NCBI GenBank assembly: GCA_013822265.1
Contig: PNKD01000004.1
Span: 9,183-73,182, forward strand
Direction of reading: 5' to 3'
Length of the DNA stretch: 64,000 bases
DNA from: Leptothrix sp. (in: b-proteobacteria)
GTDB lineage: Bacteria > Pseudomonadota > Gammaproteobacteria > Burkholderiales > Burkholderiaceae_C
Below the pieces are notes generated by a model. The model searched no databases, had not been told where the DNA came from, and was given only the letters and a program-made list of their open reading frames with translations. Each line of letters begins with the position of its first letter. Positions within the stretch are counted from its first letter, which is position 1. Of this stretch, positions 1 to 64,000 are shown piece by piece. The position numbers and the translations under genes are program-made.

Positions 1-91
1 CCGGCGCGCCTGGGCCGCCTTATGCTCGCGGCCCCGCCACGGGCTTCGCCCTGGGCGCCTGCCCTTCCCGGGCCCATCACCAGCCCTCTCC

Positions 92-1024
92 ATGCAAGCC
101 CTGCTCGACGCCATCGCCACCGCAGCGCTGCCCACCGACGCCCGGCGCGTCTTCCACGGCCGCGGCGGCACCTACCCCGGCTGCGAGCAGTGGGCGCTGG
201 ACTGCTATGCGCCGGTCTGGGTGCTGACGGGCTTCGAGCCGACCGGCGACGACGAACTGGCCGCCGTCGGTGACGCGCTGGCCGCACGCTGGCAGCAGCT
301 GGCGCCCGGCGAGCCGCTGAACTGGGTCTACCAGTGCCGCCACGAAGGCCGCAGCCGCACGCGGCTGATGGCCGGCAGCGTGCCCGAGCCGCACATCGTC
401 AGCGAAGACGGCGCCCGCTACCGCGTGCACGTGCTGCGGGGCCAGAACCACGGCCTCTTTCTCGACATGGCCGAGGGGCGGCGCTGGGTGCGTGAACACC
501 TGTTGAAGCGCGCGACCGTGCAGACACGGCTCAAGGTGCTGAACCTCTTCGCCTACACCTGTGCGTTCTCGGTGGCGGCGCTGCAAGGCGGCGCCGCGCA
601 GGTGCTGAACATGGACATGAGCCACGGCGCGCTGGCCATAGGCCAGCAGAACCACGCGCTCAACGGGCTGGCGGCGGGCGCCAGTTTCATGGCCCACGAC
701 GTTTTCAGTTCGTGGGGCAAGATCCAGCGCGGCGGCCCGTGGGATCTCGTCATCCTCGACCCGCCCAGCTACCAGAAGGGCAGCTTCGTCGCCACCAAGG
801 ACTATGCGCGCCTGATGCGCCGCCTGCCCGACCTGCTGGCCCCGGGCGGCCATGCGCTGCTGTGCCTGAACGCGCCCGAGCTGGGCCTGGCCTTCCTGCA
901 GCAGGGCATGCAGGAGCAGGCGCCTGCGCTGGCATTTGTCGCACGCCTGGCAAACCCGCAGGCCTTTGCCGATGTCTCGGCCGATCGTTCGCTCAAGGTG
1001 CTGGTCTACCGGGCCCCGGGTTGA
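92..1024 (+). CDS. Class I SAM-dependent methyltransferase, RlmI/RlmK-like
   Basis: 310-aa ORF with NHGLFLDM, VLNLFAYTCAFSV and ILDPPSYQKG motifs typical of the RlmI/RlmK methyltransferase family. Confidence 0.8.
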   Translation: MQALLDAIATAALPTDARRVFHGRGGTYPGCEQWALDCYAPVWVLTGFEPTGDDELAAVGDALAARWQQLAPGEPLNWVYQCRHEGRSRTRLMAGSVPEPHIVSEDGARYRVHVLRGQNHGLFLDMAEGRRWVREHLLKRATVQTRLKVLNLFAYTCAFSVAALQGGAAQVLNMDMSHGALAIGQQNHALNGLAAGASFMAHDVFSSWGKIQRGGPWDLVILDPPSYQKGSFVATKDYARLMRRLPDLLAPGGHALLCLNAPELGLAFLQQGMQEQAPALAFVARLANPQAFADVSADRSLKVLVYRAPG

Positions 1025-1082
1025 CGTAAGCAGCACGGCAGGCCCTGTCGGCGGCGGCCGGCCCGTGCAGTACATTGGCGCC

Positions 1083-1700
1083 ATGCAGGCCGACGGCAGC
1101 ATCCGTTTTTTCGACGAGCAGTTCCAACGCCAGTTGCACGACGCGGAACTGGCGCTCAACCCCTTCGAGCTGGCCGCGCTGCCCTACCTGGGCGGGCGCG
1201 TGCTCGACTACGGCTGCGGCCTGGGCAATCTCGCCGTGGCGGCGGCGCGGCGCGGCTGCAGCGTCACCGCACTGGACGCCAGCCCCACGGCCATCGCGCA
1301 CCTGAGGCAGGTGGCGCAGGCCGACTCACTGGCCATCGCGGCCGAAGAGGCCGATCTTCGCGTCCATCGGGTGTCCGGCGAGTTCGACACCGTGGTGTGC
1401 ATCGGCCTGCTGATGTTCTTCGACTGCTCGACGGCGCTGGCGCAACTCGATCACCTGCAGGCGCACCTGCGGCCGGGCGGCGTGATGGTGCTCAACGTGC
1501 TGGTCGAGGGCACGACCTTCTTCGACATGTTCGACCCCGCCGCCCATTGCCTGCTGGCCCGCGACGCCGTGCTCGGGCGTTTTGCGGGCTGGGAGATGCT
1601 GCACGCCAGGGACCAGGACTTCGCCGCGCCGCACGCGACGCTGAAGCGTTTCGTCACCGTGATCGCGCGCAAGCCGGTGGACGTTCTCCGCGCTCCATAG
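1083..1700 (+). CDS. Class I SAM-dependent methyltransferase, TehB-like
   Basis: VLDYGCGLGN SAM motif and 'FDTVVCIGLLMFF'; start moved to ATG 1083, which follows a -10-like TACATT by 6 nt. Confidence 0.7.
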   Translation: MQADGSIRFFDEQFQRQLHDAELALNPFELAALPYLGGRVLDYGCGLGNLAVAAARRGCSVTALDASPTAIAHLRQVAQADSLAIAAEEADLRVHRVSGEFDTVVCIGLLMFFDCSTALAQLDHLQAHLRPGGVMVLNVLVEGTTFFDMFDPAAHCLLARDAVLGRFAGWEMLHARDQDFAAPHATLKRFVTVIARKPVDVLRAP

Positions 1701-1723
1701 ACGGGCACGGCGGCATGCGCGCC

Positions 1724-2365
1724 TCAGCTGCGCGACGCGCGCCAGCGCACGAGGTCGGCCGGTTCGTCGACGTCCCACAAGGTCTCGAGCTCGCAAACAC
1801 GCAGGCCTGCGGCGCGCGCACGCTCGCGCGTCTCGGCCATCACGGTCGCCGTGCTCCAGGCCATGCCGTCGAACAAGCGCACTTGCGGTCGGCGCAGGCC
1901 CACCATCACGTAGCCGCCGTCCTCGGCGGGCTGGAAGACGGCGTCGGCGCCCGCCAGCAGCGCGCGCGCCGCCTGACGCAGGTGCGCGGGCGTGAGCGGC
2001 GGGCAGTCGGTGCCGGTCAGCAGCAGCGGGCCGTGAGGGCAGTGGTGCTCGAAGGCCGCGTGCATGCGCTGGCCCAGGTCGGCGGCAGGCTGCGCCAGGC
2101 AGGCCACGCCGGTGGCCAGTTGCAGGGCGCGGAAGAAGCGGTGCCGCGCATCCGGCGCGCACCACAGCGTCACGCCGCCCAGGCCGGCGTCGAGGGCGGT
2201 CTGCAGCGTGGCGCGCGTGAACTGGCGCTGCAGCCGCGCCGCGCCCTGCGCGCCCAGCGCCGGGATCAGCCTTGTCTTGGCCTGCCCGGGCACCGGCGCC
2301 TTGGCGAGCACGGCAACCTGCACGCGGTGCAGGTTGCCGGCGTGCGGCGCGGCCGGCGCGGTCAA
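1724..2365 (-). CDS. DUF2064 / TIGR04282 family protein (CofC-like nucleotidyl/glycosyltransferase fold)
   Basis: AKAPVPGQAKTRL, DLGQRM, GTDCP, PAEDGGY and LWDVDEPADL motifs; TTG start overlaps the upstream TGA (TTGA). Confidence 0.85.
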   Translation of the reverse strand: MTAPAAPHAGNLHRVQVAVLAKAPVPGQAKTRLIPALGAQGAARLQRQFTRATLQTALDAGLGGVTLWCAPDARHRFFRALQLATGVACLAQPAADLGQRMHAAFEHHCPHGPLLLTGTDCPPLTPAHLRQAARALLAGADAVFQPAEDGGYVMVGLRRPQVRLFDGMAWSTATVMAETRERARAAGLRVCELETLWDVDEPADLVRWRASRS

Positions 2366-3342
2366 GGGCCTGCCTGTGGCGCCATGGCCTGCTGCGGCAG
2401 GTAGGCCGGCCCGCGCGTGATGCGGTCGAAGTAGGACAGCCACGCCGCCGACCCGGCCGGCCATTGCGCCAGGAACTCGCGCTGCCAGCGCCCGGCGTCG
2501 AAGCGCAGCGGCAGCAGCGCGACATGGACACCGGCCACCTGCACTTCCTGCACCACCGGGTGCGGCGACGGCGTGAGCGCGATGCGCGTGCACAGCCCCG
2601 CCAGATCACCCTTGAAGTTGGGCATGCCGGCGGCGCCGTTGTTGACCACCAGCCCCTCGCGGCCGGGCCCGACGGCCACGCGGCGCAGCGCCGGCAGGCA
2701 GGTGTGGGTGCTGGCGAAGACGTCGACCTCGGCGGCGTCGAACATCTCGCGCTGCCATGGCCGCTGGGCAGCGTCGTCCAGCGCCGCGGCGTCGAAGCGC
2801 CAGCCGGCCAGCGACTCGGCGTCGCCGTGCACCACGCCGACGCGGCAGCCGCCGACCTCGTAGCGCGCCACCATCGGCAGCGCGGCGATGCGGGCGCGCA
2901 GCGCCGGGTGGCGTGCGGCCGTGGCCTTGAGCCGGGCGTGGATGAGGTTGGACCGCTCGACCACGCCGGCGTCGACGCTGTCGGGGTAGGCGCAGCCGCA
3001 GCCGGCGTCGCCCGTCGCGCTGTCGAGTTCGGCCTCGACGTTGCCGAGCACGGCGTCGTGGCCCAGCACGCGGCGGTTGACCTCGGCGAAGTCGGCGTCG
3101 GCGGCGTTGAACCAGTTGAAGTCGCCGTTGAAGCACAGCGTCGGCGCCTGGGTCTCGGCGGCGGCCAGACCTTCGATTTCGGCCAGCGCCGGCAGGTTGC
3201 CGTAGAGGCCGCCGACGACGTAGAGCGTGCCGGCCGGGCGCGGCACGGCGCGCGCGATGGCCGCGGGGCCGTAGCGGTAGCGCAGCGGGCAGGTACGGCC
3301 CGGCAGGCCCGGGGCGTCGATCGGCCGCGTGGCGTGGCTCAC
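2362..3342 (-). CDS. Metallophosphoesterase-fold protein with atypical metal-ligand motifs and a CGCAY motif
   Basis: GGLYGN, NGDFN, GNVE, VHGD and STHT at the positions of the calcineurin-like motifs; 4-nt overlaps with both neighbours. Confidence 0.65.
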   Translation of the reverse strand: MSHATRPIDAPGLPGRTCPLRYRYGPAAIARAVPRPAGTLYVVGGLYGNLPALAEIEGLAAAETQAPTLCFNGDFNWFNAADADFAEVNRRVLGHDAVLGNVEAELDSATGDAGCGCAYPDSVDAGVVERSNLIHARLKATAARHPALRARIAALPMVARYEVGGCRVGVVHGDAESLAGWRFDAAALDDAAQRPWQREMFDAAEVDVFASTHTCLPALRRVAVGPGREGLVVNNGAAGMPNFKGDLAGLCTRIALTPSPHPVVQEVQVAGVHVALLPLRFDAGRWQREFLAQWPAGSAAWLSYFDRITRGPAYLPQQAMAPQAGP

Positions 3343-4082
3343 TTCAGCAAGCCTCGGAGCTGGGCCGGCGTGTGGGCGTCGACGGCGACATCGGCCACCA
3401 AGATGCCGCGGCGCAGCGCGATGGCGCGGTCGGCCAGCCGCGGCAGCAGGTCGAGGTCGTGCACCACGCAGACCAGCGTGGCGCGGCGCTCGGCGGTCAC
3501 ATCGGCCAGCAGGCCGGCGACGTCGTCGGCGGCCTCGGCGTCGAGGCTGGCCGTGGGCTCGTCGGCCAGCAGCAGCGGCCCGCCCTGATGCAGCGCACGG
3601 GCGATGGCCACCTTCTGGCGCTCGCCGCCCGAAAGCGTGTCGGTGCGCCGCTGCGCGGCGGCACCCAGGCCCACGCGAACCAGCGCCGCCTGCGCCGCGC
3701 GACGCTCGGCGGCGGGCCAGCGCCGCAACCAGGTCCAGGGCGAAGCGTGGCGCCCCGCGCCGCCGATGAGCACGTTGTCTATCGCACTCAGCCGGCCCAC
3801 CAGGTGCAGGCCCTGGTGCACCTGCGCCACGCGCGTGCGCAGGCGGCGCAGCGTGGCCGCGGGCCGTGCCGCGGACAGGTCGGTGTCGAGCACCTGCAGG
3901 CGGCCCTGGGTGACGCGGCCAAAGCCCGTCAGCGCGCGCAGCAGCGTCGACTTGCCGGCGCCGTTGTGGCCCACCAGCGCCACGCGCTCGCCGGCGGTGA
4001 TGCGCAGCGCGACGTCGCGCAGCAGCACCTGCGTGGCCACGCTGACCTGCAGGCCTTGCGCCGTGATCACCGCAGTGCTCAT
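3339..4082 (-). CDS. ABC transporter ATP-binding subunit, PhnC-like
   Basis: Walker A GHNGAGKST, signature LSGGERQK, ADEPTASLD; ATG 4082 overlaps the permease TGA. Confidence 0.88.
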   Translation of the reverse strand: MSTAVITAQGLQVSVATQVLLRDVALRITAGERVALVGHNGAGKSTLLRALTGFGRVTQGRLQVLDTDLSAARPAATLRRLRTRVAQVHQGLHLVGRLSAIDNVLIGGAGRHASPWTWLRRWPAAERRAAQAALVRVGLGAAAQRRTDTLSGGERQKVAIARALHQGGPLLLADEPTASLDAEAADDVAGLLADVTAERRATLVCVVHDLDLLPRLADRAIALRRGILVADVAVDAHTPAQLRGLLK

Positions 4083-5020
4083 ACGATGCGCCGGCGCACG
4101 GCCCGGCTGAGTGCGTCGAAGGCCGTGACCATCAGCACGATGGCCAGCAGCAGCGTCGCCAGGCGGCCCCATTGGAAGAGGCTCATCGCCTCCGACAACA
4201 GCAGGCCCAGCCCGCCGGCACCCACCAGCCCGAGGATGGTCGAATCGCGGATGTTGAACTCCCACACGTACAGGGCCTGCGAGACGAACTGCGGCAGCAC
4301 CGCCGGCCACACGCCGAGGAAGAACACCTGGCCCGGCGTGGCACCGGTGGCGCGCACGGCTTGCACCGGCTGCATGTCCAGCGACTCGATGGCCTCGGCC
4401 AGCAGCTTGCCCAGCGTGCCTGCCGAATGCGCGGCCACGGCCAGGATGCCCGCGGTGGCGCCGAGACCGACGATGCCGACGAAGAAAAGGCCGAAGACCA
4501 GCGTGTGGATGGCGCGCAGCACATCCAGCACGCCCTTCGCAGCCCACGACAGCCCGCGCGGCGCGTGCAGGGTGCGCGCCGCCAGCAGGCCCAGAGGCAG
4601 CGCGATCAGCGCCGCCAGCACCGTGCCCAGCGTGGCGATGCGCAGCGTCGTCCACAGCGCGCGGCCCACGCCTTCCAGGTAACGCCGCTCGGTGGCGCGC
4701 TGGTCTTCGACACGCAGCACGCGGCCGTCGGCGTCGCGCACCTGCAGCCCGGTGTCGCCGAACCAGACACGCAGGAAGCTCGGCTCGGACATCTCGGTGA
4801 GGGTCTTGCCCAGGTTCTGCCAGGGCTTGCGGCCCAGGCTCAGCTCGTCCTCGGCGGCCAGCGTCCACAGGCTGGCCAGCACCAGCAAGGCGCAGGCGGC
4901 CAGCAGCATCGGCAGCACGGCCCAGCGCCGGGGTGCCGCACTGCGCGGGCCGCGGGGCAGGGCACATGGCGGGCCGGCGGCGGCGGGCGCGGCGGCGCTG
5001 TCGGTGGGCGGCGCGCTCAC
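4079..5020 (-). CDS. ABC transporter permease, PhnE-like
   Basis: LGKLLAEAIE, EFNIRDSTILGLVGAGGLG motifs characteristic of PhnE/PtxC permeases. Confidence 0.88.
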   Translation of the reverse strand: MSAPPTDSAAAPAAAGPPCALPRGPRSAAPRRWAVLPMLLAACALLVLASLWTLAAEDELSLGRKPWQNLGKTLTEMSEPSFLRVWFGDTGLQVRDADGRVLRVEDQRATERRYLEGVGRALWTTLRIATLGTVLAALIALPLGLLAARTLHAPRGLSWAAKGVLDVLRAIHTLVFGLFFVGIVGLGATAGILAVAAHSAGTLGKLLAEAIESLDMQPVQAVRATGATPGQVFFLGVWPAVLPQFVSQALYVWEFNIRDSTILGLVGAGGLGLLLSEAMSLFQWGRLATLLLAIVLMVTAFDALSRAVRRRIV

Positions 5021-5916
5021 TGTGGCGTCAGTTTCCCGGTGGCCAGGCCGGCGTCGCGAATGGGGCGGTAAAAGGCGTTGTCCTTGGCGACGAAGCCGGT
5101 ATAGCGCGGCGGCAACAGGTTGGGGGTGCGGCGCAACTCGGGGCCGACCGATTCGAGCGCGGCGCGCAGCCTGGCGACGAAGGCCTTGTCCCTGGCCAGT
5201 TCGGCACGCACCGCCACGGCGTCGTTGGGCAACGGGTCGGAGGTCCAGAAGACCACGCTGTCGGCGGCCTTGATCAGGCCCTCGGCGATCATCGCGTCGC
5301 GGTTGCGGTTGTAGTCGGCACCGGCGTCGATCTCGCCGCGCGTCACCTGCAGCTCGATCGCCTGATGTTTCGTGTTGAGCACGCGGCCCAGGTACTTGTC
5401 GGGGTCGATGCCGTTCTTCTGGAAGTGGTGGTAGGGGATCAGGTAGCCCGAGGTCGAACCCTTGTCACCGAAGGCGAAGGTGCGGCCCTTGAGGTCGGCA
5501 ATGCCCCTGATGCCCGACTTGGGGTGGGTGACCATGATCGCGAAGTACTCGGGCTTGCCGTCGTACAGGATCGACGCCACGGCCTGTGCGCCGGCCACGT
5601 GATGGGCCAGCACGTAGCCCCAGGGGCCCATCAGCGCGATGTCGGTCTCGCCGTTGGCCAGCGACTTGGCCAGGCCTTCCCAGGTGTCCACGGTGTAGAG
5701 CTTGACCGGCCGGCCAAGCTGCTTGCTCAGGTGCTCGGCCAGCGGGCGGTAGGTGGCGTCGTTTTTCTCCTTGTCGGGCTGGTAGAGGCCGACACCGAAA
5801 CGCAGCACGTCGTCGGCGGCGAGGGCCGGGGCCGGCATCGTCAGGCCTGACAGCCAAAGTGTGCCCAGTGTCAGCCATCGGGAAACTATCGATAGGCGCG
5901 CGGAAGGGGTCATCAT
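5017..5916 (-). CDS. Phosphate/phosphite/phosphonate ABC substrate-binding protein (PhnD family, HtxB-like)
   Basis: Signal-like N-terminus; GPWGYVL, GDKGSTSGYLIP and LPNDA motifs; exact start uncertain (5916 or 5913). Confidence 0.85.
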   Translation of the reverse strand: MMTPSARLSIVSRWLTLGTLWLSGLTMPAPALAADDVLRFGVGLYQPDKEKNDATYRPLAEHLSKQLGRPVKLYTVDTWEGLAKSLANGETDIALMGPWGYVLAHHVAGAQAVASILYDGKPEYFAIMVTHPKSGIRGIADLKGRTFAFGDKGSTSGYLIPYHHFQKNGIDPDKYLGRVLNTKHQAIELQVTRGEIDAGADYNRNRDAMIAEGLIKAADSVVFWTSDPLPNDAVAVRAELARDKAFVARLRAALESVGPELRRTPNLLPPRYTGFVAKDNAFYRPIRDAGLATGKLTPQ

Positions 5917-6159
5917 GGTCCTGGGGCTGTCGAAATGGTGGGGTCGGACGGGAGCGGGCCGTGCAGTGTGGCGCAAGCGATCAGGGCGCGGCGGCGCCCG
6001 GGTCTTGCGCAGCGGCGTCGCTGCAACGCCAGACCCGGCCTGGAGCGTAGCTGGTGTGCCCGTCATCGACGGCGGGACCACGCCAGTCGTCGCGGCGGGC
6101 CGCTTCTTACAGGCCGCCTGCAGGGCGATCACACCCACTGCCGGGCACCCGCCAAGGGC

Positions 6160-6897
6160 GCGGCGCGAGAACGTGCCCGACGCCGCCACTTTGCTGAAGT
6201 TCCCTGGGCTGACGTTGCGCCGGCTGCCGGAGCAGCACGACATGACGGCAGCGATGGTGGCCGAGGCCAACGCGCACCTGACCGAGCGTGGACCGCTGAT
6301 GCGCCAGGGCACGGTGGTGGACGCCACCATCCGCGCCGCGCCGCACCGAGCTCGACGAAGAACCCGGGGGGCACGGGCAGGGGCAACGGCATGCGCGGCC
6401 GCGAGATGCCCCAGACCAAGAAGGGCAACCCGTGGCATATCGGCATGAAGATGCAGTCGGGCGTAAACGCCGAGTCGGACCCGATCCACAGTGTGGTCTG
6501 CCCGGCGGCGCATGAGGCCGACGTGGCGCACGCGCACGACCTGCTGCATCGACAGGAGAGCCAGGTTCGCGGCGACAGCGGTTACGCCGGGCCGGACAAG
6601 CGAGACGAGAAAGCGAGACGAGATCAAGGCGGCGCAAGTCGAAGGTCGGCTGCGCGAAGACATCGACTGGCGCATCGCCATGAAGCGCGGGCAGATCCAG
6701 GCGATGCGCGAGGGCCCAGCCAAGGCGCTGTACGAGTGGTTCGAGCGGCGCCAGGCCCAGGTGCGTGCCAACGTCTAACACCCGTTCCACGTCATCAAGA
6801 ACCTGTTGCCCTACCGCAGGGCGAGCTGCCGCGAGATCGCCAAGAACCGGACCCGGGCGAAGGCCCAATCTGCGCTGGCCAACCTGTGCATCGCAAG
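6160..6897 (+). pseudogene. IS5-family transposase remnant (5'- and 3'-truncated, frameshifted)
   Basis: IS5 segments spread over three frames: VPDAATLLKF...GTVVDATI, APSSTKN...QTKKGNPWHIGMK...GDSGY, and RANV*HPFHVIKN...LANL; premature TAA at 6776-6778; no terminal IRs found. Confidence 0.85.
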
Positions 6898-6983
6898 GCC
6901 CCAGGCCGTGATGATGCGCCGCGTGCCACAGGCCGGGGCCTGGTGGCCCGCCGTTGGCGCCCCCATTGAGCGAGAGGTTAGGC
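6897..6983 (-). other. Truncated attC site (R'' and left arm only)
   Basis: Minus strand GCCTAAC overlaps the DUF2784 stop, followed by CTCTCGCTCAA...GCCAACGGCGGGCCACC, nearly identical to the attC at 7397-7525; central hairpin present; right arm and GTTRRRY absent. Confidence 0.8.
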
Positions 6984-7379
6984 GCTGTCTCTGCGATTGC
7001 GCCGCGGCGGGAAGCGCCACCATGCCCAGGCCACGAGCAGCCCGAAGCCTGTGTAGACCAGCGTGAAGAGCCACGGTGGCGCCTCGTAGTACAGGGCGCG
7101 GTGAAGCCAGTGTTCGATGAAGCTGCGCTGATACCCGACTTGACCCGTTTGCTCACGGAGCGAGGATTCAAGCAGCGTGAGGGGGCAATACTGGCCCAAC
7201 CAGGCCTGGAGGGCGACTGCGACTATCGCCGCCAGGTGGGCCAGTCGCCACCAGAGGTGGTTCACCCAAGGCCAGGCAAACCTGTTGCCGACGAGAACGA
7301 CCGGGAGCCCCAGGATCACGAAGAGGACGACTCCGAAGTGCAGCAGCAAGACCGCATCTGCGAGGGCTTGGAAGATCAA
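6978..7379 (-). CDS. DUF2784 family membrane protein (integron gene cassette)
   Basis: ADAVLLLH...WRLAHL...CPLTLLE...SFIEHW motif pattern; TTG start after GGGGAA; lies between two attC sites. Confidence 0.8.
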   Translation of the reverse strand: MIFQALADAVLLLHFGVVLFVILGLPVVLVGNRFAWPWVNHLWWRLAHLAAIVAVALQAWLGQYCPLTLLESSLREQTGQVGYQRSFIEHWLHRALYYEAPPWLFTLVYTGFGLLVAWAWWRFPPRRNRRDSA

Positions 7380-7396
7380 CCGCGGTTCCCCTGTGA

Positions 7397-7525
7397 CGCC
7401 AACTTTCGAGCCGAGGGGGCGCCAGCGGCAGGACGTCGGGCTCTGGCTCGCGAAACTGTACCGCGTACCGCCAGACCAGGCCGGGTGGCCCGCCGTTGGT
7501 GCTGCATTTGAGCGAGGGGTTGGGC
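7397..7525 (-). other. attC site, 129 bp, somewhat degenerate
   Basis: Minus strand begins GCCCAAC (R'') and ends GTTGGCG (R'); imperfect inverted arms (AACGGCGGGC / GTCCTGCCGCT); same family as the 6897-6983 site. Confidence 0.8.
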
Positions 7526-7657
7526 GGCATCCAGCGCGAGTGGGTTGCGACGGCTCTGCACCGGACGTGACCAGGCGATGAAGTCGCTGGCTCCCGTATC
7601 GCCGCGGTGCGGCCAGCCTGTGCGGCGGAGTGTGACTTTGGCGAGGGCACCAAGGCC

Positions 7658-7894
7658 TCACTCCTCCAGGAAGCCAACCTTGAAGATGCGCCGTGGCGTG
7701 CCGTCGTGCAGGTAGAAGTGCCCGTCGGCACGGTTTTCCTTTGCCGGGAAGCAGTCTCCGTACGCCTTGGGAACGGGACACGCAAGTCGGGCTGGCGCGG
7801 CAGGAGAGATCGAACGGTACTGAAGTGGAGCCCCCGAGGGGGCCGTCCGCCAACGGCCCGGCAAATCCGGTTCCGTGGCGGGAAGTGTGGTCAT
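7658..7894 (-). CDS. Hypothetical protein in probable integron cassette (possibly interrupted)
   Basis: AGGA RBS before ATG 7894; frame stays open after TGA 7658-7660 up to the attC R'' box. Confidence 0.4.
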   Translation of the reverse strand: MTTLPATEPDLPGRWRTAPSGAPLQYRSISPAAPARLACPVPKAYGDCFPAKENRADGHFYLHDGTPRRIFKVGFLEE

Positions 7895-7949
7895 GGGTTC
7901 CTGCTTCGGGGGTCGCGGGTGGCGCCAGGCGCGGTGGACGACTGACATG

Positions 7950-7974
7950 AAAAACGCCCCGGTTGCGGGGCGTT
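7950..7974 (-). terminator. Rho-independent terminator after the TonB-dependent receptor
   Basis: AACGCCCC-gcaacc-GGGGCGTT followed by a T run on the minus strand. Confidence 0.75.
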
Positions 7975-8056
7975 GACTGCAGCGGCGTTCGCGCTTCAGG
8001 ACTCGATGGGTCGGCGCGCTTCACGGCGTCGGCGCGCATCGGCCTGACGGCAAGCA

Positions 8057-10165
8057 TCAGAACTTGTAGCTGGCACCGACTTCGAAATTGCGTTCGGCCC
8101 CGGGGAAAATGCCGTCCGGGTTGCGGCTGGCGATGTATTTCTTATCGGCGAGATTGCGCACCGTGCCGAACACGCTGAGCTGCTTGTCGACGGCGTAGTG
8201 CGCGTTGAGGCCGAAGGTGGTGTAGGCCGGGATCACGCCGCGCCGGCCGTCCGCGTTTTCGGCGACGGTGTTTTCCGTATCGACGAACTGGCGTGAGACG
8301 CGATAGGCGCCGAGGCTGGCTTTCAGCCCGCCGACGCGGTAGTTCACGGAAAGATTCGCGGTCAGCTCCGGCGCATAGGGCAGGCGATTGCCGTTGCGGT
8401 CGATGCCGCCGACGATCTTGGTGCCGTTGAATTTGGCGGTGCGCACCCAGGTGGCGTTGGCGTCCACGCCCCAGCCTTCGCCGAGGTCGTAGCCGATCGC
8501 GCCTTCCAGCCCCTGGTTCAGGGTTGCGCCGGCGTTGGTCACTGTTGCGCCGACGCCGCCCGATTCGGATTGCGGCACGATCTGGTTGCCGAAGTCCATG
8601 CGGAAGGCGGTCGCCTCGTAGCTCAACCGTCCCGATGCCCCGCGCACGCCGATTTCGAAGTTTGTCGAGCGCTCGGCGTCCAGATTCTGATCGACGCCGG
8701 AACCGCTGATGGCGGTGGCAACCATCGCTGGCGAGAAACCCTTGAACGCGCCCGCAAACAGTTGCGCCTGCGGTGCGAGCTGCCAGGTCGCGCCGATGCC
8801 GGGCATCACCTCGGTGTTGCTCGCCTTGCCGGAGAGACCGGTCAGCACATCCTTGCGGCTCTGATCGTAGGTTTCGATGCGCAGGCCGGGCGTGATCGCG
8901 ACACGTTCGTTGAGGATGAAACGGTTCTGGCCGTAAAAGGCGATCCCTTGCGCTCGCTGGGTGTCGTCGGTGGTCAGCTCGCCGGAACGCGCGTTGGGAT
9001 TGGTCTTGGAGCGGAGCTTCGTGTTGTTCAGCTTGTCGCTGTGCAGACGGATGCCTATTTCGGCTTCGTTCTTGATGCCCAAGCCGTTGTGGTCGATTTG
9101 CAGGCGGGTGTCCAGGCCCATCATTTCGAAGGTGCGATTGTTGCCGTTCATGCAATAGGCGCTGCCGTCGCAGGGCACGAAGGTCGTGCCGTCGGCGCTG
9201 CGGGCCAGCACTTCCCTGCGCCAAAAATCGCGGGTGAACTGGCTCCAATACAGCAAGGTCTTGAGCTTCACGGAATCGTTGATTTCGAGCTCATGGTTGA
9301 TGTCGAACGAAGTGCGATCGGTCAGGAAATAGTCGTTAGGCGCCGGATTCTTGGTCGGGTTGTCGCGGAATTCGTTGGGGCGCAGGCCGACATAGGAGGT
9401 GTTGACCTTGTTGTCGTAGCGGGTGAACTTGACACCGACCCACTGCTTGTCGCCGATGGCCATGCCGCCCTTGGCCATGATGTCTGTCATCGCGAAAGCG
9501 TTGTTGCGCAAGCCGTCGCCTTCGGCCTTGACTATGCTGATGCCGCCGATGGTCTGGCCCGACGGCGCCTTGCCGCCGGCGTCGAGGCCGATCGAGCGAT
9601 AGCCGCGCGAACCGACCTTGGCGGTCACCTTCGCGCCCTGTTCGGGGTCTTTGGTCTTGTAGTTGATGACGCCGCCGATGGTGGTGGGCCCGTAGCGAAG
9701 CCCGGCTGCGCCCTTCAGCACCTCGATGCTTTGCATGCGCTCGATGCGCGGGCTGTAGTAGGACTCGTTGGCCAGGAACAGGCCGGGTGCGACGGGCACG
9801 CCGTCTTCCAGCACCAGCAGTTTCTGGCTGCGGTTGGGGTTGAGGCCGCGCATGCCGATGTTGGGGATGAAGCCGTAGCCTTCCTCCTCTCGCACCACGA
9901 TGCCCGGGACGGACTTGAGCGCATCCTGGACCGACAGCGGCTGCGTCAGTTCCAGTTTCTTCCCGGTGATGATCGCGACCGAACCGGGCAGCTTGGCGAT
10001 GGCTTCGCCGCCTTCGCCGACCACGTCGATGCGCGGCAGTTCGACCTCGGCGGCGGTACCCAGAGAAGGGAAGATCAGGGCGAGCGCCACAACCAGAGCC
10101 AGCCTTGTTTTGGGAATCTTCTTTGCCGTGCCATGGTGTTCGAAACTGCGGGGGATGCGGTTCAT
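8057..10165 (-). CDS. TonB-dependent outer-membrane receptor, FecA-like iron-uptake type
   Basis: 702 aa; signal peptide, plug region (GMRGLNPNRS, LEDGVP, IEVLKGAAGLRYGP), C-terminal 'GASYKF'. Confidence 0.88.
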   Translation of the reverse strand: MNRIPRSFEHHGTAKKIPKTRLALVVALALIFPSLGTAAEVELPRIDVVGEGGEAIAKLPGSVAIITGKKLELTQPLSVQDALKSVPGIVVREEEGYGFIPNIGMRGLNPNRSQKLLVLEDGVPVAPGLFLANESYYSPRIERMQSIEVLKGAAGLRYGPTTIGGVINYKTKDPEQGAKVTAKVGSRGYRSIGLDAGGKAPSGQTIGGISIVKAEGDGLRNNAFAMTDIMAKGGMAIGDKQWVGVKFTRYDNKVNTSYVGLRPNEFRDNPTKNPAPNDYFLTDRTSFDINHELEINDSVKLKTLLYWSQFTRDFWRREVLARSADGTTFVPCDGSAYCMNGNNRTFEMMGLDTRLQIDHNGLGIKNEAEIGIRLHSDKLNNTKLRSKTNPNARSGELTTDDTQRAQGIAFYGQNRFILNERVAITPGLRIETYDQSRKDVLTGLSGKASNTEVMPGIGATWQLAPQAQLFAGAFKGFSPAMVATAISGSGVDQNLDAERSTNFEIGVRGASGRLSYEATAFRMDFGNQIVPQSESGGVGATVTNAGATLNQGLEGAIGYDLGEGWGVDANATWVRTAKFNGTKIVGGIDRNGNRLPYAPELTANLSVNYRVGGLKASLGAYRVSRQFVDTENTVAENADGRRGVIPAYTTFGLNAHYAVDKQLSVFGTVRNLADKKYIASRNPDGIFPGAERNFEVGASYKF

Positions 10166-10268
10166 TCGATGCTCCTTGAGTCAGATGAATCTGGCTGGCT
10201 TGACGCAAGGCATGCGGCTGGCTGGCTGGTTGAAAGTGGACGGCCTGCGTCCAATGCGTAAACCTGTG

Positions 10269-10691
10269 CTATCGGGTGTGCGGATCGGTGACGAATCCCA
10301 GTTTGCCGAGACCTGCTTTCGCAGCGTCGGCCATGATCCGTGCAACGTGTCTGTAGGCCAGTTCGCCATCGGCGCGGATGTGGATTTCCGGCTGCGGAAT
10401 CTGCTGCGCTGCGGCGTCCATGCGCGACTGCCAGGCGGCGGCATCGACCGCTTGGGCATTCCAGTACACCGAGCCGTCGGCCTGGATCGAAAGACTGATG
10501 GTCTCCGGTTTCACCTCGTTCGGTCGGCTCGAGGCCTGCGGCAGCTCGACCTTGACCGCGTGCGTCATCATGGGCGCGGTGATGATGAAGATGACCAGCA
10601 GCACCAGCATGACGTCGATCAGCGGGATCATGTTGATCTCCGCGTTGTCGCCGTCGCCGCTGTCGTTCGTGAGTCCGCCGAAGGCCATCAT
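10269..10691 (-). CDS. exbD: Biopolymer transport protein ExbD
   Basis: EINMIPLIDVMLVLLVIFII and IRAD motifs; overlaps the exbB stop. Confidence 0.93.
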   Translation of the reverse strand: MMAFGGLTNDSGDGDNAEINMIPLIDVMLVLLVIFIITAPMMTHAVKVELPQASSRPNEVKPETISLSIQADGSVYWNAQAVDAAAWQSRMDAAAQQIPQPEIHIRADGELAYRHVARIMADAAKAGLGKLGFVTDPHTR

Positions 10692-11443
10692 GCGCTCCTG
10701 GCCGCGGGCGCACTGTAGACATGCGCCTCGTCGCTGCGGATGCGGGTGTTGTTGCGCACGCCCGTGGACATGAAGGCGAACAGGTCATGCGCGAAGCCGT
10801 CGGCCTCGGTGAGCATCCGGCGCTTGGCGCGGTTGAAGAAGTTGTAGGCGAGTACCGCGGGGATCGCGACCGCGAGGCCCAGCGCGGTCATGATCAGCGC
10901 CTCGCCGACGGGACCGGCGACCTGGTCGAGGCTGCCGGAGCCCGACATGCCGATGTTGACCAGCGCGTGGTAGATGCCCCACACGGTGCCGAACAGGCCG
11001 ACGAAGGGCGCGGACGACGCGATCGACGCCAGCATGGTGTGGCCGTATTCGAGGCGCGCCGTGTCCTGGCCGATCGCGCGGCGCAGCGCGCGGGTGAGGA
11101 ATTCGTCTTCCGACCCCGACTCGATCAGGCGCTGCCCGGTCTTGTTGCGATACTGCTCGGCCGCCTTGAGCCCGTGGTGGGTGAGGTGCGAGAACGGGTC
11201 GTTGACCCCGTTACGCTGCAGGTAGTCGGCCACCGCCGCAAGACCGGGCGCGTCCCAGAAGCGCGCCAGGAATGCCTGGGCATGTTTTTTCATGCGCCAG
11301 TTGCCAAGGCTCTTGACGACGATGAGCGTCCAGGTGACGACCGACATCGCCAGCAGCACGACGAGCAGGAAGTGCGCGAGGCCGTCGGCCTGCGCGATGA
11401 AGTGGGCCAAGCCCAATTGGGTATGGGTTGCGGTGGTTTCCAT
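10688..11443 (-). CDS. exbB: MotA/TolQ/ExbB proton channel protein
   Basis: LASIASSAPFVGLFGTVWGI and GEALIMTALGLAVAIPA motifs. Confidence 0.93.
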   Translation of the reverse strand: METTATHTQLGLAHFIAQADGLAHFLLVVLLAMSVVTWTLIVVKSLGNWRMKKHAQAFLARFWDAPGLAAVADYLQRNGVNDPFSHLTHHGLKAAEQYRNKTGQRLIESGSEDEFLTRALRRAIGQDTARLEYGHTMLASIASSAPFVGLFGTVWGIYHALVNIGMSGSGSLDQVAGPVGEALIMTALGLAVAIPAVLAYNFFNRAKRRMLTEADGFAHDLFAFMSTGVRNNTRIRSDEAHVYSAPAARSA

Positions 11444-11464
11444 ATCAGCCTATGTCAGTGGATT

Positions 11465-11707
11465 TCAGGCCTCGCGTTGAGCCCGCAAAGCGATGGTTGC
11501 TGGAAGCGGGGCGTGACCAGTACTCAGTCCATTGGCAAACCTCGCGACACCGCAGACGTGCCTTCTGGCCTCAACCCGGAGGGCCAGTGCCATTTGGGGC
11601 GCATTGCGTTGTTGCTCGCGGCCTGTTCGGAATGACCCAACCGCGTCCCTCGCGCCTGGCGCTGCACCCCAAACGGCGCTGGCGCGAGGTATGGAAACTG
11701 CCGACAT
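11465..11707 (-). CDS. Small hypothetical protein between tonB and exbB
   Basis: GGAG RBS immediately after the tonB stop; ORF fills the 270-bp gap almost exactly. Confidence 0.45.
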   Translation of the reverse strand: MSAVSIPRASAVWGAAPGARDAVGSFRTGREQQRNAPQMALALRVEARRHVCGVARFANGLSTGHAPLPATIALRAQREA

Positions 11708-11713
11708 GGGCTC

Positions 11714-12382
11714 CTAACTCCTGAGGGTGAACTGAATCGGCACGATGACCCACGCGGCCACCGGATTGCCACCCTGGCGGGCCGGCTCGAACTTCCAACT
11801 GGATTGCACGGTTTCGATCGCCGATTGGTCGAGGCGTGGATGACCGCTGCTCTTCAGCAGTTCGAGCCGTGCGACGCTGCCGTCCGGATTGACCAGAATG
11901 CTGAGGCGAACCGTGCCCTGCTCGGCCAGGCGGCGCGATAGCGGCGGATACGGCGGCCTGGGGTTGTTCAGGTAATCCGCCGGACGCGGAGCGGTGGGCG
12001 GCGGCGCGGCGGGCCTGGGCATCACCGCCACCGGTGCAGTTGCGGGCAGCTTCTCCGGCACGGGTTCATGCGCCGGCTCGGGGGCCTCGATCACCGTCTG
12101 CGGCGTGGGCAGCGGACGCTCGGCCGCCAGCACGGCCGCGGGCGGCAGCGGCTTGGCCACCGGTCGGGACGGCTGAGGCACGGGTTCCGGCCGGGGCGCT
12201 TCGATCGCGGGTTCGATCAGGCTCACCATCAGGGGGCGCGGCAGCGAAATCAGCCCGGCGGCTCGGGGCATCTGGAGCAGCGCGGCCAACAGGGCGGCAT
12301 GCGCGAGCGCCACCCCCGCCAGCACGCCGGCGGGCAGGCGCTGCGTGTCGGGCTGTGTTCCGGCGCGCGACGGCGACATCAA
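11714..12382 (-). CDS. tonB: Energy transducer TonB
   Basis: N-terminal TM, Pro-rich linker, C-terminal PPYPPLSRRLAEQGTVRL...SSGHPRLDQSA...FTL domain. Confidence 0.92.
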   Translation of the reverse strand: MMSPSRAGTQPDTQRLPAGVLAGVALAHAALLAALLQMPRAAGLISLPRPLMVSLIEPAIEAPRPEPVPQPSRPVAKPLPPAAVLAAERPLPTPQTVIEAPEPAHEPVPEKLPATAPVAVMPRPAAPPPTAPRPADYLNNPRPPYPPLSRRLAEQGTVRLSILVNPDGSVARLELLKSSGHPRLDQSAIETVQSSWKFEPARQGGNPVAAWVIVPIQFTLRS

Positions 12383-12597
12383 AAGGCTGCCGCTTTGTTG
12401 AAGGCGTTCGCGAACGACGCTTCGTCATTGCGCAGTTCCAGTTCGTCGACCAGGCTCAGGCAGGCCTCCCGCTCGGCAGGGCTCAACTCGGAGCTCTGGG
12501 CTGCGCGGGCGAGCAGCATCGCGGCGGTGATCCGGTTGCGGGTGAAGGGCCGGCCCAGCATGACCAAGGCGGCAACGAGAAGCGAGGCGGGATGCAT
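12379..12597 (-). CDS. Small hypothetical protein (72 aa)
   Basis: AAGGAAG RBS; stop overlaps the tonB start. Confidence 0.55.
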   Translation of the reverse strand: MHPASLLVAALVMLGRPFTRNRITAAMLLARAAQSSELSPAEREACLSLVDELELRNDEASFANAFNKAAAF

Positions 12598-12636
12598 GGT
12601 CTTCCTTTCGGTGGCTGCGGAAACTGGGCCGGGTGA

Positions 12637-12828
12637 CTACTTGGTCAGGATCAGCTTGCCGCTCTTGGTGATGCGCAGCCGGTAGGTTTCGCCTTGGTGG
12701 TCGATCAGGATCTCCTGGCGGCCCTGGAACAAACGGTCTGTCCGGATGCTCCCCGGCGCGCAGGTGCGCGATTCGTGTTCGACCGGAAGCGATGGCCAGG
12801 CTGTGGAGGCAGGTATATCGGCGCGCAT
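12637..12828 (-). CDS. hemP: Hemin uptake protein HemP/HmuP
   Basis: LFQGRQEILIDHQGETYRLRITKSGKLILTK is the HemP signature. Confidence 0.92.
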   Translation of the reverse strand: MRADIPASTAWPSLPVEHESRTCAPGSIRTDRLFQGRQEILIDHQGETYRLRITKSGKLILTK

Positions 12829-12881
12829 GAAGTGGCGTGATCGGCGCGGGTTGCGGCGGTTGTTATGCGTAAGATGATGCA

Positions 12882-12900
12882 AACGATAACCATTCGCATT
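12882..12900. promoter_or_regulatory. Fur box
   Basis: Minus strand AATGCGAATGGTTATCGTT matches the AATGAGAATGATTATCATT-type Fur consensus, ~55 bp upstream of hemP. Confidence 0.8.
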
Positions 12901-12941
12901 CAAAAATGCAAGCGGTGCGCGTGAATATGGGAGAACGCGGG

Positions 12942-13466
12942 TCAGGACTGCCGGGGGTGGCGCCCGCGCAGCCGCGGCTGGGCCGTCAGCGCTTTGGGCC
13001 GCCGGGTGATGTGCCGGATGGCGTGGTGCGCGTCCACGATCCGGCGCGCGGGGGGCGAGAAATTCCGGCCAGCCGGCCGATCGCGCCATTCGAAGTGCCC
13101 CGACAGCGCGACGCTGCCGGGTGACAGCGTCCACACGTGCAGGTCGTGCGTCCGCAGCACGCCGGGCAGGGCGACCAGGTTGCGGCCGACGGCATCGAAC
13201 CGGACATTGAGCGGGACGCCCTCCATCGGCACATGCAGCACTTCGCGCAGCCACCGCAGCGCCGATGCGGGTATCAGCGTCGCCGCCAGAAGCGAAAGCA
13301 GCGGATCGATCGGCGCCCAGTCGGTGGTGGCGAAGACGATGCCGGCGATGATCGCCGCGACCGATCCGAACACGTCGCCCAGCACGCGAAGAAGCGCGGC
13401 GCGACTGTTGAGGGTCAGCTCGCCGCGATGCAGGATCCAGGCGACGAATCAGGTTCACGATGAGGC
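12942..13466 (-). pseudogene. C-terminal fragment of a CzcD/ZitB cation diffusion facilitator
   Basis: GLIVNL/(+1 shift)FVAWILH...RAALLRVLGDVFGSVAAII...IDPLLS...MEGVP...HDLHVWTLS; N-terminal half absent. Confidence 0.8.
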
Positions 13467-13495
13467 CGTGAAAACTTTCGCCCGCCGGGTGCTTG
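13462..13495 (-). other. Candidate attI remnant / junction
   Basis: Expected attI position just upstream of intI; minus strand GGCGGGCGAAA-GTT-TTCAC, then czcD-like sequence; no canonical GTTRRRY. Confidence 0.35.
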
Positions 13496-13517
13496 CTCAG
13501 GCGGGGACATGCTGATA

Positions 13518-13533
13518 CTGTATAAACATACAG
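13518..13533. promoter_or_regulatory. LexA (SOS) box in the intI promoter
   Basis: CTGT-ATAAACAT-ACAG, exact CTGT-N8-ACAG, 22 bp before the intI ATG. Confidence 0.92.
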
Positions 13534-14745
13534 TTTTCCGTGTCCAGGGGGTTCCATGCACCATGCAGCCGAAGCGCCACCGTCGTCCTTGGCCGCGCCT
13601 GCCGCCAGCCCCCGCCTGCTCGATGCCCTGCGCCAGCAGATCCGCTACCTGCACTACAGCCTGCGTACCGAAGACGCCTACGTGCACTGGGTGCGTGCCT
13701 TCGTGCGCTTTCATCGCCTGCGTCATCCTGCCGATCTCGGGCATGCCGAGGTCGAGGCCTTTCTCTCCTGGCTGGCCGAAGACCGCCAAGTCGCCCCGGC
13801 CACGCACCAGCAGGCGCTGTCGGCGCTGCTCTTTCTCTACCAGAAGGTGCTGCGGCAGGACCTGCCGTGGATGGGCGAGATCGGCCGCCCGAAGGGCGAG
13901 AGGCGCCTGCCCGTGGTGCTGTCGGTGGCCGAGGTGACTGCCGTGCTGGCCCATCTCGATGCGCACGCGCTGCATTCGGGCATGCCGCATGGTGTCGTCG
14001 GGCGGCTGCTCTACGGCACCGGCATGCGCCTGCTCGAAGGTCTGCGGCTGCGTGTGAAGGACATCGACTTCGATCGCCGCGCCATCGTCGTGCGCGAAGG
14101 CAAGGGCACCAAAGACCGCGTCGTGATGCTGCCGGCCGCGCTCGAGGCGCCCTTGCGCGCCCAACTGGCGCAGGCGCACGAGGTCTGGGCGGCCGACCGC
14201 GCTGCGGATGTGCAGGGCGTGCACGTGCCGCACGCGCTGGCGCGCAAGTACCCGCGGGCGGCCTTGTCCTGGGCCTGGCACTGGGTCTTCCCGCAGGGCA
14301 AGTTGTCGATGGACCCGCGTGGCCCCGGCGAGCGCCGCCACCACTTCCTGGAAGGCAACTTCCAGCGTGCCTTCAAGCGCTCGCTCGACGCGGCGCACAT
14401 CCACAAGCCGGCGTCGCCGCACACCTTGCGCCATTCCTTCGCCACCCACCTGCTGCAGGCCGGCTACGACATCCGCACCGTGCAGGAACTGCTGGGCCAC
14501 GCCGACGTCAGCACGACCATGATCTACACGCACGTGCTGCGGCTGGGCGGCGGGGCCGTGCGCAGCCCGCTCGACAGCATGACGCCCGGCGCCGGCCCGG
14601 CCCCCGGTGCCTTCGCCGGGCCCCACGGCGCGGCTGCTGCGGCGGCCGACGCTGCCCCCATCGCCCCGCGGCGTTTCGACCTGCCCGACATGCCGGCCAG
14701 CCGCCCGCCGCGCGCGCGTGAACCCGAACCCTGCTACGCCCTGCC

Positions 14746-18225
<3,480 letters not shown>

Positions 18226-18276
18226 GCGGCGCTGGCGCTGGCCGGCCGCATCGCGGCCCGTGTCGCCGGCGTGCGG

Positions 18277-21200
18277 TCAGTGCGGCTGCAGCGCCTCGGC
18301 CACAGCCCCCACCGACGTGCTGCTGCTCACGCGCAACTCGCCGCGCGCCACCGCCTGGCGGGGCGTGCGGCGGGCCAGCGACGCCAGCTCGGCCGGCGGC
18401 GTGCGGTCGGTGCCGTGCAGGCCGACCCAGATGTTGCGGCCCAGGCGCTTGGCGGCCATCAGGCCGATGTCGGCCAGGTCCACCACTCCCAGCCAGTCCA
18501 GCGCCTGCGGGTGCTTGGGCAGCACGGGCCAGCAGGCATGGCCCACCGAGCAGGTCATGGACAGCCTGCGCCCGTCGGCCAGCCTGAACGGGTGGTCGGC
18601 CACGCTGGCACGGATGCGTTCGGCCAGTTCGTCGGCGCGCGCGCGGTCGGTGTCGTGCGCCACCGCGAGGAACTCCTCGCCGCCCCAGCGCACCAGGTTG
18701 TCGGACTCGCGCATCGCCACCCGCAGCCGCTGCGCCAGCTGCACCAGCACGGCGTCGCCCGCGGCATGGCCGAGCTCGTCGTTGACACGCTTGAAGTGGT
18801 CGACGTCGATCATGAAGAACAGCGTGTCGGTGTCGACCGGCTCGCCCGGGCGCTGCGGGCGGTCGACGGCGCGGCGCTGGCTGGCGGCGAGCAGGCCCTC
18901 GATGTGTTCGGTGAGGAAGCGGCGGTTGTGCAGCCCGGTCAGCGGGTCGCTGATGCTGGCGCGCTCGAGCACGCGCGACTTCTCCTCGAGCGCACGCGAC
19001 TTCTCGGTCAGCGCCAGCGACACCGCCTGCAGCGAGGTCGTGCGCTCGTCCACCAGCCGCTGCAGCTCGCGCCGGCGCTTCTGCAGCGTGCGTGTGCGCA
19101 GGTGGACCACCGCGTACAGCAGCGCCAGTGCCGCCAGCACCGCGGCCACGCGGAACAGCGCCGTCTGGTGCCACGCCGCCTGCACCTGCACCGGCAGCGC
19201 CAGCATGCCGTCGCCGAAAACGCCCTCGCGGTTGGAGCCCAGCACCTGCAGCACGTAGTCGCCGGGCGGCAGGTTGCTGTAGCTGGCCTGGCGGTGTCGG
19301 GCATCGCCGGGCACCCAGTCGGCATCGAAGCCCAGCAGGCGGTGGGCATAGCGGTTGCGCTCGGGGGCCGAATAGTCCAGCGCCGCGAACTCCACCGTCA
19401 GGCTGTTGGCGTCGGCCGGCACCTGCACCTGCGTCGTTTCACCCGGCCGCAGCCGGCGGCCGCCGACGAGGATGTCCGTCACTACCACGCGGGGCAGGTG
19501 GCTCCAGCGCTGCATCAGCCCAGGCCGCAGCACGGTGAGGCCGCCCGAGGCGCCGAAGACCAGTTCACCGGCGGCCGTGCGCGCCGCCGCGCCGGCCCAG
19601 TAGGACTGGAACACCAGGCCGTCGGCGCGACGCAGCGCGTGCGCGCGCATCGACGCGGGGTCGATGCGGGCCAGGCCCTCGTCGGTGCTGGCCCAGAGCT
19701 GCCCGTCCTCGCCCTCGACCAGGGCGTTGACGTTGTCGTCGGGCAGGCCTTGGGCGACCGCCAGTTGGCGGAAGCGCGGCGCGCCGTCACGGCCGGCCTC
19801 CATCAGGTGCACGCCGCCGCCGTAGGTGCCCACCCACAGGCGGCCACCGGCATCGAAGCGCAGCGCGGTGACGAAACCGGCCGCGAGCCGGCCTTCGGCC
19901 ACCGGCCCGGCGGGCAGCCGCAGCACCTCGCCGCTGGCCGGCTGCAGCCGGTTCAGGCCGTTGCGCGTGCCTATCCAGACGGCACCGTCGGGCCCGCGGG
20001 CCAGCGCCGTGATGCGCCGGTCGGTGAGCTGGCGCACCGGGTCGGCGAGCACGGCGCGGGCGCGACCGCTGTCCAGTTCGACCAGCCACAGGCCGTCGAG
20101 CATCCCGCCCAGCCAGAGGCGCCGGCCATCGCGCACCATCGGGCCGACGCCGGCGTCGGCGGCGCGGCCCGGCAGGTGCACCCGCTTGACGCTGCGGCCG
20201 CTGGGCGCGGCACGGTAAAGGCCGCGATAACCGGCGATCAGCACGCTGCCGTCTTCGTCCTCGGCCATGCTGATGATGACGTTGGGCGGCAGCGCCGTGT
20301 CGGGCCGCGTGCCGTCGGGGCGGATCAGTTGAACCTGGCTGCGCTGCGGATCGACGATCTCGACGCCGTCGACGTGCGTGCCCATCCAGAGGCGCCCGTC
20401 GCTGTGCGGCAGCAGCGCGCTGTAGTCGGCGCGCGTGCCGTCGATGGCCAGGTCGGGGCGCGTGCCGCTCACCGTCAGCACGGCTGCGGTGCGCGGGTCG
20501 ATGCGGCTCAGCCCACCATGGGTGGCCGCCCACACCAGGCCGCGGCTGTCGCGCAGCAGGCCGCGCACGGCGTTGTCGGGCAGGCTCGCCGGGGCGAGCG
20601 GGCGGTGCGCGAGCCGCCGCGTGCGCAGCGTGGCCGCGTCGACCGCCACGATGCCCTGACCCAGCGTGCCTATCCACACCTCGCCGGGCCGCGCCTCGAC
20701 CACGGTCATCGCGCGCCGTGTCGTCAGCGTCTGGGCGCCGGGTGCGACGCGGCCTGTTTCCACCACCGCGCGCGCGCCGCCGCCACTGGCATCGAGCACG
20801 AAGGCACCCGAGTCGCTGGTGCCGACCCAGATGCGGTCTTCGCTGTCCTGCAGCAGGCTCTCGGGCTGCGGCACGCGGTTGTGGGCGCCCGCCGCGCGCA
20901 GCGGCACTGCAGTGAACCGCGTGCTGCCGGGCGCCCGCACGAACAGGCCCTTGATCGTGCCTGCCCACAGCCGGCCCTGGCGGTCGAGCAGCAGCGCCAT
21001 CACATGCTCGTCGGCCCGCAGCGCGCTGGCGCCGTCACCGGCCGGCAGCCCGCTGACGCGGCCGCTGGCGCCGTCGACATGGTTGAGGCCCGCATCGGTG
21101 CCCACCCACAGCCCGCCGGCGCCGTCGTCGGCCAGCGCGCGCACGCTGACGTGGTGCAGCCCGCCGGGCCCGACGCCGAGCGTGACGAAGCTTTCGCTGG

Positions 21201-21720
21201 CGGCGTCGTAACGCGCCAGCCCGCCGCCGCTGGTGCCCACCCACAGCCGGCCGCCGGCATCACGGTGCATCACCTGCACCACGTTGTCGGGCAGGCTGCC
21301 GGGGCGGCCGGGCTGGAAGCGGTGCACGCGCAGCCGGTAGCCGTCCCAGCGCGCGACGCCGCCCACGGTGCCGGCCCAGATGAAGCCCTGGCCGTCCTCG
21401 GCCACCGCGGTGGCCGCCTCGTTGGGCAGGCCATCGGCACTGGTGATGTGCTGGAAGCCGTCGGCCGACCAGGCCTGCCAGCGTTCGGTGAGCGGCGCCG
21501 CTGCCGCTGCCTTTGCCGCGGCGGCGCCGCTGCCGGCGGCCGCCGCCAGCAACAACGCCGCCGTGGCGGCACGGCGCCACAGCCGGGCCAGGCCCGGCCC
21601 GCTCGCCGAACCCGGCGCCGCGGCCGACGCCACGGCCGAAGAATCGGATGCGGCGGGAGCCGTGACGGCCTGGCGGCCAAGGTATGTGGAGCGGGTCACG
21701 GCCGGCATTGTGAGCGACAT
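18277..21720 (-). CDS. Diguanylate cyclase with periplasmic beta-propeller (Reg_prop) and Y_Y_Y sensor
   Basis: Repeated LWxGT propeller blades, [28 protein letters not shown]-site, GGEEF; start uncertain. Confidence 0.9.
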
Positions 21721-21806
21721 CGCCCCGCCGGCGCGATGTCTTGACGGCTTGGCGGGGCCGGGCCCCCCGGCGCCGCCGCCGCACCCGCGCGGCGACAATG
21801 CCGGGC

Positions 21807-22424
21807 ATGCAACCGACCATCGAATGGCTGCCCGCGAGCGGCCACGCCGAGCAACTCATCCTGCTGCTGCACGGGCGCGGAGAACGCGCCCAGGCGATGG
21901 CGCCGCTGGCGCTGGCGCTGCGTGCAGCCTTTGCGCAGGCGGCAGTGCTGGCCCCCGATGCGCCGTGGACAGAGGCCGAAACGCCCGCGGTCCTGCCCGA
22001 CCTGCTGCAGTGGGTGCACGTGCAGCAGCAGCGCGTGGGCGTGGGCGCGCCGGCCACGGCGCTGGGCGGTTGCGGGCACGGCGCCGTGCTGGCGCTGGCG
22101 CTGGCGCTGCAGCACGATGGCATCGCCGGCCGCGTGCTGGCTTTCGGTGCTGCCCTGGGCACACCGCCGCAGGCCGCGCCTCGGCACAGCACGCTGCATT
22201 TCTTCCATGGTGAAGCCGACCCCGTGATGCCCGTGGCCGGTGCGCGGCAGGCGCTGCGCGTGATGGGCGAACTGCAGGGCGACGCCACGCTGGACGTCGT
22301 CGTCGGCGTCGGCCACGGACTGCACCCGGCGCTGATCGACTGCGCGCTGCACCGGCTGAAGACCCACATCCCGCTGCGCACCTGGCAGGCCGCGCTGGGC
22401 GCCGCGCGCGACCTGAAGACCTGA
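21807..22424 (+). CDS. Phospholipase/carboxylesterase-family protein lacking the catalytic Ser
   Basis: LLHG, APDAP, FHGEADPV and GHG motifs; nucleophile elbow reads GCGHG. Confidence 0.75.
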   Translation: MQPTIEWLPASGHAEQLILLLHGRGERAQAMAPLALALRAAFAQAAVLAPDAPWTEAETPAVLPDLLQWVHVQQQRVGVGAPATALGGCGHGAVLALALALQHDGIAGRVLAFGAALGTPPQAAPRHSTLHFFHGEADPVMPVAGARQALRVMGELQGDATLDVVVGVGHGLHPALIDCALHRLKTHIPLRTWQAALGAARDLKT

Positions 22425-22450
22425 AGACCTGAAGACCCGAAGACCTCGAA
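22411..22450 (+). repeat. 8-bp tandem repeat (ACCTGAAG)x3 plus two degenerate copies
   Basis: Read directly: acctgaag acctgaag acctgaag acccgaag acctcgaa. Confidence 0.9.
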
Positions 22451-22455
22451 CTCCC

Positions 22456-23259
22456 ATGCTGTTCCTGCTCTCCCCCGCCAAGACCCTGGACTACGACACG
22501 CCGGTGCCCGCGCCGCTGCGCCGCAAGGCCACCGAGCCCGAACACGCCGCGCGCGCGGCCGAACTCATCGCCGTGCTGCGCCGCAAGACGCCGGCCCAGG
22601 TGGCCGGGCTGATGGACCTGTCGGACACGCTGGCCGCGCTCAACGTGGCGCGTTACCGCGCCTGGCAGCCGCAGGCCACGCCGGCCAACAGCAAGCCGGC
22701 GGTGCTGGCCTTTGCCGGCGACGTCTACGACGGGCTGGACGCCCAGTCGCTGACCACGGCCGACCTCGGCTGGGCGCAGCGCCACCTCGTGATCCTGTCG
22801 GGGCTTTACGGCGCATTGCGACCGCTCGACCGCCTGCAGCCCTACCGGCTCGAGATGGGTACCGCGCTGGCCACGCCGTCGGGCAAGGACCTCTATGCCT
22901 TCTGGGGCGACACGGTGGCCGAGCACCTCAACCGCCTGCAGGCCGACGCGGCCGCGCCGGTGGTGGTGAACCTGGCGTCCGTCGAATACGCGCGCGCGGC
23001 GCTGCGCCCGGCGCTGCGCGCCCGCGTCGTCGATTGCGTGTTCGAGGAGGTGCGCGACGGCCGCCCGCGCATCATCAGTTTTTTCGCCAAGAAGGCGCGT
23101 GGGCTGATGGCGCGCCACGCCATCCGGCAGCGCGTGCGCAGCGTGCGCCAGCTCGAGGCCTTCGATGCCGACGGCTACGCGCTCGACCGCGCCGCCTCGG
23201 CGCCGAACCGCCTGGTGTTCAGGCGCAGCGCCGTCGGCCCCACCGAAGCGCAGGCCTGA
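22456..23259 (+). CDS. yaaA: Peroxide stress protein YaaA (DUF328)
   Basis: LSPAKTLDY, GDVYDGLD, LSGLYGALRPLD, NLASVEY, AKKARGLMAR. Confidence 0.93.
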   Translation: MLFLLSPAKTLDYDTPVPAPLRRKATEPEHAARAAELIAVLRRKTPAQVAGLMDLSDTLAALNVARYRAWQPQATPANSKPAVLAFAGDVYDGLDAQSLTTADLGWAQRHLVILSGLYGALRPLDRLQPYRLEMGTALATPSGKDLYAFWGDTVAEHLNRLQADAAAPVVVNLASVEYARAALRPALRARVVDCVFEEVRDGRPRIISFFAKKARGLMARHAIRQRVRSVRQLEAFDADGYALDRAASAPNRLVFRRSAVGPTEAQA

Positions 23260-23327
23260 ACCGCAAGCCCGGGCGCCGTGCCCGGGCGTTGACCACGCCG
23301 CAAAGGGGCCTGCGTCAGAATGGAGCC

Positions 23328-24191
23328 ATGAGCACTGCCACCCAGATCGTCACCGACGACCTGCGACGCTGGATCGTCGCCCAGGCCGAGGCCGGCTGCC
23401 GCCCCGACGACGTGCTGGCGGCGATGAAGACCAGCGGCTGGGACGAGGACGTGGCCCTGGAGGCGATGGAAGAGACGCTGCGCCAGCGCCTGGACGAACT
23501 GGGCCCGCGACCGGTCGTTCCGCTGCTGCCGGCGGTGCCGGTGCCCGAGCCGGCGGCGGGTGGCGCCTGCGAGTTGCTGCTGTCCGACGGCCACCGCGTG
23601 CGCCTGCTGACCACGATGGGCCTGCCGCGCGTGGTGGTCTTCGGCGGGCTGCTCAGCGACGCCGAGTGCGAGGCGCTGATGGCGCTGGCCGCGCCGCGGC
23701 TGGTGCGCTCGGAGACTGTCGACAACGACACCGGCGGCAGCGAGGTCAATGCCGCACGCACCAGCGACGGCATGTTCTTCGAGCGCGGCGAAGCGCCGCT
23801 GATCCAGGCCATCGAGGCCCGCATTGCCGAGCTGCTGCACTGGCCGCTGGACCACGGCGAGGGCCTGCAGGTGCTGCGCTACCGGCCCGGTGCCGAGTAC
23901 AAGCCGCACCACGACTACTTCGACCCCGCGCACGCCGGCACGGCCAGCATCCTCAAGCGCGGCGGCCAGCGCGTGGGCACGCTGGTGATGTACCTGAACA
24001 CGCCCGAGGGCGGCGGCGCCACCACCTTCCCCGATGTCGGGCTGGAAGTGGCGCCGGTGCGCGGCAACGCGGTGTTCTTCAGCTACGACCGCGCCCACGC
24101 CAGCACCAAGACGCTGCACGGCGGCGCGCCGGTGACGGCGGGCGAGAAGTGGGTCGCCACCAAGTGGCTGCGCGAGGGTGTCTTCGCCTGA
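23328..24191 (+). CDS. 2OG-Fe(II) oxygenase, prolyl 4-hydroxylase-like
   Basis: RTSDGMF, QVLRY, YKPHHDYF (HxD), TLHGG, KWVATKW. Confidence 0.88.
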   Translation: MSTATQIVTDDLRRWIVAQAEAGCRPDDVLAAMKTSGWDEDVALEAMEETLRQRLDELGPRPVVPLLPAVPVPEPAAGGACELLLSDGHRVRLLTTMGLPRVVVFGGLLSDAECEALMALAAPRLVRSETVDNDTGGSEVNAARTSDGMFFERGEAPLIQAIEARIAELLHWPLDHGEGLQVLRYRPGAEYKPHHDYFDPAHAGTASILKRGGQRVGTLVMYLNTPEGGGATTFPDVGLEVAPVRGNAVFFSYDRAHASTKTLHGGAPVTAGEKWVATKWLREGVFA

Positions 24192-24216
24192 CGGCGCCGC
24201 CCCCCCCGTCAGTGCC

Positions 24217-25569
24217 TCAAAGCGTCACGCACTCCCCCAGCGCCGGCACGCGTGCCTCCCAGCCCAGCTCGTTGCGGATGGCCGCGCGCAGGCTGTCGGC
24301 GGCGTCGGGCTCGCCGTGCACGACAAAGGTCTGCCGGGGCGCTTGCTGCATCTTGGCCAGCCAGGCCAGCAGGCCGGCGCGGTCGGCGTGGGCCGAGAAG
24401 CCCGCCAGCTGCTGCACCTCGGCGCGCACGGGCACCATCTCGCCGTGGATCTTCACCGCCGGCTCGCCAGCCAGCAGGCGTGCGCCGCGGCTGCCGCCGA
24501 CCTGGAAGCCGGGCAGCACGATGCTGTTGCGGGCGTCGGGCGCACGCGCCTTGAGGTGGTGCAGCACGCGCCCGCCGGTGGCCATGCCGCTGGCCGAGAT
24601 GATCACCGCCGGGTAGCGCGCCGCCGCCAGGCGCACCGATTGCTGCACCGTCGTGACCATGCGCACGCCGTCGCACAGCGACTCGAGCTCGCGCGGCGGC
24701 ACGCGCAGCAGCCTGCCGTAGCGGCGGTACAGCGCGGTGGCCTCGACGGCCATCGGGCTGTCGACGAACACCGGCAGCTGCGCCGGTATCGCGCCCGCGG
24801 CCTTCAGCCGCTGCAGCACCAGCAGCAGCGCCTGTGCGCGGCCGACCGCGAACGAGGGCATCAGCACCGAGCCGCCGCGCTGCACCGTGCGGCTGATGAC
24901 CTCTGCCAGCAGCGGCGCGTTGTCTTCGGTGGGGTGCAGGCGGTTGCCGTAGGTCGATTCGACGAGCATCACGTCGGCCGGCGGCGGCGGCTTGGGCGGC
25001 GGCATCAGCAGATCGTGTTCGCGGCCGAGGTCGCCCGAGAACGCCAGGCGCACGTCGCCGTCGTCCACCAGCACCGAGCAGGCGCCCAGCAGGTGGCCCA
25101 CCGGCGTCAGCCTGACCTTGCTGCGGCCCAGCATGAGTGTGCGGCCGGGCTCCAGCGGCACCAGCTGCGACAGCGCGCGCTGCGCGTCGGCCTTGGTGTA
25201 GAGCGGCAGCGCCTTGGCGTGGCGGCTGTAGCCGTAGCGGTTGGCGCGCCGCGCGTCTTCTTCCTGCAGGTGGGCGCTGTCGAGCAGCATCACCTCGGCC
25301 AGCGCGCAGGTGGCGGGGCTGGCGTGGATGGCGCCGCGGAAGCCGTGTTTCACCAGCGCCGGCAGCCAGCCGCTGTGGTCGATGTGGGCGTGGCTCAGCA
25401 GCACGGCGTCGACGTCGCGCAGCTCGGCCGGCATGACCCAGTTGCGTTCGCGGTGCAGCTTCCAGCCCTGGAACAGGCCGCAGTCGAGCAGGATGCGGCG
25501 GTCTTCGGTCTGCACCAGGTGGCGCGAACCGGTGACGCCGTCGACGGCGCCGAGAAACTGGACCTTCAT
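24217..25569 (-). CDS. MBL-fold metallo-hydrolase, beta-CASP RNase-type
   Basis: DCGLFQG, SHAHIDHSG, VESTYG, SGMATGGR, FSAHAD. Confidence 0.9.
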   Translation of the reverse strand: MKVQFLGAVDGVTGSRHLVQTEDRRILLDCGLFQGWKLHRERNWVMPAELRDVDAVLLSHAHIDHSGWLPALVKHGFRGAIHASPATCALAEVMLLDSAHLQEEDARRANRYGYSRHAKALPLYTKADAQRALSQLVPLEPGRTLMLGRSKVRLTPVGHLLGACSVLVDDGDVRLAFSGDLGREHDLLMPPPKPPPPADVMLVESTYGNRLHPTEDNAPLLAEVISRTVQRGGSVLMPSFAVGRAQALLLVLQRLKAAGAIPAQLPVFVDSPMAVEATALYRRYGRLLRVPPRELESLCDGVRMVTTVQQSVRLAAARYPAVIISASGMATGGRVLHHLKARAPDARNSIVLPGFQVGGSRGARLLAGEPAVKIHGEMVPVRAEVQQLAGFSAHADRAGLLAWLAKMQQAPRQTFVVHGEPDAADSLRAAIRNELGWEARVPALGECVTL

Positions 25570-25809
25570 CGACGGCCTCCGAGGGCAGCCAATGCCGCCG
25601 AATCGAGAATGCGCAGGCCGGACCTCGCCACGTCCCGGCGGTCGGCCGCAGCGTCGCCGGAAATGCGCCCGCAGGCCCTCCCGCTCCCGGGCCTCGGCAG
25701 AGTAGTCCTGGTGAACGGTCGCGGCATCGTCTGCACAGCCTAGCGCAAGCCGGTGGCGCGGCATTGCGATGGGTCAGCGTCGGCCGCGGGTGCCGAGGAG
25801 CGGCACCCG

Positions 25810-26847
25810 TCAGGCCGGCGCCGGGTGGCGTGCGCGCAGCGCCTGGGCCTCGCCGGCGTGGCCCAGACCGGCCAGCACGACGGCCAGGTTGTGCGCTGCC
25901 AGCCAGCTGCCGCGGCCCGCCACCGCCCCCGAGAGGCCGGGTTGCTCGCCGATCTCCAGGCAGCGCTGCCAGGCCTGTTGCGCCATCGGCAGCACCTCGC
26001 CGGCCAGCGACGGCGCTTCGGCGGCCCAGTCGAGCAGCAGGTCGCCCAGCGCAAAGAAGAAATCGGGCGAACCGGCGTGGGCGTCGAGCCCGGTCTGCGC
26101 GAAGTCCAGGCCCTCGGCGTGGCGGCCGGTCTTCTTCAGGCTGAAGAGCAGCCGCGTGGCGAGGTCGTGGCGCCAGGCCGGGTGGTCGCTGCACAGCGCG
26201 TCGGCGCGCTGCAGCGCGTGGGCGGCCGCGTCGTGCTCGTCGTAGACGGCGCAGTCCTTGCCGAGTTGGTACCAGAGGTAGGCGTCGTCCGGTCGCTGGG
26301 CCAGTTCGGCCTGCAGCAGGCGGCGATTGCGGCCGCGCTTGGCGGCGCGCCGCTCGGCGCCGTAGCCGTCGTGTCCGACGCGCAGCGCCAGCCGGCGCAC
26401 GGCCAGGCCATGCTGCGGCTGCTCGTGCACGCGGCCGGCGTAACGCACGCTGCCCGGCAGCACGCGGCTGAGCCACAACTGCGACGTGGTGGCGGCGTCG
26501 GCCTGGTCGAGCAGATGCAGCGCGCCCACGAACCCGGGCGCGGTCTCGCGCAGGGCTTGCAACACCTCGCCGCCATCGATCAGCCACTCGTCGGCGTCGA
26601 GCACGACATGCCAGTCGGCCGCTGCGAGTGCCAGCGAGGCGTTGCGTGCCGCTGCGAAGTCGTCGCACCAGGTGAAGTGCTCGACGCGCGCGCCGTGGCG
26701 TCGCGCCCGGGCTGCGGTGCCGTCCAGCGAGCCGGTGTCCAGCACCAGCATCTCGTCGACCCAGGGCGCCACGCTGGCCAGCAGGCGGCCGATGCGCGGC
26801 GCCTCGTCGCGCGCGATCACGGCCAGGGTGATGCTGTAGCGGGCCAT
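25810..26847 (-). CDS. Glycosyltransferase family 2 with TPR-like C-terminus
   Basis: IARDEA, VLDTGSLDGT, DFAAARN, LDADE, GRVHEQ; starts 1 nt after the fliR stop. Confidence 0.85.
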   Translation of the reverse strand: MARYSITLAVIARDEAPRIGRLLASVAPWVDEMLVLDTGSLDGTAARARRHGARVEHFTWCDDFAAARNASLALAAADWHVVLDADEWLIDGGEVLQALRETAPGFVGALHLLDQADAATTSQLWLSRVLPGSVRYAGRVHEQPQHGLAVRRLALRVGHDGYGAERRAAKRGRNRRLLQAELAQRPDDAYLWYQLGKDCAVYDEHDAAAHALQRADALCSDHPAWRHDLATRLLFSLKKTGRHAEGLDFAQTGLDAHAGSPDFFFALGDLLLDWAAEAPSLAGEVLPMAQQAWQRCLEIGEQPGLSGAVAGRGSWLAAHNLAVVLAGLGHAGEAQALRARHPAPA

Positions 26848-26848
26848 C

Positions 26849-27625
26849 TCAGCGGAACTGCACCAGCAGCCGCTCCAGCGCCATGGTGAACGGCTGCTGC
26901 ATCAGCGGCAGCGTCATCACCAGGCCGAACAGGCCCACGCCCAGCGTCACCGGGAAGCCGATGGCGAAGATGTTGATCTGCGGCGCGACGCGCGAGATCG
27001 TGCCCAGCACCAGGTTGATGAACAGCAGCATGGTCACCAGCGGCAGCGCGATCCACAGCCCGGTGCCGAAGATCTCGGCGCCCCAGCGCTGCGGCTGCAT
27101 CTGGTGCAGGAAGGCAAAGGGCTCGGGGCCGACGGGGAAGGCGGAAAAGCTCTGCACCAGCGCCGCGATCACCAGCAGGTGACCATTCATGACGATGAAC
27201 AACCACGCCACCATGGTGCCGAAGAGCCGGCTGGTGGCGGTGGCGGTGCTGGCCGACAACGGGTCGAAGAAGCCGGCGAAGTTCAGCCCCATCTGCAGGC
27301 CGATGATCTCGCCGGCGAACTCGACCGCCGCGAAGACCACCCGCACCGCAAAGCCCAGGCTGAGGCCGATGACCACTTGCTGCAGCACCAGCAGCAGCAT
27401 GGCCTGCGCGGCGTCCAGCGGCGTCGCCGCCACGGCGGGCGCCAGCGGCGGCAGGCTCTCTTGCGCGGCGATGGCCAGGAAGGCCGCGAGCCCGATGCGC
27501 ACGCGCATCGGCACGGTGCGCGCGCCAAGCACCGGCAACGCCTGGAACAGCGCCAGCGCGCGCAGGAAGGGCCACAGCAGCGGCGTCATCCAGGCCAGGA
27601 TCTGCGCTTCGGTGAAGCTGATCAT
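26849..27625 (-). CDS. fliR: Flagellar biosynthesis protein FliR
   Basis: AGEIIGLQMGLNFA, RVAPQINIFAIGFP; operon position. Confidence 0.95.
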   Translation of the reverse strand: MISFTEAQILAWMTPLLWPFLRALALFQALPVLGARTVPMRVRIGLAAFLAIAAQESLPPLAPAVAATPLDAAQAMLLLVLQQVVIGLSLGFAVRVVFAAVEFAGEIIGLQMGLNFAGFFDPLSASTATATSRLFGTMVAWLFIVMNGHLLVIAALVQSFSAFPVGPEPFAFLHQMQPQRWGAEIFGTGLWIALPLVTMLLFINLVLGTISRVAPQINIFAIGFPVTLGVGLFGLVMTLPLMQQPFTMALERLLVQFR

Positions 27626-27674
27626 CGACCCGCCGCCATCGCCGCCGCCAACGCCTCCGGCATCACCACCGCCA

Positions 27675-27944
27675 TCAGCCGACCATGCTGGGGATGGCCG
27701 TCAAGGTGCCGCGTATGAACTCGACCAGGCTGCCAAGCATCCACGGCCCGGCGATGGCCAGCACGGCGGCGGCGGCCACCACCTTGGGTACGAAGCTCAG
27801 CGTGGCCTCGTTGATCTGCGTGGCAGCCTGGAAGATGCTGACCACCAGGCCCACCAGCAGCACCGTCAGCAGCACAGGCGCGCTGATCATCAGCAGCATC
27901 ATCAGGCCGTTCTGGCCCGTGCTCAGGACTTGTTGTGTATCCAT
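27675..27944 (-). CDS. fliQ: Flagellar biosynthesis protein FliQ
   Basis: FQAATQINEATLSFVPK. Confidence 0.95.
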   Translation of the reverse strand: MDTQQVLSTGQNGLMMLLMISAPVLLTVLLVGLVVSIFQAATQINEATLSFVPKVVAAAAVLAIAGPWMLGSLVEFIRGTLTAIPSMVG

Positions 27945-27957
27945 GCAGACCTACCGG

Positions 27958-28728
27958 CTAGGTGGCAAACGAGGCGGCCAGCGAGCCGAGCAGCAGGTTC
28001 CAGCCGTCGGCCAGCACGAAGAGCATGAGCTTGAAGGGCAGGGCCACCAGCACCGGGCTCAGCATCACCATGCCCAGGCTCATCAGCACGCTGGCCACGA
28101 TCATGTCGATCACCAGGAAGGGGATGAAGATCATGAAGCCGATCTGGAAGGCGCTCTTCAGCTCGCTGGTGACGAAGGCCGGCACCAGCACCGTCAGCGG
28201 CACGTCTTCGCCCTTCATGTCGTCGGGCAGCTTGGCCAGGTTGCGGAACAGCTGCACGTCGCTCTGGCGCGTCTGCTTGAGCATCCAGGTGCGCAGCGGC
28301 GCCACACCTTCCTTGAGCGCCTGGTCCGCCGCCATCGTGCCGGCGGCGTAGGGGGCGTAGGCCTTCTCGTAGACCTGGTCGAAGGTCGGCGCCATGACGA
28401 AGAAGGTGAGGAACAGGCTCAGGCCGACGATCACCTGGTTGGGCGGCGAGGCCTGCGTGCCCAGCGCCTGGCGCAGCAGGCTGAGCACGATGACGATGCG
28501 CGTGAAGGCCGTCATCAGCAGCAGCACCGCCGGCAGGAAGCTCAACGCGGTGAAGAACAGCAGCGTCTGGATGGGCACCGAGTAGCTGGTGCCGCCCGGG
28601 CCCTGGCCGATGACCAGCGGCAGGCTGCCGCCTTGCTGCGCGAAGGCGCTGCCCGCGGCCAGCAGCATCAGCAGGGCCGCGGCCAACAGCCGCGGTGTAC
28701 GGTGCGCGGCGGCGGGTTCAGCGCGCAT
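27958..28728 (-). CDS. fliP: Flagellar biosynthesis protein FliP
   Basis: MTAFTRIVIVL, PPNQV, SELKSAFQIGF, LPFKLMLFVLADGW. Confidence 0.96.
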   Translation of the reverse strand: MRAEPAAAHRTPRLLAAALLMLLAAGSAFAQQGGSLPLVIGQGPGGTSYSVPIQTLLFFTALSFLPAVLLLMTAFTRIVIVLSLLRQALGTQASPPNQVIVGLSLFLTFFVMAPTFDQVYEKAYAPYAAGTMAADQALKEGVAPLRTWMLKQTRQSDVQLFRNLAKLPDDMKGEDVPLTVLVPAFVTSELKSAFQIGFMIFIPFLVIDMIVASVLMSLGMVMLSPVLVALPFKLMLFVLADGWNLLLGSLAASFAT

Positions 28729-29086
28729 CGGGGCCTTCCGGGGCGGAGCCGCCGCGAAGCCGCGTCAGCAACTGCGCGAAGGTGGCGGCGGGCTGCGGTG
28801 CCGTGCCCTCGGGCGCTGCCGGCACCGTCTGCGCGGCCATGGTGTGCAGGGTGCGGATGCCTTGCGGCGACACGCCCAGCACCAGCCACAGCCGGTCTTC
28901 GCCCTGGCCCACTTCGACGGTGACGAGCTTGTGCTGCGCCGACAGCGGCAGCACCGCCACCGGGCGCGGCGCGCCGGCGGCACCGCCGCCACCGGCGATG
29001 GGCGTGCGCTTGAGCAGCCACAGCACGGCCGGGATCGCGGCCACGATGGCGACGAACCAGAGCAGCGAGGCGTAGTTCAGGGGCAT
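28718..29086 (-). CDS. fliO: Flagellar biosynthesis protein FliO
   Basis: Single TM, then 'LPLSAQHKLVTVEVG...LVLGVS'; between fliN and fliP. Confidence 0.85.
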   Translation of the reverse strand: MPLNYASLLWFVAIVAAIPAVLWLLKRTPIAGGGGAAGAPRPVAVLPLSAQHKLVTVEVGQGEDRLWLVLGVSPQGIRTLHTMAAQTVPAAPEGTAPQPAATFAQLLTRLRGGSAPEGPDAR

Positions 29087-29102
29087 GGTGTCGACGATGA
29101 CC

Positions 29103-29552
29103 TCAGGACGAGCGGGACAGCCGGCGCATGCGCTCGCTGGGCGTCACGATGTCGGTCAGGCGGATGCCGAACTTGTCGTTGACCACCACCACCTCGCCCT
29201 GGGCGATGAGGTAGCCGTTGACGAGTACGTCCATGGGCTCGCCGGCCAGGGTCTCGAGCTCCACCACCGAGCCCTGCGCCAACTGCAGGATGTGCTTGAT
29301 CGGGATGCGCGTGCGGCCCAGTTCAACGGTCAGCTGGACGGGGATGTCCAGGATCATGTTGATGTCGTTGCCGGTGCCGGTGGTGATGGCCTGCGCGGAC
29401 TGGAAGTTGGTGAACTGCGCCGGGGCCACGGTCTCGGTGGGGCCGGCCAGTTCGCTGGCCACTTCGGTGCCGCCCTTGGTCTCGGACAGCGCGGCGGCCC
29501 ACTCGGCGGCCATGCGGTCCTCTTCGGACATGGCGGGATCGGTGTCAGACAT
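29103..29552 (-). CDS. fliN: Flagellar motor switch protein FliN
   Basis: ILDIPVQLTVELGRT...GEVVVVNDKFGIRLT. Confidence 0.96.
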   Translation of the reverse strand: MSDTDPAMSEEDRMAAEWAAALSETKGGTEVASELAGPTETVAPAQFTNFQSAQAITTGTGNDINMILDIPVQLTVELGRTRIPIKHILQLAQGSVVELETLAGEPMDVLVNGYLIAQGEVVVVNDKFGIRLTDIVTPSERMRRLSRSS

Positions 29553-29612
29553 TGGGGTTCTCCAGAACGGGGGCGTGCCGCAGGGCCGTCGCCGGTGTCG
29601 GGCGGGCGGGCT

Positions 29613-30608
29613 TCATTGCTCGGAAATCCAGGACAGGTTCGAGCCCGTCAGCAGGCGATCGATCTTGATCGAGTAGCGGTTGTTGCTGGTGCCGTAGTGG
29701 GCGTCGAACACGGGCACGCCGGAGACCTTGGCCTTGATCATCGGGTCGAGGTCGAGCTCGATGAAGTCGCCGGGCTTGAACGACAGCAGCTGCTCGACGG
29801 TGGCGCCGGCATGCGCCAGCTCGGCCACCAGCTCGACCTCGGCGGCCTGGATCTGGTGCTTGAGCAGGTTGACCCAGCGGCGGTCGGGCTCGACGCTGTC
29901 GCCCTGGATGGTGCTGTACAGCGTGTCGCGTATCGGCTCCAGCGTGCTGTAGGGGATGCAGAAGTGCACCGTGCCGCTGGTCTCGCCGATCTCCAGCGTG
30001 AAGCTGGTGGCCACGACGATCTCGCTGGGCGTGGCGATGCTGGCGAACTGCGGCTGCATCTCGCTGCGCTGGTACTCCAGCTCGACGGGGTAGATGCCGG
30101 TCCAGGCCTTCTTGTACTCGGCGGTGATGACCTCGATCAGGCGCAGGATGACGCGCAGCTCGGTGGGGCTGAAGTCGCGACCCTCGATGCGGGTGTGGAA
30201 CTTGCCGATGCCGCCGAACAGCGAGTCGATGACGGCGAACACCAGGCTGGGGTCGCAGACGATGAGGCCGCTGCCGCGCAGCGGCTTGACGTTGACGATG
30301 TTGAAGTTCGTCGGCACCACGATCTCGCGCAGGAAGGCGCTGAACTTCTGCACCTTGATGCCGCCGATGGCCACCTCGGGGCTCTTGCGGATGAAGTTGA
30401 AGAGCCCGATGCGGATGTTGCGGGCGAAGCGCTCGTTGATGACCTCCATCGTCGGCATGCGGCCGCGGACGATGCGTTCCTGGCTCGCCAGGTCGTAGTC
30501 GCGCACGCCGGCCGTCGGCGCCTCATCCTGCTCGAGCTTCTGGCTTTCGCCGGTGATGCCCTGCAGCAGCGCGTCGACTTCGTCTTGCGAAAGAATTTGC
30601 TGGTTCAT
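29613..30608 (-). CDS. fliM: Flagellar motor switch protein FliM
   Basis: LSQDEVDALL N-terminus; RGRMPTMEVINERFAR. Confidence 0.96.
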   Translation of the reverse strand: MNQQILSQDEVDALLQGITGESQKLEQDEAPTAGVRDYDLASQERIVRGRMPTMEVINERFARNIRIGLFNFIRKSPEVAIGGIKVQKFSAFLREIVVPTNFNIVNVKPLRGSGLIVCDPSLVFAVIDSLFGGIGKFHTRIEGRDFSPTELRVILRLIEVITAEYKKAWTGIYPVELEYQRSEMQPQFASIATPSEIVVATSFTLEIGETSGTVHFCIPYSTLEPIRDTLYSTIQGDSVEPDRRWVNLLKHQIQAAEVELVAELAHAGATVEQLLSFKPGDFIELDLDPMIKAKVSGVPVFDAHYGTSNNRYSIKIDRLLTGSNLSWISEQ

Positions 30609-30681
30609 TTCAGCCGAGGTACATGATTTGGCCGACCAAGCTTCCCGCCGCGGATCCGGCTCCGCCGGTCCGTCGGCGGAC

Positions 30682-30798
30682 GGCCCCCCTGGGGGGGTGA
30701 GCCGGCGCCGAGCCAGCGCCTGCGCGCTGGCGAGTGGCCGACGAACGCCTGGCCGCCTGCAAGCGGCCAGGCAGCGAGCGCAAGCGAGCTTGGGGGCC
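30682..30798. repeat. REP-like palindromic element (expanded copy) between fliL and fliM
   Basis: GGCCCCCCT-GGGGGGGTGAGC...GCGAGCGCAAGCGAGCTTGGGGGCC with internal hairpin CCTGGCCGC/GCGGCCAGG; related to 56599-56638. Confidence 0.55.
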
Positions 30799-30803
30799 TA
30801 CGT

Positions 30804-31388
30804 TCACTGGATGATGAAGTTCGAGAAGTGGACGGCCTTGATGGGCAGCACCTGGGCGACCTTTTTCTTTTTCTTCTTCTTGGACTTCGGCGCCTCGTCC
30901 TCGTCGGCCGCGGCCTCTTCGTCGTCGATCTCCAAGCCCAGCGCCCGCGAGGCCTCCTTGCGCACCTTCTCGGCCAGCTGCAGCTTGCCGTTGCGGTCGA
31001 TCAGATCGGCCGCCGAGCGGTCGGCGATGGCCATCAGGATGTTGTTGCGGATGGCCGGCATGAAGGACTTGATCTGGTCGCCGACCTTGGGGTCGCTGAT
31101 CTCCAGCGTGATGCCGACCTGGGCGTAGCGCTCGGCGTCGCGGTCGGCCAGGTTCACGGTGAACGGGTCCAGCGGCACGAACACCGGCACGACCTTGGGG
31201 TCGCGTTGCACGGCGGCCACTTCGGCGTCGCCGTCCTCGCCTTCGGCCTGGGCCGGCTTCTTCTTCAGCAGCATCATCGCGGCGACGCCGCCGACGGCCA
31301 GCACGAGCACGGCCACGGCGACCATGATGATGAGCTTCTTCTTGCCCTGGGCGGGCGCCGGTGTGTCGGCGGTGGCGGTGTTGGCCAT
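30804..31388 (-). CDS. fliL: Flagellar basal body protein FliL
   Basis: N-terminal TM; FVPLDPFTVNLAD; C-terminal FSNFIIQ. Confidence 0.93.
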   Translation of the reverse strand: MANTATADTPAPAQGKKKLIIMVAVAVLVLAVGGVAAMMLLKKKPAQAEGEDGDAEVAAVQRDPKVVPVFVPLDPFTVNLADRDAERYAQVGITLEISDPKVGDQIKSFMPAIRNNILMAIADRSAADLIDRNGKLQLAEKVRKEASRALGLEIDDEEAAADEDEAPKSKKKKKKKVAQVLPIKAVHFSNFIIQ

Positions 31389-31568
31389 GCGGTTCTCCTG
31401 CTTCCGGTTCGGCGGTGCGCCCGCGGTTGCGGCGCAATCGATCGACCTGCTGCAGGAATTATTGAGAGCGCAGGCGGCCGTCTAAGGGTCGATAAGGGCG
31501 GCCAAAGCCGCTCTTCACGGCGTGTTTCGGCGGCACGCGAAGCGGCCAGCGCTGCCTCGCGGTGTGGC

Positions 31569-32870
31569 TCAGGCCACGAGGTCGACGACGCCGCGGCGGC
31601 GTGCGGGCAGGGAAGCCAGGGGCGCGCCGCCCCCGTCGACGCTGGCCGTGGCGTCCCGTTCGCCGCGGCCGCCGCGCGAGCGCGAGCCGGTGGCGCCGCC
31701 GTCGGTCTGCGGTTGGCTCGCCTGCTCGAAGACGCCGCCGCCGCTGAGCGTGAGCCCGGCCTCGCGCAGGCTGCTGGCCAGTGTCGGCATGGCCTGTTCC
31801 AGCGCCTGCCGCGTGCCGGCGAGTTCGGCCGCGAGGTTCACTCTTGCCAGGCTGCCGTCGAGCGCGATCTGCACCGTCACCGGGCCGAGCTCGAGCGGGT
31901 GCAGCTCCAGGCGGGCGTGCTGCACGCCTTCACGCACGAAGGTGGTGAGCTGGGTGCCGAGTTGAGTGGCGAATTCGGGGCTGCCGGGCGTGGCCGCCAG
32001 CTGGGCGCGCGCCGGCCCGGCCGGCGAGGCGCCCGCGCTCGGGCCTGCCACGCCCGTGGCGGCGGCGGTGGCCAGCAGCGCGGCCGGTGCGGCGGCGGCA
32101 TCGGCCGCCGCGACGCGGGCCTCGGTGGCGGGCTGGGCCGTGGCCTGCTGGCGCTGGGCGCCGAGGTCGGCGGCACGTTCTGCACCGCTTTCGATGGCCT
32201 GGGCCTTGCGCATCAGTGGTGCGAACTCGCCGTCGTCGACGGCGGCGCCTTGGCCGGCGGGTGTCGCGCCGCCGGGGCGGCCGACGCCGCGCGTTTTGTC
32301 GGCACCGTTGGCGCCGTCGGCGAGCAGGGGCCGCAGCTCGTCGGCCGCGCGGGCCTCGGCCGCCTCGGCGTCGGTGGGCAGGCTGGCGCGTGCGCCCGCC
32401 GCCCCGGTGCCGCGTGGGCCGGCTTCGGCCGTGCCTGGCCGCGGCAGCGCGGCCAGCCCGGCCAGCAGCGCCGCAGCGTCGGCGCCCGGCGCGAGATCGG
32501 CCAGCGGCGTGTCGTCGACAGCGCTGCGGTCGGTCGCTTCGAGCCGTCGGCCCTCGCCGGCCTCGGCCCGGGGCTCCGTGCCGGCCTCAGCGCCGGTGCG
32601 CTGCGCGTCGGCCGCGGCGGCGTCGGGCTCGGCCTGTGTGGCCTTGGCTTTGGACGGTTTGGCCGTCGGTGTCGTGGCGGTCGCGGCAGCGGCGCCGTCG
32701 GCCGCGCCGGGCTGAGCCTGCTGGCGCGCCTGCGCCAGGCGGCGGGCCTCGGCGGCGTCAAGCATGCGGGCAAAGCTGTCGGGGCCGTCGGCATTGCCGG
32801 GGGCTTGTGCTGCAGGGGTCGGTTTCGCGCTGGGCGCGGGCTGAACCGGGGGCAGGGCGGTGGCGAACAT
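31569..32870 (-). CDS. fliK: Flagellar hook-length control protein FliK
   Basis: Ala/Pro-rich N-terminus; ARLELHPLELGPVTV...LEQAMPTLASSL. Confidence 0.9.
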   Translation of the reverse strand: MFATALPPVQPAPSAKPTPAAQAPGNADGPDSFARMLDAAEARRLAQARQQAQPGAADGAAAATATTPTAKPSKAKATQAEPDAAAADAQRTGAEAGTEPRAEAGEGRRLEATDRSAVDDTPLADLAPGADAAALLAGLAALPRPGTAEAGPRGTGAAGARASLPTDAEAAEARAADELRPLLADGANGADKTRGVGRPGGATPAGQGAAVDDGEFAPLMRKAQAIESGAERAADLGAQRQQATAQPATEARVAAADAAAAPAALLATAAATGVAGPSAGASPAGPARAQLAATPGSPEFATQLGTQLTTFVREGVQHARLELHPLELGPVTVQIALDGSLARVNLAAELAGTRQALEQAMPTLASSLREAGLTLSGGGVFEQASQPQTDGGATGSRSRGGRGERDATASVDGGGAPLASLPARRRGVVDLVA

Positions 32871-32935
32871 GGACGGGGCTCCGGGGGCGGGTCGAGGGGG
32901 CCGGGCTGGGCGGACGGGAGGGGACGGCGGGGCGG

Positions 32936-33427
32936 TCAGTGCGCCGCCGGCGCGGCCTCGGCGCCCAGGCGCCAGCCGCCGCCTTGCGCGGCGTCGGTCT
33001 GGCGGCGGTACTGGTTCTGCGCCGCATCGTCGCTGCGGCGCTGCTCCATCCTGTCGGCATGCACGCGGGCTTGTTGGCCGCGCCGGTCCATCAGTTTGCG
33101 CACCGAGGCCACGCGCAGCTCCTGCGCCATCAGCTCGCCGCGCAGCACGGCGCAGCGCGCCTCGGCGCCCTGCACCTGTCCCGCCTGCTGCTGCATGGCC
33201 TGATCCAGGCGCTGCACGAAGTCCTGGTGGCAGCGCAGCGCCTCGATGCCGGCACTGCGGCCGCCCAGCGCCGGGTTGCGCTGGCGGTACTCGTCGCGGT
33301 AGGCCAGCAGCTGCTCGGCCTGCATGGCCAGGCTGCGCAGCAGGGCCTCGGTCTGCAGCAGCGCGATCAGGGTCTCGTCGCGCTGTCGCTCGGCGTGTTC
33401 GAGCAGGGTGTTCAGGGCGGTGGTCAT
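32936..33427 (-). CDS. fliJ: Flagellar export protein FliJ
   Basis: Coiled coil, 'QLLAYRDEY', 'EQRRSDD'; follows fliI. Confidence 0.88.
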   Translation of the reverse strand: MTTALNTLLEHAERQRDETLIALLQTEALLRSLAMQAEQLLAYRDEYRQRNPALGGRSAGIEALRCHQDFVQRLDQAMQQQAGQVQGAEARCAVLRGELMAQELRVASVRKLMDRRGQQARVHADRMEQRRSDDAAQNQYRRQTDAAQGGGWRLGAEAAPAAH

Positions 33428-33470
33428 GGGTGGGCTTCCGGGCGGGCGGGTGGGGGCGCGGGCGGCAGGG

Positions 33471-34895
33471 TCAGGCTGCCATCAGGTGGTTGAGCTGGGC
33501 GCGGCACATGTCGAGTGCGGCGCTTTCGTGCATGTCCTGCTGCAGCAGCGCGTTCATCTGCGGTTGCAGCTTGACGGCCAGATCGAGCTCGGCGTCGTGC
33601 CCGGGCTGGTAGGCGCCGAGCTGGATCAGGTCGCGCGCCTTGTTCACCTTGGCCAGCAGCTGGCGCATGCGGCGCGCCGACTGCAGGTGATCGCGCGGTG
33701 CCACTGCCGTCATCACGCGTGAGATCGAGCGCTCGACGTCGATGGCCGGAAAGTGGCCGCTCTCGGCGAGTTCGCGGCTGAGCACGATGTGGCCGTCGAG
33801 GATGCCGCGCGCGGCGTCGGCGATGGGGTCCTGCGGATCGTCGCCTTCGCTGAGCACGGTGTAGAAGGCGGTGATCGAGCCCTGGCCGGCAAGGCCGTTG
33901 CCGCTGCGTTCCACCAGCTGCGGCAGCTTGGCAAAGCAGCTCGGCGGGTAGCCCTTGGTGGCCGGCGGCTCGCCGATGGCCAGCGCGATCTCGCGCTGCG
34001 CCATGGCGTAGCGTGTCAGGCTGTCCATCAGCAGCAGCACGTGCTGGCCGCGGTCTCTGAAGTGCTCGGCGATGGCCGTGGCGTAGCTGGCACCCTGCAT
34101 GCGCAGCAGCGGGGGCGCGTCGGCGGGGGCGGCGACGACGACGCTGCGCGCGCGGCCTTCCTCTTCGAGGATGTCCTCGATGAACTCCTTGACCTCGCGG
34201 CCGCGTTCGCCGATGAGGCCCACGACGATGACGTCGGCCTCGGTGTAGCGCGCCATCATGCCCAGCAGCACGCTCTTGCCCACGCCGGTGCCGGCGAACA
34301 GGCCGATGCGCTGGCCGCGGCCGACGGTGAGCAGCGCGTTGATGGCACGCACGCCGGTGTCCAGCGGCCTGCGCACGGGGTCGCGGTCCATGGCGTTGAT
34401 GGGGCGGCGCACCAGCGGCTCGGTGTGCACGCCTTCGAGCGGGCCCATGCGGTCCAGCGGCTTGCCGTGCGAATCGACGACGCGGCCGAGCAGCCCCGCG
34501 CCCATCGGCAGGTGCAGGCCGCGGTCTTCGCTGCGCCGCCAGGCGTGGTTCCCGGCGCCCCAGCGCGGCGGCGAGGCCGGTGCCGGCCGCGGCACGACAC
34601 GCGCGCCGCTGGCCAGGCCGTGCAGTTCGCCCATGGGCATGAGGAAGGCGCGGTCGCCGTTGAAGCCCACCACCTCGGCCAGCACCGCGGGCTGGCCCGG
34701 ACAATGCACCTCGCAGACGCTGCCCACGGGCACGCGCACGCCGGCGGCTTCGAGCACCAAGCCGGTGACACGCAGCAGCGTGCCCACGGTCTCCAGCGGC
34801 TGCTGCAGCGCGGCGTAGCCCTGCAGGTCGTCGAGATAGCGCTGCCAGCGCTGGCGGCGCGAGCGCAGCAGCTCGTCGGGGCGCGGCGTGGCCAT
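33471..34895 (-). CDS. fliI: Flagellum-specific ATPase FliI
   Basis: [40 protein letters not shown]. Confidence 0.96.
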
Positions 34896-34962
34896 GGCGT
34901 TCACGGGACCACCCCGTGCGCTGCGCGCTGCGGGGTGAGCGCTGGGGAGCGGCCCGGCGCGT

Positions 34963-35676
34963 TCATGCCGGATCCTCGTCGAGCGCCAGCGTCGAGCCCA
35001 GCGCCGCGGCCGCCTGCGCCCAGCGCACGCCGATGCGCGCGTCCACCGCGCCGACATCGCTCTGCACCAGCACGCCACCGCGCCGGATGCCGGCGTCGGC
35101 GTGCAGGCGGGCGCCGCGCGCCTGCAGCGCGTCGGCCGCGCCTTCGCTCACCAGCGGCAGGTCGGCCGGGTGCACGTGCACGGCGATGTGGCGGGCGCTC
35201 AGCATCACCGCGTTGACGGCTTCGGCGGCCACGCGGGCCACCACTTCGGGGTGCGAGTCGAGCTCGGCACGCAGCACCTGCTGGGCCAGCAGCACGGCGC
35301 TGCGCGCCAGCGCGCCGGCCATCTCGGCGTCCAGCGCCGAGAGCTGCTCGTCGAAGCTGTCGAGCAGGGCGCCGATCTGCGAGGTGGCCTGCTGCGCGAA
35401 CGCCTGCTTGAAGTTCTCCAGCGCCACCAGGCCGTCGCGGTAGCCGTCCTGGTAGCCGGCCTGGCGTGCGGCGGCGATGCGCGCCTGCCAGTCTGCCGAG
35501 GTCGGCTCGGCGGCGGCGGGCGCGCTCGCAGGCGGCTCGCCCAGGCTGCCCGGCTGCCAGCTGGCGAAGTCGCCCAGCTCTTCGCGCGGGATGAAGCGCT
35601 GGTAGGTCGAGCCCGTCTTGCCGCCGGTGGGCGGCGGCACGTTGCGGAAGAAGGGGCCTTTCGGCGGCGCGCCCAT
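34963..35676 (-). CDS. fliH: Flagellar assembly protein FliH
   Basis: GYQDGYRDG repeats, VHPADL, GGVLVQS. Confidence 0.92.
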
Positions 35677-36687
35677 TTAGACGAAGGCCTCGTCGCCACC
35701 ACCGGCCAGCACGATCTGGCCCTCGTCGACCAAGCGGCGCACGATCTTGAGCATCTCCTTCTGCTCGGCCTCGACCTCGGACAGCCGCACCGGGCCGCGC
35801 GACTCCAGGTCTTCCTTCAGCGTCTCGGCAGCGCGGCTGCTCATGTTGCGGAAGATCTTCTCGCGCAGGGCCGGCGTGGCACCCTTCAGTGCGATGACCA
35901 GCGAGTCGGACTGCACTTCCTTCATCAGCGCCTGTATGCCCTTGTCGTCGATCTTCTCGACGTCGTCGAAGGTGAACATGTTGTCCATGATCTTCTGCGC
36001 CAGGTCGTTGTCGGCCTCGCGCACGAAGTCGAGCACGCTGGTCTCGACCGCCGTGCCCAGCATGTTGAGGATCTCGGCCGCGGTCTTCACGCCGCCCAGG
36101 CTGCTCTTGCGGCTGCGGTCGCCGCCGGCCAGCACCTTGCTCATGACCTCGTTGAGGTCGCGCAGCGCCATGGGCTGGATGCCGTCGAGCGTGGCGATGC
36201 GCACCATGACCTCGTTGCGCTGGCGTTCGGTGAACAGGCGCAGCACCTCGGCGGCCTGGTCGAATTCAAGATGCACGAGGATGGCCGCGACGATCTGCGG
36301 GTGCTCGTTGCGCAGCAGCTCGGCCACCGACATCGGGTCCATCCACTTCAGGCTCTCTATGCCGGTGACGTCGCTGCCCTGCAGGATGCGGTCTATCAGC
36401 AGGTTGGCCTTGTCGTCGCCCAGCGCGCGGCGCAGCACGCTCTTGACGTACTCGTTGTTGTCGGCCACCAGCATGTGCTCGTTGGCGGCCAGCGCGCCGA
36501 AGCAGTCCATCACCTCGTCGACGCGCTCGCGCGTCACCGCCTTCATGCGCGCGATGGTCTCGCCCAGGCGCTGCACTTCCTTGGGCGCGAGATGCCTGAA
36601 GACCTCGGCCGCGTCCTCCTCGCCCAGGGTCATGAGCAGGATGGCGGCGTTCTCCAGTCCTTGGTCTTCGTTTGCTGCGCTGGCCAT
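35677..36687 (-). CDS. fliG: Flagellar motor switch protein FliG
   Basis: AAILLMTLGE, EHPQIVA, MFTFDD, GPVRLSEVE. Confidence 0.96.
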   Translation of the reverse strand: MASAANEDQGLENAAILLMTLGEEDAAEVFRHLAPKEVQRLGETIARMKAVTRERVDEVMDCFGALAANEHMLVADNNEYVKSVLRRALGDDKANLLIDRILQGSDVTGIESLKWMDPMSVAELLRNEHPQIVAAILVHLEFDQAAEVLRLFTERQRNEVMVRIATLDGIQPMALRDLNEVMSKVLAGGDRSRKSSLGGVKTAAEILNMLGTAVETSVLDFVREADNDLAQKIMDNMFTFDDVEKIDDKGIQALMKEVQSDSLVIALKGATPALREKIFRNMSSRAAETLKEDLESRGPVRLSEVEAEQKEMLKIVRRLVDEGQIVLAGGGDEAFV

Positions 36688-36708
36688 GTCTTCGCTTCCC
36701 GCGCCCGG

Positions 36709-38400
36709 TCAGGCGGCTTCGCCGTTGACCCAGCCGCGCACGATGTTCGCCACGGCGGCCGGGTTGGCCTTGGCCAGCGCGCGGGCCTGTTCGATCTTCT
36801 CGGTGGCGTTGGGCAGCATCAGCGGCGGCGCCGGCAGGTGCGGCGTCTCGTCGGCCACGACCTCGTCGAGCTGGCTGCCCGGCTCGGGCTGCGGCGGCGA
36901 CAGCACGGCGGTGATGGCCGGCTTGATGAGCTTGCTGACGATCACCAGCGCCACCAGCGCCAGCGCCAGCGGCGCGGCGGCGCTCTTGAGCAGGTCCAGC
37001 AGCCAGGGCTGCTGCCACAGCGGCACCGCCTCGGCCTGCGGCTGCGCCTCGACGCGGAAGGGGGCGTTGACGATCTTGACGACGTCGCCGCGCTCGGCAT
37101 TGAAGCCTATACCCTGCTGCACCAGCGAGGTGAGTTGCTCGATTTCCTTCTCGCTCAACGGCGCCGACGTTGCCTTGCCCTTGTTGTCGACGCTGCTGCG
37201 GTGGTTGACGACCACGGCGGCGCTGAGGCGGCGCACCGTGCCCATGGCGTTGCGCGTGACGGTGACGGTCTTGTCGACCTCGAAGCGCGTGGCGGCCTCC
37301 CGGCGCTGCGCGCCGCCGCCGGCGCCACCGGGAATCTGCGTGCCCTGCAGCGCCTGGCTGGCGCCGTTGATCGGGGCCGTGGCGGCCACCGGCGGCTGGT
37401 TGCTCAGCGCGCCCGGGATGCCCGCCGGCGTGGCGCTGCCGGGCTGGCTGCTTTCTTCGGTGCGCTGCTCGCGGATCGCCGGCTTGCCGTCTTCACCCTG
37501 GTTGGGGCGGTAGGCCTCGGCGGTCTGCATGACCTGCGCGAAGTCGAGGTCGCCGGTGATGCTGACGCGCACGTTGTCGGCGCCGACCACGGGCTCCAGC
37601 AGCGCCAGCACGCGCTTGTGCAGGCCGGCCTCGAGCTCGCGGCGGTACTGCAGCTGCTGCGAGTCCAGGCCCTGGGCGCCGTCGTCGGCGCCCGGGCCGC
37701 TGAGCAGCGCCCCGGTGCTGTCGACCACGCTCACCGACTTGGGCGTGAGCTCGGGCACGCTGCCCGAGACCAGGCGCACGATGCCGGCGACCTGGCTGCG
37801 TTCCAGCGTGCGGCCGGGGTGCAGCGTCAGCACCACGCTGGCGCTGGGCTTTTGCTGCTCGCGGAAGAAACCGTTCTGGTTGGGCAGCGCCAGGTGTACG
37901 CGCGCGGCCTTCACCGACTCCAGGCTCTGGATGGTGGTGATGAGCTCGCCCTCGGCGACGCGCTGCATCTTCATGCGTTCCTGGCCCTGGGTCTGGCCGA
38001 AGTTGTTCTTGTCCAGCAGCTCGTAGCCCGGCGCGGTGCTGCCGCTGCCGACATTGAGCCCGGCGGCGGCCAGCTTCATGCGCAGCGGGTGCACCTGGTT
38101 GCTGGGCACCATGATCACGCTGCCGCCCTCGGTGAAGCGGTAGGGCACGTTGAGCTGCGTCAGGCGGTCGATGACCTGCCCGCCTTCCTTGTCGCTGAGG
38201 TTGCTGAACAGCGGCCGGTAGTTCGAGTCGCGGGCGCCCAGCGTCATGAAGGCCAGCACGGCCAGCAGCGCGGCGACGCCGAACATGGCGCCGATCTGCG
38301 TGCGTGCCGGCAGCGCCTGCCAGCGCGCGCCGAGGCCCGTGGCAGCGGGAGCGGCGGGGATGAGCCTGGCGGGCAGGGGGGTGACGGCTGTGTTGTCCAT
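36709..38400 (-). CDS. fliF: Flagellar M-ring protein FliF
   Basis: YRPLFSNL, GYELLD, ARVHLALP...KPSASV, RRLSAAVVVN. Confidence 0.95.
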   Translation of the reverse strand: MDNTAVTPLPARLIPAAPAATGLGARWQALPARTQIGAMFGVAALLAVLAFMTLGARDSNYRPLFSNLSDKEGGQVIDRLTQLNVPYRFTEGGSVIMVPSNQVHPLRMKLAAAGLNVGSGSTAPGYELLDKNNFGQTQGQERMKMQRVAEGELITTIQSLESVKAARVHLALPNQNGFFREQQKPSASVVLTLHPGRTLERSQVAGIVRLVSGSVPELTPKSVSVVDSTGALLSGPGADDGAQGLDSQQLQYRRELEAGLHKRVLALLEPVVGADNVRVSITGDLDFAQVMQTAEAYRPNQGEDGKPAIREQRTEESSQPGSATPAGIPGALSNQPPVAATAPINGASQALQGTQIPGGAGGGAQRREAATRFEVDKTVTVTRNAMGTVRRLSAAVVVNHRSSVDNKGKATSAPLSEKEIEQLTSLVQQGIGFNAERGDVVKIVNAPFRVEAQPQAEAVPLWQQPWLLDLLKSAAAPLALALVALVIVSKLIKPAITAVLSPPQPEPGSQLDEVVADETPHLPAPPLMLPNATEKIEQARALAKANPAAVANIVRGWVNGEAA

Positions 38401-38568
38401 GTGGTGCGTGCGCGAACTCCGGGAACGGGGCCATTGTTCGATGCCGTGGCGCCCGGCATTGGCGCGAGATGGCCGGCAAAGACGCGCCTGATCGCGCCTT
38501 CCGCGGCGCCGCGCCGGCCCTACATTGGCGGCGTGGGATGGGCTCTTGCGCCCGTCCACGCCAGCGCC

Positions 38569-38898
38569 ATGAACGACCTTCGCATCAAGCCCTTCGACTT
38601 CGCCGCCGCGGTGGCGCGGGCCGGCCTGCGCCCCGACGGCATGCCGCGCACCGAGGGCCCCACCGGCGCGCCGGGCGGCGGCTTTCGCACCGCGATGGAC
38701 ACGGCGCTCAAGGAAGTGAGCCGGAGCCAGTTCGAGGCCGGGCGGCTGCAGCGCGAGCTGACCCTGGGCAACCCGACGGTGAGTCTGGAAGACACCATGA
38801 TGGCGATGCAGAAGTCGCAGATCGGCTTCCAGGCCACGCTGCAGGTGCGCAACCGGCTCGCGCAGGCGTACAGCGACATCATGAACATGCAGGTGTGA
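38569..38898 (+). CDS. fliE: Flagellar hook-basal body protein FliE
   Basis: SLEDTMMAMQKSQIGFQATLQVRNRLAQAYSDIMNMQV; divergent from fliF. Confidence 0.95.
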   Translation: MNDLRIKPFDFAAAVARAGLRPDGMPRTEGPTGAPGGGFRTAMDTALKEVSRSQFEAGRLQRELTLGNPTVSLEDTMMAMQKSQIGFQATLQVRNRLAQAYSDIMNMQV

Positions 38899-38934
38899 AC
38901 CTGCGGGTTCATGAGCGTCGCCGCCGGGCGGCGA

Positions 38935-39732
38935 TCAGCTCAGGGTCAGCAGGTGGCGGCGCCGCTGCGTGCGGTCTATCCAGCGCTGCAGCACGCGTTC
39001 GGCGGCCGGCGGCAGTTCACGCCATTCGCAACCCAGGCGCACGCCCTGCGTGCCGTTGCCGCCGGGGCTGCCGTGGAACGGCCCCTGCGCAGCCACGTGC
39101 TGCAGCCCGACGGCAGAGGTCAGGCGGGTGTCGGCGTCGAGCTCGATGTGCACCTCGGCCACCAGCGTGCCGGCCTGCAGCGGCGGCACGTCGGGCGGCA
39201 GCCACAGCGCGCAGCCGCCGATGCTGATGTCGAGCACGCGCAGTTCGATCAGCATCTCCGGCATCGACGGGTGGCGAAAGCGCGCCTGCGGGCCGTGCTT
39301 GCCGCGTGTACGCACGCGGTAGGCGTTGCGGCGCTGGAAGCGGTAGATCTCCTCGGGCAGGCGGCACTGCAGCGCGCTGCTGCCGGTGCCGTGCACGAGC
39401 ATGAAGTCCTGCAGGTCGAACTGCAGCTTGACGCTCTCCAGGTAGGCCACGGCCACGGTCTCGTCGGCCTCGACCAGCGGCTGCAGTTGCGGCGCGGCGG
39501 CGTCGACGCTGAGGTTGATGCGGCCCTGTTCGGCGTCCAGCGTCCACAGCGTGACCGTCATCGACGTGCCGTCGGGCGTGTTCAGCACCACCGGCACGCC
39601 GCCGTCGCGCAGCGCGCGCAGCAGTTCCAGGCGCTCCTGGGGCTGGGCGACGCGAAACTCGCTCCAGGGGTCGCTGCTGCCGCTGCTGTCCAGCTCGGCC
39701 GGCCGGGTGTCGTCGAACATGGCAGTCGCCAC
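38935..39732 (-). CDS. ycgR: Flagellar brake protein (YcgR/PilZ)
   Basis: PilZ motifs QRRNAYR and DISIGG. Confidence 0.88.
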   Translation of the reverse strand: MATAMFDDTRPAELDSSGSSDPWSEFRVAQPQERLELLRALRDGGVPVVLNTPDGTSMTVTLWTLDAEQGRINLSVDAAAPQLQPLVEADETVAVAYLESVKLQFDLQDFMLVHGTGSSALQCRLPEEIYRFQRRNAYRVRTRGKHGPQARFRHPSMPEMLIELRVLDISIGGCALWLPPDVPPLQAGTLVAEVHIELDADTRLTSAVGLQHVAAQGPFHGSPGGNGTQGVRLGCEWRELPPAAERVLQRWIDRTQRRRHLLTLS

Positions 39733-39745
39733 GGCGGGTGGGTGG

Positions 39746-40069
39746 TCAATGCAGGCTTTGGGCGCGACGGCCCGACAGCGTGTCGTCCAGGTCCTTCAGC
39801 CAGGGCTCGGCGAGGTGCCGGATCTCGGCGTCGTTGACCAGGATGCGCTGCATGATGCGCGACTTGGCCTTGGCCAGTTCCATGGTCTGCGGCGCCGCCG
39901 CGCTGGCAGGCGCGGGTTCCTGCGCCGCGTTCTTGAGCCGGCTGATGAGCAGTACGCAGGCGCCCTCGAGCTTGACGACCTCGTCCCAGTTGCCCGCGCG
40001 CGCGGCAGTGAGCATGTCGACGCTGGCGCGTTCGATGGCCTCGTAGTAGCTGAGCAATTGCGCGTCCAT
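39746..40069 (-). CDS. fliT: Flagellar protein FliT
   Basis: ML.AAR.GNWDEVV.LE...ILVNDAEIRHLAEPW; downstream of fliS. Confidence 0.82.
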   Translation of the reverse strand: MDAQLLSYYEAIERASVDMLTAARAGNWDEVVKLEGACVLLISRLKNAAQEPAPASAAAPQTMELAKAKSRIMQRILVNDAEIRHLAEPWLKDLDDTLSGRRAQSLH

Positions 40070-40089
40070 GTGCGGGTTTCCCGGAGATC

Positions 40090-40521
40090 TCAGCGTGCGG
40101 AGGGAGCGCGGCGGCCGATCGCGAGCCAGGCTTCGTGCAGGGGCTGCATCAGACGCAGGCACTCGGCAATCAGCTCGGCATCGTTGCGCGCGTTGGCCAG
40201 CGTCAGTCGCTGCACCACGTAGCCGTAGAGATCCAGCAGGTCGCGCGCCAGGATGCCGCCGGCATCGACGTTGAGGTGCGAGCGCAGGCCTTCGTCGACG
40301 ATGCGGATGGCGCGGGTCAGGGCGCGGCACTTCAGTTCGGTGTCGCCGTTGGCCAGCGCGCCCTGGGCTTCTGCTGCGGCCTGCTCGAAGCCTTCGAACA
40401 GCAGGGCCACGAGCCGGTGCGCATCGGCGCCGGCGACCTGGATCTCCAGCGCGGTGGACTGGTAGGCGGCGGCGCGGTTGGGCGCAGCGCGGCGGGGGGT
40501 GAACAGCGAGGCAGCGAACAT
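40090..40521 (-). CDS. fliS: Flagellin export chaperone FliS
   Basis: ADAHRLVALLFEG, LLDLYGYV...LTLAN, LHEAW. Confidence 0.92.
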   Translation of the reverse strand: MFAASLFTPRRAAPNRAAAYQSTALEIQVAGADAHRLVALLFEGFEQAAAEAQGALANGDTELKCRALTRAIRIVDEGLRSHLNVDAGGILARDLLDLYGYVVQRLTLANARNDAELIAECLRLMQPLHEAWLAIGRRAPSAR

Positions 40522-40555
40522 GCGGTGGCCTGGGGTGAGCGTCGGGATGCTGTTT

Positions 40556-40582
40556 TTATCGGTGCCCGTGGCGCCGACTTGA
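40556..40582 (-). promoter_or_regulatory. Sigma-28 (FliA) promoter for fliS
   Basis: TCAAGTCG-N11-ACCGATAA on the minus strand. Confidence 0.7.
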
Positions 40583-40657
40583 GCTGTGCGGAGCTTGGTT
40601 CAGGGGTCTGTTCAGACGACCCGCGCACGGCACGGGCAGGCTGCGAGACCCACGATG

Positions 40658-40691
40658 AAAAACGCCCCCGGTGCATGCACGGCGGGGGCGT
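40658..40691 (-). terminator. Rho-independent terminator after fliD
   Basis: ACGCCCCC...GGGGGCGT followed by a T run. Confidence 0.65.
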
Positions 40692-40730
40692 CTGCGGGCG
40701 CCGGGCGACCCGCAGCGGCCGGCGGGCCGC

Positions 40731-42164
40731 TCACGAGTTGTTGCCGTTGTTCAGCAGGCTCATCTGCTGGCTGACGTAGCCGGCCAGGCCCGAGAGCTGG
40801 CCCATGCGCGTGTCCAGCGCGCTGTACTGGCGCTCCAGCCGCAACTGGGTGCGGGCGACGCGGTCTTCCAGGCGCGCCTGTGCCTGCTCGTTGTTGCGCT
40901 TGCGCGCCTGCAGGCTCTGCGTGCGGCTGTCCAGGGGGCCGTCGCTGTTCAGCGACTGGTTGAGCCAGCCCTGCAGCTTGTTGGCGAAGCCCTCATTGGC
41001 CGGGGTCACGGTGTCGACGTTGGAGAAGAGCTTCTTCAACTCGGCCCCGTTGGCCAGTGCCGCGGTCAGCTTGGTGGCGTTGACCTTGATGGTGCCGTCG
41101 GTGTTGAGGTTCAGACCGACGTCGGCCAGGCGCGAGTAGCTGGCGCTGATGCCGCCGCTGCCGGTGAAGATGCCGCGCAGCTGGGTCAGCATGGTGTTGC
41201 CCGAGCGGTCGCCCTGCAGCGGGCCGGCCGTCTGCGTGGCGGGGTCGTAGCTGGTCTGCTGGCGCAGCAGCTTGATGCTCTCGTTGTAGGCGTTGACGAA
41301 TTCGTCGACCGATTTCTTCAGCGCCGCGGTGTCGGGCTCGACGACGACTTCGGCCTGGCCGAGCTTGCGCAGGTTCAGCGTCAGGCCCTCGATGGTGCCG
41401 TCCAGCGTGTTCGACGCCGATTCGACGCTCACGCCGTTGATCACGGCCAGCGCGTTGGCGGCGGTCTGCGTGCGGCCCATGAGGCTGACGCCGCCGGCAC
41501 TGGGATCGAAACCCAGCGCCGACAGGCCGCCGGCGTCGTTCAGATCGCCGTCGTCGTCGATCATCACCTGCACGCGAAAGCCGTTCTCTGCACCCGAGGC
41601 CGCCGAGCGCAGCACCAGGCGGGCGCCCGAGACGTCGTTGACGATGCTGGCCGCCACGCCGGCGCCGGCGCCGTTGATCTGGTCGCGGATGTCGGTCAGC
41701 GACGCCTTGGCCGGGTCGATGGTCAGCTCGACCGCCGTGGCGCCGGCCTTGGGCACGGGCGGGTCGCTGTCGAAGTCGCCGAGCTCGATGCGCAGGGTGC
41801 CCGAGCCCAGCGACGTGCTGGCGCTGGCGAAGGCGGTGGTGGCCAGGGTCTGTGCCGCAGCCAGGCGCGAGACGGCGACGCTGTAGTTGCCCTTGAGCCC
41901 ACCGGTGGCGGTGGCGCCGAGCAAGGCGGTGTCGGTGGAGGTGGCGGTGCTGGCGCTCCAGGTGCTGGCCTGGGTCAGCTTGCTCGCGGCGTCACGCAGC
42001 GTCGAGAAGGAACCCTGCACCCGTCCGAATGCGGAAATCTGCGTCTGCAGGCGCGTGGCTTCGCCTTGCAGCTGGCGGATGGGCTGCCGTTCGATGTCGA
42101 CGAGCCGGCTGACGATGCTCCCGACGTCGAGGCCGCTGCCGATGCCGGCGGATGAGATGGCCAT
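40731..42164 (-). CDS. fliD: Flagellar filament cap FliD
   Basis: MAISSAGIGSGLDV N-terminus; QYSALDTRMGQL C-terminus. Confidence 0.95.
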   Translation of the reverse strand: MAISSAGIGSGLDVGSIVSRLVDIERQPIRQLQGEATRLQTQISAFGRVQGSFSTLRDAASKLTQASTWSASTATSTDTALLGATATGGLKGNYSVAVSRLAAAQTLATTAFASASTSLGSGTLRIELGDFDSDPPVPKAGATAVELTIDPAKASLTDIRDQINGAGAGVAASIVNDVSGARLVLRSAASGAENGFRVQVMIDDDGDLNDAGGLSALGFDPSAGGVSLMGRTQTAANALAVINGVSVESASNTLDGTIEGLTLNLRKLGQAEVVVEPDTAALKKSVDEFVNAYNESIKLLRQQTSYDPATQTAGPLQGDRSGNTMLTQLRGIFTGSGGISASYSRLADVGLNLNTDGTIKVNATKLTAALANGAELKKLFSNVDTVTPANEGFANKLQGWLNQSLNSDGPLDSRTQSLQARKRNNEQAQARLEDRVARTQLRLERQYSALDTRMGQLSGLAGYVSQQMSLLNNGNNS

Positions 42165-42239
42165 GGTGTGGATCTCCGTAGGGTGATGGAACCACGCCAG
42201 CCACCACGGGCAGGTCGAAATTCCAGGTATTCACCGCCG

Positions 42240-42266
42240 TTTTCGACACCTGCCCGGACAACTTTA
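42240..42266 (-). promoter_or_regulatory. Sigma-28 promoter for fliD
   Basis: TAAAGTTG-N11-GTCGAAAA. Confidence 0.75.
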
Positions 42267-42304
42267 GGGGGATTTTTTGCGGCCCCCCGCGGTCGGGGAC
42301 GACG

Positions 42305-43132
42305 TCAGCGCTGCAGCAGCTGCAGCACCTGCTGCGGCAACTGGTTGGCCTGCGCGACCATCGCCGTGCCGGCCTGCTGCAGGATCTGGGCGCGCGACAG
42401 GTTGGCGGTTTCCATCGCGAAGTCGGCGTCCATGATGCGGCCGCGTGCGGCCGACTGGTTCTCGGACGCAACCTGCAGCGTGGCGATGACGGCCTCGAAG
42501 CGGTTCTGCGTCGCGCCGTACTGCGCGCGCTCGCCGTTGACCAGGGTCAGCGCGGCGTCGATGTTGCCGAGTGCCGTGGTCGAGTTGGTGGCGTCCAGCA
42601 GGTCGCCGGTGGCGACGTTCGTGCTGGCGAGGCCCGTCACCAGATCGGCCGTGGTGATGATGATCTGGTCGCCGGCATCGGCACCGACTTGGAAGGTCTG
42701 CGCGCCCGAGTTGGCACCCAGGATGGCCAGGCCGTTGAATCGCGTGTTGCCCAGCGTGCGGTTGATTTCGTCGCTGAGCTGCTTGTACTCGGCGTCGAGG
42801 TTCTGCCGGTCGGCCGGGCCGTTGGTGGCGTTGGCGGACTGCACGGCCAGCTCACGCATGCGCTGCAGCATGTCGCCGACCTTGCCGATGGCGCCTTCGG
42901 CCGTCTGCGCCAGCGAAATGCCGTCGTTGGCGTTGCGGATGGCGACGTTCATGCCGCGTACCTGCGTCTGCATGCGGTCGGCGATGGCCAGCCCGGCAGC
43001 GTCGTCCTTGGCGGAGTTGACGCGCAGGCCGGAAGACAGCCTCTGCATCGAGGTCGCCAACGAGCCTTGGGACATGGACAGGTTGCGCTGGGCATTCAGC
43101 GATACCAGGTTCGTGTTGATCGTTTGTGCCAC
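42305..43132 (-). CDS. fliC: Flagellin (minimal, 275 aa)
   Basis: RLSSGLRVNSAKDDAAGLAI; RGRIMDADFAMETANLSRAQILQQAG. Confidence 0.96.
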   Translation of the reverse strand: MAQTINTNLVSLNAQRNLSMSQGSLATSMQRLSSGLRVNSAKDDAAGLAIADRMQTQVRGMNVAIRNANDGISLAQTAEGAIGKVGDMLQRMRELAVQSANATNGPADRQNLDAEYKQLSDEINRTLGNTRFNGLAILGANSGAQTFQVGADAGDQIIITTADLVTGLASTNVATGDLLDATNSTTALGNIDAALTLVNGERAQYGATQNRFEAVIATLQVASENQSAARGRIMDADFAMETANLSRAQILQQAGTAMVAQANQLPQQVLQLLQR

Positions 43133-43305
43133 GTCGGTTTCTCCGTGCGAGGGCTGAACTCAATCCGGTGCAAAGGAACCGGCTCCCGCAGGCCGGAGAG
43201 TTCATGTGCCTGCTGACTCCATTTTCGACAGACTTGTCCGGAGCGGTCGGTGGATATGAGGGCGTTTCGGCCGCCAAATGAACGCCGGGGCCACGCGGGG
43301 CCCCG

Positions 43306-43337
43306 GAAAAGCGCGACAGGGCCCGCAGGCCCTGTCG
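43306..43337 (-). terminator. Terminator-like hairpin between the two flagellins
   Basis: CGACAGGGCC-tgc-GGGCCCTGTCG followed by gcgCTTTT. Confidence 0.55.
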
Positions 43338-43380
43338 ATGTCTGGCGCGGGGCCGCCGGGGCCCCGCTGCGCCTGGGTCT

Positions 43381-44193
43381 TCAGCGGATGAGGCTGAGCA
43401 CCATCTGCGGCAGCTGGTTGGCCTGGGCCACCATCGCCGTGCCGGCCTGCTGCAGGATCTGGCTGCGCGACAGGTTGGCGGTTTCCGTCGCGAAGTCGGC
43501 GTCCATGATGCGGCCGCGTGCGGCGGCTTCGTTCTCGACGCTGACCTGCAGCGTGGAGATCACGGCATCGAAGCGGTTCTGCACGGCGCCGTAGGTCGCA
43601 CGCTCGGTGTTGATCGCCGACAGTGCGGTGTCCAAGGCCGTCAGGGCGGTGTTGGAGTTGGCGACGTCGAGGATGTCGCCACCGACCGCCACCGTGGCGC
43701 TCAGGTTGTTGGTCACCACGCCGATCTTGTCGCCGTTGTTCGCGCCGACCTGGAAGTCCAGCGTACCGGCGTCGGCGCCGAGGATTCGTTTGCCGTTGAA
43801 GCGCGTGTCCGTCACCGTGCGTGTGATTTCGGCCTGCAGCTGCGAGAACTCTTCGTTCAGGTTGATGCGGTCTGCAGTGCCGTTGGTGGCGTTGGCCGAC
43901 TGCACGGCCAGCTCACGCATGCGCTGCATCATGTCGCCCACCTTGCCGATGGCGCCTTCGGCGGTCTGCGCCAGCGAGATGGCGTCGTTGGCGTTGCGGA
44001 TGGCGACGGTGTTGCCACGCACTTGCGAATTCATGCGTTCGGCGATCGCCAGGCCGGCGGCATCGTCCTTGGCACTGTTGACACGCAGGCCCGAGGAGAG
44101 CCGTTGCATCGAGGTGGACAGGGACGACTGGCTCATGCCCAGGTTGCGCTGGGCGTTCAGGGAAACGGCATTCGTATTGATCGAGAGGGCCAT
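43381..44193 (-). CDS. fliC: Flagellin (minimal, 270 aa)
   Basis: MALSINTN...RLSSGLRVNSAKDDAAG; RGRIMDADFATETANL. Confidence 0.96.
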   Translation of the reverse strand: MALSINTNAVSLNAQRNLGMSQSSLSTSMQRLSSGLRVNSAKDDAAGLAIAERMNSQVRGNTVAIRNANDAISLAQTAEGAIGKVGDMMQRMRELAVQSANATNGTADRINLNEEFSQLQAEITRTVTDTRFNGKRILGADAGTLDFQVGANNGDKIGVVTNNLSATVAVGGDILDVANSNTALTALDTALSAINTERATYGAVQNRFDAVISTLQVSVENEAAARGRIMDADFATETANLSRSQILQQAGTAMVAQANQLPQMVLSLIR

Positions 44194-44433
44194 GGATAGC
44201 TCCAAAGGTTGATGACCACAGGCATATGCCTGGCAGGCTCCGCAGTCGGGACATCGTTCAGCACGGTGCCTGCCTGCAACTCCACCGGTTTGCCGCCCAA
44301 GGGCGACGCACCGCCGGAACTCGCCCGGGCCGTCATCGGTACCGGGAGTTCCTGCCCTTCTCGAGTCGGGCAAGACCCCGTGACCTGTGTTGGTCCGGAC
44401 CCCGCGCCCACTTCCGTGAGAGCGTTGAAGCCT

Positions 44434-44460
44434 TTTTCGTCTCGGGCCGGAAAACCTTTA
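44434..44460 (-). promoter_or_regulatory. Sigma-28 promoter for the upstream flagellin
   Basis: TAAAGGTT-N11-GACGAAAA. Confidence 0.7.
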
Positions 44461-44640
44461 GGCCTTTGCAAGTCGGGCTGCAGACTGTCTCGAAGAAGAA
44501 CGGTGCAGGAAGCCGGCATTTCGGTGCTTTGAGCCAATACCTGAGCGACTTCGGGTGGCGCCTTGCGGGCCGGGGGCGAACGCTGCGTGAGCGGCAGGCA
44601 GGCAGACCCGTGGCCGCTGCACAGCCGCTACAGTGGATGC

Positions 44641-45645
44641 GTGAACACTCTGCCGACCTTTGACGCGACGGCGGCCTGCGGCGGCGGCCCGGCCCTGCCG
44701 GTGTCGCCCGCCGACATCGCCGCGGCGGCGCAGCGCATCGCGGGCCACGTGTGGCGCACGCCCTTGCTGCGCCTGCCCGGCGCGGTGCTGGGCGTCGATG
44801 TCGCCGAACTGTGGCTGAAGCTCGAGCACCTGCAGCGTGGCGGCAGCTTCAAGGCGCGCGGCATGTTCAACCGCATGCTGGCGCAGCCCATCCCGGCTGC
44901 GGGCGTGGTGGTGGCCTCGGGCGGCAATGCCGGCATCGCGGTGGCCACTGCCGCGCGGGCTCTGGGCGTGCATTGCGAGGTCTTTCTGCCCGGCAACAGC
45001 ACGCCGGCCAAGCGCGCCGCGCTGGCGGCGCTGGGCGCGGCGGTGCAGGTGCAGGGCGCCGCCTATGCCGATGCGCTGGCGGCCTGCCTGCAGCGCCAGG
45101 CCGCCAGCGGCGCCTTGCTGATGCACGCCTACGACCAGGCCGAGGTGGTGGCCGGCGCCGGCACGCTGGCCGCCGAGATCGAGGCCCAGGCCGGCGGGCT
45201 GCCCGACAGGCTGCTGGTCAGCGTCGGCGGTGGTGGCCTCGTCGCCGGCCTGGCGGCAGGTTTCGAAGGGCGCACCCGGGTCGAGGCGCTGGAGCCCACG
45301 GGTTCACCGACGCTGCACGCCGCGCGCGAGGCCGGCGAGCCGGTGGACGTGGCCGTGAGCGGGGTCGCTGCCGACGCGCTGGGCGCGCGGCGCATCGGCG
45401 CCGTCGCGTGGCCGATCTGCCAGCGCCTGGTGGCGGCGGCGCACCTCGTGCCCGATGCCGCCATCGTCGCCGCGCAGCAGGCGTTGTGGCGCGAACTGCG
45501 CCTGGCCGTGGAGCCCGCCGCGGCGCTGGGCCTGGCGGCGCTGGCCTGCGGCGTGGTGCGACCGCAGCCGCACGAGCGCGTGGCGCTGGTGCTGTGCGGC
45601 GCGAACTTCGACCCGGCCTCGTTGACCGTCCCGGCCCGCGCCTGA
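44641..45645 (+). CDS. Threonine/serine dehydratase family PLP enzyme
   Basis: GSFKARG, SGGNAG, VGGGGL, VEPAAA; GTG start 6 nt after TACAGT. Confidence 0.88.
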   Translation: MNTLPTFDATAACGGGPALPVSPADIAAAAQRIAGHVWRTPLLRLPGAVLGVDVAELWLKLEHLQRGGSFKARGMFNRMLAQPIPAAGVVVASGGNAGIAVATAARALGVHCEVFLPGNSTPAKRAALAALGAAVQVQGAAYADALAACLQRQAASGALLMHAYDQAEVVAGAGTLAAEIEAQAGGLPDRLLVSVGGGGLVAGLAAGFEGRTRVEALEPTGSPTLHAAREAGEPVDVAVSGVAADALGARRIGAVAWPICQRLVAAAHLVPDAAIVAAQQALWRELRLAVEPAAALGLAALACGVVRPQPHERVALVLCGANFDPASLTVPARA

Positions 45646-45687
45646 ACCCCGGCGCCCGGGCGCTGTGTCGGCGCCCTGGCGCCGGTG

Positions 45688-46641
45688 CTACTTCAGGCCC
45701 AGAAAGGCCTTCACCGGCACCACGCTGCGCGCCGGGTCTTCTTCATGCGGCACATGGCCCAGGGTGTCGAAGACCACGAACTGGCTGCCGGCGATGCGCT
45801 GATTGAACTGGCGCCCGACCGCGGGCGGGATGAGCCTGTCGCGCCCGCCCCAGAGGATGAGCGTGGGCTGCGCCAGCGCGCCGACCTTGTCGAAACCCTC
45901 GCCCACCACCAGGTGCTGCATGCGCATCGCCAGCGCGCGCCGGTTGCCTTCGCGCAGCGCGAGTTCGAAGTAGCGGTCGACCAGCTCGCTGCTCACGCGG
46001 GCCGGGTCGCCGTAGACGCTGGCCAGCCCCTGCGCCACCAGCGATCTCGGCAGCACCCACTCGCTGACGCGGTTGAGCACCGGCACGCGCGCGATCATGA
46101 AGCCCAGCGGCATGTCCTCGGGTGTGAAGGCCGGCCCCAGCGCATCGACCAGCACCAGGCTGGCCACGCGCTCGGGTGCCAGCACGGCGGTGCGCCACGC
46201 CACCTCGCCGCCCAGCGAATTGCCGCCCAGCGCCACGCGCGGCAGTTCGAGCGTGTCGAGCAGGTCGACGACAAAGCGCGCATAGGTGTCGCCGCGGTAG
46301 TCGTCGGGCGTGTAGCGGCCGGCAAAGGGCCCGGTGAGGCCGAAGCCCGGCAGGTCGAAGGTGATGACGCGCCGCTGGCCCTTCAGCGCCTTGACCCAGC
46401 CTTCCCAGGTGTGCAGGCTGGCCGAGGTGCCGTGGATCAGCACCAGCGGCAGCGGGTCGTCTCGCGGGCCCTCGTCGCGCAGGTGCACGACCTGGCCGCC
46501 GACCTCGATGAAATCCGACGGCGCCGGCGCCCAGCGGGCGACCAGCGTCTGCACCGGGCGATCGGGCGCGCGCGACAGCGCCAGGCCCAGGGCGGTGGCC
46601 ATCAGCAGCACGCCGACGAGGCGCAACACCCAATTCGTCAT
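45688..46641 (-). CDS. Alpha/beta-fold hydrolase
   Basis: LIHGTSASLHTW, DLPGFGLT, GNSLGG, WGGRDRLI, GHVPHEE. Confidence 0.9.
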   Translation of the reverse strand: MTNWVLRLVGVLLMATALGLALSRAPDRPVQTLVARWAPAPSDFIEVGGQVVHLRDEGPRDDPLPLVLIHGTSASLHTWEGWVKALKGQRRVITFDLPGFGLTGPFAGRYTPDDYRGDTYARFVVDLLDTLELPRVALGGNSLGGEVAWRTAVLAPERVASLVLVDALGPAFTPEDMPLGFMIARVPVLNRVSEWVLPRSLVAQGLASVYGDPARVSSELVDRYFELALREGNRRALAMRMQHLVVGEGFDKVGALAQPTLILWGGRDRLIPPAVGRQFNQRIAGSQFVVFDTLGHVPHEEDPARSVVPVKAFLGLK

Positions 46642-46748
46642 CGGCGGGACTTCACGACGGTGGCGGGCAAGGCGGGCGCGGGCACGCCGGCATTGTAGGC
46701 AGGCGGGCGTGCCGCCAAGCCCGTAGGCCCGCTCTCTAGAATGCCGCG

Positions 46749-49700
46749 ATGAGCTTCGTCCACCTGCGCACCCACACCGAATACGCCGTCGTCGACGGCA
46801 CCCTGCGCATCGCCGCCGCCGCCGCCGCGGCACGCGCCGACGGCCAGCCGGCGCTGGCCATCACCGACCTCAACAACCTCTTCGGCGCCGTCAAGTTCTA
46901 CAGTGCCTGCCGTGGCGCCGGCGTGCAGCCGCTGATCGGCGCCGACCTCATCATGGAGCCGGTGCCCGGCGTTTCGGGCGCCGAGAAGCAGACCAGCCGG
47001 CTCTTGCTGCTGGTGCAGAACACCCAGGGCTACCTCAACCTGTGCGAGCTGATCGCCCGCGGCTGGGTGAGCAACGCCCAGCGCGCGCAGGCCTGGATCA
47101 AGTGGGAGTGGCTGGACGAACTGGCCGGCGGCCTGATCGCGCTGAGTGGCGCCGATATGGGCGCGGTGGGCCTGGCGCTGCTGGCCGGCGACGACGATCG
47201 CGCAGCGGCCACGGCGCGGCGGCTGGCGGGCGTCTTCGCGGGGCGCTTCTACCTCGAGGTGCAGCGCGCCGGCCTGCCCACCAACGACGAACACGTGCGC
47301 GCCGCGGCCGTGCTGGCGGCCAGGCTGCGGCTGCCGCTGGTGGCCACGCACCCGGTGCAGTTCCTGCACGCCGAGGACTTCGACGCCCACGAGGCGCGCG
47401 TGTGCATCGCCGAGGGCGAGACGCTGGCCAACCCGCGGCGCATCAAGCGCTTCACGCGCGACCAGTACTTCAAGACCCAGGCCGAGATGCAGCTGCTCTT
47501 TGCCGACCTGCCCAGCGCGCTGGCCCACACGCTGGAGATCGCGCGGCGCTGCCACCTGGAACTGGTGCTGGGCAAGCCGCAGCTGCCCGACTTTCCCACG
47601 CCGCTGGTCGAAGGCGGCGAGCCGGGCCAGCGCATGCCCATCGAAGCCTACTTCCGCCAGGCCTCGCACGAGGGCCTCGAGAAGCGCCTGGCGGCGCTGT
47701 TCCCGGACGCGGCGCGGCGCGGCCAGGAGCGCCCGCGCTACGTCGAGCGGCTCGAGTTCGAGCTCGACACCATCGTCAAGATGGGCTTCCCGGGCTACTT
47801 CCTCATCGTCTCGGACTTCATCGTCTGGGCCAAGGACAACGGCTGCCCGGTGGGGCCGGGGCGGGGTTCGGGCGCCGGTTCGTTGGTGGCCTACGCGCTC
47901 TTCATCACCGACCTCGACCCGCTGTACTACAAGCTGCTGTTCGAACGCTTCCTGAACCCCGAACGGGTGTCGATGCCCGACTTCGACATCGACTTCTGCC
48001 AGGCCAACCGCGACCGCGTCATCGAGTACGTCAAGGACAAGTACGGTCGCGAGGCGGTGAGCCAGATCGCCACCTTCGGCACCATGGCCAGCAAGGCCGC
48101 GCTGCGCGACGTGGGGCGCGTGCTGGGCATGGGCTACGGCCATGTCGACAGTGTCGCCAAGCTGGTGCCCGGGCTGCCCGGCAAGACCTACACGCTGGCA
48201 CCGCTGCCGCTGCCGCCCGAGCGGCCCGACCCGGGCCTGATCTACGTGCGCCAGGAGGTGCCCGAACTCGAGCAGCGCGAGGCCGCCGAGGAAGAGGTGG
48301 CCGAGCTGCTGAGCCTGGCCACGCGCGTCGAAGGTCTGGTGCGCAACGTCGGCATGCACGCCGGCGGCGTGCTCATCGCGCCGGGCAAGATCACCGACTT
48401 CTGCCCGCTGTACCAGCAGCCCGGCAGCGACAGCGCGGTGAGCCAGTACGACAAGGACGACGTCGAGGCCATCGGGCTGGTGAAGTTCGACTTCCTGGGG
48501 CTGGCCACGCTGACCATCCTGGAACTCGCCAAGAACTTCATCCGTGCCCGCCGCAAGGGGCGCGAGGACTTCAACTACGAGGCGCTGCCGCTGGACGACG
48601 CGCGCGTCTACAAGCTCTTTGCCGACGGCCTGACCGAAGCCGTGTTCCAGTTCGAAAGCCGCGGTATGCAGGGCATGCTGCGCGAGGCCCGGCCGGGGCG
48701 GCTGGAAGACCTGATCGCGCTCAACGCCATGTTCCGGCCGGGGCCGATGGAGAACATCCCCAGCTTCTGCGCGCGCAAGAACGGCAAGGAAGCCATCGTC
48801 TACCCGCACCCGCTGCTGGCCCCGGTGCTCGACGAGACCTACGGCATCTTCGTCTACCAGGAGCAGGTGATGCAGTCGGCGCAGGTGATGGGCGGCTTCT
48901 CGCTCGGCGGCGCCGACCTGCTGCGCCGCGCCATGGGCAAGAAGAAGCCCGAGGAAATGGCCAAGTACCGCGGCCTGTTCCGCGAGGGCGCGGCGGCCAA
49001 GGGCATAGGCCCCGAGAAGGCCGACGAGGTCTTCGACCTGATGGAGAAGTTCGCGGGCTACGGCTTCAACAAGAGCCACGCCGCGGCCTACTCGTTGCTG
49101 GCCTATCACACGGCCTGGATCAAGGTGCACTGCACGGCGGAGTTCTATGCCGCCAACATGACCATCGAAGCCGACAACACCGACAAGCTCAAGGTGCTGC
49201 TGGCCGACGCCAAGCTCTTCGGCGTGGGTTTCGAGGCGCCCGACATCAACCGCGGCGTGCACCGCTTCGAGCCCATCGACGACCGCACCGTGCGCTACGG
49301 CCTGGGCGCCGTGAAGGGCACGGGGCAGGGTGCCATCGAGGCCGTCGTCGCGGCGCGCGAGGGCCATGGTTCGCACGAGGGCGAGGGGGGCGGGCCCTTC
49401 CGCAGCCTGTTCGACTTCTGCGCCCGCGTCGACCGCAAGGCCGTCAACAAGCGCGCGGTGGAGGCACTGGTCAAGGCCGGGGCCTTCGACCTCCTGCATG
49501 GGGACCGCGCCAGCCTGCTGGCCAGCGTCGGCCTGGCCTTCGAGTGGGCCGAGACGCAGGAGGCCAACGCGCTGCAGGGCGGCCTGTTCGACATGGGCGA
49601 CGGCCACGGCAGCAGCACGCAGGAGCCGGCGCTGGTGCACGTGGCGCCCTGGGACATCCGCGAGCGCCTGGTGCAGGAGAAGACGGCGCTGGGCTTCTAC

Positions 49701-50306
49701 CTCTCGGGCCACCTGTTCGACGCCTGGAAGGACGAGGTGCGCCGCTTCGTGCGCCGCGACATGGCCGAACTGGTGGACAGCCGCGAACCGCAGGTGCTGG
49801 CCGGCATCGTGACCGACCCGCGCGCCATCACCGGGCAGCGCGGGCGTGTCGTGATGTTCAAGCTCGACGACGGCTCCGAGGCCATCGAGGCCGTGGCGCC
49901 CGACGAGATCTTCGCCGAGCGCCGCGACCTCATGGCCGAGGACCAGCTGCTCATCGTGCAGGGCAAGCTGCAGCCCGACCGCTTCACGGGCGGGCTGCGG
50001 CTGAACGTGACCGCGGTGTGGGACCTGGCGGCGGCACGCGCCCGTTTTGGCCGTTACCTCTGGGTGGCCGTCAACGGCACGCCGCCGCCGGTGGCCGACG
50101 TGCTGCGGCTGTGGCCGGCGCGTCGGGTCGAGAGTGAGTTCGGTGCGCTGGTGCAGGGCCTGCCCATACGCCTGCGCCTGCAGCGCGCCGACGCGGCGGC
50201 CGAGATCGACCTCGGCGACGACGCCCGCTTCTGGCCCTGCGACGAAGCGCTGGGCCGCTGGCGCAGCATCGCCCAGGGCGGCGCGGCGGCAATTGTGTAT
50301 GAATGA
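46749..50306 (+). CDS. dnaE: DNA polymerase III alpha subunit
   Basis: FVHLRTHTEY, GPGRGSGAGS, PERVSMPDFDIDF, YGFNKSHAAAY. Confidence 0.97.
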   Translation: MSFVHLRTHTEYAVVDGTLRIAAAAAAARADGQPALAITDLNNLFGAVKFYSACRGAGVQPLIGADLIMEPVPGVSGAEKQTSRLLLLVQNTQGYLNLCELIARGWVSNAQRAQAWIKWEWLDELAGGLIALSGADMGAVGLALLAGDDDRAAATARRLAGVFAGRFYLEVQRAGLPTNDEHVRAAAVLAARLRLPLVATHPVQFLHAEDFDAHEARVCIAEGETLANPRRIKRFTRDQYFKTQAEMQLLFADLPSALAHTLEIARRCHLELVLGKPQLPDFPTPLVEGGEPGQRMPIEAYFRQASHEGLEKRLAALFPDAARRGQERPRYVERLEFELDTIVKMGFPGYFLIVSDFIVWAKDNGCPVGPGRGSGAGSLVAYALFITDLDPLYYKLLFERFLNPERVSMPDFDIDFCQANRDRVIEYVKDKYGREAVSQIATFGTMASKAALRDVGRVLGMGYGHVDSVAKLVPGLPGKTYTLAPLPLPPERPDPGLIYVRQEVPELEQREAAEEEVAELLSLATRVEGLVRNVGMHAGGVLIAPGKITDFCPLYQQPGSDSAVSQYDKDDVEAIGLVKFDFLGLATLTILELAKNFIRARRKGREDFNYEALPLDDARVYKLFADGLTEAVFQFESRGMQGMLREARPGRLEDLIALNAMFRPGPMENIPSFCARKNGKEAIVYPHPLLAPVLDETYGIFVYQEQVMQSAQVMGGFSLGGADLLRRAMGKKKPEEMAKYRGLFREGAAAKGIGPEKADEVFDLMEKFAGYGFNKSHAAAYSLLAYHTAWIKVHCTAEFYAANMTIEADNTDKLKVLLADAKLFGVGFEAPDINRGVHRFEPIDDRTVRYGLGAVKGTGQGAIEAVVAAREGHGSHEGEGGGPFRSLFDFCARVDRKAVNKRAVEALVKAGAFDLLHGDRASLLASVGLAFEWAETQEANALQGGLFDMGDGHGSSTQEPALVHVAPWDIRERLVQEKTALGFYLSGHLFDAWKDEVRRFVRRDMAELVDSREPQVLAGIVTDPRAITGQRGRVVMFKLDDGSEAIEAVAPDEIFAERRDLMAEDQLLIVQGKLQPDRFTGGLRLNVTAVWDLAAARARFGRYLWVAVNGTPPPVADVLRLWPARRVESEFGALVQGLPIRLRLQRADAAAEIDLGDDARFWPCDEALGRWRSIAQGGAAAIVYE

Positions 50307-50383
50307 AAAGGCGGGCCTTGCCTGACATCCGGGGCGGCCGTTCGCGCGTTCAATGCAGTGTCCGACAACCCGAGGTGAATCCG

Positions 50384-50794
50384 ATGAAGAAACTGATCTG
50401 CGCCGCCTTCCTTGCCGCTGCCGCGCCGGCGTTCGCCGCCGAGGTCGGCGTGTCCATACAGATCAGCGAGCCCGGCGTCTACGGCCGCATCGACATCGGC
50501 CGCTTCCCGCAGCCCCAGGTGGTGGTGGCGCAGCCGGTGATCATCCAGCGCCCGGCCGTGGTCGTGGCGCGGCCCGAGCCGGTCTATCTGTGGGTGCCGC
50601 CTGGCCACCGCCAGAACTGGAAGAGGCACTGCCGCGAGTACGGCGCCTGCGGCGTGCCGGTTTACTTCGTCAGGGACGACTGGTACGAGCGCAAGGTCAA
50701 GGGTCACGACCGGCGTGATGACCGGCGTGACGACCGGCGCGACGACCACGGCCAGGGCAAGGGCCACGGCAAGGGCCACGACAAGCGGGACTGA
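50384..50794 (+). CDS. Secreted hypothetical protein with His/Asp/Arg-rich repeat tail
   Basis: Signal peptide; PGVYGRIDIG, YLWVPPGH...W; tail DRRDDRRDDRRDDHGQGKGHGKGH. Confidence 0.75.
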   Translation: MKKLICAAFLAAAAPAFAAEVGVSIQISEPGVYGRIDIGRFPQPQVVVAQPVIIQRPAVVVARPEPVYLWVPPGHRQNWKRHCREYGACGVPVYFVRDDWYERKVKGHDRRDDRRDDRRDDHGQGKGHGKGHDKRD

Positions 50795-50885
50795 GGTTCT
50801 GCCGCCGCCGCCCACGCGCGGCGGCGGCTGGCAATGACGTTTGCCCGGGCCATCGCGGCCCGAATGCGGCGCTAGAGTCGCGGGC

Positions 50886-52142
50886 ATGCACGAAACCCCC
50901 CTGACGGCGCTGGTGCTCAGCGGCGGCGGCGCCCGCGCCGCCTACCAGGTCGGCGTGCTGCGCGCCCTGGTGCGCATCCGGCGCGACGCGCTGGGGCCGG
51001 TGGCGCGGATGCGTTCGCCGTTCGGCGTCATCTGCGGCACCTCGGCCGGGGCCATCAACGCCGCGGCCCTGGCCTGCAATGCCGACCGCTTCGAGGCGGC
51101 CGTCGAGGTGGTCGGCCGGGTCTGGCAGCACTTTCGCGCCGAGCAGGTCTATCGCACCGATTCGCTGGGCGTCATACGCACCGGCGCGCAGTGGCTCACG
51201 ATGATGTCCATCGGCTGGGTCATCGCGCGCTGGCGGCGGGCGCGGCCCCGCTCGCTGCTCGACAACGCGCCGCTGGCCGAACTGCTGCATCGCCTGGTGC
51301 CCCTGCACCGCCTGCCGCTGATGCTGGAGCAGGGCCACCTGCATGCGCTGGCCGTCACGGCGTCGAGCTACACCAGCGGCGAACACTACACCTTCTTCGA
51401 CGCCGCGCACCCCATCGTGCCCTGGGAACGATCGCAGCGCGTGTCGGTGTCGGGGCGGCTGACGCACGACCATCTGCTGGCTTCGTCGGCCATACCGTTC
51501 GTGTTCCCTGCCAAACGCATCGCCGTCGAAGGGGATGCGACGCGCGGCAGCTGGTTCGGCGACGGCTCGATGCGCCAGACGGCGCCGCTCTCGCCCGCCG
51601 TGCACCTGGGGGCCCAGCGCCTGTTCATCGTCGGTGTCGGCCGCACGCAGGAGGCCAGGGACGGGCACGCCGACACCGATGAGTATCCGAACCTGGCGCA
51701 GATCGCCGGCCATGCGATGTCGAGCATCTTTCTGGATGCGCTGGCGGTGGACGTCGAGCGCATGAAGCGCATCAACCGCACGCTGGCCCTGCTGCCCGAT
51801 TCGGCGCTGGCCGACACGCCGCTGCGGCCTCTGGAGGCGCTGGTCATCTCGCCGTCGCAGCGCCTCGACGACATCGCCGCGCGGCACCTGGGCGCCTTGC
51901 CGGCGCCGGTGCGCGCGCTGCTGCGTGGCGTGGGCGTGGGTGGCACGGGGGGGCAGGTGCGCGGGGCGGCACTTGCCAGCTACCTTCTGTTCGAGGCGCC
52001 GTACACGCAGGAACTGATGGCGCTGGGCGAGGCTGACACGCACGCCCGGCGCGACGAAGTGCTGCGTTTTTTCGCCTGGGACACGATGGTGGCCGGGCGT
52101 CGGCGCGGCGACGCCGGCGAGCCCGACCTCATGCTGCCCTGA
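50886..52142 (+). CDS. Patatin-like phospholipase
   Basis: GGGARAAYQVG, GTSAG, ASSAIPFVFP, DGS. Confidence 0.9.
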   Translation: MHETPLTALVLSGGGARAAYQVGVLRALVRIRRDALGPVARMRSPFGVICGTSAGAINAAALACNADRFEAAVEVVGRVWQHFRAEQVYRTDSLGVIRTGAQWLTMMSIGWVIARWRRARPRSLLDNAPLAELLHRLVPLHRLPLMLEQGHLHALAVTASSYTSGEHYTFFDAAHPIVPWERSQRVSVSGRLTHDHLLASSAIPFVFPAKRIAVEGDATRGSWFGDGSMRQTAPLSPAVHLGAQRLFIVGVGRTQEARDGHADTDEYPNLAQIAGHAMSSIFLDALAVDVERMKRINRTLALLPDSALADTPLRPLEALVISPSQRLDDIAARHLGALPAPVRALLRGVGVGGTGGQVRGAALASYLLFEAPYTQELMALGEADTHARRDEVLRFFAWDTMVAGRRRGDAGEPDLMLP

Positions 52143-52145
52143 GGC

Positions 52146-52511
52146 TCAGGCCGCGGGCTTCTCGGTCCTGGCGGCCTTCTCCGCCTTCTCGGCCTTCTTC
52201 GATTTCTTGCCCTCCTTGGCCGGCGCCGCCGCGGCGACGGACTTGGCGTCGAAGGCCGAGCCGCCCACGGTCAGGCCGCCCTTGGACAGCTTGGCCGCGT
52301 TGCCGGCGCCGATGCCGCCGACACGTTCGACGAGGTCGCCCCAGTCCTTGAAGCCGCCGGCCTTGCGGGCGTCGAGAATCTTGGCCGACAGGCCGGGGCC
52401 TATGCCCTTGACGGTCTCGAGGTCGGCGCGGCTGGCGTCGTTGGCATCGACGGCGGCGAAGGCGCTGAGTGCGAAGGCGGCCAGCAGGATGGCGAAGAAG
52501 TTGCGGATCAT
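52146..52511 (-). CDS. ComEA-like helix-hairpin-helix DNA-binding protein
   Basis: Signal peptide; VDANDASRADLETVKGIGP; VGGIG. Confidence 0.85.
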   Translation of the reverse strand: MIRNFFAILLAAFALSAFAAVDANDASRADLETVKGIGPGLSAKILDARKAGGFKDWGDLVERVGGIGAGNAAKLSKGGLTVGGSAFDAKSVAAAAPAKEGKKSKKAEKAEKAARTEKPAA

Positions 52512-52731
52512 GGTGGTTCTCCAATCAGTCTGGGTTGCGTTGCGAAGGGGCCCTGACGCCGACCCGGTGGGTCTGTGGCTTCGGGCTGGAACGCATTCTT
52601 CGCAGCGGCACCCATGGCGTCATTCCCCCGCGGCGGGGCAAGGCGGGGGCCCCTGTTCGGGGCATCTTCGACACCCCCGGAAGGTGGCCGGCGCGGCGCC
52701 GCGGCGCGCAGCCGGCGCCTTCAGCGGCCGC

Positions 52732-53691
52732 TCAGCGCCGTTTCAGCGCTGCAGCCACGGCGGCCTGCACCGCCTGGTCCGCGGGCCAGCCGCCAGCCCC
52801 TTGCAGCACCCGCACGCTGGGGCCCCAGGCGCGCCACAGGGCCGGGTCGCTGGGGCCCAGCACCGACACCAGCGGCGTGCCGACGGCCGCGGCGATGTGG
52901 CCGGGGCCGGTGTCGTTGGAGACCATCACCGCCGCGTCCTGCAGCAGCGCGGCATAAGCGCCCAGGCCGACGCCGGGCAGCCGCCGCGCACTGGCGAAAT
53001 GCGTGCGCGCGATGTCCTCCTCGCCCGGCCCGGGGCAGATCACGACGCTGCGCCCAAAGCCCGGCAGCACCTGCGCGGCAAACGCGGCGAAGCCGGGCCA
53101 GGTCTTGTCCTGCTTGGCCCAGGTGCCGCCGGCAAACGGGCAGATGACGATGCAGCCGGGTTCGATGCCGTGCGCGGCGCGCAGCGCCTGCGCCTGTTCG
53201 CGGTGCGCCGCGCTTACGCGCAGCGCTATGCGCTCGGGTGGTGGCGCCTCGCGGCCCAGCAATACGTCGCCCAGCGCCCAGTAGACCTGCAGCTCGTGCA
53301 CGCCCTGCGGCCGCGGCACGGCGCGCGCCAACAGCAGCCCGCGGCCCTCGTAGGCGTGGCCCAGCGCACGCAGGCCCGCGAGACGGAACTCCAGCGCGCT
53401 GGAAAACGAGTAGGGCAGGCACAGGGCATCCAGCGGCCGGCCGTGCCCGCCGCTGGCGCCCGCGGTCGCCCGCTTCAGCCGGCGCAGCAGCGCCACGCGT
53501 TCGCGCCAGGTCTTGGGCAGCACGTGCACGGGCCAGCCATGCCCGGCCAGCAGGTCGCGTGCCCAGCCCTTGCCCACCAGGTGCAGGTCGTGGCCTTCGT
53601 CGGCCAGGCGTTGCAGCAGCGGCACGCCCAGCGTGACGTCGCCGACCCAGTTGCGCAGGCGGACGATCAGGGGGCGGCGTGGGCTGGGCAT
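52732..53691 (-). CDS. Glycosyltransferase family 9 (heptosyltransferase, WaaF-like)
   Basis: RNWVGDV N-terminus; SNDTGPGHIAAAVG. Confidence 0.85.
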   Translation of the reverse strand: MPSPRRPLIVRLRNWVGDVTLGVPLLQRLADEGHDLHLVGKGWARDLLAGHGWPVHVLPKTWRERVALLRRLKRATAGASGGHGRPLDALCLPYSFSSALEFRLAGLRALGHAYEGRGLLLARAVPRPQGVHELQVYWALGDVLLGREAPPPERIALRVSAAHREQAQALRAAHGIEPGCIVICPFAGGTWAKQDKTWPGFAAFAAQVLPGFGRSVVICPGPGEEDIARTHFASARRLPGVGLGAYAALLQDAAVMVSNDTGPGHIAAAVGTPLVSVLGPSDPALWRAWGPSVRVLQGAGGWPADQAVQAAVAAALKRR

Positions 53692-53733
53692 GGACGGCAC
53701 ATAATGGAATTCGATTCTGCCAGCGACCCCAAG

Positions 53734-54393
53734 ATGACCCTCGCACCCCTTGCCCTGCCGGCCGCCGCTGACGTGCTGGCCCTTCACGACCGCCTGCTGG
53801 CCCTGCCGGGCTGGCCGGACAGGGTGCCCGCAGAGACGCCGGCGTCGGACTTCTGGCACTGGGTGCAGACCAACCACCGCCGCAACAGCCAGCTCTGGGC
53901 CGAAGAAGACCTGGCGCGGCGCACCACGGTGGCGGCCGAAGACATCGCTGCGAACAAGCGCGCCATCGACGGCCACAACCAGGCGCGCAACGACGCCACC
54001 GAGCGCATCGACGAGATCCTGCTCATCACGCTGGGGCTGGTCGATGCCGAATCGGCACGCACCGACGCGCCGGTGTCGCGGGTGCCCGCCGGCGCCCGGC
54101 TGAACAGCGAGACCGCTGGCAGCATGATCGACCGGCTGTCGATCATGGCGCTCAAGGTGCATGCGATGCGCGCCCAGACCGAACGCCGCGACGTCGACGA
54201 CGCCCATCGCGCGGCCAGCCGCGTCAAGCTCGAACGCCTGCTGCAGCAGCGCAGCGATCTCGCCGGTTGCCTCGACGAACTGCTGCGCGACGCGGCGGCC
54301 GGCCGCGCCGTTTTCAAGGTCTATCGCCAGTTCAAGATGTACAACGACCCGCGCCTCAACCCCGAACTCGTCAAAGAAGCGCAGGCCCGGTAG
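53734..54393 (+). CDS. DUF4254 domain protein
   Basis: N..LW.EED.ARR, KRAID.HNQ.RND..ERID, ET.GSMIDRLSI, YRQFKMYNDP; start 53704 or 53734. Confidence 0.8.
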   Translation: MTLAPLALPAAADVLALHDRLLALPGWPDRVPAETPASDFWHWVQTNHRRNSQLWAEEDLARRTTVAAEDIAANKRAIDGHNQARNDATERIDEILLITLGLVDAESARTDAPVSRVPAGARLNSETAGSMIDRLSIMALKVHAMRAQTERRDVDDAHRAASRVKLERLLQQRSDLAGCLDELLRDAAAGRAVFKVYRQFKMYNDPRLNPELVKEAQAR

Positions 54394-55340
54394 TGCGCCT
54401 GCTCATCGTCAAGACCTCGTCGATGGGCGACGTGGTGCACGCGCTGCCGGTGGTGGGCGACATCCTGCGCCGTCACCCGGATGCCGAGATCGACTGGCTG
54501 GTGGAGTCGCCATTCGCGGCCATCCCGCAGATGCACCCAGGCGTGCGCCGTGTGCTGACGATGAGCTGGCGCAAGTGGCGCACGCAGCTGCACGATGCGG
54601 CCACCTGGCGTGCCATGGGGCGCCTGCGCGACGAACTGCGCAGTGGCGGTTACGACGGCGTGCTCGACCTGCAAGGCCTGCTGAAGAGCGCACTCTGGGC
54701 GCGCCAGGCCGGCGCACCGGTGCTGGGCTACGACGGCGCCAGCGCGCGCGAGCCGGCGGCCGCCTGGTTCTACAAGCACAAGGCCGCGGTGTCGGTGGAC
54801 CTGCAGGCCGTGCAGCGCTGCCGGCTGCTGGCCGCCGCGCACCTGGGTTACGAGGTGGCGGGTCCGCTCGACTTCGGCCTGCGCGCTCCGGCACCCACCT
54901 GGACACCGCGGGCCGCGTATGCCGTGCTCATCCCCAACGCCAGCCGGCGCGAGAAGCTGTGGCCCGAGCGCCATTGGGTGGCGGTAGGCCGCCGGCTGCT
55001 CGAGAAGGGCTGGATGCCGGTCGTGCTGTGGGGCCGCAACGAAGAGCAGACGCTGGCCGAGCGCATCGCCGCCAGTTGCGAAGGTGACGTGCCGCCCTTC
55101 CTGCGTGTTGGCGAGATGGCGGCAGTGCTGGCCGGCGCGCACCAGGTGGTGGGGCTGGACACCGGCTTCACCCACCTCGCCGCTGCCCTGGGCCGGCCCA
55201 CGCTGGGCATCTACTGCGACCACGACCCCGGCCTGGCCGGCATCACCGGGCCGGGCCGAGTGGCCAGCATCGGCGGCAAGTCCCAGGTGCCGGGCGCCAG
55301 GGACGTGCTGGCGCTGTTGGAAACCCAGCTCGCAGCCTGA
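54393..55340 (+). CDS. waaC: LPS heptosyltransferase I
   Basis: LIVKTSSMGDVVH, DLQGLLKSA, GLDTGFTHLAAA. Confidence 0.9.
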   Translation: MRLLIVKTSSMGDVVHALPVVGDILRRHPDAEIDWLVESPFAAIPQMHPGVRRVLTMSWRKWRTQLHDAATWRAMGRLRDELRSGGYDGVLDLQGLLKSALWARQAGAPVLGYDGASAREPAAAWFYKHKAAVSVDLQAVQRCRLLAAAHLGYEVAGPLDFGLRAPAPTWTPRAAYAVLIPNASRREKLWPERHWVAVGRRLLEKGWMPVVLWGRNEEQTLAERIAASCEGDVPPFLRVGEMAAVLAGAHQVVGLDTGFTHLAAALGRPTLGIYCDHDPGLAGITGPGRVASIGGKSQVPGARDVLALLETQLAA

Positions 55341-55410
55341 ACACCGCCTGGCGCGACACCGGCCCGGCCGGCCCGCGTGGGCGGTGGCGAAAGTCAGTGG
55401 CCCTGGGGGC

Positions 55411-56562
55411 TCACAGCGCCTCCTGGCGCTGCGGCGGGTAGCTGTCCCAGCTCAGGCAACCCGGGCACTGCCAGAAGTAGTGCTGGGCCTCGAAACCGCA
55501 GGCGGCGCAGCGGTAGCGCTGCAGCGGTGCCCGGCTGTGTGCCACCGCAGCGCGCAAGGCTTGCCAGGCGTCGTCGGAGAGGGCTTGCGGCGGCAGCGCC
55601 AGCAGGCGCTGGGCGCCGGCCAGCGTGGGCTGGTGCTGCACATGCGCCAGCAGGCGGGGCAGGCGGGCCGGGTCGTCGGCGGCCTCGAGGGTTTCGAGCG
55701 CCGCGATCAGCTCCAGCGCCGGACGTTCGGCCAGCGCCGTCGTCAGTGCAGCGTGAGCGGCCTCACCCTGGCCGGCCGACTGCGCAGCCTGCGCGTAGTC
55801 GGCCGCCACCAGCAGGAAGGCCGCCGGGTGGTGCTGGCGCAGTGTGTCCCAGGCGGCCAGCGCACGTGCGGGGTCGCCCTGGCGCAGCGCGCGCTGCCCG
55901 GCCAGCAGGCAGGGGCGCGGGGCGTGCGGCGCAGCGGCGCGCGCACGCTGCAACGCCGCCTCGGCTTCGGCCGGCTGGCCGGCAGCGTCGGCGGCCTCGG
56001 CCATTTCGCACTCGTAGTGGGCGACGCGCGAGGCGAAGGAGCCGACGCTGCCGCCTTCCAGCCGACGCGCCACCTCGGCGGCACGCGGCCAGTCGCGCGA
56101 GCGTTCGTACAGCGACAGCAGCGCCAGCCGTGCTTCGGCATCGAAGGGCGTGCCCTCCAGTGCTTGCCAGGCGGCCTCGGCGCGGTCGAAGAGGCCGGCC
56201 TTCATGTGGTCCTGCGCCAGCGCGCGCCGGGCGCGAAGGTGATCTGCGGCGGACAAGTCGCTGCGGCCCAGCAGGTGCTCGTGCACGCGCACGGCGCGCT
56301 CGAACTCGCCGCGGCGCCGGAACAGGTTGCCCAGAGCGAAGTGCAGCTCGGTCGTGTCGGGGTCGTCCTGCACGGCCTGGATGAAGGCGTCGATGGCGCT
56401 GTCGGGCTGCTCGTTGAGCAGCAGGTTCAGGCCCTTGAAGTAGGCGCGCGGGGCGTCCTCACGCTCGCGCCGCAACTGCCGCAGGTCGAATCGCGAGGCC
56501 ATCCAGCCCAGCGCGAACGCCGCGGGCACGCCGATCAGCAGCCACTGCAGGTCGAAGTCCAT
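55411..56562 (-). CDS. lapB: LPS assembly protein LapB
   Basis: YFKGLNLLLNEQPD, TPRs, rubredoxin-type CAACGF...CPGC. Confidence 0.95.
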   Translation of the reverse strand: MDFDLQWLLIGVPAAFALGWMASRFDLRQLRREREDAPRAYFKGLNLLLNEQPDSAIDAFIQAVQDDPDTTELHFALGNLFRRRGEFERAVRVHEHLLGRSDLSAADHLRARRALAQDHMKAGLFDRAEAAWQALEGTPFDAEARLALLSLYERSRDWPRAAEVARRLEGGSVGSFASRVAHYECEMAEAADAAGQPAEAEAALQRARAAAPHAPRPCLLAGQRALRQGDPARALAAWDTLRQHHPAAFLLVAADYAQAAQSAGQGEAAHAALTTALAERPALELIAALETLEAADDPARLPRLLAHVQHQPTLAGAQRLLALPPQALSDDAWQALRAAVAHSRAPLQRYRCAACGFEAQHYFWQCPGCLSWDSYPPQRQEAL

Positions 56563-56598
56563 CGGCTAGCCCGCGCCGGTCCACGCCAAGCGGGCGAC

Positions 56599-56638
56599 GG
56601 CCCCCTCGCGGGGGTGCGAGCGAAGCAATCTCGGGGGC
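56599..56638. repeat. REP-like palindromic element between lapA and lapB
   Basis: GGCCCCCTCGCGGGGGTGCGAGCGAAGCAATCTCGGGGGC; related to 30682-30798. Confidence 0.55.
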
Positions 56639-56643
56639 ATGTT

Positions 56644-56961
56644 CTACAGGCCTTCGCGCGGTGGATGTTCGGGGCCGAACTCGCTGGGCAGCAGGCTGGT
56701 GGGGGCCGCGGTGGCGGTCGTCGTCGTGGGGGCCGGCGCATGCCGGCGCGCCTCGCGCCGGTGGTGCCACCAGCTGGGCACCATCGCCGCCACGCCGAAG
56801 GCGCAACCCGCGGCAAACGCCGTCAGCACCACGAACACCATGGGTGCGCGCCATTCGAAACCGAAGAACCAGCGCACCGTGGCCAGTTGCTGGTTGTTCA
56901 GCGCAAACGCGAACAGCGTGAAGAAGACGAAGGCCCAGAACAGCCCGACGAGGTAGCGCAT
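56644..56961 (-). CDS. lapA: LPS assembly protein LapA
   Basis: FALNNQQ, two TM segments; between ihfB and lapB. Confidence 0.9.
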   Translation of the reverse strand: MRYLVGLFWAFVFFTLFAFALNNQQLATVRWFFGFEWRAPMVFVVLTAFAAGCAFGVAAMVPSWWHHRREARRHAPAPTTTTATAAPTSLLPSEFGPEHPPREGL

Positions 56962-57020
56962 GCGGCGCAGATTCTAGGTCCAGGGCATCTGGGGCGCGGG
57001 ACCTTGGCCCGCCTTTGCGG

Positions 57021-57326
57021 TCAGGGCCTGTCGACGTCGCTCGTGACGTGGGCGTCAACCGCCTCGCGCAGCGCCTTGCCCGGCTTGAAGTGCGGCACCA
57101 GCTTCTCGGGGATCACCACCTGCTCGCCGCTGCGCGGGTTGCGGCCGACGCGCGGCGGGCGGCGGTTGATGCTGAAGCTGCCGAAGCCGCGGATCTCGAT
57201 GCGGTGGCCGCGGGCCAACGCGTCGGACATGGCGTCCAGGATGGTCTTGACCGCGAACTCGGTGTCGCGCTGCGTGAGCTGCGAGAAGCGCTCGGCCAGG
57301 CGGGTGACGAGGTCGGATCGTGTCAT
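57021..57326 (-). CDS. ihfB: Integration host factor beta
   Basis: MTRSDLV...[10 protein letters not shown]...GRNPRSGE...PHFKPGK. Confidence 0.97.
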
Positions 57327-57430
57327 GGGGCTCTGCTGCGCTTGCTGGTCACGGCAACCCGCGGGGATGGCCCGCGGGTTTCAGAAGGGAGGGCCGGCGC
57401 CGCATAAACGGCGGGCCGGCCGGGACCGGA

Positions 57431-59149
57431 TTACTCCGGACGGTTGTCGAGCTTGGCGCGCAGCAGGGCACCCAGGCTCGTGGTACCGGCGTTCTCGCGT
57501 TCGCTGGTCTGGCTCAGGCGCTGCATGGCCTGCTGCTCGTCGGCGTTGTCCTTGGCCTTGATCGACAACTGGATAGAGCGCAGCTTGCGGTCGACGTTGA
57601 TGACCATGACGTTGACGTCGTCGCCTTCCTTCAGCACGTTGCGCGCGTCTTCGACGCGGTCGCGGCTGATCTCGGAGGCACGCAGGTAGCCGGTGACGTC
57701 TTCGTTGAGCTGGATCTCGGCGCCGCGCGGGTCGACGCTCTTGACCTTGCCGTTGACGATGGCGCCGCGGTCGTTCAGCGTCGTGAAGCTCGTGAAGGGG
57801 TCGGTGTCCAGCTGCTTGATGCCCAGGCTGATGCGCTCGCGCTCGACGTCCACGGCCAGCACCAGGGCCTCGACTTCCTGGCCCTTCTTGTAGTTGCGCA
57901 CGGCGGTCTCGCCCGGCTCGTGCCAGGACAGGTCGCTGAGGTGCACCAGGCCATCGATGCCGGCCGACAGGCCGATGAAGACGCCGAAGTCGGTGATGCT
58001 CTTGACGGGGCCCTTGACGCGGTCGCCGCGCTTGACGGTGGTGCTGAACTCTTCCCAGGGGTTGGCCTTGCACTGCTTCATGCCCAGGCTGATGCGGCGC
58101 TTGTCCTCGTCGATCTCGAGGACCATGACTTCGACTTCCTCGCCCAGGGTGACGACCTTGGCGGGAGCGACGTTCTTGTTGGTCCAGTCCATCTCGGAGA
58201 CGTGCACCAGGCCTTCGATGCCCGGCTCGATCTCGACGAACGCACCGTAGTCGGCGATGTTCGTGATCTTGCCGAACAGGCGCGTGCCGTTCGGGTAGCG
58301 GCGCGACACGCCGTGCCAGGGGTCGTCGCCCAGCTGCTTCAGGCCCAGGCTGACACGGTTCTTCTCGGCGTCGAACTTCAGCACCTTGGCGGTGAGTTCC
58401 TGGCCGACAGTGACCACTTCGCTGGGGTGGCGCACGCGGCGCCAGGCCATGTCGGTGATGTGCAGCAGGCCGTCGATGCCGCCGAGGTCGACGAAGGCGC
58501 CGTACTCGGTGATGTTCTTGACCACGCCGTTGACGATCGCGCCTTCGCTCAGCGTCTGGAGCAGCTTGGCGCGCTCTTCGCCCATCGAAGCCTCGACGAC
58601 GGCGCGGCGCGACAACACCACGTTGTTGCGTTTGCGGTCGAGCTTGATGACCTTGAATTCCATGGTCTTGCCCTCGAAGGGCGTCATGTCCTTCACGGGG
58701 CGCGTGTCGAGCAGGCTGCCCGGCAGGAAGGCGCGGATGCCGTTGACCAGCACCGTCAGGCCGCCCTTGACCTTGCCGCTGACCGTGCCGGTGACGAATT
58801 CGCCGGACTCCAGCGAGTTCTCCAGCGACATCCAGCTGGCCAGGCGCTTGGCCTTGTCGCGCGACAGGATGGTGTCGCCGTAGCCGTTCTCGACGGCGTC
58901 GATGGCGACGGAGACGAAGTCGCCGACCTGGACTTCGAGCTCGCCCTGGTCGTTCTTGAATTCTTCGATGGCCACGTAGCTTTCGCTCTTCAGGCCGGCG
59001 TTCACCACGACGTGGTTGAACTCGATGCGAACGACCTCGGCGGAGATGACTTCTCCGACGCGCATGTCGTTGGACTTCAGCGACTCCTCGAACAGAGCGG
59101 CGAACATGTCTGCGCCGCCGGTGGCGGTGACGGTGGTGGTGACGGTCAT
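57431..59149 (-). CDS. rpsA: 30S ribosomal protein S1
   Basis: FAALFEES; six S1 domains ([21 protein letters not shown] etc.). Confidence 0.98.
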
Positions 59150-59306
59150 GGATTTCCTGGGTGCCCGGGGAAGTTGGTGGCAGAGCGGGCGTGCTTGCGG
59201 CGGGTGCCGCGGGTTGGGGTTGGACCACCCAGCGCGCCTGGGGCCTGACGGCCGCGGCGGGGACGCACTGGGACGCTTGTGGCCTTTCAGGTAACCGCCG
59301 GGGCGG

Positions 59307-61394
59307 CTACCTGAAAGGCCGGCGCAGCTGCCACCAGCTCAACACCTGTTGCACCGAGGCTTCGATGCTCAAGTTCGAGTTGTCCAGCAGCAGCGCATCC
59401 TCGGCCGGCCTCAAGGGCGCCACGCTGCGACTCTGATCGCGCGCGTCGCGGGCTTCGAGGTCGGCACGAAGGTCTGTGATATTAGCCGAAATACCTTTAG
59501 AAATCAATTGCTTATGGCGCCGTTCGGCGCGTTCGCCGGCGCTCGCGGTGAGGAAGACCTTGAGCGACGCGCCGGGGAAGACGACGGTGCCCATGTCGCG
59601 GCCATCGGCCACCAGGCCGGGCGGGCGGCGGAAGGCGAGCTGCAGGCCCTGCAGCGCCACGCGCACCGCCGGCAAGGCCGACACGCGCGAGGCCAGCAGC
59701 CCGGCGGCTTCGGTGCGCAGCTGGTCGCTGACTTCCTGGCCGCGCAGCCAGGCGCGGCTGCTGTGCGCATCGGTCAAGGGGCCGTGGCCGAAACGCAGGT
59801 CGAGCAAGCCGGCCAGCCGTGCCAGGCCGACTTCGTCGTCGGGCTCCACGCCGTCCCACTGCGCGGCCACGCCGGTGGCGCGGTAGAGCGCGCCCGAGTC
59901 GAGCAGGTGGTAGCCCAGCGCGTCGGCCACGGCCGCGGCCAGCGTGCCCTTGCCCGAGGCGGTGGGGCCATCGATGGCGATCACCGGCACGTCGTTCACG
60001 TCGGCCGTGGCGACGCCGAACAACGCCTCGAAGTAGTCGGGGAAGGTCTTGGCGACGCAGCGCGGGTCCAGGATGCGCAGCGGGCAGGGCGCGTGCACGG
60101 GCCCGGCAGCGCCGCCGGTCGCCATGCCGGCCAGCGCGTTGAAGGCCGCCAGCGACAGGCCCATCGCGATGCGGTGGTCGTCGTAGGTGCGGATGGCGGC
60201 CGGCCGCCAGGCGCCGGCAGCCGGCGGCGTGACTTCGATGAAGTCGGCGCCCTCGACCACCGCCGCGCCGAGCTTGCGCAGTTCGGCGGCCATGGCGGCG
60301 ATGCGGTCGGTCTCCTTCACGCGCCAGCTGGCGATGCCGGTGAGCCGCGTCGGGCTGTCGGCGTAGAGCGCCATCACGGCCAGCGTCATCGCGGCGTCGG
60401 GGATGTGGTTGCAGTCGAGGTTGATGCCGGTCAGCGGCCAGCGGCCGCGGTGCACCTGCAGCCAGCCCGGGCCGCTCGAGACCTGGGCGCCCATGGCCAC
60501 GGCGGCGTCGATGAAGCGGATGTCGCCCTGAATCGAGTCGCTGCCCACGCCCTCGATGCGCAGCGGCGCGCCGCCGTGCGCAGCAATGGCGCCCATCGCA
60601 ATGAAGTAGGAAGCCGACGAGGCATCGCCTTCGACGTGGATGCTGCCGGGTGAGTGGTAGGCGCTGCCTCTGGCGATGACAAAACGCTGCCAACCCTGGC
60701 GCTGCACGGCGATGCCGAAACGCACCAGCAGGTTGAGCGTGATGTCGATGTAGGGCTTGCTGATGAGCTCGCCGTCGACCTCGATGGCGATGTCGCCGGC
60801 GCCGCTGACCAGCGGCAGCGCGAGCAGCAGCGCGGTCAGGAACTGGCTCGAAACCTCCCCGCGCACGCGGATCGCGGTGTCGGTGGCGAGCCCGCCGCCG
60901 GCGCTGCCGCGCAGGCGCAGCGGCGGGTAGCCCGGCGTGCCGAGCTCGTCGATCGTGCAGCCCAGCGGGCGCAGCGCGTCGACGAGGTCGCCTATCGGCC
61001 GCTCGTGCATGCGTGGCACGCCGTGCAGCCTGAAGTTGCCGCCCTGCGTCGCCGCCAGCACCGCCAGCGCCGCGGCCAGCGGGCGCATGGCGGTGCCGGC
61101 ATTGCCCAGGAAGAGATCGGCCTCGTGCACCGCAAGCCGGCCGCCCAGCCCGGTGATGTGCAGCACCGGCCCGTGCGGGCCCCGCTCGTGGCGCAGCGCG
61201 CAGCCCAGCGTGCGCAGTGCGTCGAGCATCACGCGTGTGTCGTCGCTGTCGAGCAGGTCGTGCACGGCCGTCGTGCCGGCGGCCAGGCCCGCCAGCAGCA
61301 GCACGCGGTTGCTGATGCTCTTGCTGCCCGGCAGGCGCACCGTGCCGGACGCGCCGTTCAGCGGCGGAAGGTCGAGGAAGGGGATGTCGTACAT
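59307..61394 (-). CDS. aroA-cmk: Bifunctional EPSP synthase / cytidylate kinase
   Basis: [24 protein letters not shown], then [22 protein letters not shown] in one frame. Confidence 0.95.
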
Positions 61395-61425
61395 GCACGC
61401 GGGGCGCCAGGCCCCCAGGTCCGGG

Positions 61426-62322
61426 TCAGGGAGGAGTCTTGCTGCCACCGGGTGTGCGTGGCGCACCCATCTGCCAGTTGGCGCGCCCTTCGGCCGGGCC
61501 GCGGATCAGCCCTTCCAGGGCGTCGGCATTGCCTTCGCGCATCACGTGCTCCAGCGCGTCCAGCGCCTGGCGGAAGCGCTTGGACTGCTTGAGCACCTCT
61601 TCGCGGTTGGCGACGAGGACGTCGCGCCACGTCTCGGGGCTGCTGGCGGCGATGCGCGTGAAGTCGCGAAAGCCCGGACCGGCCAGCGAGAGGAAGTCGC
61701 GCCCCGCGGGCTGGTTCATCACCGAGCTGAAGTAGGCAAAGGCCAGCAGGTGCGGCAGGTGGCTGACGGCGGCAAAGGCCGCGTCGTGGTTTTCCGGCGT
61801 CATCTTCAGCACCTGGGCGCCGATGGCGCTCCAGACATCGGTGGCCTTCTGCACCAGTTCGGGCGAGGTCTGCGCCAGCGGCGTGATGATGACCTGGCGG
61901 CCGTTGTAGAGCGACGCATCGGCGTTGGCGATGCCCGAGACTTCCTTGCCGGCGATGGGATGGGCCGGAACGAACGACGGGATGCGCTCGCGCAGCACGC
62001 GCCGCGCGGCGTCGACGACGTCGCGCTTGGTGCTGCCGACGTCCATGAGGAGCACGCCCGGCTCGACGAGGTGGCGTATCGCCTTGAAGGTGGTCTCGGT
62101 GGCCGCCACGGGCACGGCCATCAGCACGATGTCGGACCCCGAGACCGCCAGCAGCGCCGATTCGGCCGCCACGTCGATGACACCCAGCTTCTTCGCGCGT
62201 TCCGTCGTGCTCGGCGACTTGCTGTAGCCGATGACGCGCTTGACGAGCCCCGCGCGCTTGAGCGCCAGCGCGAAGCTGCCGCCCATGAGGCCGCATCCGA
62301 TGACGCCGAGTTGCTGGAACAT
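61426..62322 (-). CDS. tyrA: Prephenate dehydrogenase
   Basis: [35 protein letters not shown]. Confidence 0.93.
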
Positions 62323-62343
62323 GGACTGCCTTGCGCCTTCGCC

Positions 62344-63447
62344 TCAGTGCACGTCGATAGGGTAGGTACCCAGAATCTTGAAGAAGGCACACGCCGCGCG
62401 CAGTTCCTTCAGCGCCGCATCGACACTCGGCTCGTCGGGGTGGCCCTCGATGTCGATGTAGAAGTAATACTCCCACTGCCCTGATCGCGCCGGGCGCGAC
62501 TCGAAGCGCGTCATCGAGACGCCGTGGTTCTTCAGCGGCACCAGCATGTCGTGCACCGCGCCGGGCCGGTTGGTCACCGACACCACGAGGCTGGTGCAGT
62601 CGTGGCCCGAGGCCTTGGGCGCGGGGTGGCACTGCGGGTGCGTGACGATGGCGAAGCGGGTGCGGTTGTGCGGGTCGTCCTGGATCGCCGGGGCCACCAC
62701 GTGCAGGCCGTACTCGGCGGCGGCGCGCTGGCCGGCGATGGCCGCCAGACGGGCGTCCTGAGCGGCCATGCGGGCGCCTTCGGCGTTGCTGGCGACCGGG
62801 CGCCGTTCGGCGTCGGGCAGGTGATGGCTGAGCCAGCGGTGGCACTGCGCCAGCGCCTGTGGATGCGCGCACACGGCCGTAATGTCTTGCAGGGAGTCGT
62901 CGCGGCGCAGCAGGTTCTGGCGCACCATCAGGTTGGTCTCGCCGATGATGAACAGCGGCGTCGTCAGGAGGAGATCAAGCGAGCGCGCGACCACGCCTTC
63001 GGTGCTGTTCTCGACCGGCACGACGCCGAAGTCGGCGGCGCCCGAAGTCGCTGCGTGCATCACTTCGTCGATGCTGGCGCACGGCACATGCACGATGGAG
63101 GTGCCGAAGAAGCCCAGCGCCGCCTCTTCGCTGAATGTGCCGGCCGGGCCGAGGTAGGCCACCCGCGTGGGCGTCTCCAGCGCGCGGCAGGCCGACATGA
63201 TCTCGCGCCAGATCGGGGCCACGCTGGCCGCCTGCAGCGGGCCGGGGTTGATGGCCTTCAGGCCGTCGATGACCTGGGCTTCGCGCTCGGGGCGGAAGAC
63301 CACCGAGCCTTCGTGCTTCTTGATCTCGCCGACCTCCAGCGCCAGCCCGGCGCGGCGGTTCAGCAGCGCCAGCAGTTCGCGGTCGACGGCGTCGATGCGC
63401 TCGCGCAGCGTCAGCAGCGCGGGTGCGACGGCGGGGGTGTCGGCCAT
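62344..63447 (-). CDS. pheA: Chorismate mutase / prephenate dehydratase
   Basis: LRERIDAVD, VAYLGPAGTFS, PVENSTEG, NRTRF, ESRP, ACT domain. Confidence 0.95.
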   Translation of the reverse strand: MADTPAVAPALLTLRERIDAVDRELLALLNRRAGLALEVGEIKKHEGSVVFRPEREAQVIDGLKAINPGPLQAASVAPIWREIMSACRALETPTRVAYLGPAGTFSEEAALGFFGTSIVHVPCASIDEVMHAATSGAADFGVVPVENSTEGVVARSLDLLLTTPLFIIGETNLMVRQNLLRRDDSLQDITAVCAHPQALAQCHRWLSHHLPDAERRPVASNAEGARMAAQDARLAAIAGQRAAAEYGLHVVAPAIQDDPHNRTRFAIVTHPQCHPAPKASGHDCTSLVVSVTNRPGAVHDMLVPLKNHGVSMTRFESRPARSGQWEYYFYIDIEGHPDEPSVDAALKELRAACAFFKILGTYPIDVH

Positions 63448-63476
63448 GGAAGCTGCGCGCTCTTCGGGTGTCGGCT

Positions 63477-64000
63477 TCAGGGCTTCTTGGCAGGTGCCGC
63501 CGCTGGCTTGCTGCCGCTGGCAGCGCCGGTCGCCGGCGCGATGCCCAGGCGGCGCGCCACGGTCTGGTCGAGCGCACGCACCTTGGCTTCGACCTGGCCG
63601 CGCGTGTCGGCGATCAGCTTTTCGCCGATGGCCTTCTGCATCTCGCTGCCCATGGACTGGAACTTGCGGTTCAGCGGGGATTCGAGCATCACGATGACCT
63701 GCTTCAGCTCGTCTTCGGTGAAGCGCTCTTCCAGCAGCGAACCGATGGTGCTGGGTGCCAGCGCTACGGCGCGGTCGCGCACGATGGGGGCGGCCTCCTC
63801 GACGTACTTGCGCACGTCGGCCTCGATGTCGCGGGCGACGGCTTCGCGGCGCTCGGCCGGCAGCCGCTGAAGGGCCTGACCGGCACCCTGCAGCAACTGC
63901 CGTGCGGGCTGTTCGGCCAGCTGGCGCGCCATGGCTTCAATGCCCGGCTGCTGTAGCTGCAGCACGCGGGCAACGAGTTCCTTCTTCGCTGCGGAGCCCG
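63477..64000 (-). CDS. DUF2059-like protein (5' end beyond the window)
   Basis: Frame open to the window edge; 'EERFTEDELKQVI..LESP...KF' motif; usual neighbour of pheA. Confidence 0.7.
   Translation of the reverse strand, partial: GSAAKKELVARVLQLQQPGIEAMARQLAEQPARQLLQGAGQALQRLPAERREAVARDIEADVRKYVEEAAPIVRDRAVALAPSTIGSLLEERFTEDELKQVIVMLESPLNRKFQSMGSEMQKAIGEKLIADTRGQVEAKVRALDQTVARRLGIAPATGAASGSKPAAAPAKKP

Follow-up and report, generated by a model that had tools for sequence, protein, structure and literature searches.

Gene cassettes of integrons end in their own attC site directly after the ORF or ORFs and are usually promoterless. Work on secondary sites of the integron integrase (IntI) reportedly goes back to Francia in 1993 and Recchia in 1994. 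Off-target recombination of IntI at secondary/attG sites is among the reactions treated by Loot et al. (bioRxiv 10.1101/2022.09.11.507474), and Cury et al. (2016; PMC4889954) explicitly describe how an In0 and a CALIN result from rearrangements close to attI. Here, we analyzed a 64-kb stretch of a Leptothrix sp. contig (the window), in which an iron-uptake block lies beside an intact integron integrase gene (Table 1). Judged by its sequence, the block appears to be an ordinary autonomous iron-acquisition operon that is neither a cassette nor mobilizable through attI. We consider it probable that a Thiobacillus-like block was acquired horizontally within a decayed integron and replaced orfX-attI, the conserved platform gene of the genus and its attachment site, by illegitimate recombination independent of attI.

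Table 1. Features of the locus, in window positions
Feature	Positions	Strand	Remarks
IS5-family transposase remnant, degenerate	5900-6919	+	Pfam DDE_Tnp_1; right end cuts attC2
attC2, truncated	6863-6983	-	only R''-L'' half (6983 to about 6919) left
DUF2784 gene cassette	6978-7379	-	Pfam PF10861, E=1.4e-30
attC1, complete	7397-7525	-	R'' GCCCAAC, L'' CTCGCTCAA, L' GCTCGAAAG, R' GTTGGCG
Orphan spacer, attC1 to host repeat	7526-7830		no blastn or meaningful tblastx match in relatives and donors
REP-like dispersed repeat copy of the host lineage, 55 nt	7831-7885		no Rfam family
Iron-uptake block: czcD remnant, hemP, orf72, tonB, exbB, exbD, receptor, terminator	7953-13468	-	between intI and the first attC
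Intrinsic terminator, 3' of receptor gene	7974-7953	-	9-bp stem, 7 G-C pairs, T-run; strong
TonB-dependent siderophore-type outer-membrane receptor, 702 aa, full length	8057-10165	-	Pfam Plug and barrel
exbD	10269-10691	-	Pfam PF02472; 88% aa identity to Thiobacillus
exbB	10688-11443	-	Pfam PF01618; 89-92% aa identity to Thiobacillus
tonB-exbB spacer, 270 nt	11444-11713		non-conserved; 6-nt gap in the Thiobacillus arrangement
tonB	11714-12382	-	Pfam TonB_C
orf72, small ORF	12379-12597	-	4-nt overlap with tonB start; matches no known family
hemP, 63 aa	12637-12828	-	Pfam PF10636, E=5e-18
Fur-box-like overlapping sites, upstream of hemP	12879-12903		13/19 and 12/19 vs. consensus
czcD pseudogene remnant	12942-13468	-	Pfam Cation_efflux/ZT_dimer, both below cut-off
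Junction stretch, czcD remnant to LexA box	13469-13515		holds PintI -35 (TTGCTC, 13493-13498) and GTT (13475-13473)
LexA box, perfect, TACTGT-N8-ACAG	13516-13533		unique in window; conserved upstream of intI across genus
intI, intact integron integrase, 414 aa	13556-14800	+	end overlaps dnaE2 start
dnaE2, error-prone polymerase	14746-18225	+	NF004225

An iron-uptake block of Thiobacillus type

TonB-dependent iron uptake systems comprise an outer-membrane receptor with a Plug domain and a 22-strand barrel, together with TonB, ExbB and ExbD. Pfam matches for the receptor, TonB, ExbB and ExbD make this set complete in the block, and all six operon genes are full length when compared with the donors. 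The earlier note had listed hemP, tonB, exbB, exbD and a TonB-dependent receptor, all of which are present. The receptor does not score as FecA itself: it exceeds the cut-off of TIGR01783 (233 vs. 223.5 bits) and falls far below that of the FecA equivalog NF041676 (167 vs. 1100 bits), whose match begins at profile position 129 and leaves the FecA N-terminal region outside. No FecI/FecR-type family was detected among the block's own genes by Pfam and equivalog profile searches. One of the two small ORFs that had been listed, orf72, has donor homology, whereas the other has none; orf72 DNA is conserved in one metagenome relative (L128). All block genes have the cassette-like orientation that had been stated, and they point away from intI. 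The terminator that had been claimed is strong, whereas the Fur box is weaker than supposed, since the candidate site at 12879-12897 matches the 19-mer consensus at 13 of 19 positions, a joint best score in the window that is not a strong one. Fur would repress the operon when iron is plentiful, and TonB-ExbB-ExbD would energize the putative receptor.

The foreign origin of the block is evident from several comparisons. Nucleotide identity to Thiobacillus is 85-89% across 8030-11443, ~73% in tonB and 77% in czcD. Protein identity is 84-92% for ExbB, ExbD and the receptor taken together (86-87% for the receptor), and 59-63% for full-length TonB, the C-terminal 87 residues of which reach 85% in one locus. 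The order czcD-hemP-tonB-exbB-exbD-receptor is native in one Thiobacillus locus (L066), and czcD and hemP are adjacent in another (L060). The receptor was not found in 60 genomes of the genus (E<=1e-100), of which 44 carry intI. Moreover, the block is indeed more A/T-rich than its host, as suspected, with a GC content of 65.4%; the genome has 70.2%, the window outside the block 71.5% and the donor loci 60-65%. A check of the donor lineage, which the earlier note had called for, points to a Thiobacillus-like source by both identity and shared gene order, and the proposed capture of a chromosomal block is borne out to this extent: the block is a piece of another lineage's chromosome, and the comparisons make a clear case for transfer of an iron-uptake operon from Thiobacillus to a high-GC host. 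The true donor is unsampled, because the best match is only 85-89% identical; when metagenomes were searched with the receptor, no match exceeded 86% amino acid identity. The block is not the neat and "complete" module that had been described. Its intI-proximal 0.5 kb is a truncated and frameshifted czcD, of which only the 3' ~175 codons ("GLIVNLI" onward) remain, with a 1-nt deletion near 13446-13449, indicating a torn chromosomal fragment.

A similar picture could arise if a Thiobacillus fragment of the same community had been stitched into a host contig during assembly. The assembly is a 251-contig draft, probably a metagenome bin, and Thiobacillus-like DNA is often found in samples of this sort. 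Such a chimera, however, would require two independent false joins within one 78-kb contig. Host-type DNA flanks the block, with the REP repeat and the attC sites to its left and PintI-intI-dnaE2 to its right. The block also shows decay in its czcD frameshift, contains a 270-nt spacer absent from any Thiobacillus locus, and has a GC content higher than that of the matching donor loci. We regard an assembly artefact as very unlikely.

The integron platform and its remains

In 13 related species, a comparison set without a conspecific or very close relative, the platform follows the order intI, LexA box, a conserved orfX, attI and cassettes. orfX lies between the LexA box and attI, and attI is found 60-170 nt beyond orfX. 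Upstream conservation alone failed to reveal attI, which was found only after orfX had been recognized; when the intI-upstream regions of relatives are aligned, only the LexA box and the -35 element are conserved. The attI core of the genus, AACACG|TTAGGC, is exact in 11 of the 13 orfX-bearing relatives and carries one mismatch in 2, the variants being ATCACG in one species and GCACGTTATGC in one. The orfX gene is a conserved platform gene not described before, and the attI of the genus is now defined. A structure model of orfX had a mean pLDDT of 66, too weak for a fold search.

The host lacks both elements. orfX is absent from the window and the assembly, and the attI core and an attI profile are without a match in the window. 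Elsewhere in the assembly the core has only three one-mismatch matches, on contigs C8, C55 and C68, none in integron context and the last clearly coding. The block had been placed between the attI position and the first attC, a description that does not hold for a genome without attI and orfX; the synteny comparison that had been proposed shows orfX-attI and then cassettes beside intI in relatives, rather than the block. Since orfX and attI are both missing, the block replaced attI and did not integrate at it. For the same reason, the suggested excision of a ~6 kb "super-cassette" by attI x attC recombination cannot occur, as attI is absent.

At least five other lineages also lack orfX-attI. 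In the IntI tree, lineages without orfX are interspersed with orfX-bearing ones, indicating repeated loss of orfX, and in the five orfX-less species whose contigs extend upstream, unrelated ordinary genes abut the LexA-boxed promoter. The genus has therefore repeatedly lost orfX-attI while keeping the LexA-controlled intI-dnaE2 unit. Because unrelated genes are found at the same promoter in these lineages, the closeness of the junction to intI is better explained by selection, and a location beside intI cannot safely be taken to mark attI.

The intI gene itself passes the integron-integrase equivalog NF011946 (458 vs. 435 bits) and TIGR02249 (442 vs. 265 bits), and its product aligns full-length with VchIntIA (PDB 2A3V), with the IntI-specific insert and the R, K, HxxR, H and Y residues present. 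The nearest IntI shares 77% identity with it (81% by tblastn across residues 1-342). No exact-protein record was found for the host IntI, and a 24-nt LexA-box/promoter pattern had no match in metagenome contigs. dnaE2 directly follows intI in every relative locus that reaches far enough downstream, and intI was probably kept intact because it shares its promoter with dnaE2.

The attC sites tell of decay. A covariance model built from 9 attC sites and applied to the window matched attC1 (85.2 bits, E=1e-21) and attC2 (37.8 bits); nhmmer found no attC beyond these two in the whole assembly. A third match of the model, within the czcD remnant (13166-13224), is weak (16 bits, E=0.11) and was treated as chance, so that the block lacks an internal attC, as had been noted. 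The bottom strand of attC1 folds into a single long hairpin (-65 kcal/mol), and the site aligns with eight attC sites of a relative (G012). In attC2, which forms a direct repeat with attC1 and was compared with attC sites of G012, the remainder has been replaced by the IS remnant; the stop codon of the DUF2784 cassette lies inside the GCCTAAC inverse core of attC2. The IS5 remnant is single-copy in the genome and carries several frameshifts and a stop, and its three-frame translation shows IS5-type motifs split between frames. The surrounding integron is a relic in which intI is still intact, a single attC is complete and a second has been cut by an IS that is itself dead.

Junctions and the route of arrival

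On the left, Thiobacillus homology stops at 8028-8044. The REP-like repeat farther left occurs in at least 40 copies in genome G000 and in 19 of 25 congeners, and in none of five Thiobacillus genomes, which marks 7831-7885 as host-type DNA; the left end of the block would therefore lie somewhere in 7886-8028. The spacer between attC1 and this repeat may be the remains of the cassette that owned attC1. A candidate "orf96" (7658-7948) has no homologue, overlaps the repeat and is probably not a gene; 7658-7897 had no protein homologue among 5.8 billion proteins. On the right, czcD homology stops at 13468, which places the breakpoint (13468/13469) inside czcD. Seven nucleotides of filler (TTTTCAC) separate the czcD homology from the GTT, the supposed crossover, and match donor czcD at 2 of 7 positions, relative to an expected ~77%. 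Neither block end holds an attI or attC half-site. Rfam families were found nowhere in the window. A 28-nt direct repeat (12981-13008 / 13464-13491, 22 of 28 identical) was set aside, since, by our own estimate, 6 kb of GC-rich DNA should contain ~2-3 such repeats by chance alone.

The IS5-family remnant in the same locus raises the prospect that a transposon, a composite IS or an integrative island with its own recombinase delivered the block. This remnant, however, is single-copy and degenerate, and two attC sites and a cassette lie between it and the block. Inverted repeats and target duplications, which the earlier note named as signs of ordinary transposition, were looked for at the block bounds and none pair the two ends; likewise, the stretch 7886-13468 contains no transposase, integrase or tRNA gene, and none is found at its ends. 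Such delivery is highly improbable.

The earlier note raised possible capture by IntI acting on a secondary site. In such an event, attI or an attC would have recombined with a GNT-type secondary site in donor czcD, which would have made the block a giant first cassette that is SOS-excisable with attC1. This proposal has attractions. The integrase gene is undamaged and has an SOS box, and the block shares the strand of the cassettes, with intI on one side and a functional-looking attC on the other. Only 5-7 nt separate the GTT from the czcD breakpoint, and the CGAAAG in front of the GTT also occurs at the R' end of attC1 (CGAAAG|TTGGCG). Off-target recombination at secondary/attG sites is also among the documented activities of IntI (PMC4889954; bioRxiv 10.1101/2022.09.11.507474). 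An event at attI, however, would have kept the genus attI and the orfX that separates it from intI, and both are gone. The GTT is held off the homology breakpoint by the filler, whose match to donor czcD is far below expectation. To our knowledge, IntI crossovers leave no filler. The distal end shows neither the 5' part of czcD nor a hybrid site, and about 430-500 nt that include the host REP repeat part the terminator from attC1. The block has neither a G|TT crossover with attI or a preceding attC at its 5' bound nor an attC directly after its ORFs at its 3' end, and it has its own terminator and Fur-box-like promoter region. Finally, the 8-nt identity CGAAAGTT was noticed post hoc and is too short to carry weight. 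We consider capture by IntI unlikely. If a donor czcD were to read ...G|TTTTCACGGCCTC at the breakpoint, the GTT would be a genuine crossover, and a donor czcD with GTTTTCAC at the breakpoint codon position would revive this reading. Had it held, it would have been a natural integron capture of a multi-gene, self-regulated operon, with a bearing on cassette origins.

A variant is that the junction at 13469-13475 is a scar of off-target IntI activity, in which an attC-like CGAAAG|TT was joined to foreign DNA and later altered by local mutation. If so, IntI would itself have both eliminated its attI and brought in an entire operon, and attC1 x secondary-site recombination could still move the block at low frequency under SOS control. 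We hold this to be decidedly unlikely.

Our preferred reading is acquisition by illegitimate recombination, a mechanism we infer from the lack of IntI and transposon signatures rather than from a positive signature. Under this reading, ~5.5 kb comprising the 3' half of czcD, the Fur-box-type promoter region, hemP, orf72, tonB, exbB, exbD and the receptor gene would have been acquired, and the terminator probably came along. The block would have arrived or become fixed without attI, in one or several insertion/deletion steps that removed orfX, attI and probably proximal cassettes, and spared the LexA-controlled promoter driving intI-dnaE2. The block now occupies the usual place of orfX and attI in the chromosomal integron of the genus.

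Comparison with described systems

The donor-type locus of Thiobacillus (czcD-hemP-tonB-exbB-exbD-TonB-dependent receptor) has the same gene order and orientation as the block; unlike it, the block has a truncated and frameshifted czcD, the long tonB-exbB spacer and a 70%-GC host context. In principle, the off-target reaction of IntI could link integron DNA with a GNT site of a foreign gene, and it can cause chromosomal deletions. In contrast to such products, the block ends without an attC or attI half-site and its GTT is not at the homology breakpoint. As in sedentary chromosomal integrons of the Vibrio cholerae type, in which intI is SOS-controlled, the promoter of intI overlaps with a LexA box, the IntI protein can be aligned end to end with VchIntIA including the IntI-specific insert, and the attC sites of relatives are long and homogeneous. 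Here, however, attI is missing and the attC sites number just two, a complete one and a truncated one, and the platform of the genus differs in having orfX between intI and attI and an intI that overlaps dnaE2. In layout, the locus resembles chromosomal integrons that have been split or have decayed (In0 + CALIN as IntegronFinder uses these terms): no attC adjoins the integrase gene, a small cluster of attC sites on the expected strand lies at a distance of more than 4 kb, and the array contains an IS. Unlike those cases, the separating DNA is identified here as a 5.5-kb foreign operon, and the loss of attI is established against 13 congeners while intI is still intact. A chromosomal integron that erodes and is overwritten by horizontally acquired DNA is the commoner story, and what we describe is an ordinary horizontal acquisition in a degraded integron.

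The attI platform in relatives and in the host

The LexA box is kept across relatives of the host and the sequences upstream of it diverge, so that attI, the primary capture site of the integron, cannot be located by simple alignment. In one congener (G012), eight 132-nt attC sites form an array next to intI, a divergently transcribed 123-codon ORF (orfX) comes first after the LexA box, and the first cassette starts ~80 nt past the orfX stop, at ...TCGAAAACACG|TTAGGC. Homologues of orfX occupy the same place in 13 species, and in all 13 a motif of the AACACG|TTAGGC type lies 60-170 nt downstream, followed by cassette-like sequence (one species reads ATCACG, another GCACGTTATGC). This motif represents the attI crossover site of the host's genus. 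The same platform was recognized at loci L044, L022, L024, L026-L030, L033-L036, L038, and L039. The product of orfX (110-123 aa) carries a C-terminal GARWD..K.W motif and a weak DUF5710 match, and belongs to no Pfam or NCBIfam family; it would be an accessory gene inside the integron platform.

In the host, orfX was found nowhere in the genome, and the window gave neither AACACGTTAGGC nor a hit with a profile built on the 70 nt that lead up to the attI crossover. Searching the assembly for the attI core returned only three one-mismatch matches, all on other contigs, none in an integron setting and one clearly within coding sequence. Sequence derived from czcD, the first gene of the iron-uptake block, begins 25 nt beyond the -35 hexamer of the intI promoter. 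Since orfX and attI were not found and czcD-derived sequence starts beside this promoter, the block stands where orfX and attI belong. An earlier note had placed it between attI and the first attC; that position does not hold in a host genome where neither orfX nor attI was found, and the accompanying proposal of capture at attI is contradicted by comparison with the 13 species that bear both. With attI lost, excision by attI x attC is impossible, and SOS-driven release of the block with attC1 as a ~6-kb 'super-cassette' is left unsupported.

The intact intI passes both NCBIfam integron-integrase models, and its product can be aligned with VchIntIA over the full length, IntI-specific insert and catalytic residues included; the gene overlaps dnaE2 at its 3' end. 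Across the 4.38-Mb assembly, attC1 and the damaged attC2 are the only attC sites. The IS5-family element inserted in attC2 is single-copy and has become a pseudogene through a stop and several frameshifts; it forms the distal end of the array remnant and adjoins a phosphonate-binding/ABC transporter operon (~1724-5880). A promoter-like site that reads along the cassette strand shares part of its sequence with the LexA box. One may speculate that this site serves orfX in relatives and that in the window, where it points into the czcD remnant, it could add SOS-dependent read-through.

Features of the block, of the flanking integron remains and of one relative's attI platform
Feature	Coordinates	Strand	Remarks
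czcD-type cation-efflux gene fragment	12942-13468	-	First in transcription order of block
Overlapping Fur-box-like sites	12879-12903		Intergenic, AT-richer region; 13/19 vs consensus, tied for best in window
hemP	12637-12828	-
72-codon ORF (orf72)	12379-12597	-	Overlaps tonB start
tonB	11714-12382	-
tonB-exbB spacer	11444-11713		270 nt
exbB	10688-11443	-
exbD	10269-10691	-
TonB-dependent receptor	8057-10165	-	702 aa
Intrinsic terminator	7974-7953	-	Strong
REP-like repeat copy	7831-7885		55 nt, GC-rich
attC1	7397-7525		Left of block; covariance model 85 bits; long hairpin; bona fide attC
DUF2784 cassette	6978-7379		Left of block
attC2	6983 to ~6919		Only R''-L'' half survives
IS5-family element	~5900-6919		Degenerate; cuts attC2
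LexA box	13516-13533		Perfect; unique in window; precedes intI
Promoter-like site	13546-13517	-	TGGACA-18-TACAGT
intI	13556-14800	+	Intact
dnaE2	14746-18225
orfX in relative L044	5837-6205
attI in relative L044	5749-5760

Gene content and origin of the iron-uptake block

Gene calls and family profiles showed the coordinates and gene list of the earlier note to be essentially right. The block genes lie in cassette orientation, opposite to intI; there is no internal attC, both sites of the assembly lying to the left; and the GC content of the block (65.4%) is below that of the genome (70.2%), all as had been described. The label 'FecA-like' fits the receptor in the loosest sense only: in profile searches the protein passed a siderophore-receptor subfamily model and failed the FecA equivalog model by a wide margin. 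The Fur box survives as a candidate. Its match to the consensus, the family assignments and the presence of hemP suggest that Fur may control the block and that the substrate may be an iron chelate or haem. As a TonB-dependent uptake unit the block is complete and apparently intact, and it has a regulatory region and a terminator of its own. The tonB-exbB spacer is unique, Thiobacillus loci having a 6-nt gap there, and no copies of it were found elsewhere in the genome.

When one genome of each species was scanned, the closest relatives of the receptor were from Thiobacillus (86-87% amino-acid identity). DNA identity to several Thiobacillus loci is 85-89% in the stretch that runs from a little beyond the stop codon of the receptor gene (8028-8059) to the start of exbB (11443); it is ~73% in tonB and 77% in the czcD fragment. 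The order czcD-hemP-tonB-exbB-exbD-receptor is native to the chromosome of Thiobacillus sp. 65-1059, and czcD and hemP are also neighbors in a second Thiobacillus (L066 and L060, respectively). At E<=1e-100 the receptor was found in 0/60 genomes of the host's own genus, 44 of which possess intI. This identity, the native gene order and the missing receptor together indicate that the block is a fragment torn from a Thiobacillus-like chromosome, in keeping with the foreign chromosomal fragment proposed earlier. A metagenome-contig scan found no donor closer than the Thiobacillus loci, and the true donor is unsampled. Of czcD, inside which one end of the block falls, only the last ~175 codons are present, and one nucleotide is deleted from them near 13446-13449.

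The same receptor, at 81% identity, occurs without tonB-exbBD genes in Aquabacterium commune DSM 11901, a high-GC betaproteobacterium (L120, 609-2615), which hints that the receptor gene also moves horizontally on its own. In another relative (G011), the first integron cassette is a TonB C-terminal-domain-like ORF with 38% identity over 68 aa to the window's TonB (L049, 6288-6485).

The junctions and the route of insertion

Near its intI end the block is preceded by a GTT (13475-13473). In alignments with three donor czcD genes, homology starts with GGCCTC (13467) or with the base before it; the 7 nt between, TTTTCAC, match the donors (GATCATC, GCCATC, GATGATC) at ~2/7 positions and would turn a conserved Ile into His, known Thiobacillus czcD reading …A-I-G-L… at the breakpoint codon. 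An IntI crossover at this GTT is not supported, since donor sequence would then be expected everywhere 3' of the G and TTTTCAC is not donor-like. A donor czcD with GTTTTCAC at the breakpoint codon would fit such a crossover, and one with a GCGATCATC-like codon would contradict it. The CGAAAGTT at the junction is identical to the 3' end of attC1, a match of 8 nt only that was spotted post hoc.

The distal end of the block falls between 7886 and 8028, donor homology stopping at 8028-8044. Neither an attC or attI half-site, nor the 5' part of czcD (as from a circular intermediate cut internally), nor a hybrid site was found there. The REP-like repeat copy to its left (CCCCCGAGGGGGCCGTCCGCCAACGGCCCGGCAAAKCCGGTTCCGTGGCGGGAAG) belongs to a dispersed set of at least 40 in the host assembly, another lying in the window at 30634-30695 (C4:39816-39877); it occurs in 19/25 congeners (up to ~40 copies) and in 0/5 Thiobacillus genomes, and matched no Rfam family.

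Given the non-donor bases at GTT and the lack of a half-site at the other end, IntI secondary-site recombination, as suggested in the earlier note, is unsupported. Rare attC x secondary-site events have been described (Loot et al., bioRxiv 10.1101/2022.09.11.507474), and such recombination could occur here, rarely, as IntI and attC1 look functional from their sequences, but no sign was seen that it made the block or can move it. Nor did inverted or direct repeats pair the block ends, as transposon termini or target duplications would, and the block contains no transposase. With no integrase signature, end-pairing repeats or transposase, we infer by exclusion that illegitimate recombination brought in the block, through a single insertion/deletion step or several. 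The host genome is a 251-contig draft; a double chimeric join in the assembly is unlikely.

Fate of the cassette side within the genus

Lineages lacking orfX-attI (the host, G058 with G006, G075, G066, G004 with G052, and G024) are scattered among bearers on the IntI tree, which implies at least five independent losses, the absence being less secure in G066 and G004, where contigs end close to intI. In the orfX-less relatives whose contigs extend upstream (G058, G006, G024, G052, and G075), ordinary non-cassette genes reach the LexA-boxed promoter region; attC sites were not detected.

A single LexA-boxed promoter is common to intI and dnaE2 (13516-18225; relatives L041-L052), and in all loci of relatives that extend far enough past intI, dnaE2 comes directly after it. 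Where orfX, attI and cassettes are gone, intI is still intact; membership of the dnaE2 transcription unit may be what preserves it. The pattern is most simply read as repeated deletion or overwriting of the integron's cassette side, selection protecting only the promoter-intI-dnaE2 unit; whatever the mechanism, such selection would account for a breakpoint that lies within a few tens of bases of the promoter.

Horizontal acquisition into a degraded chromosomal integron is an event of a known kind, and the locus is a new example of it. Cury et al. (2016; PMC4889954) explicitly expect rearrangements near attI to give an In0 and a small attC cluster, and in the IntegronFinder terms used there the locus consists of an In0-like integrase and, 6 kb from it, a small attC cluster damaged by an IS.
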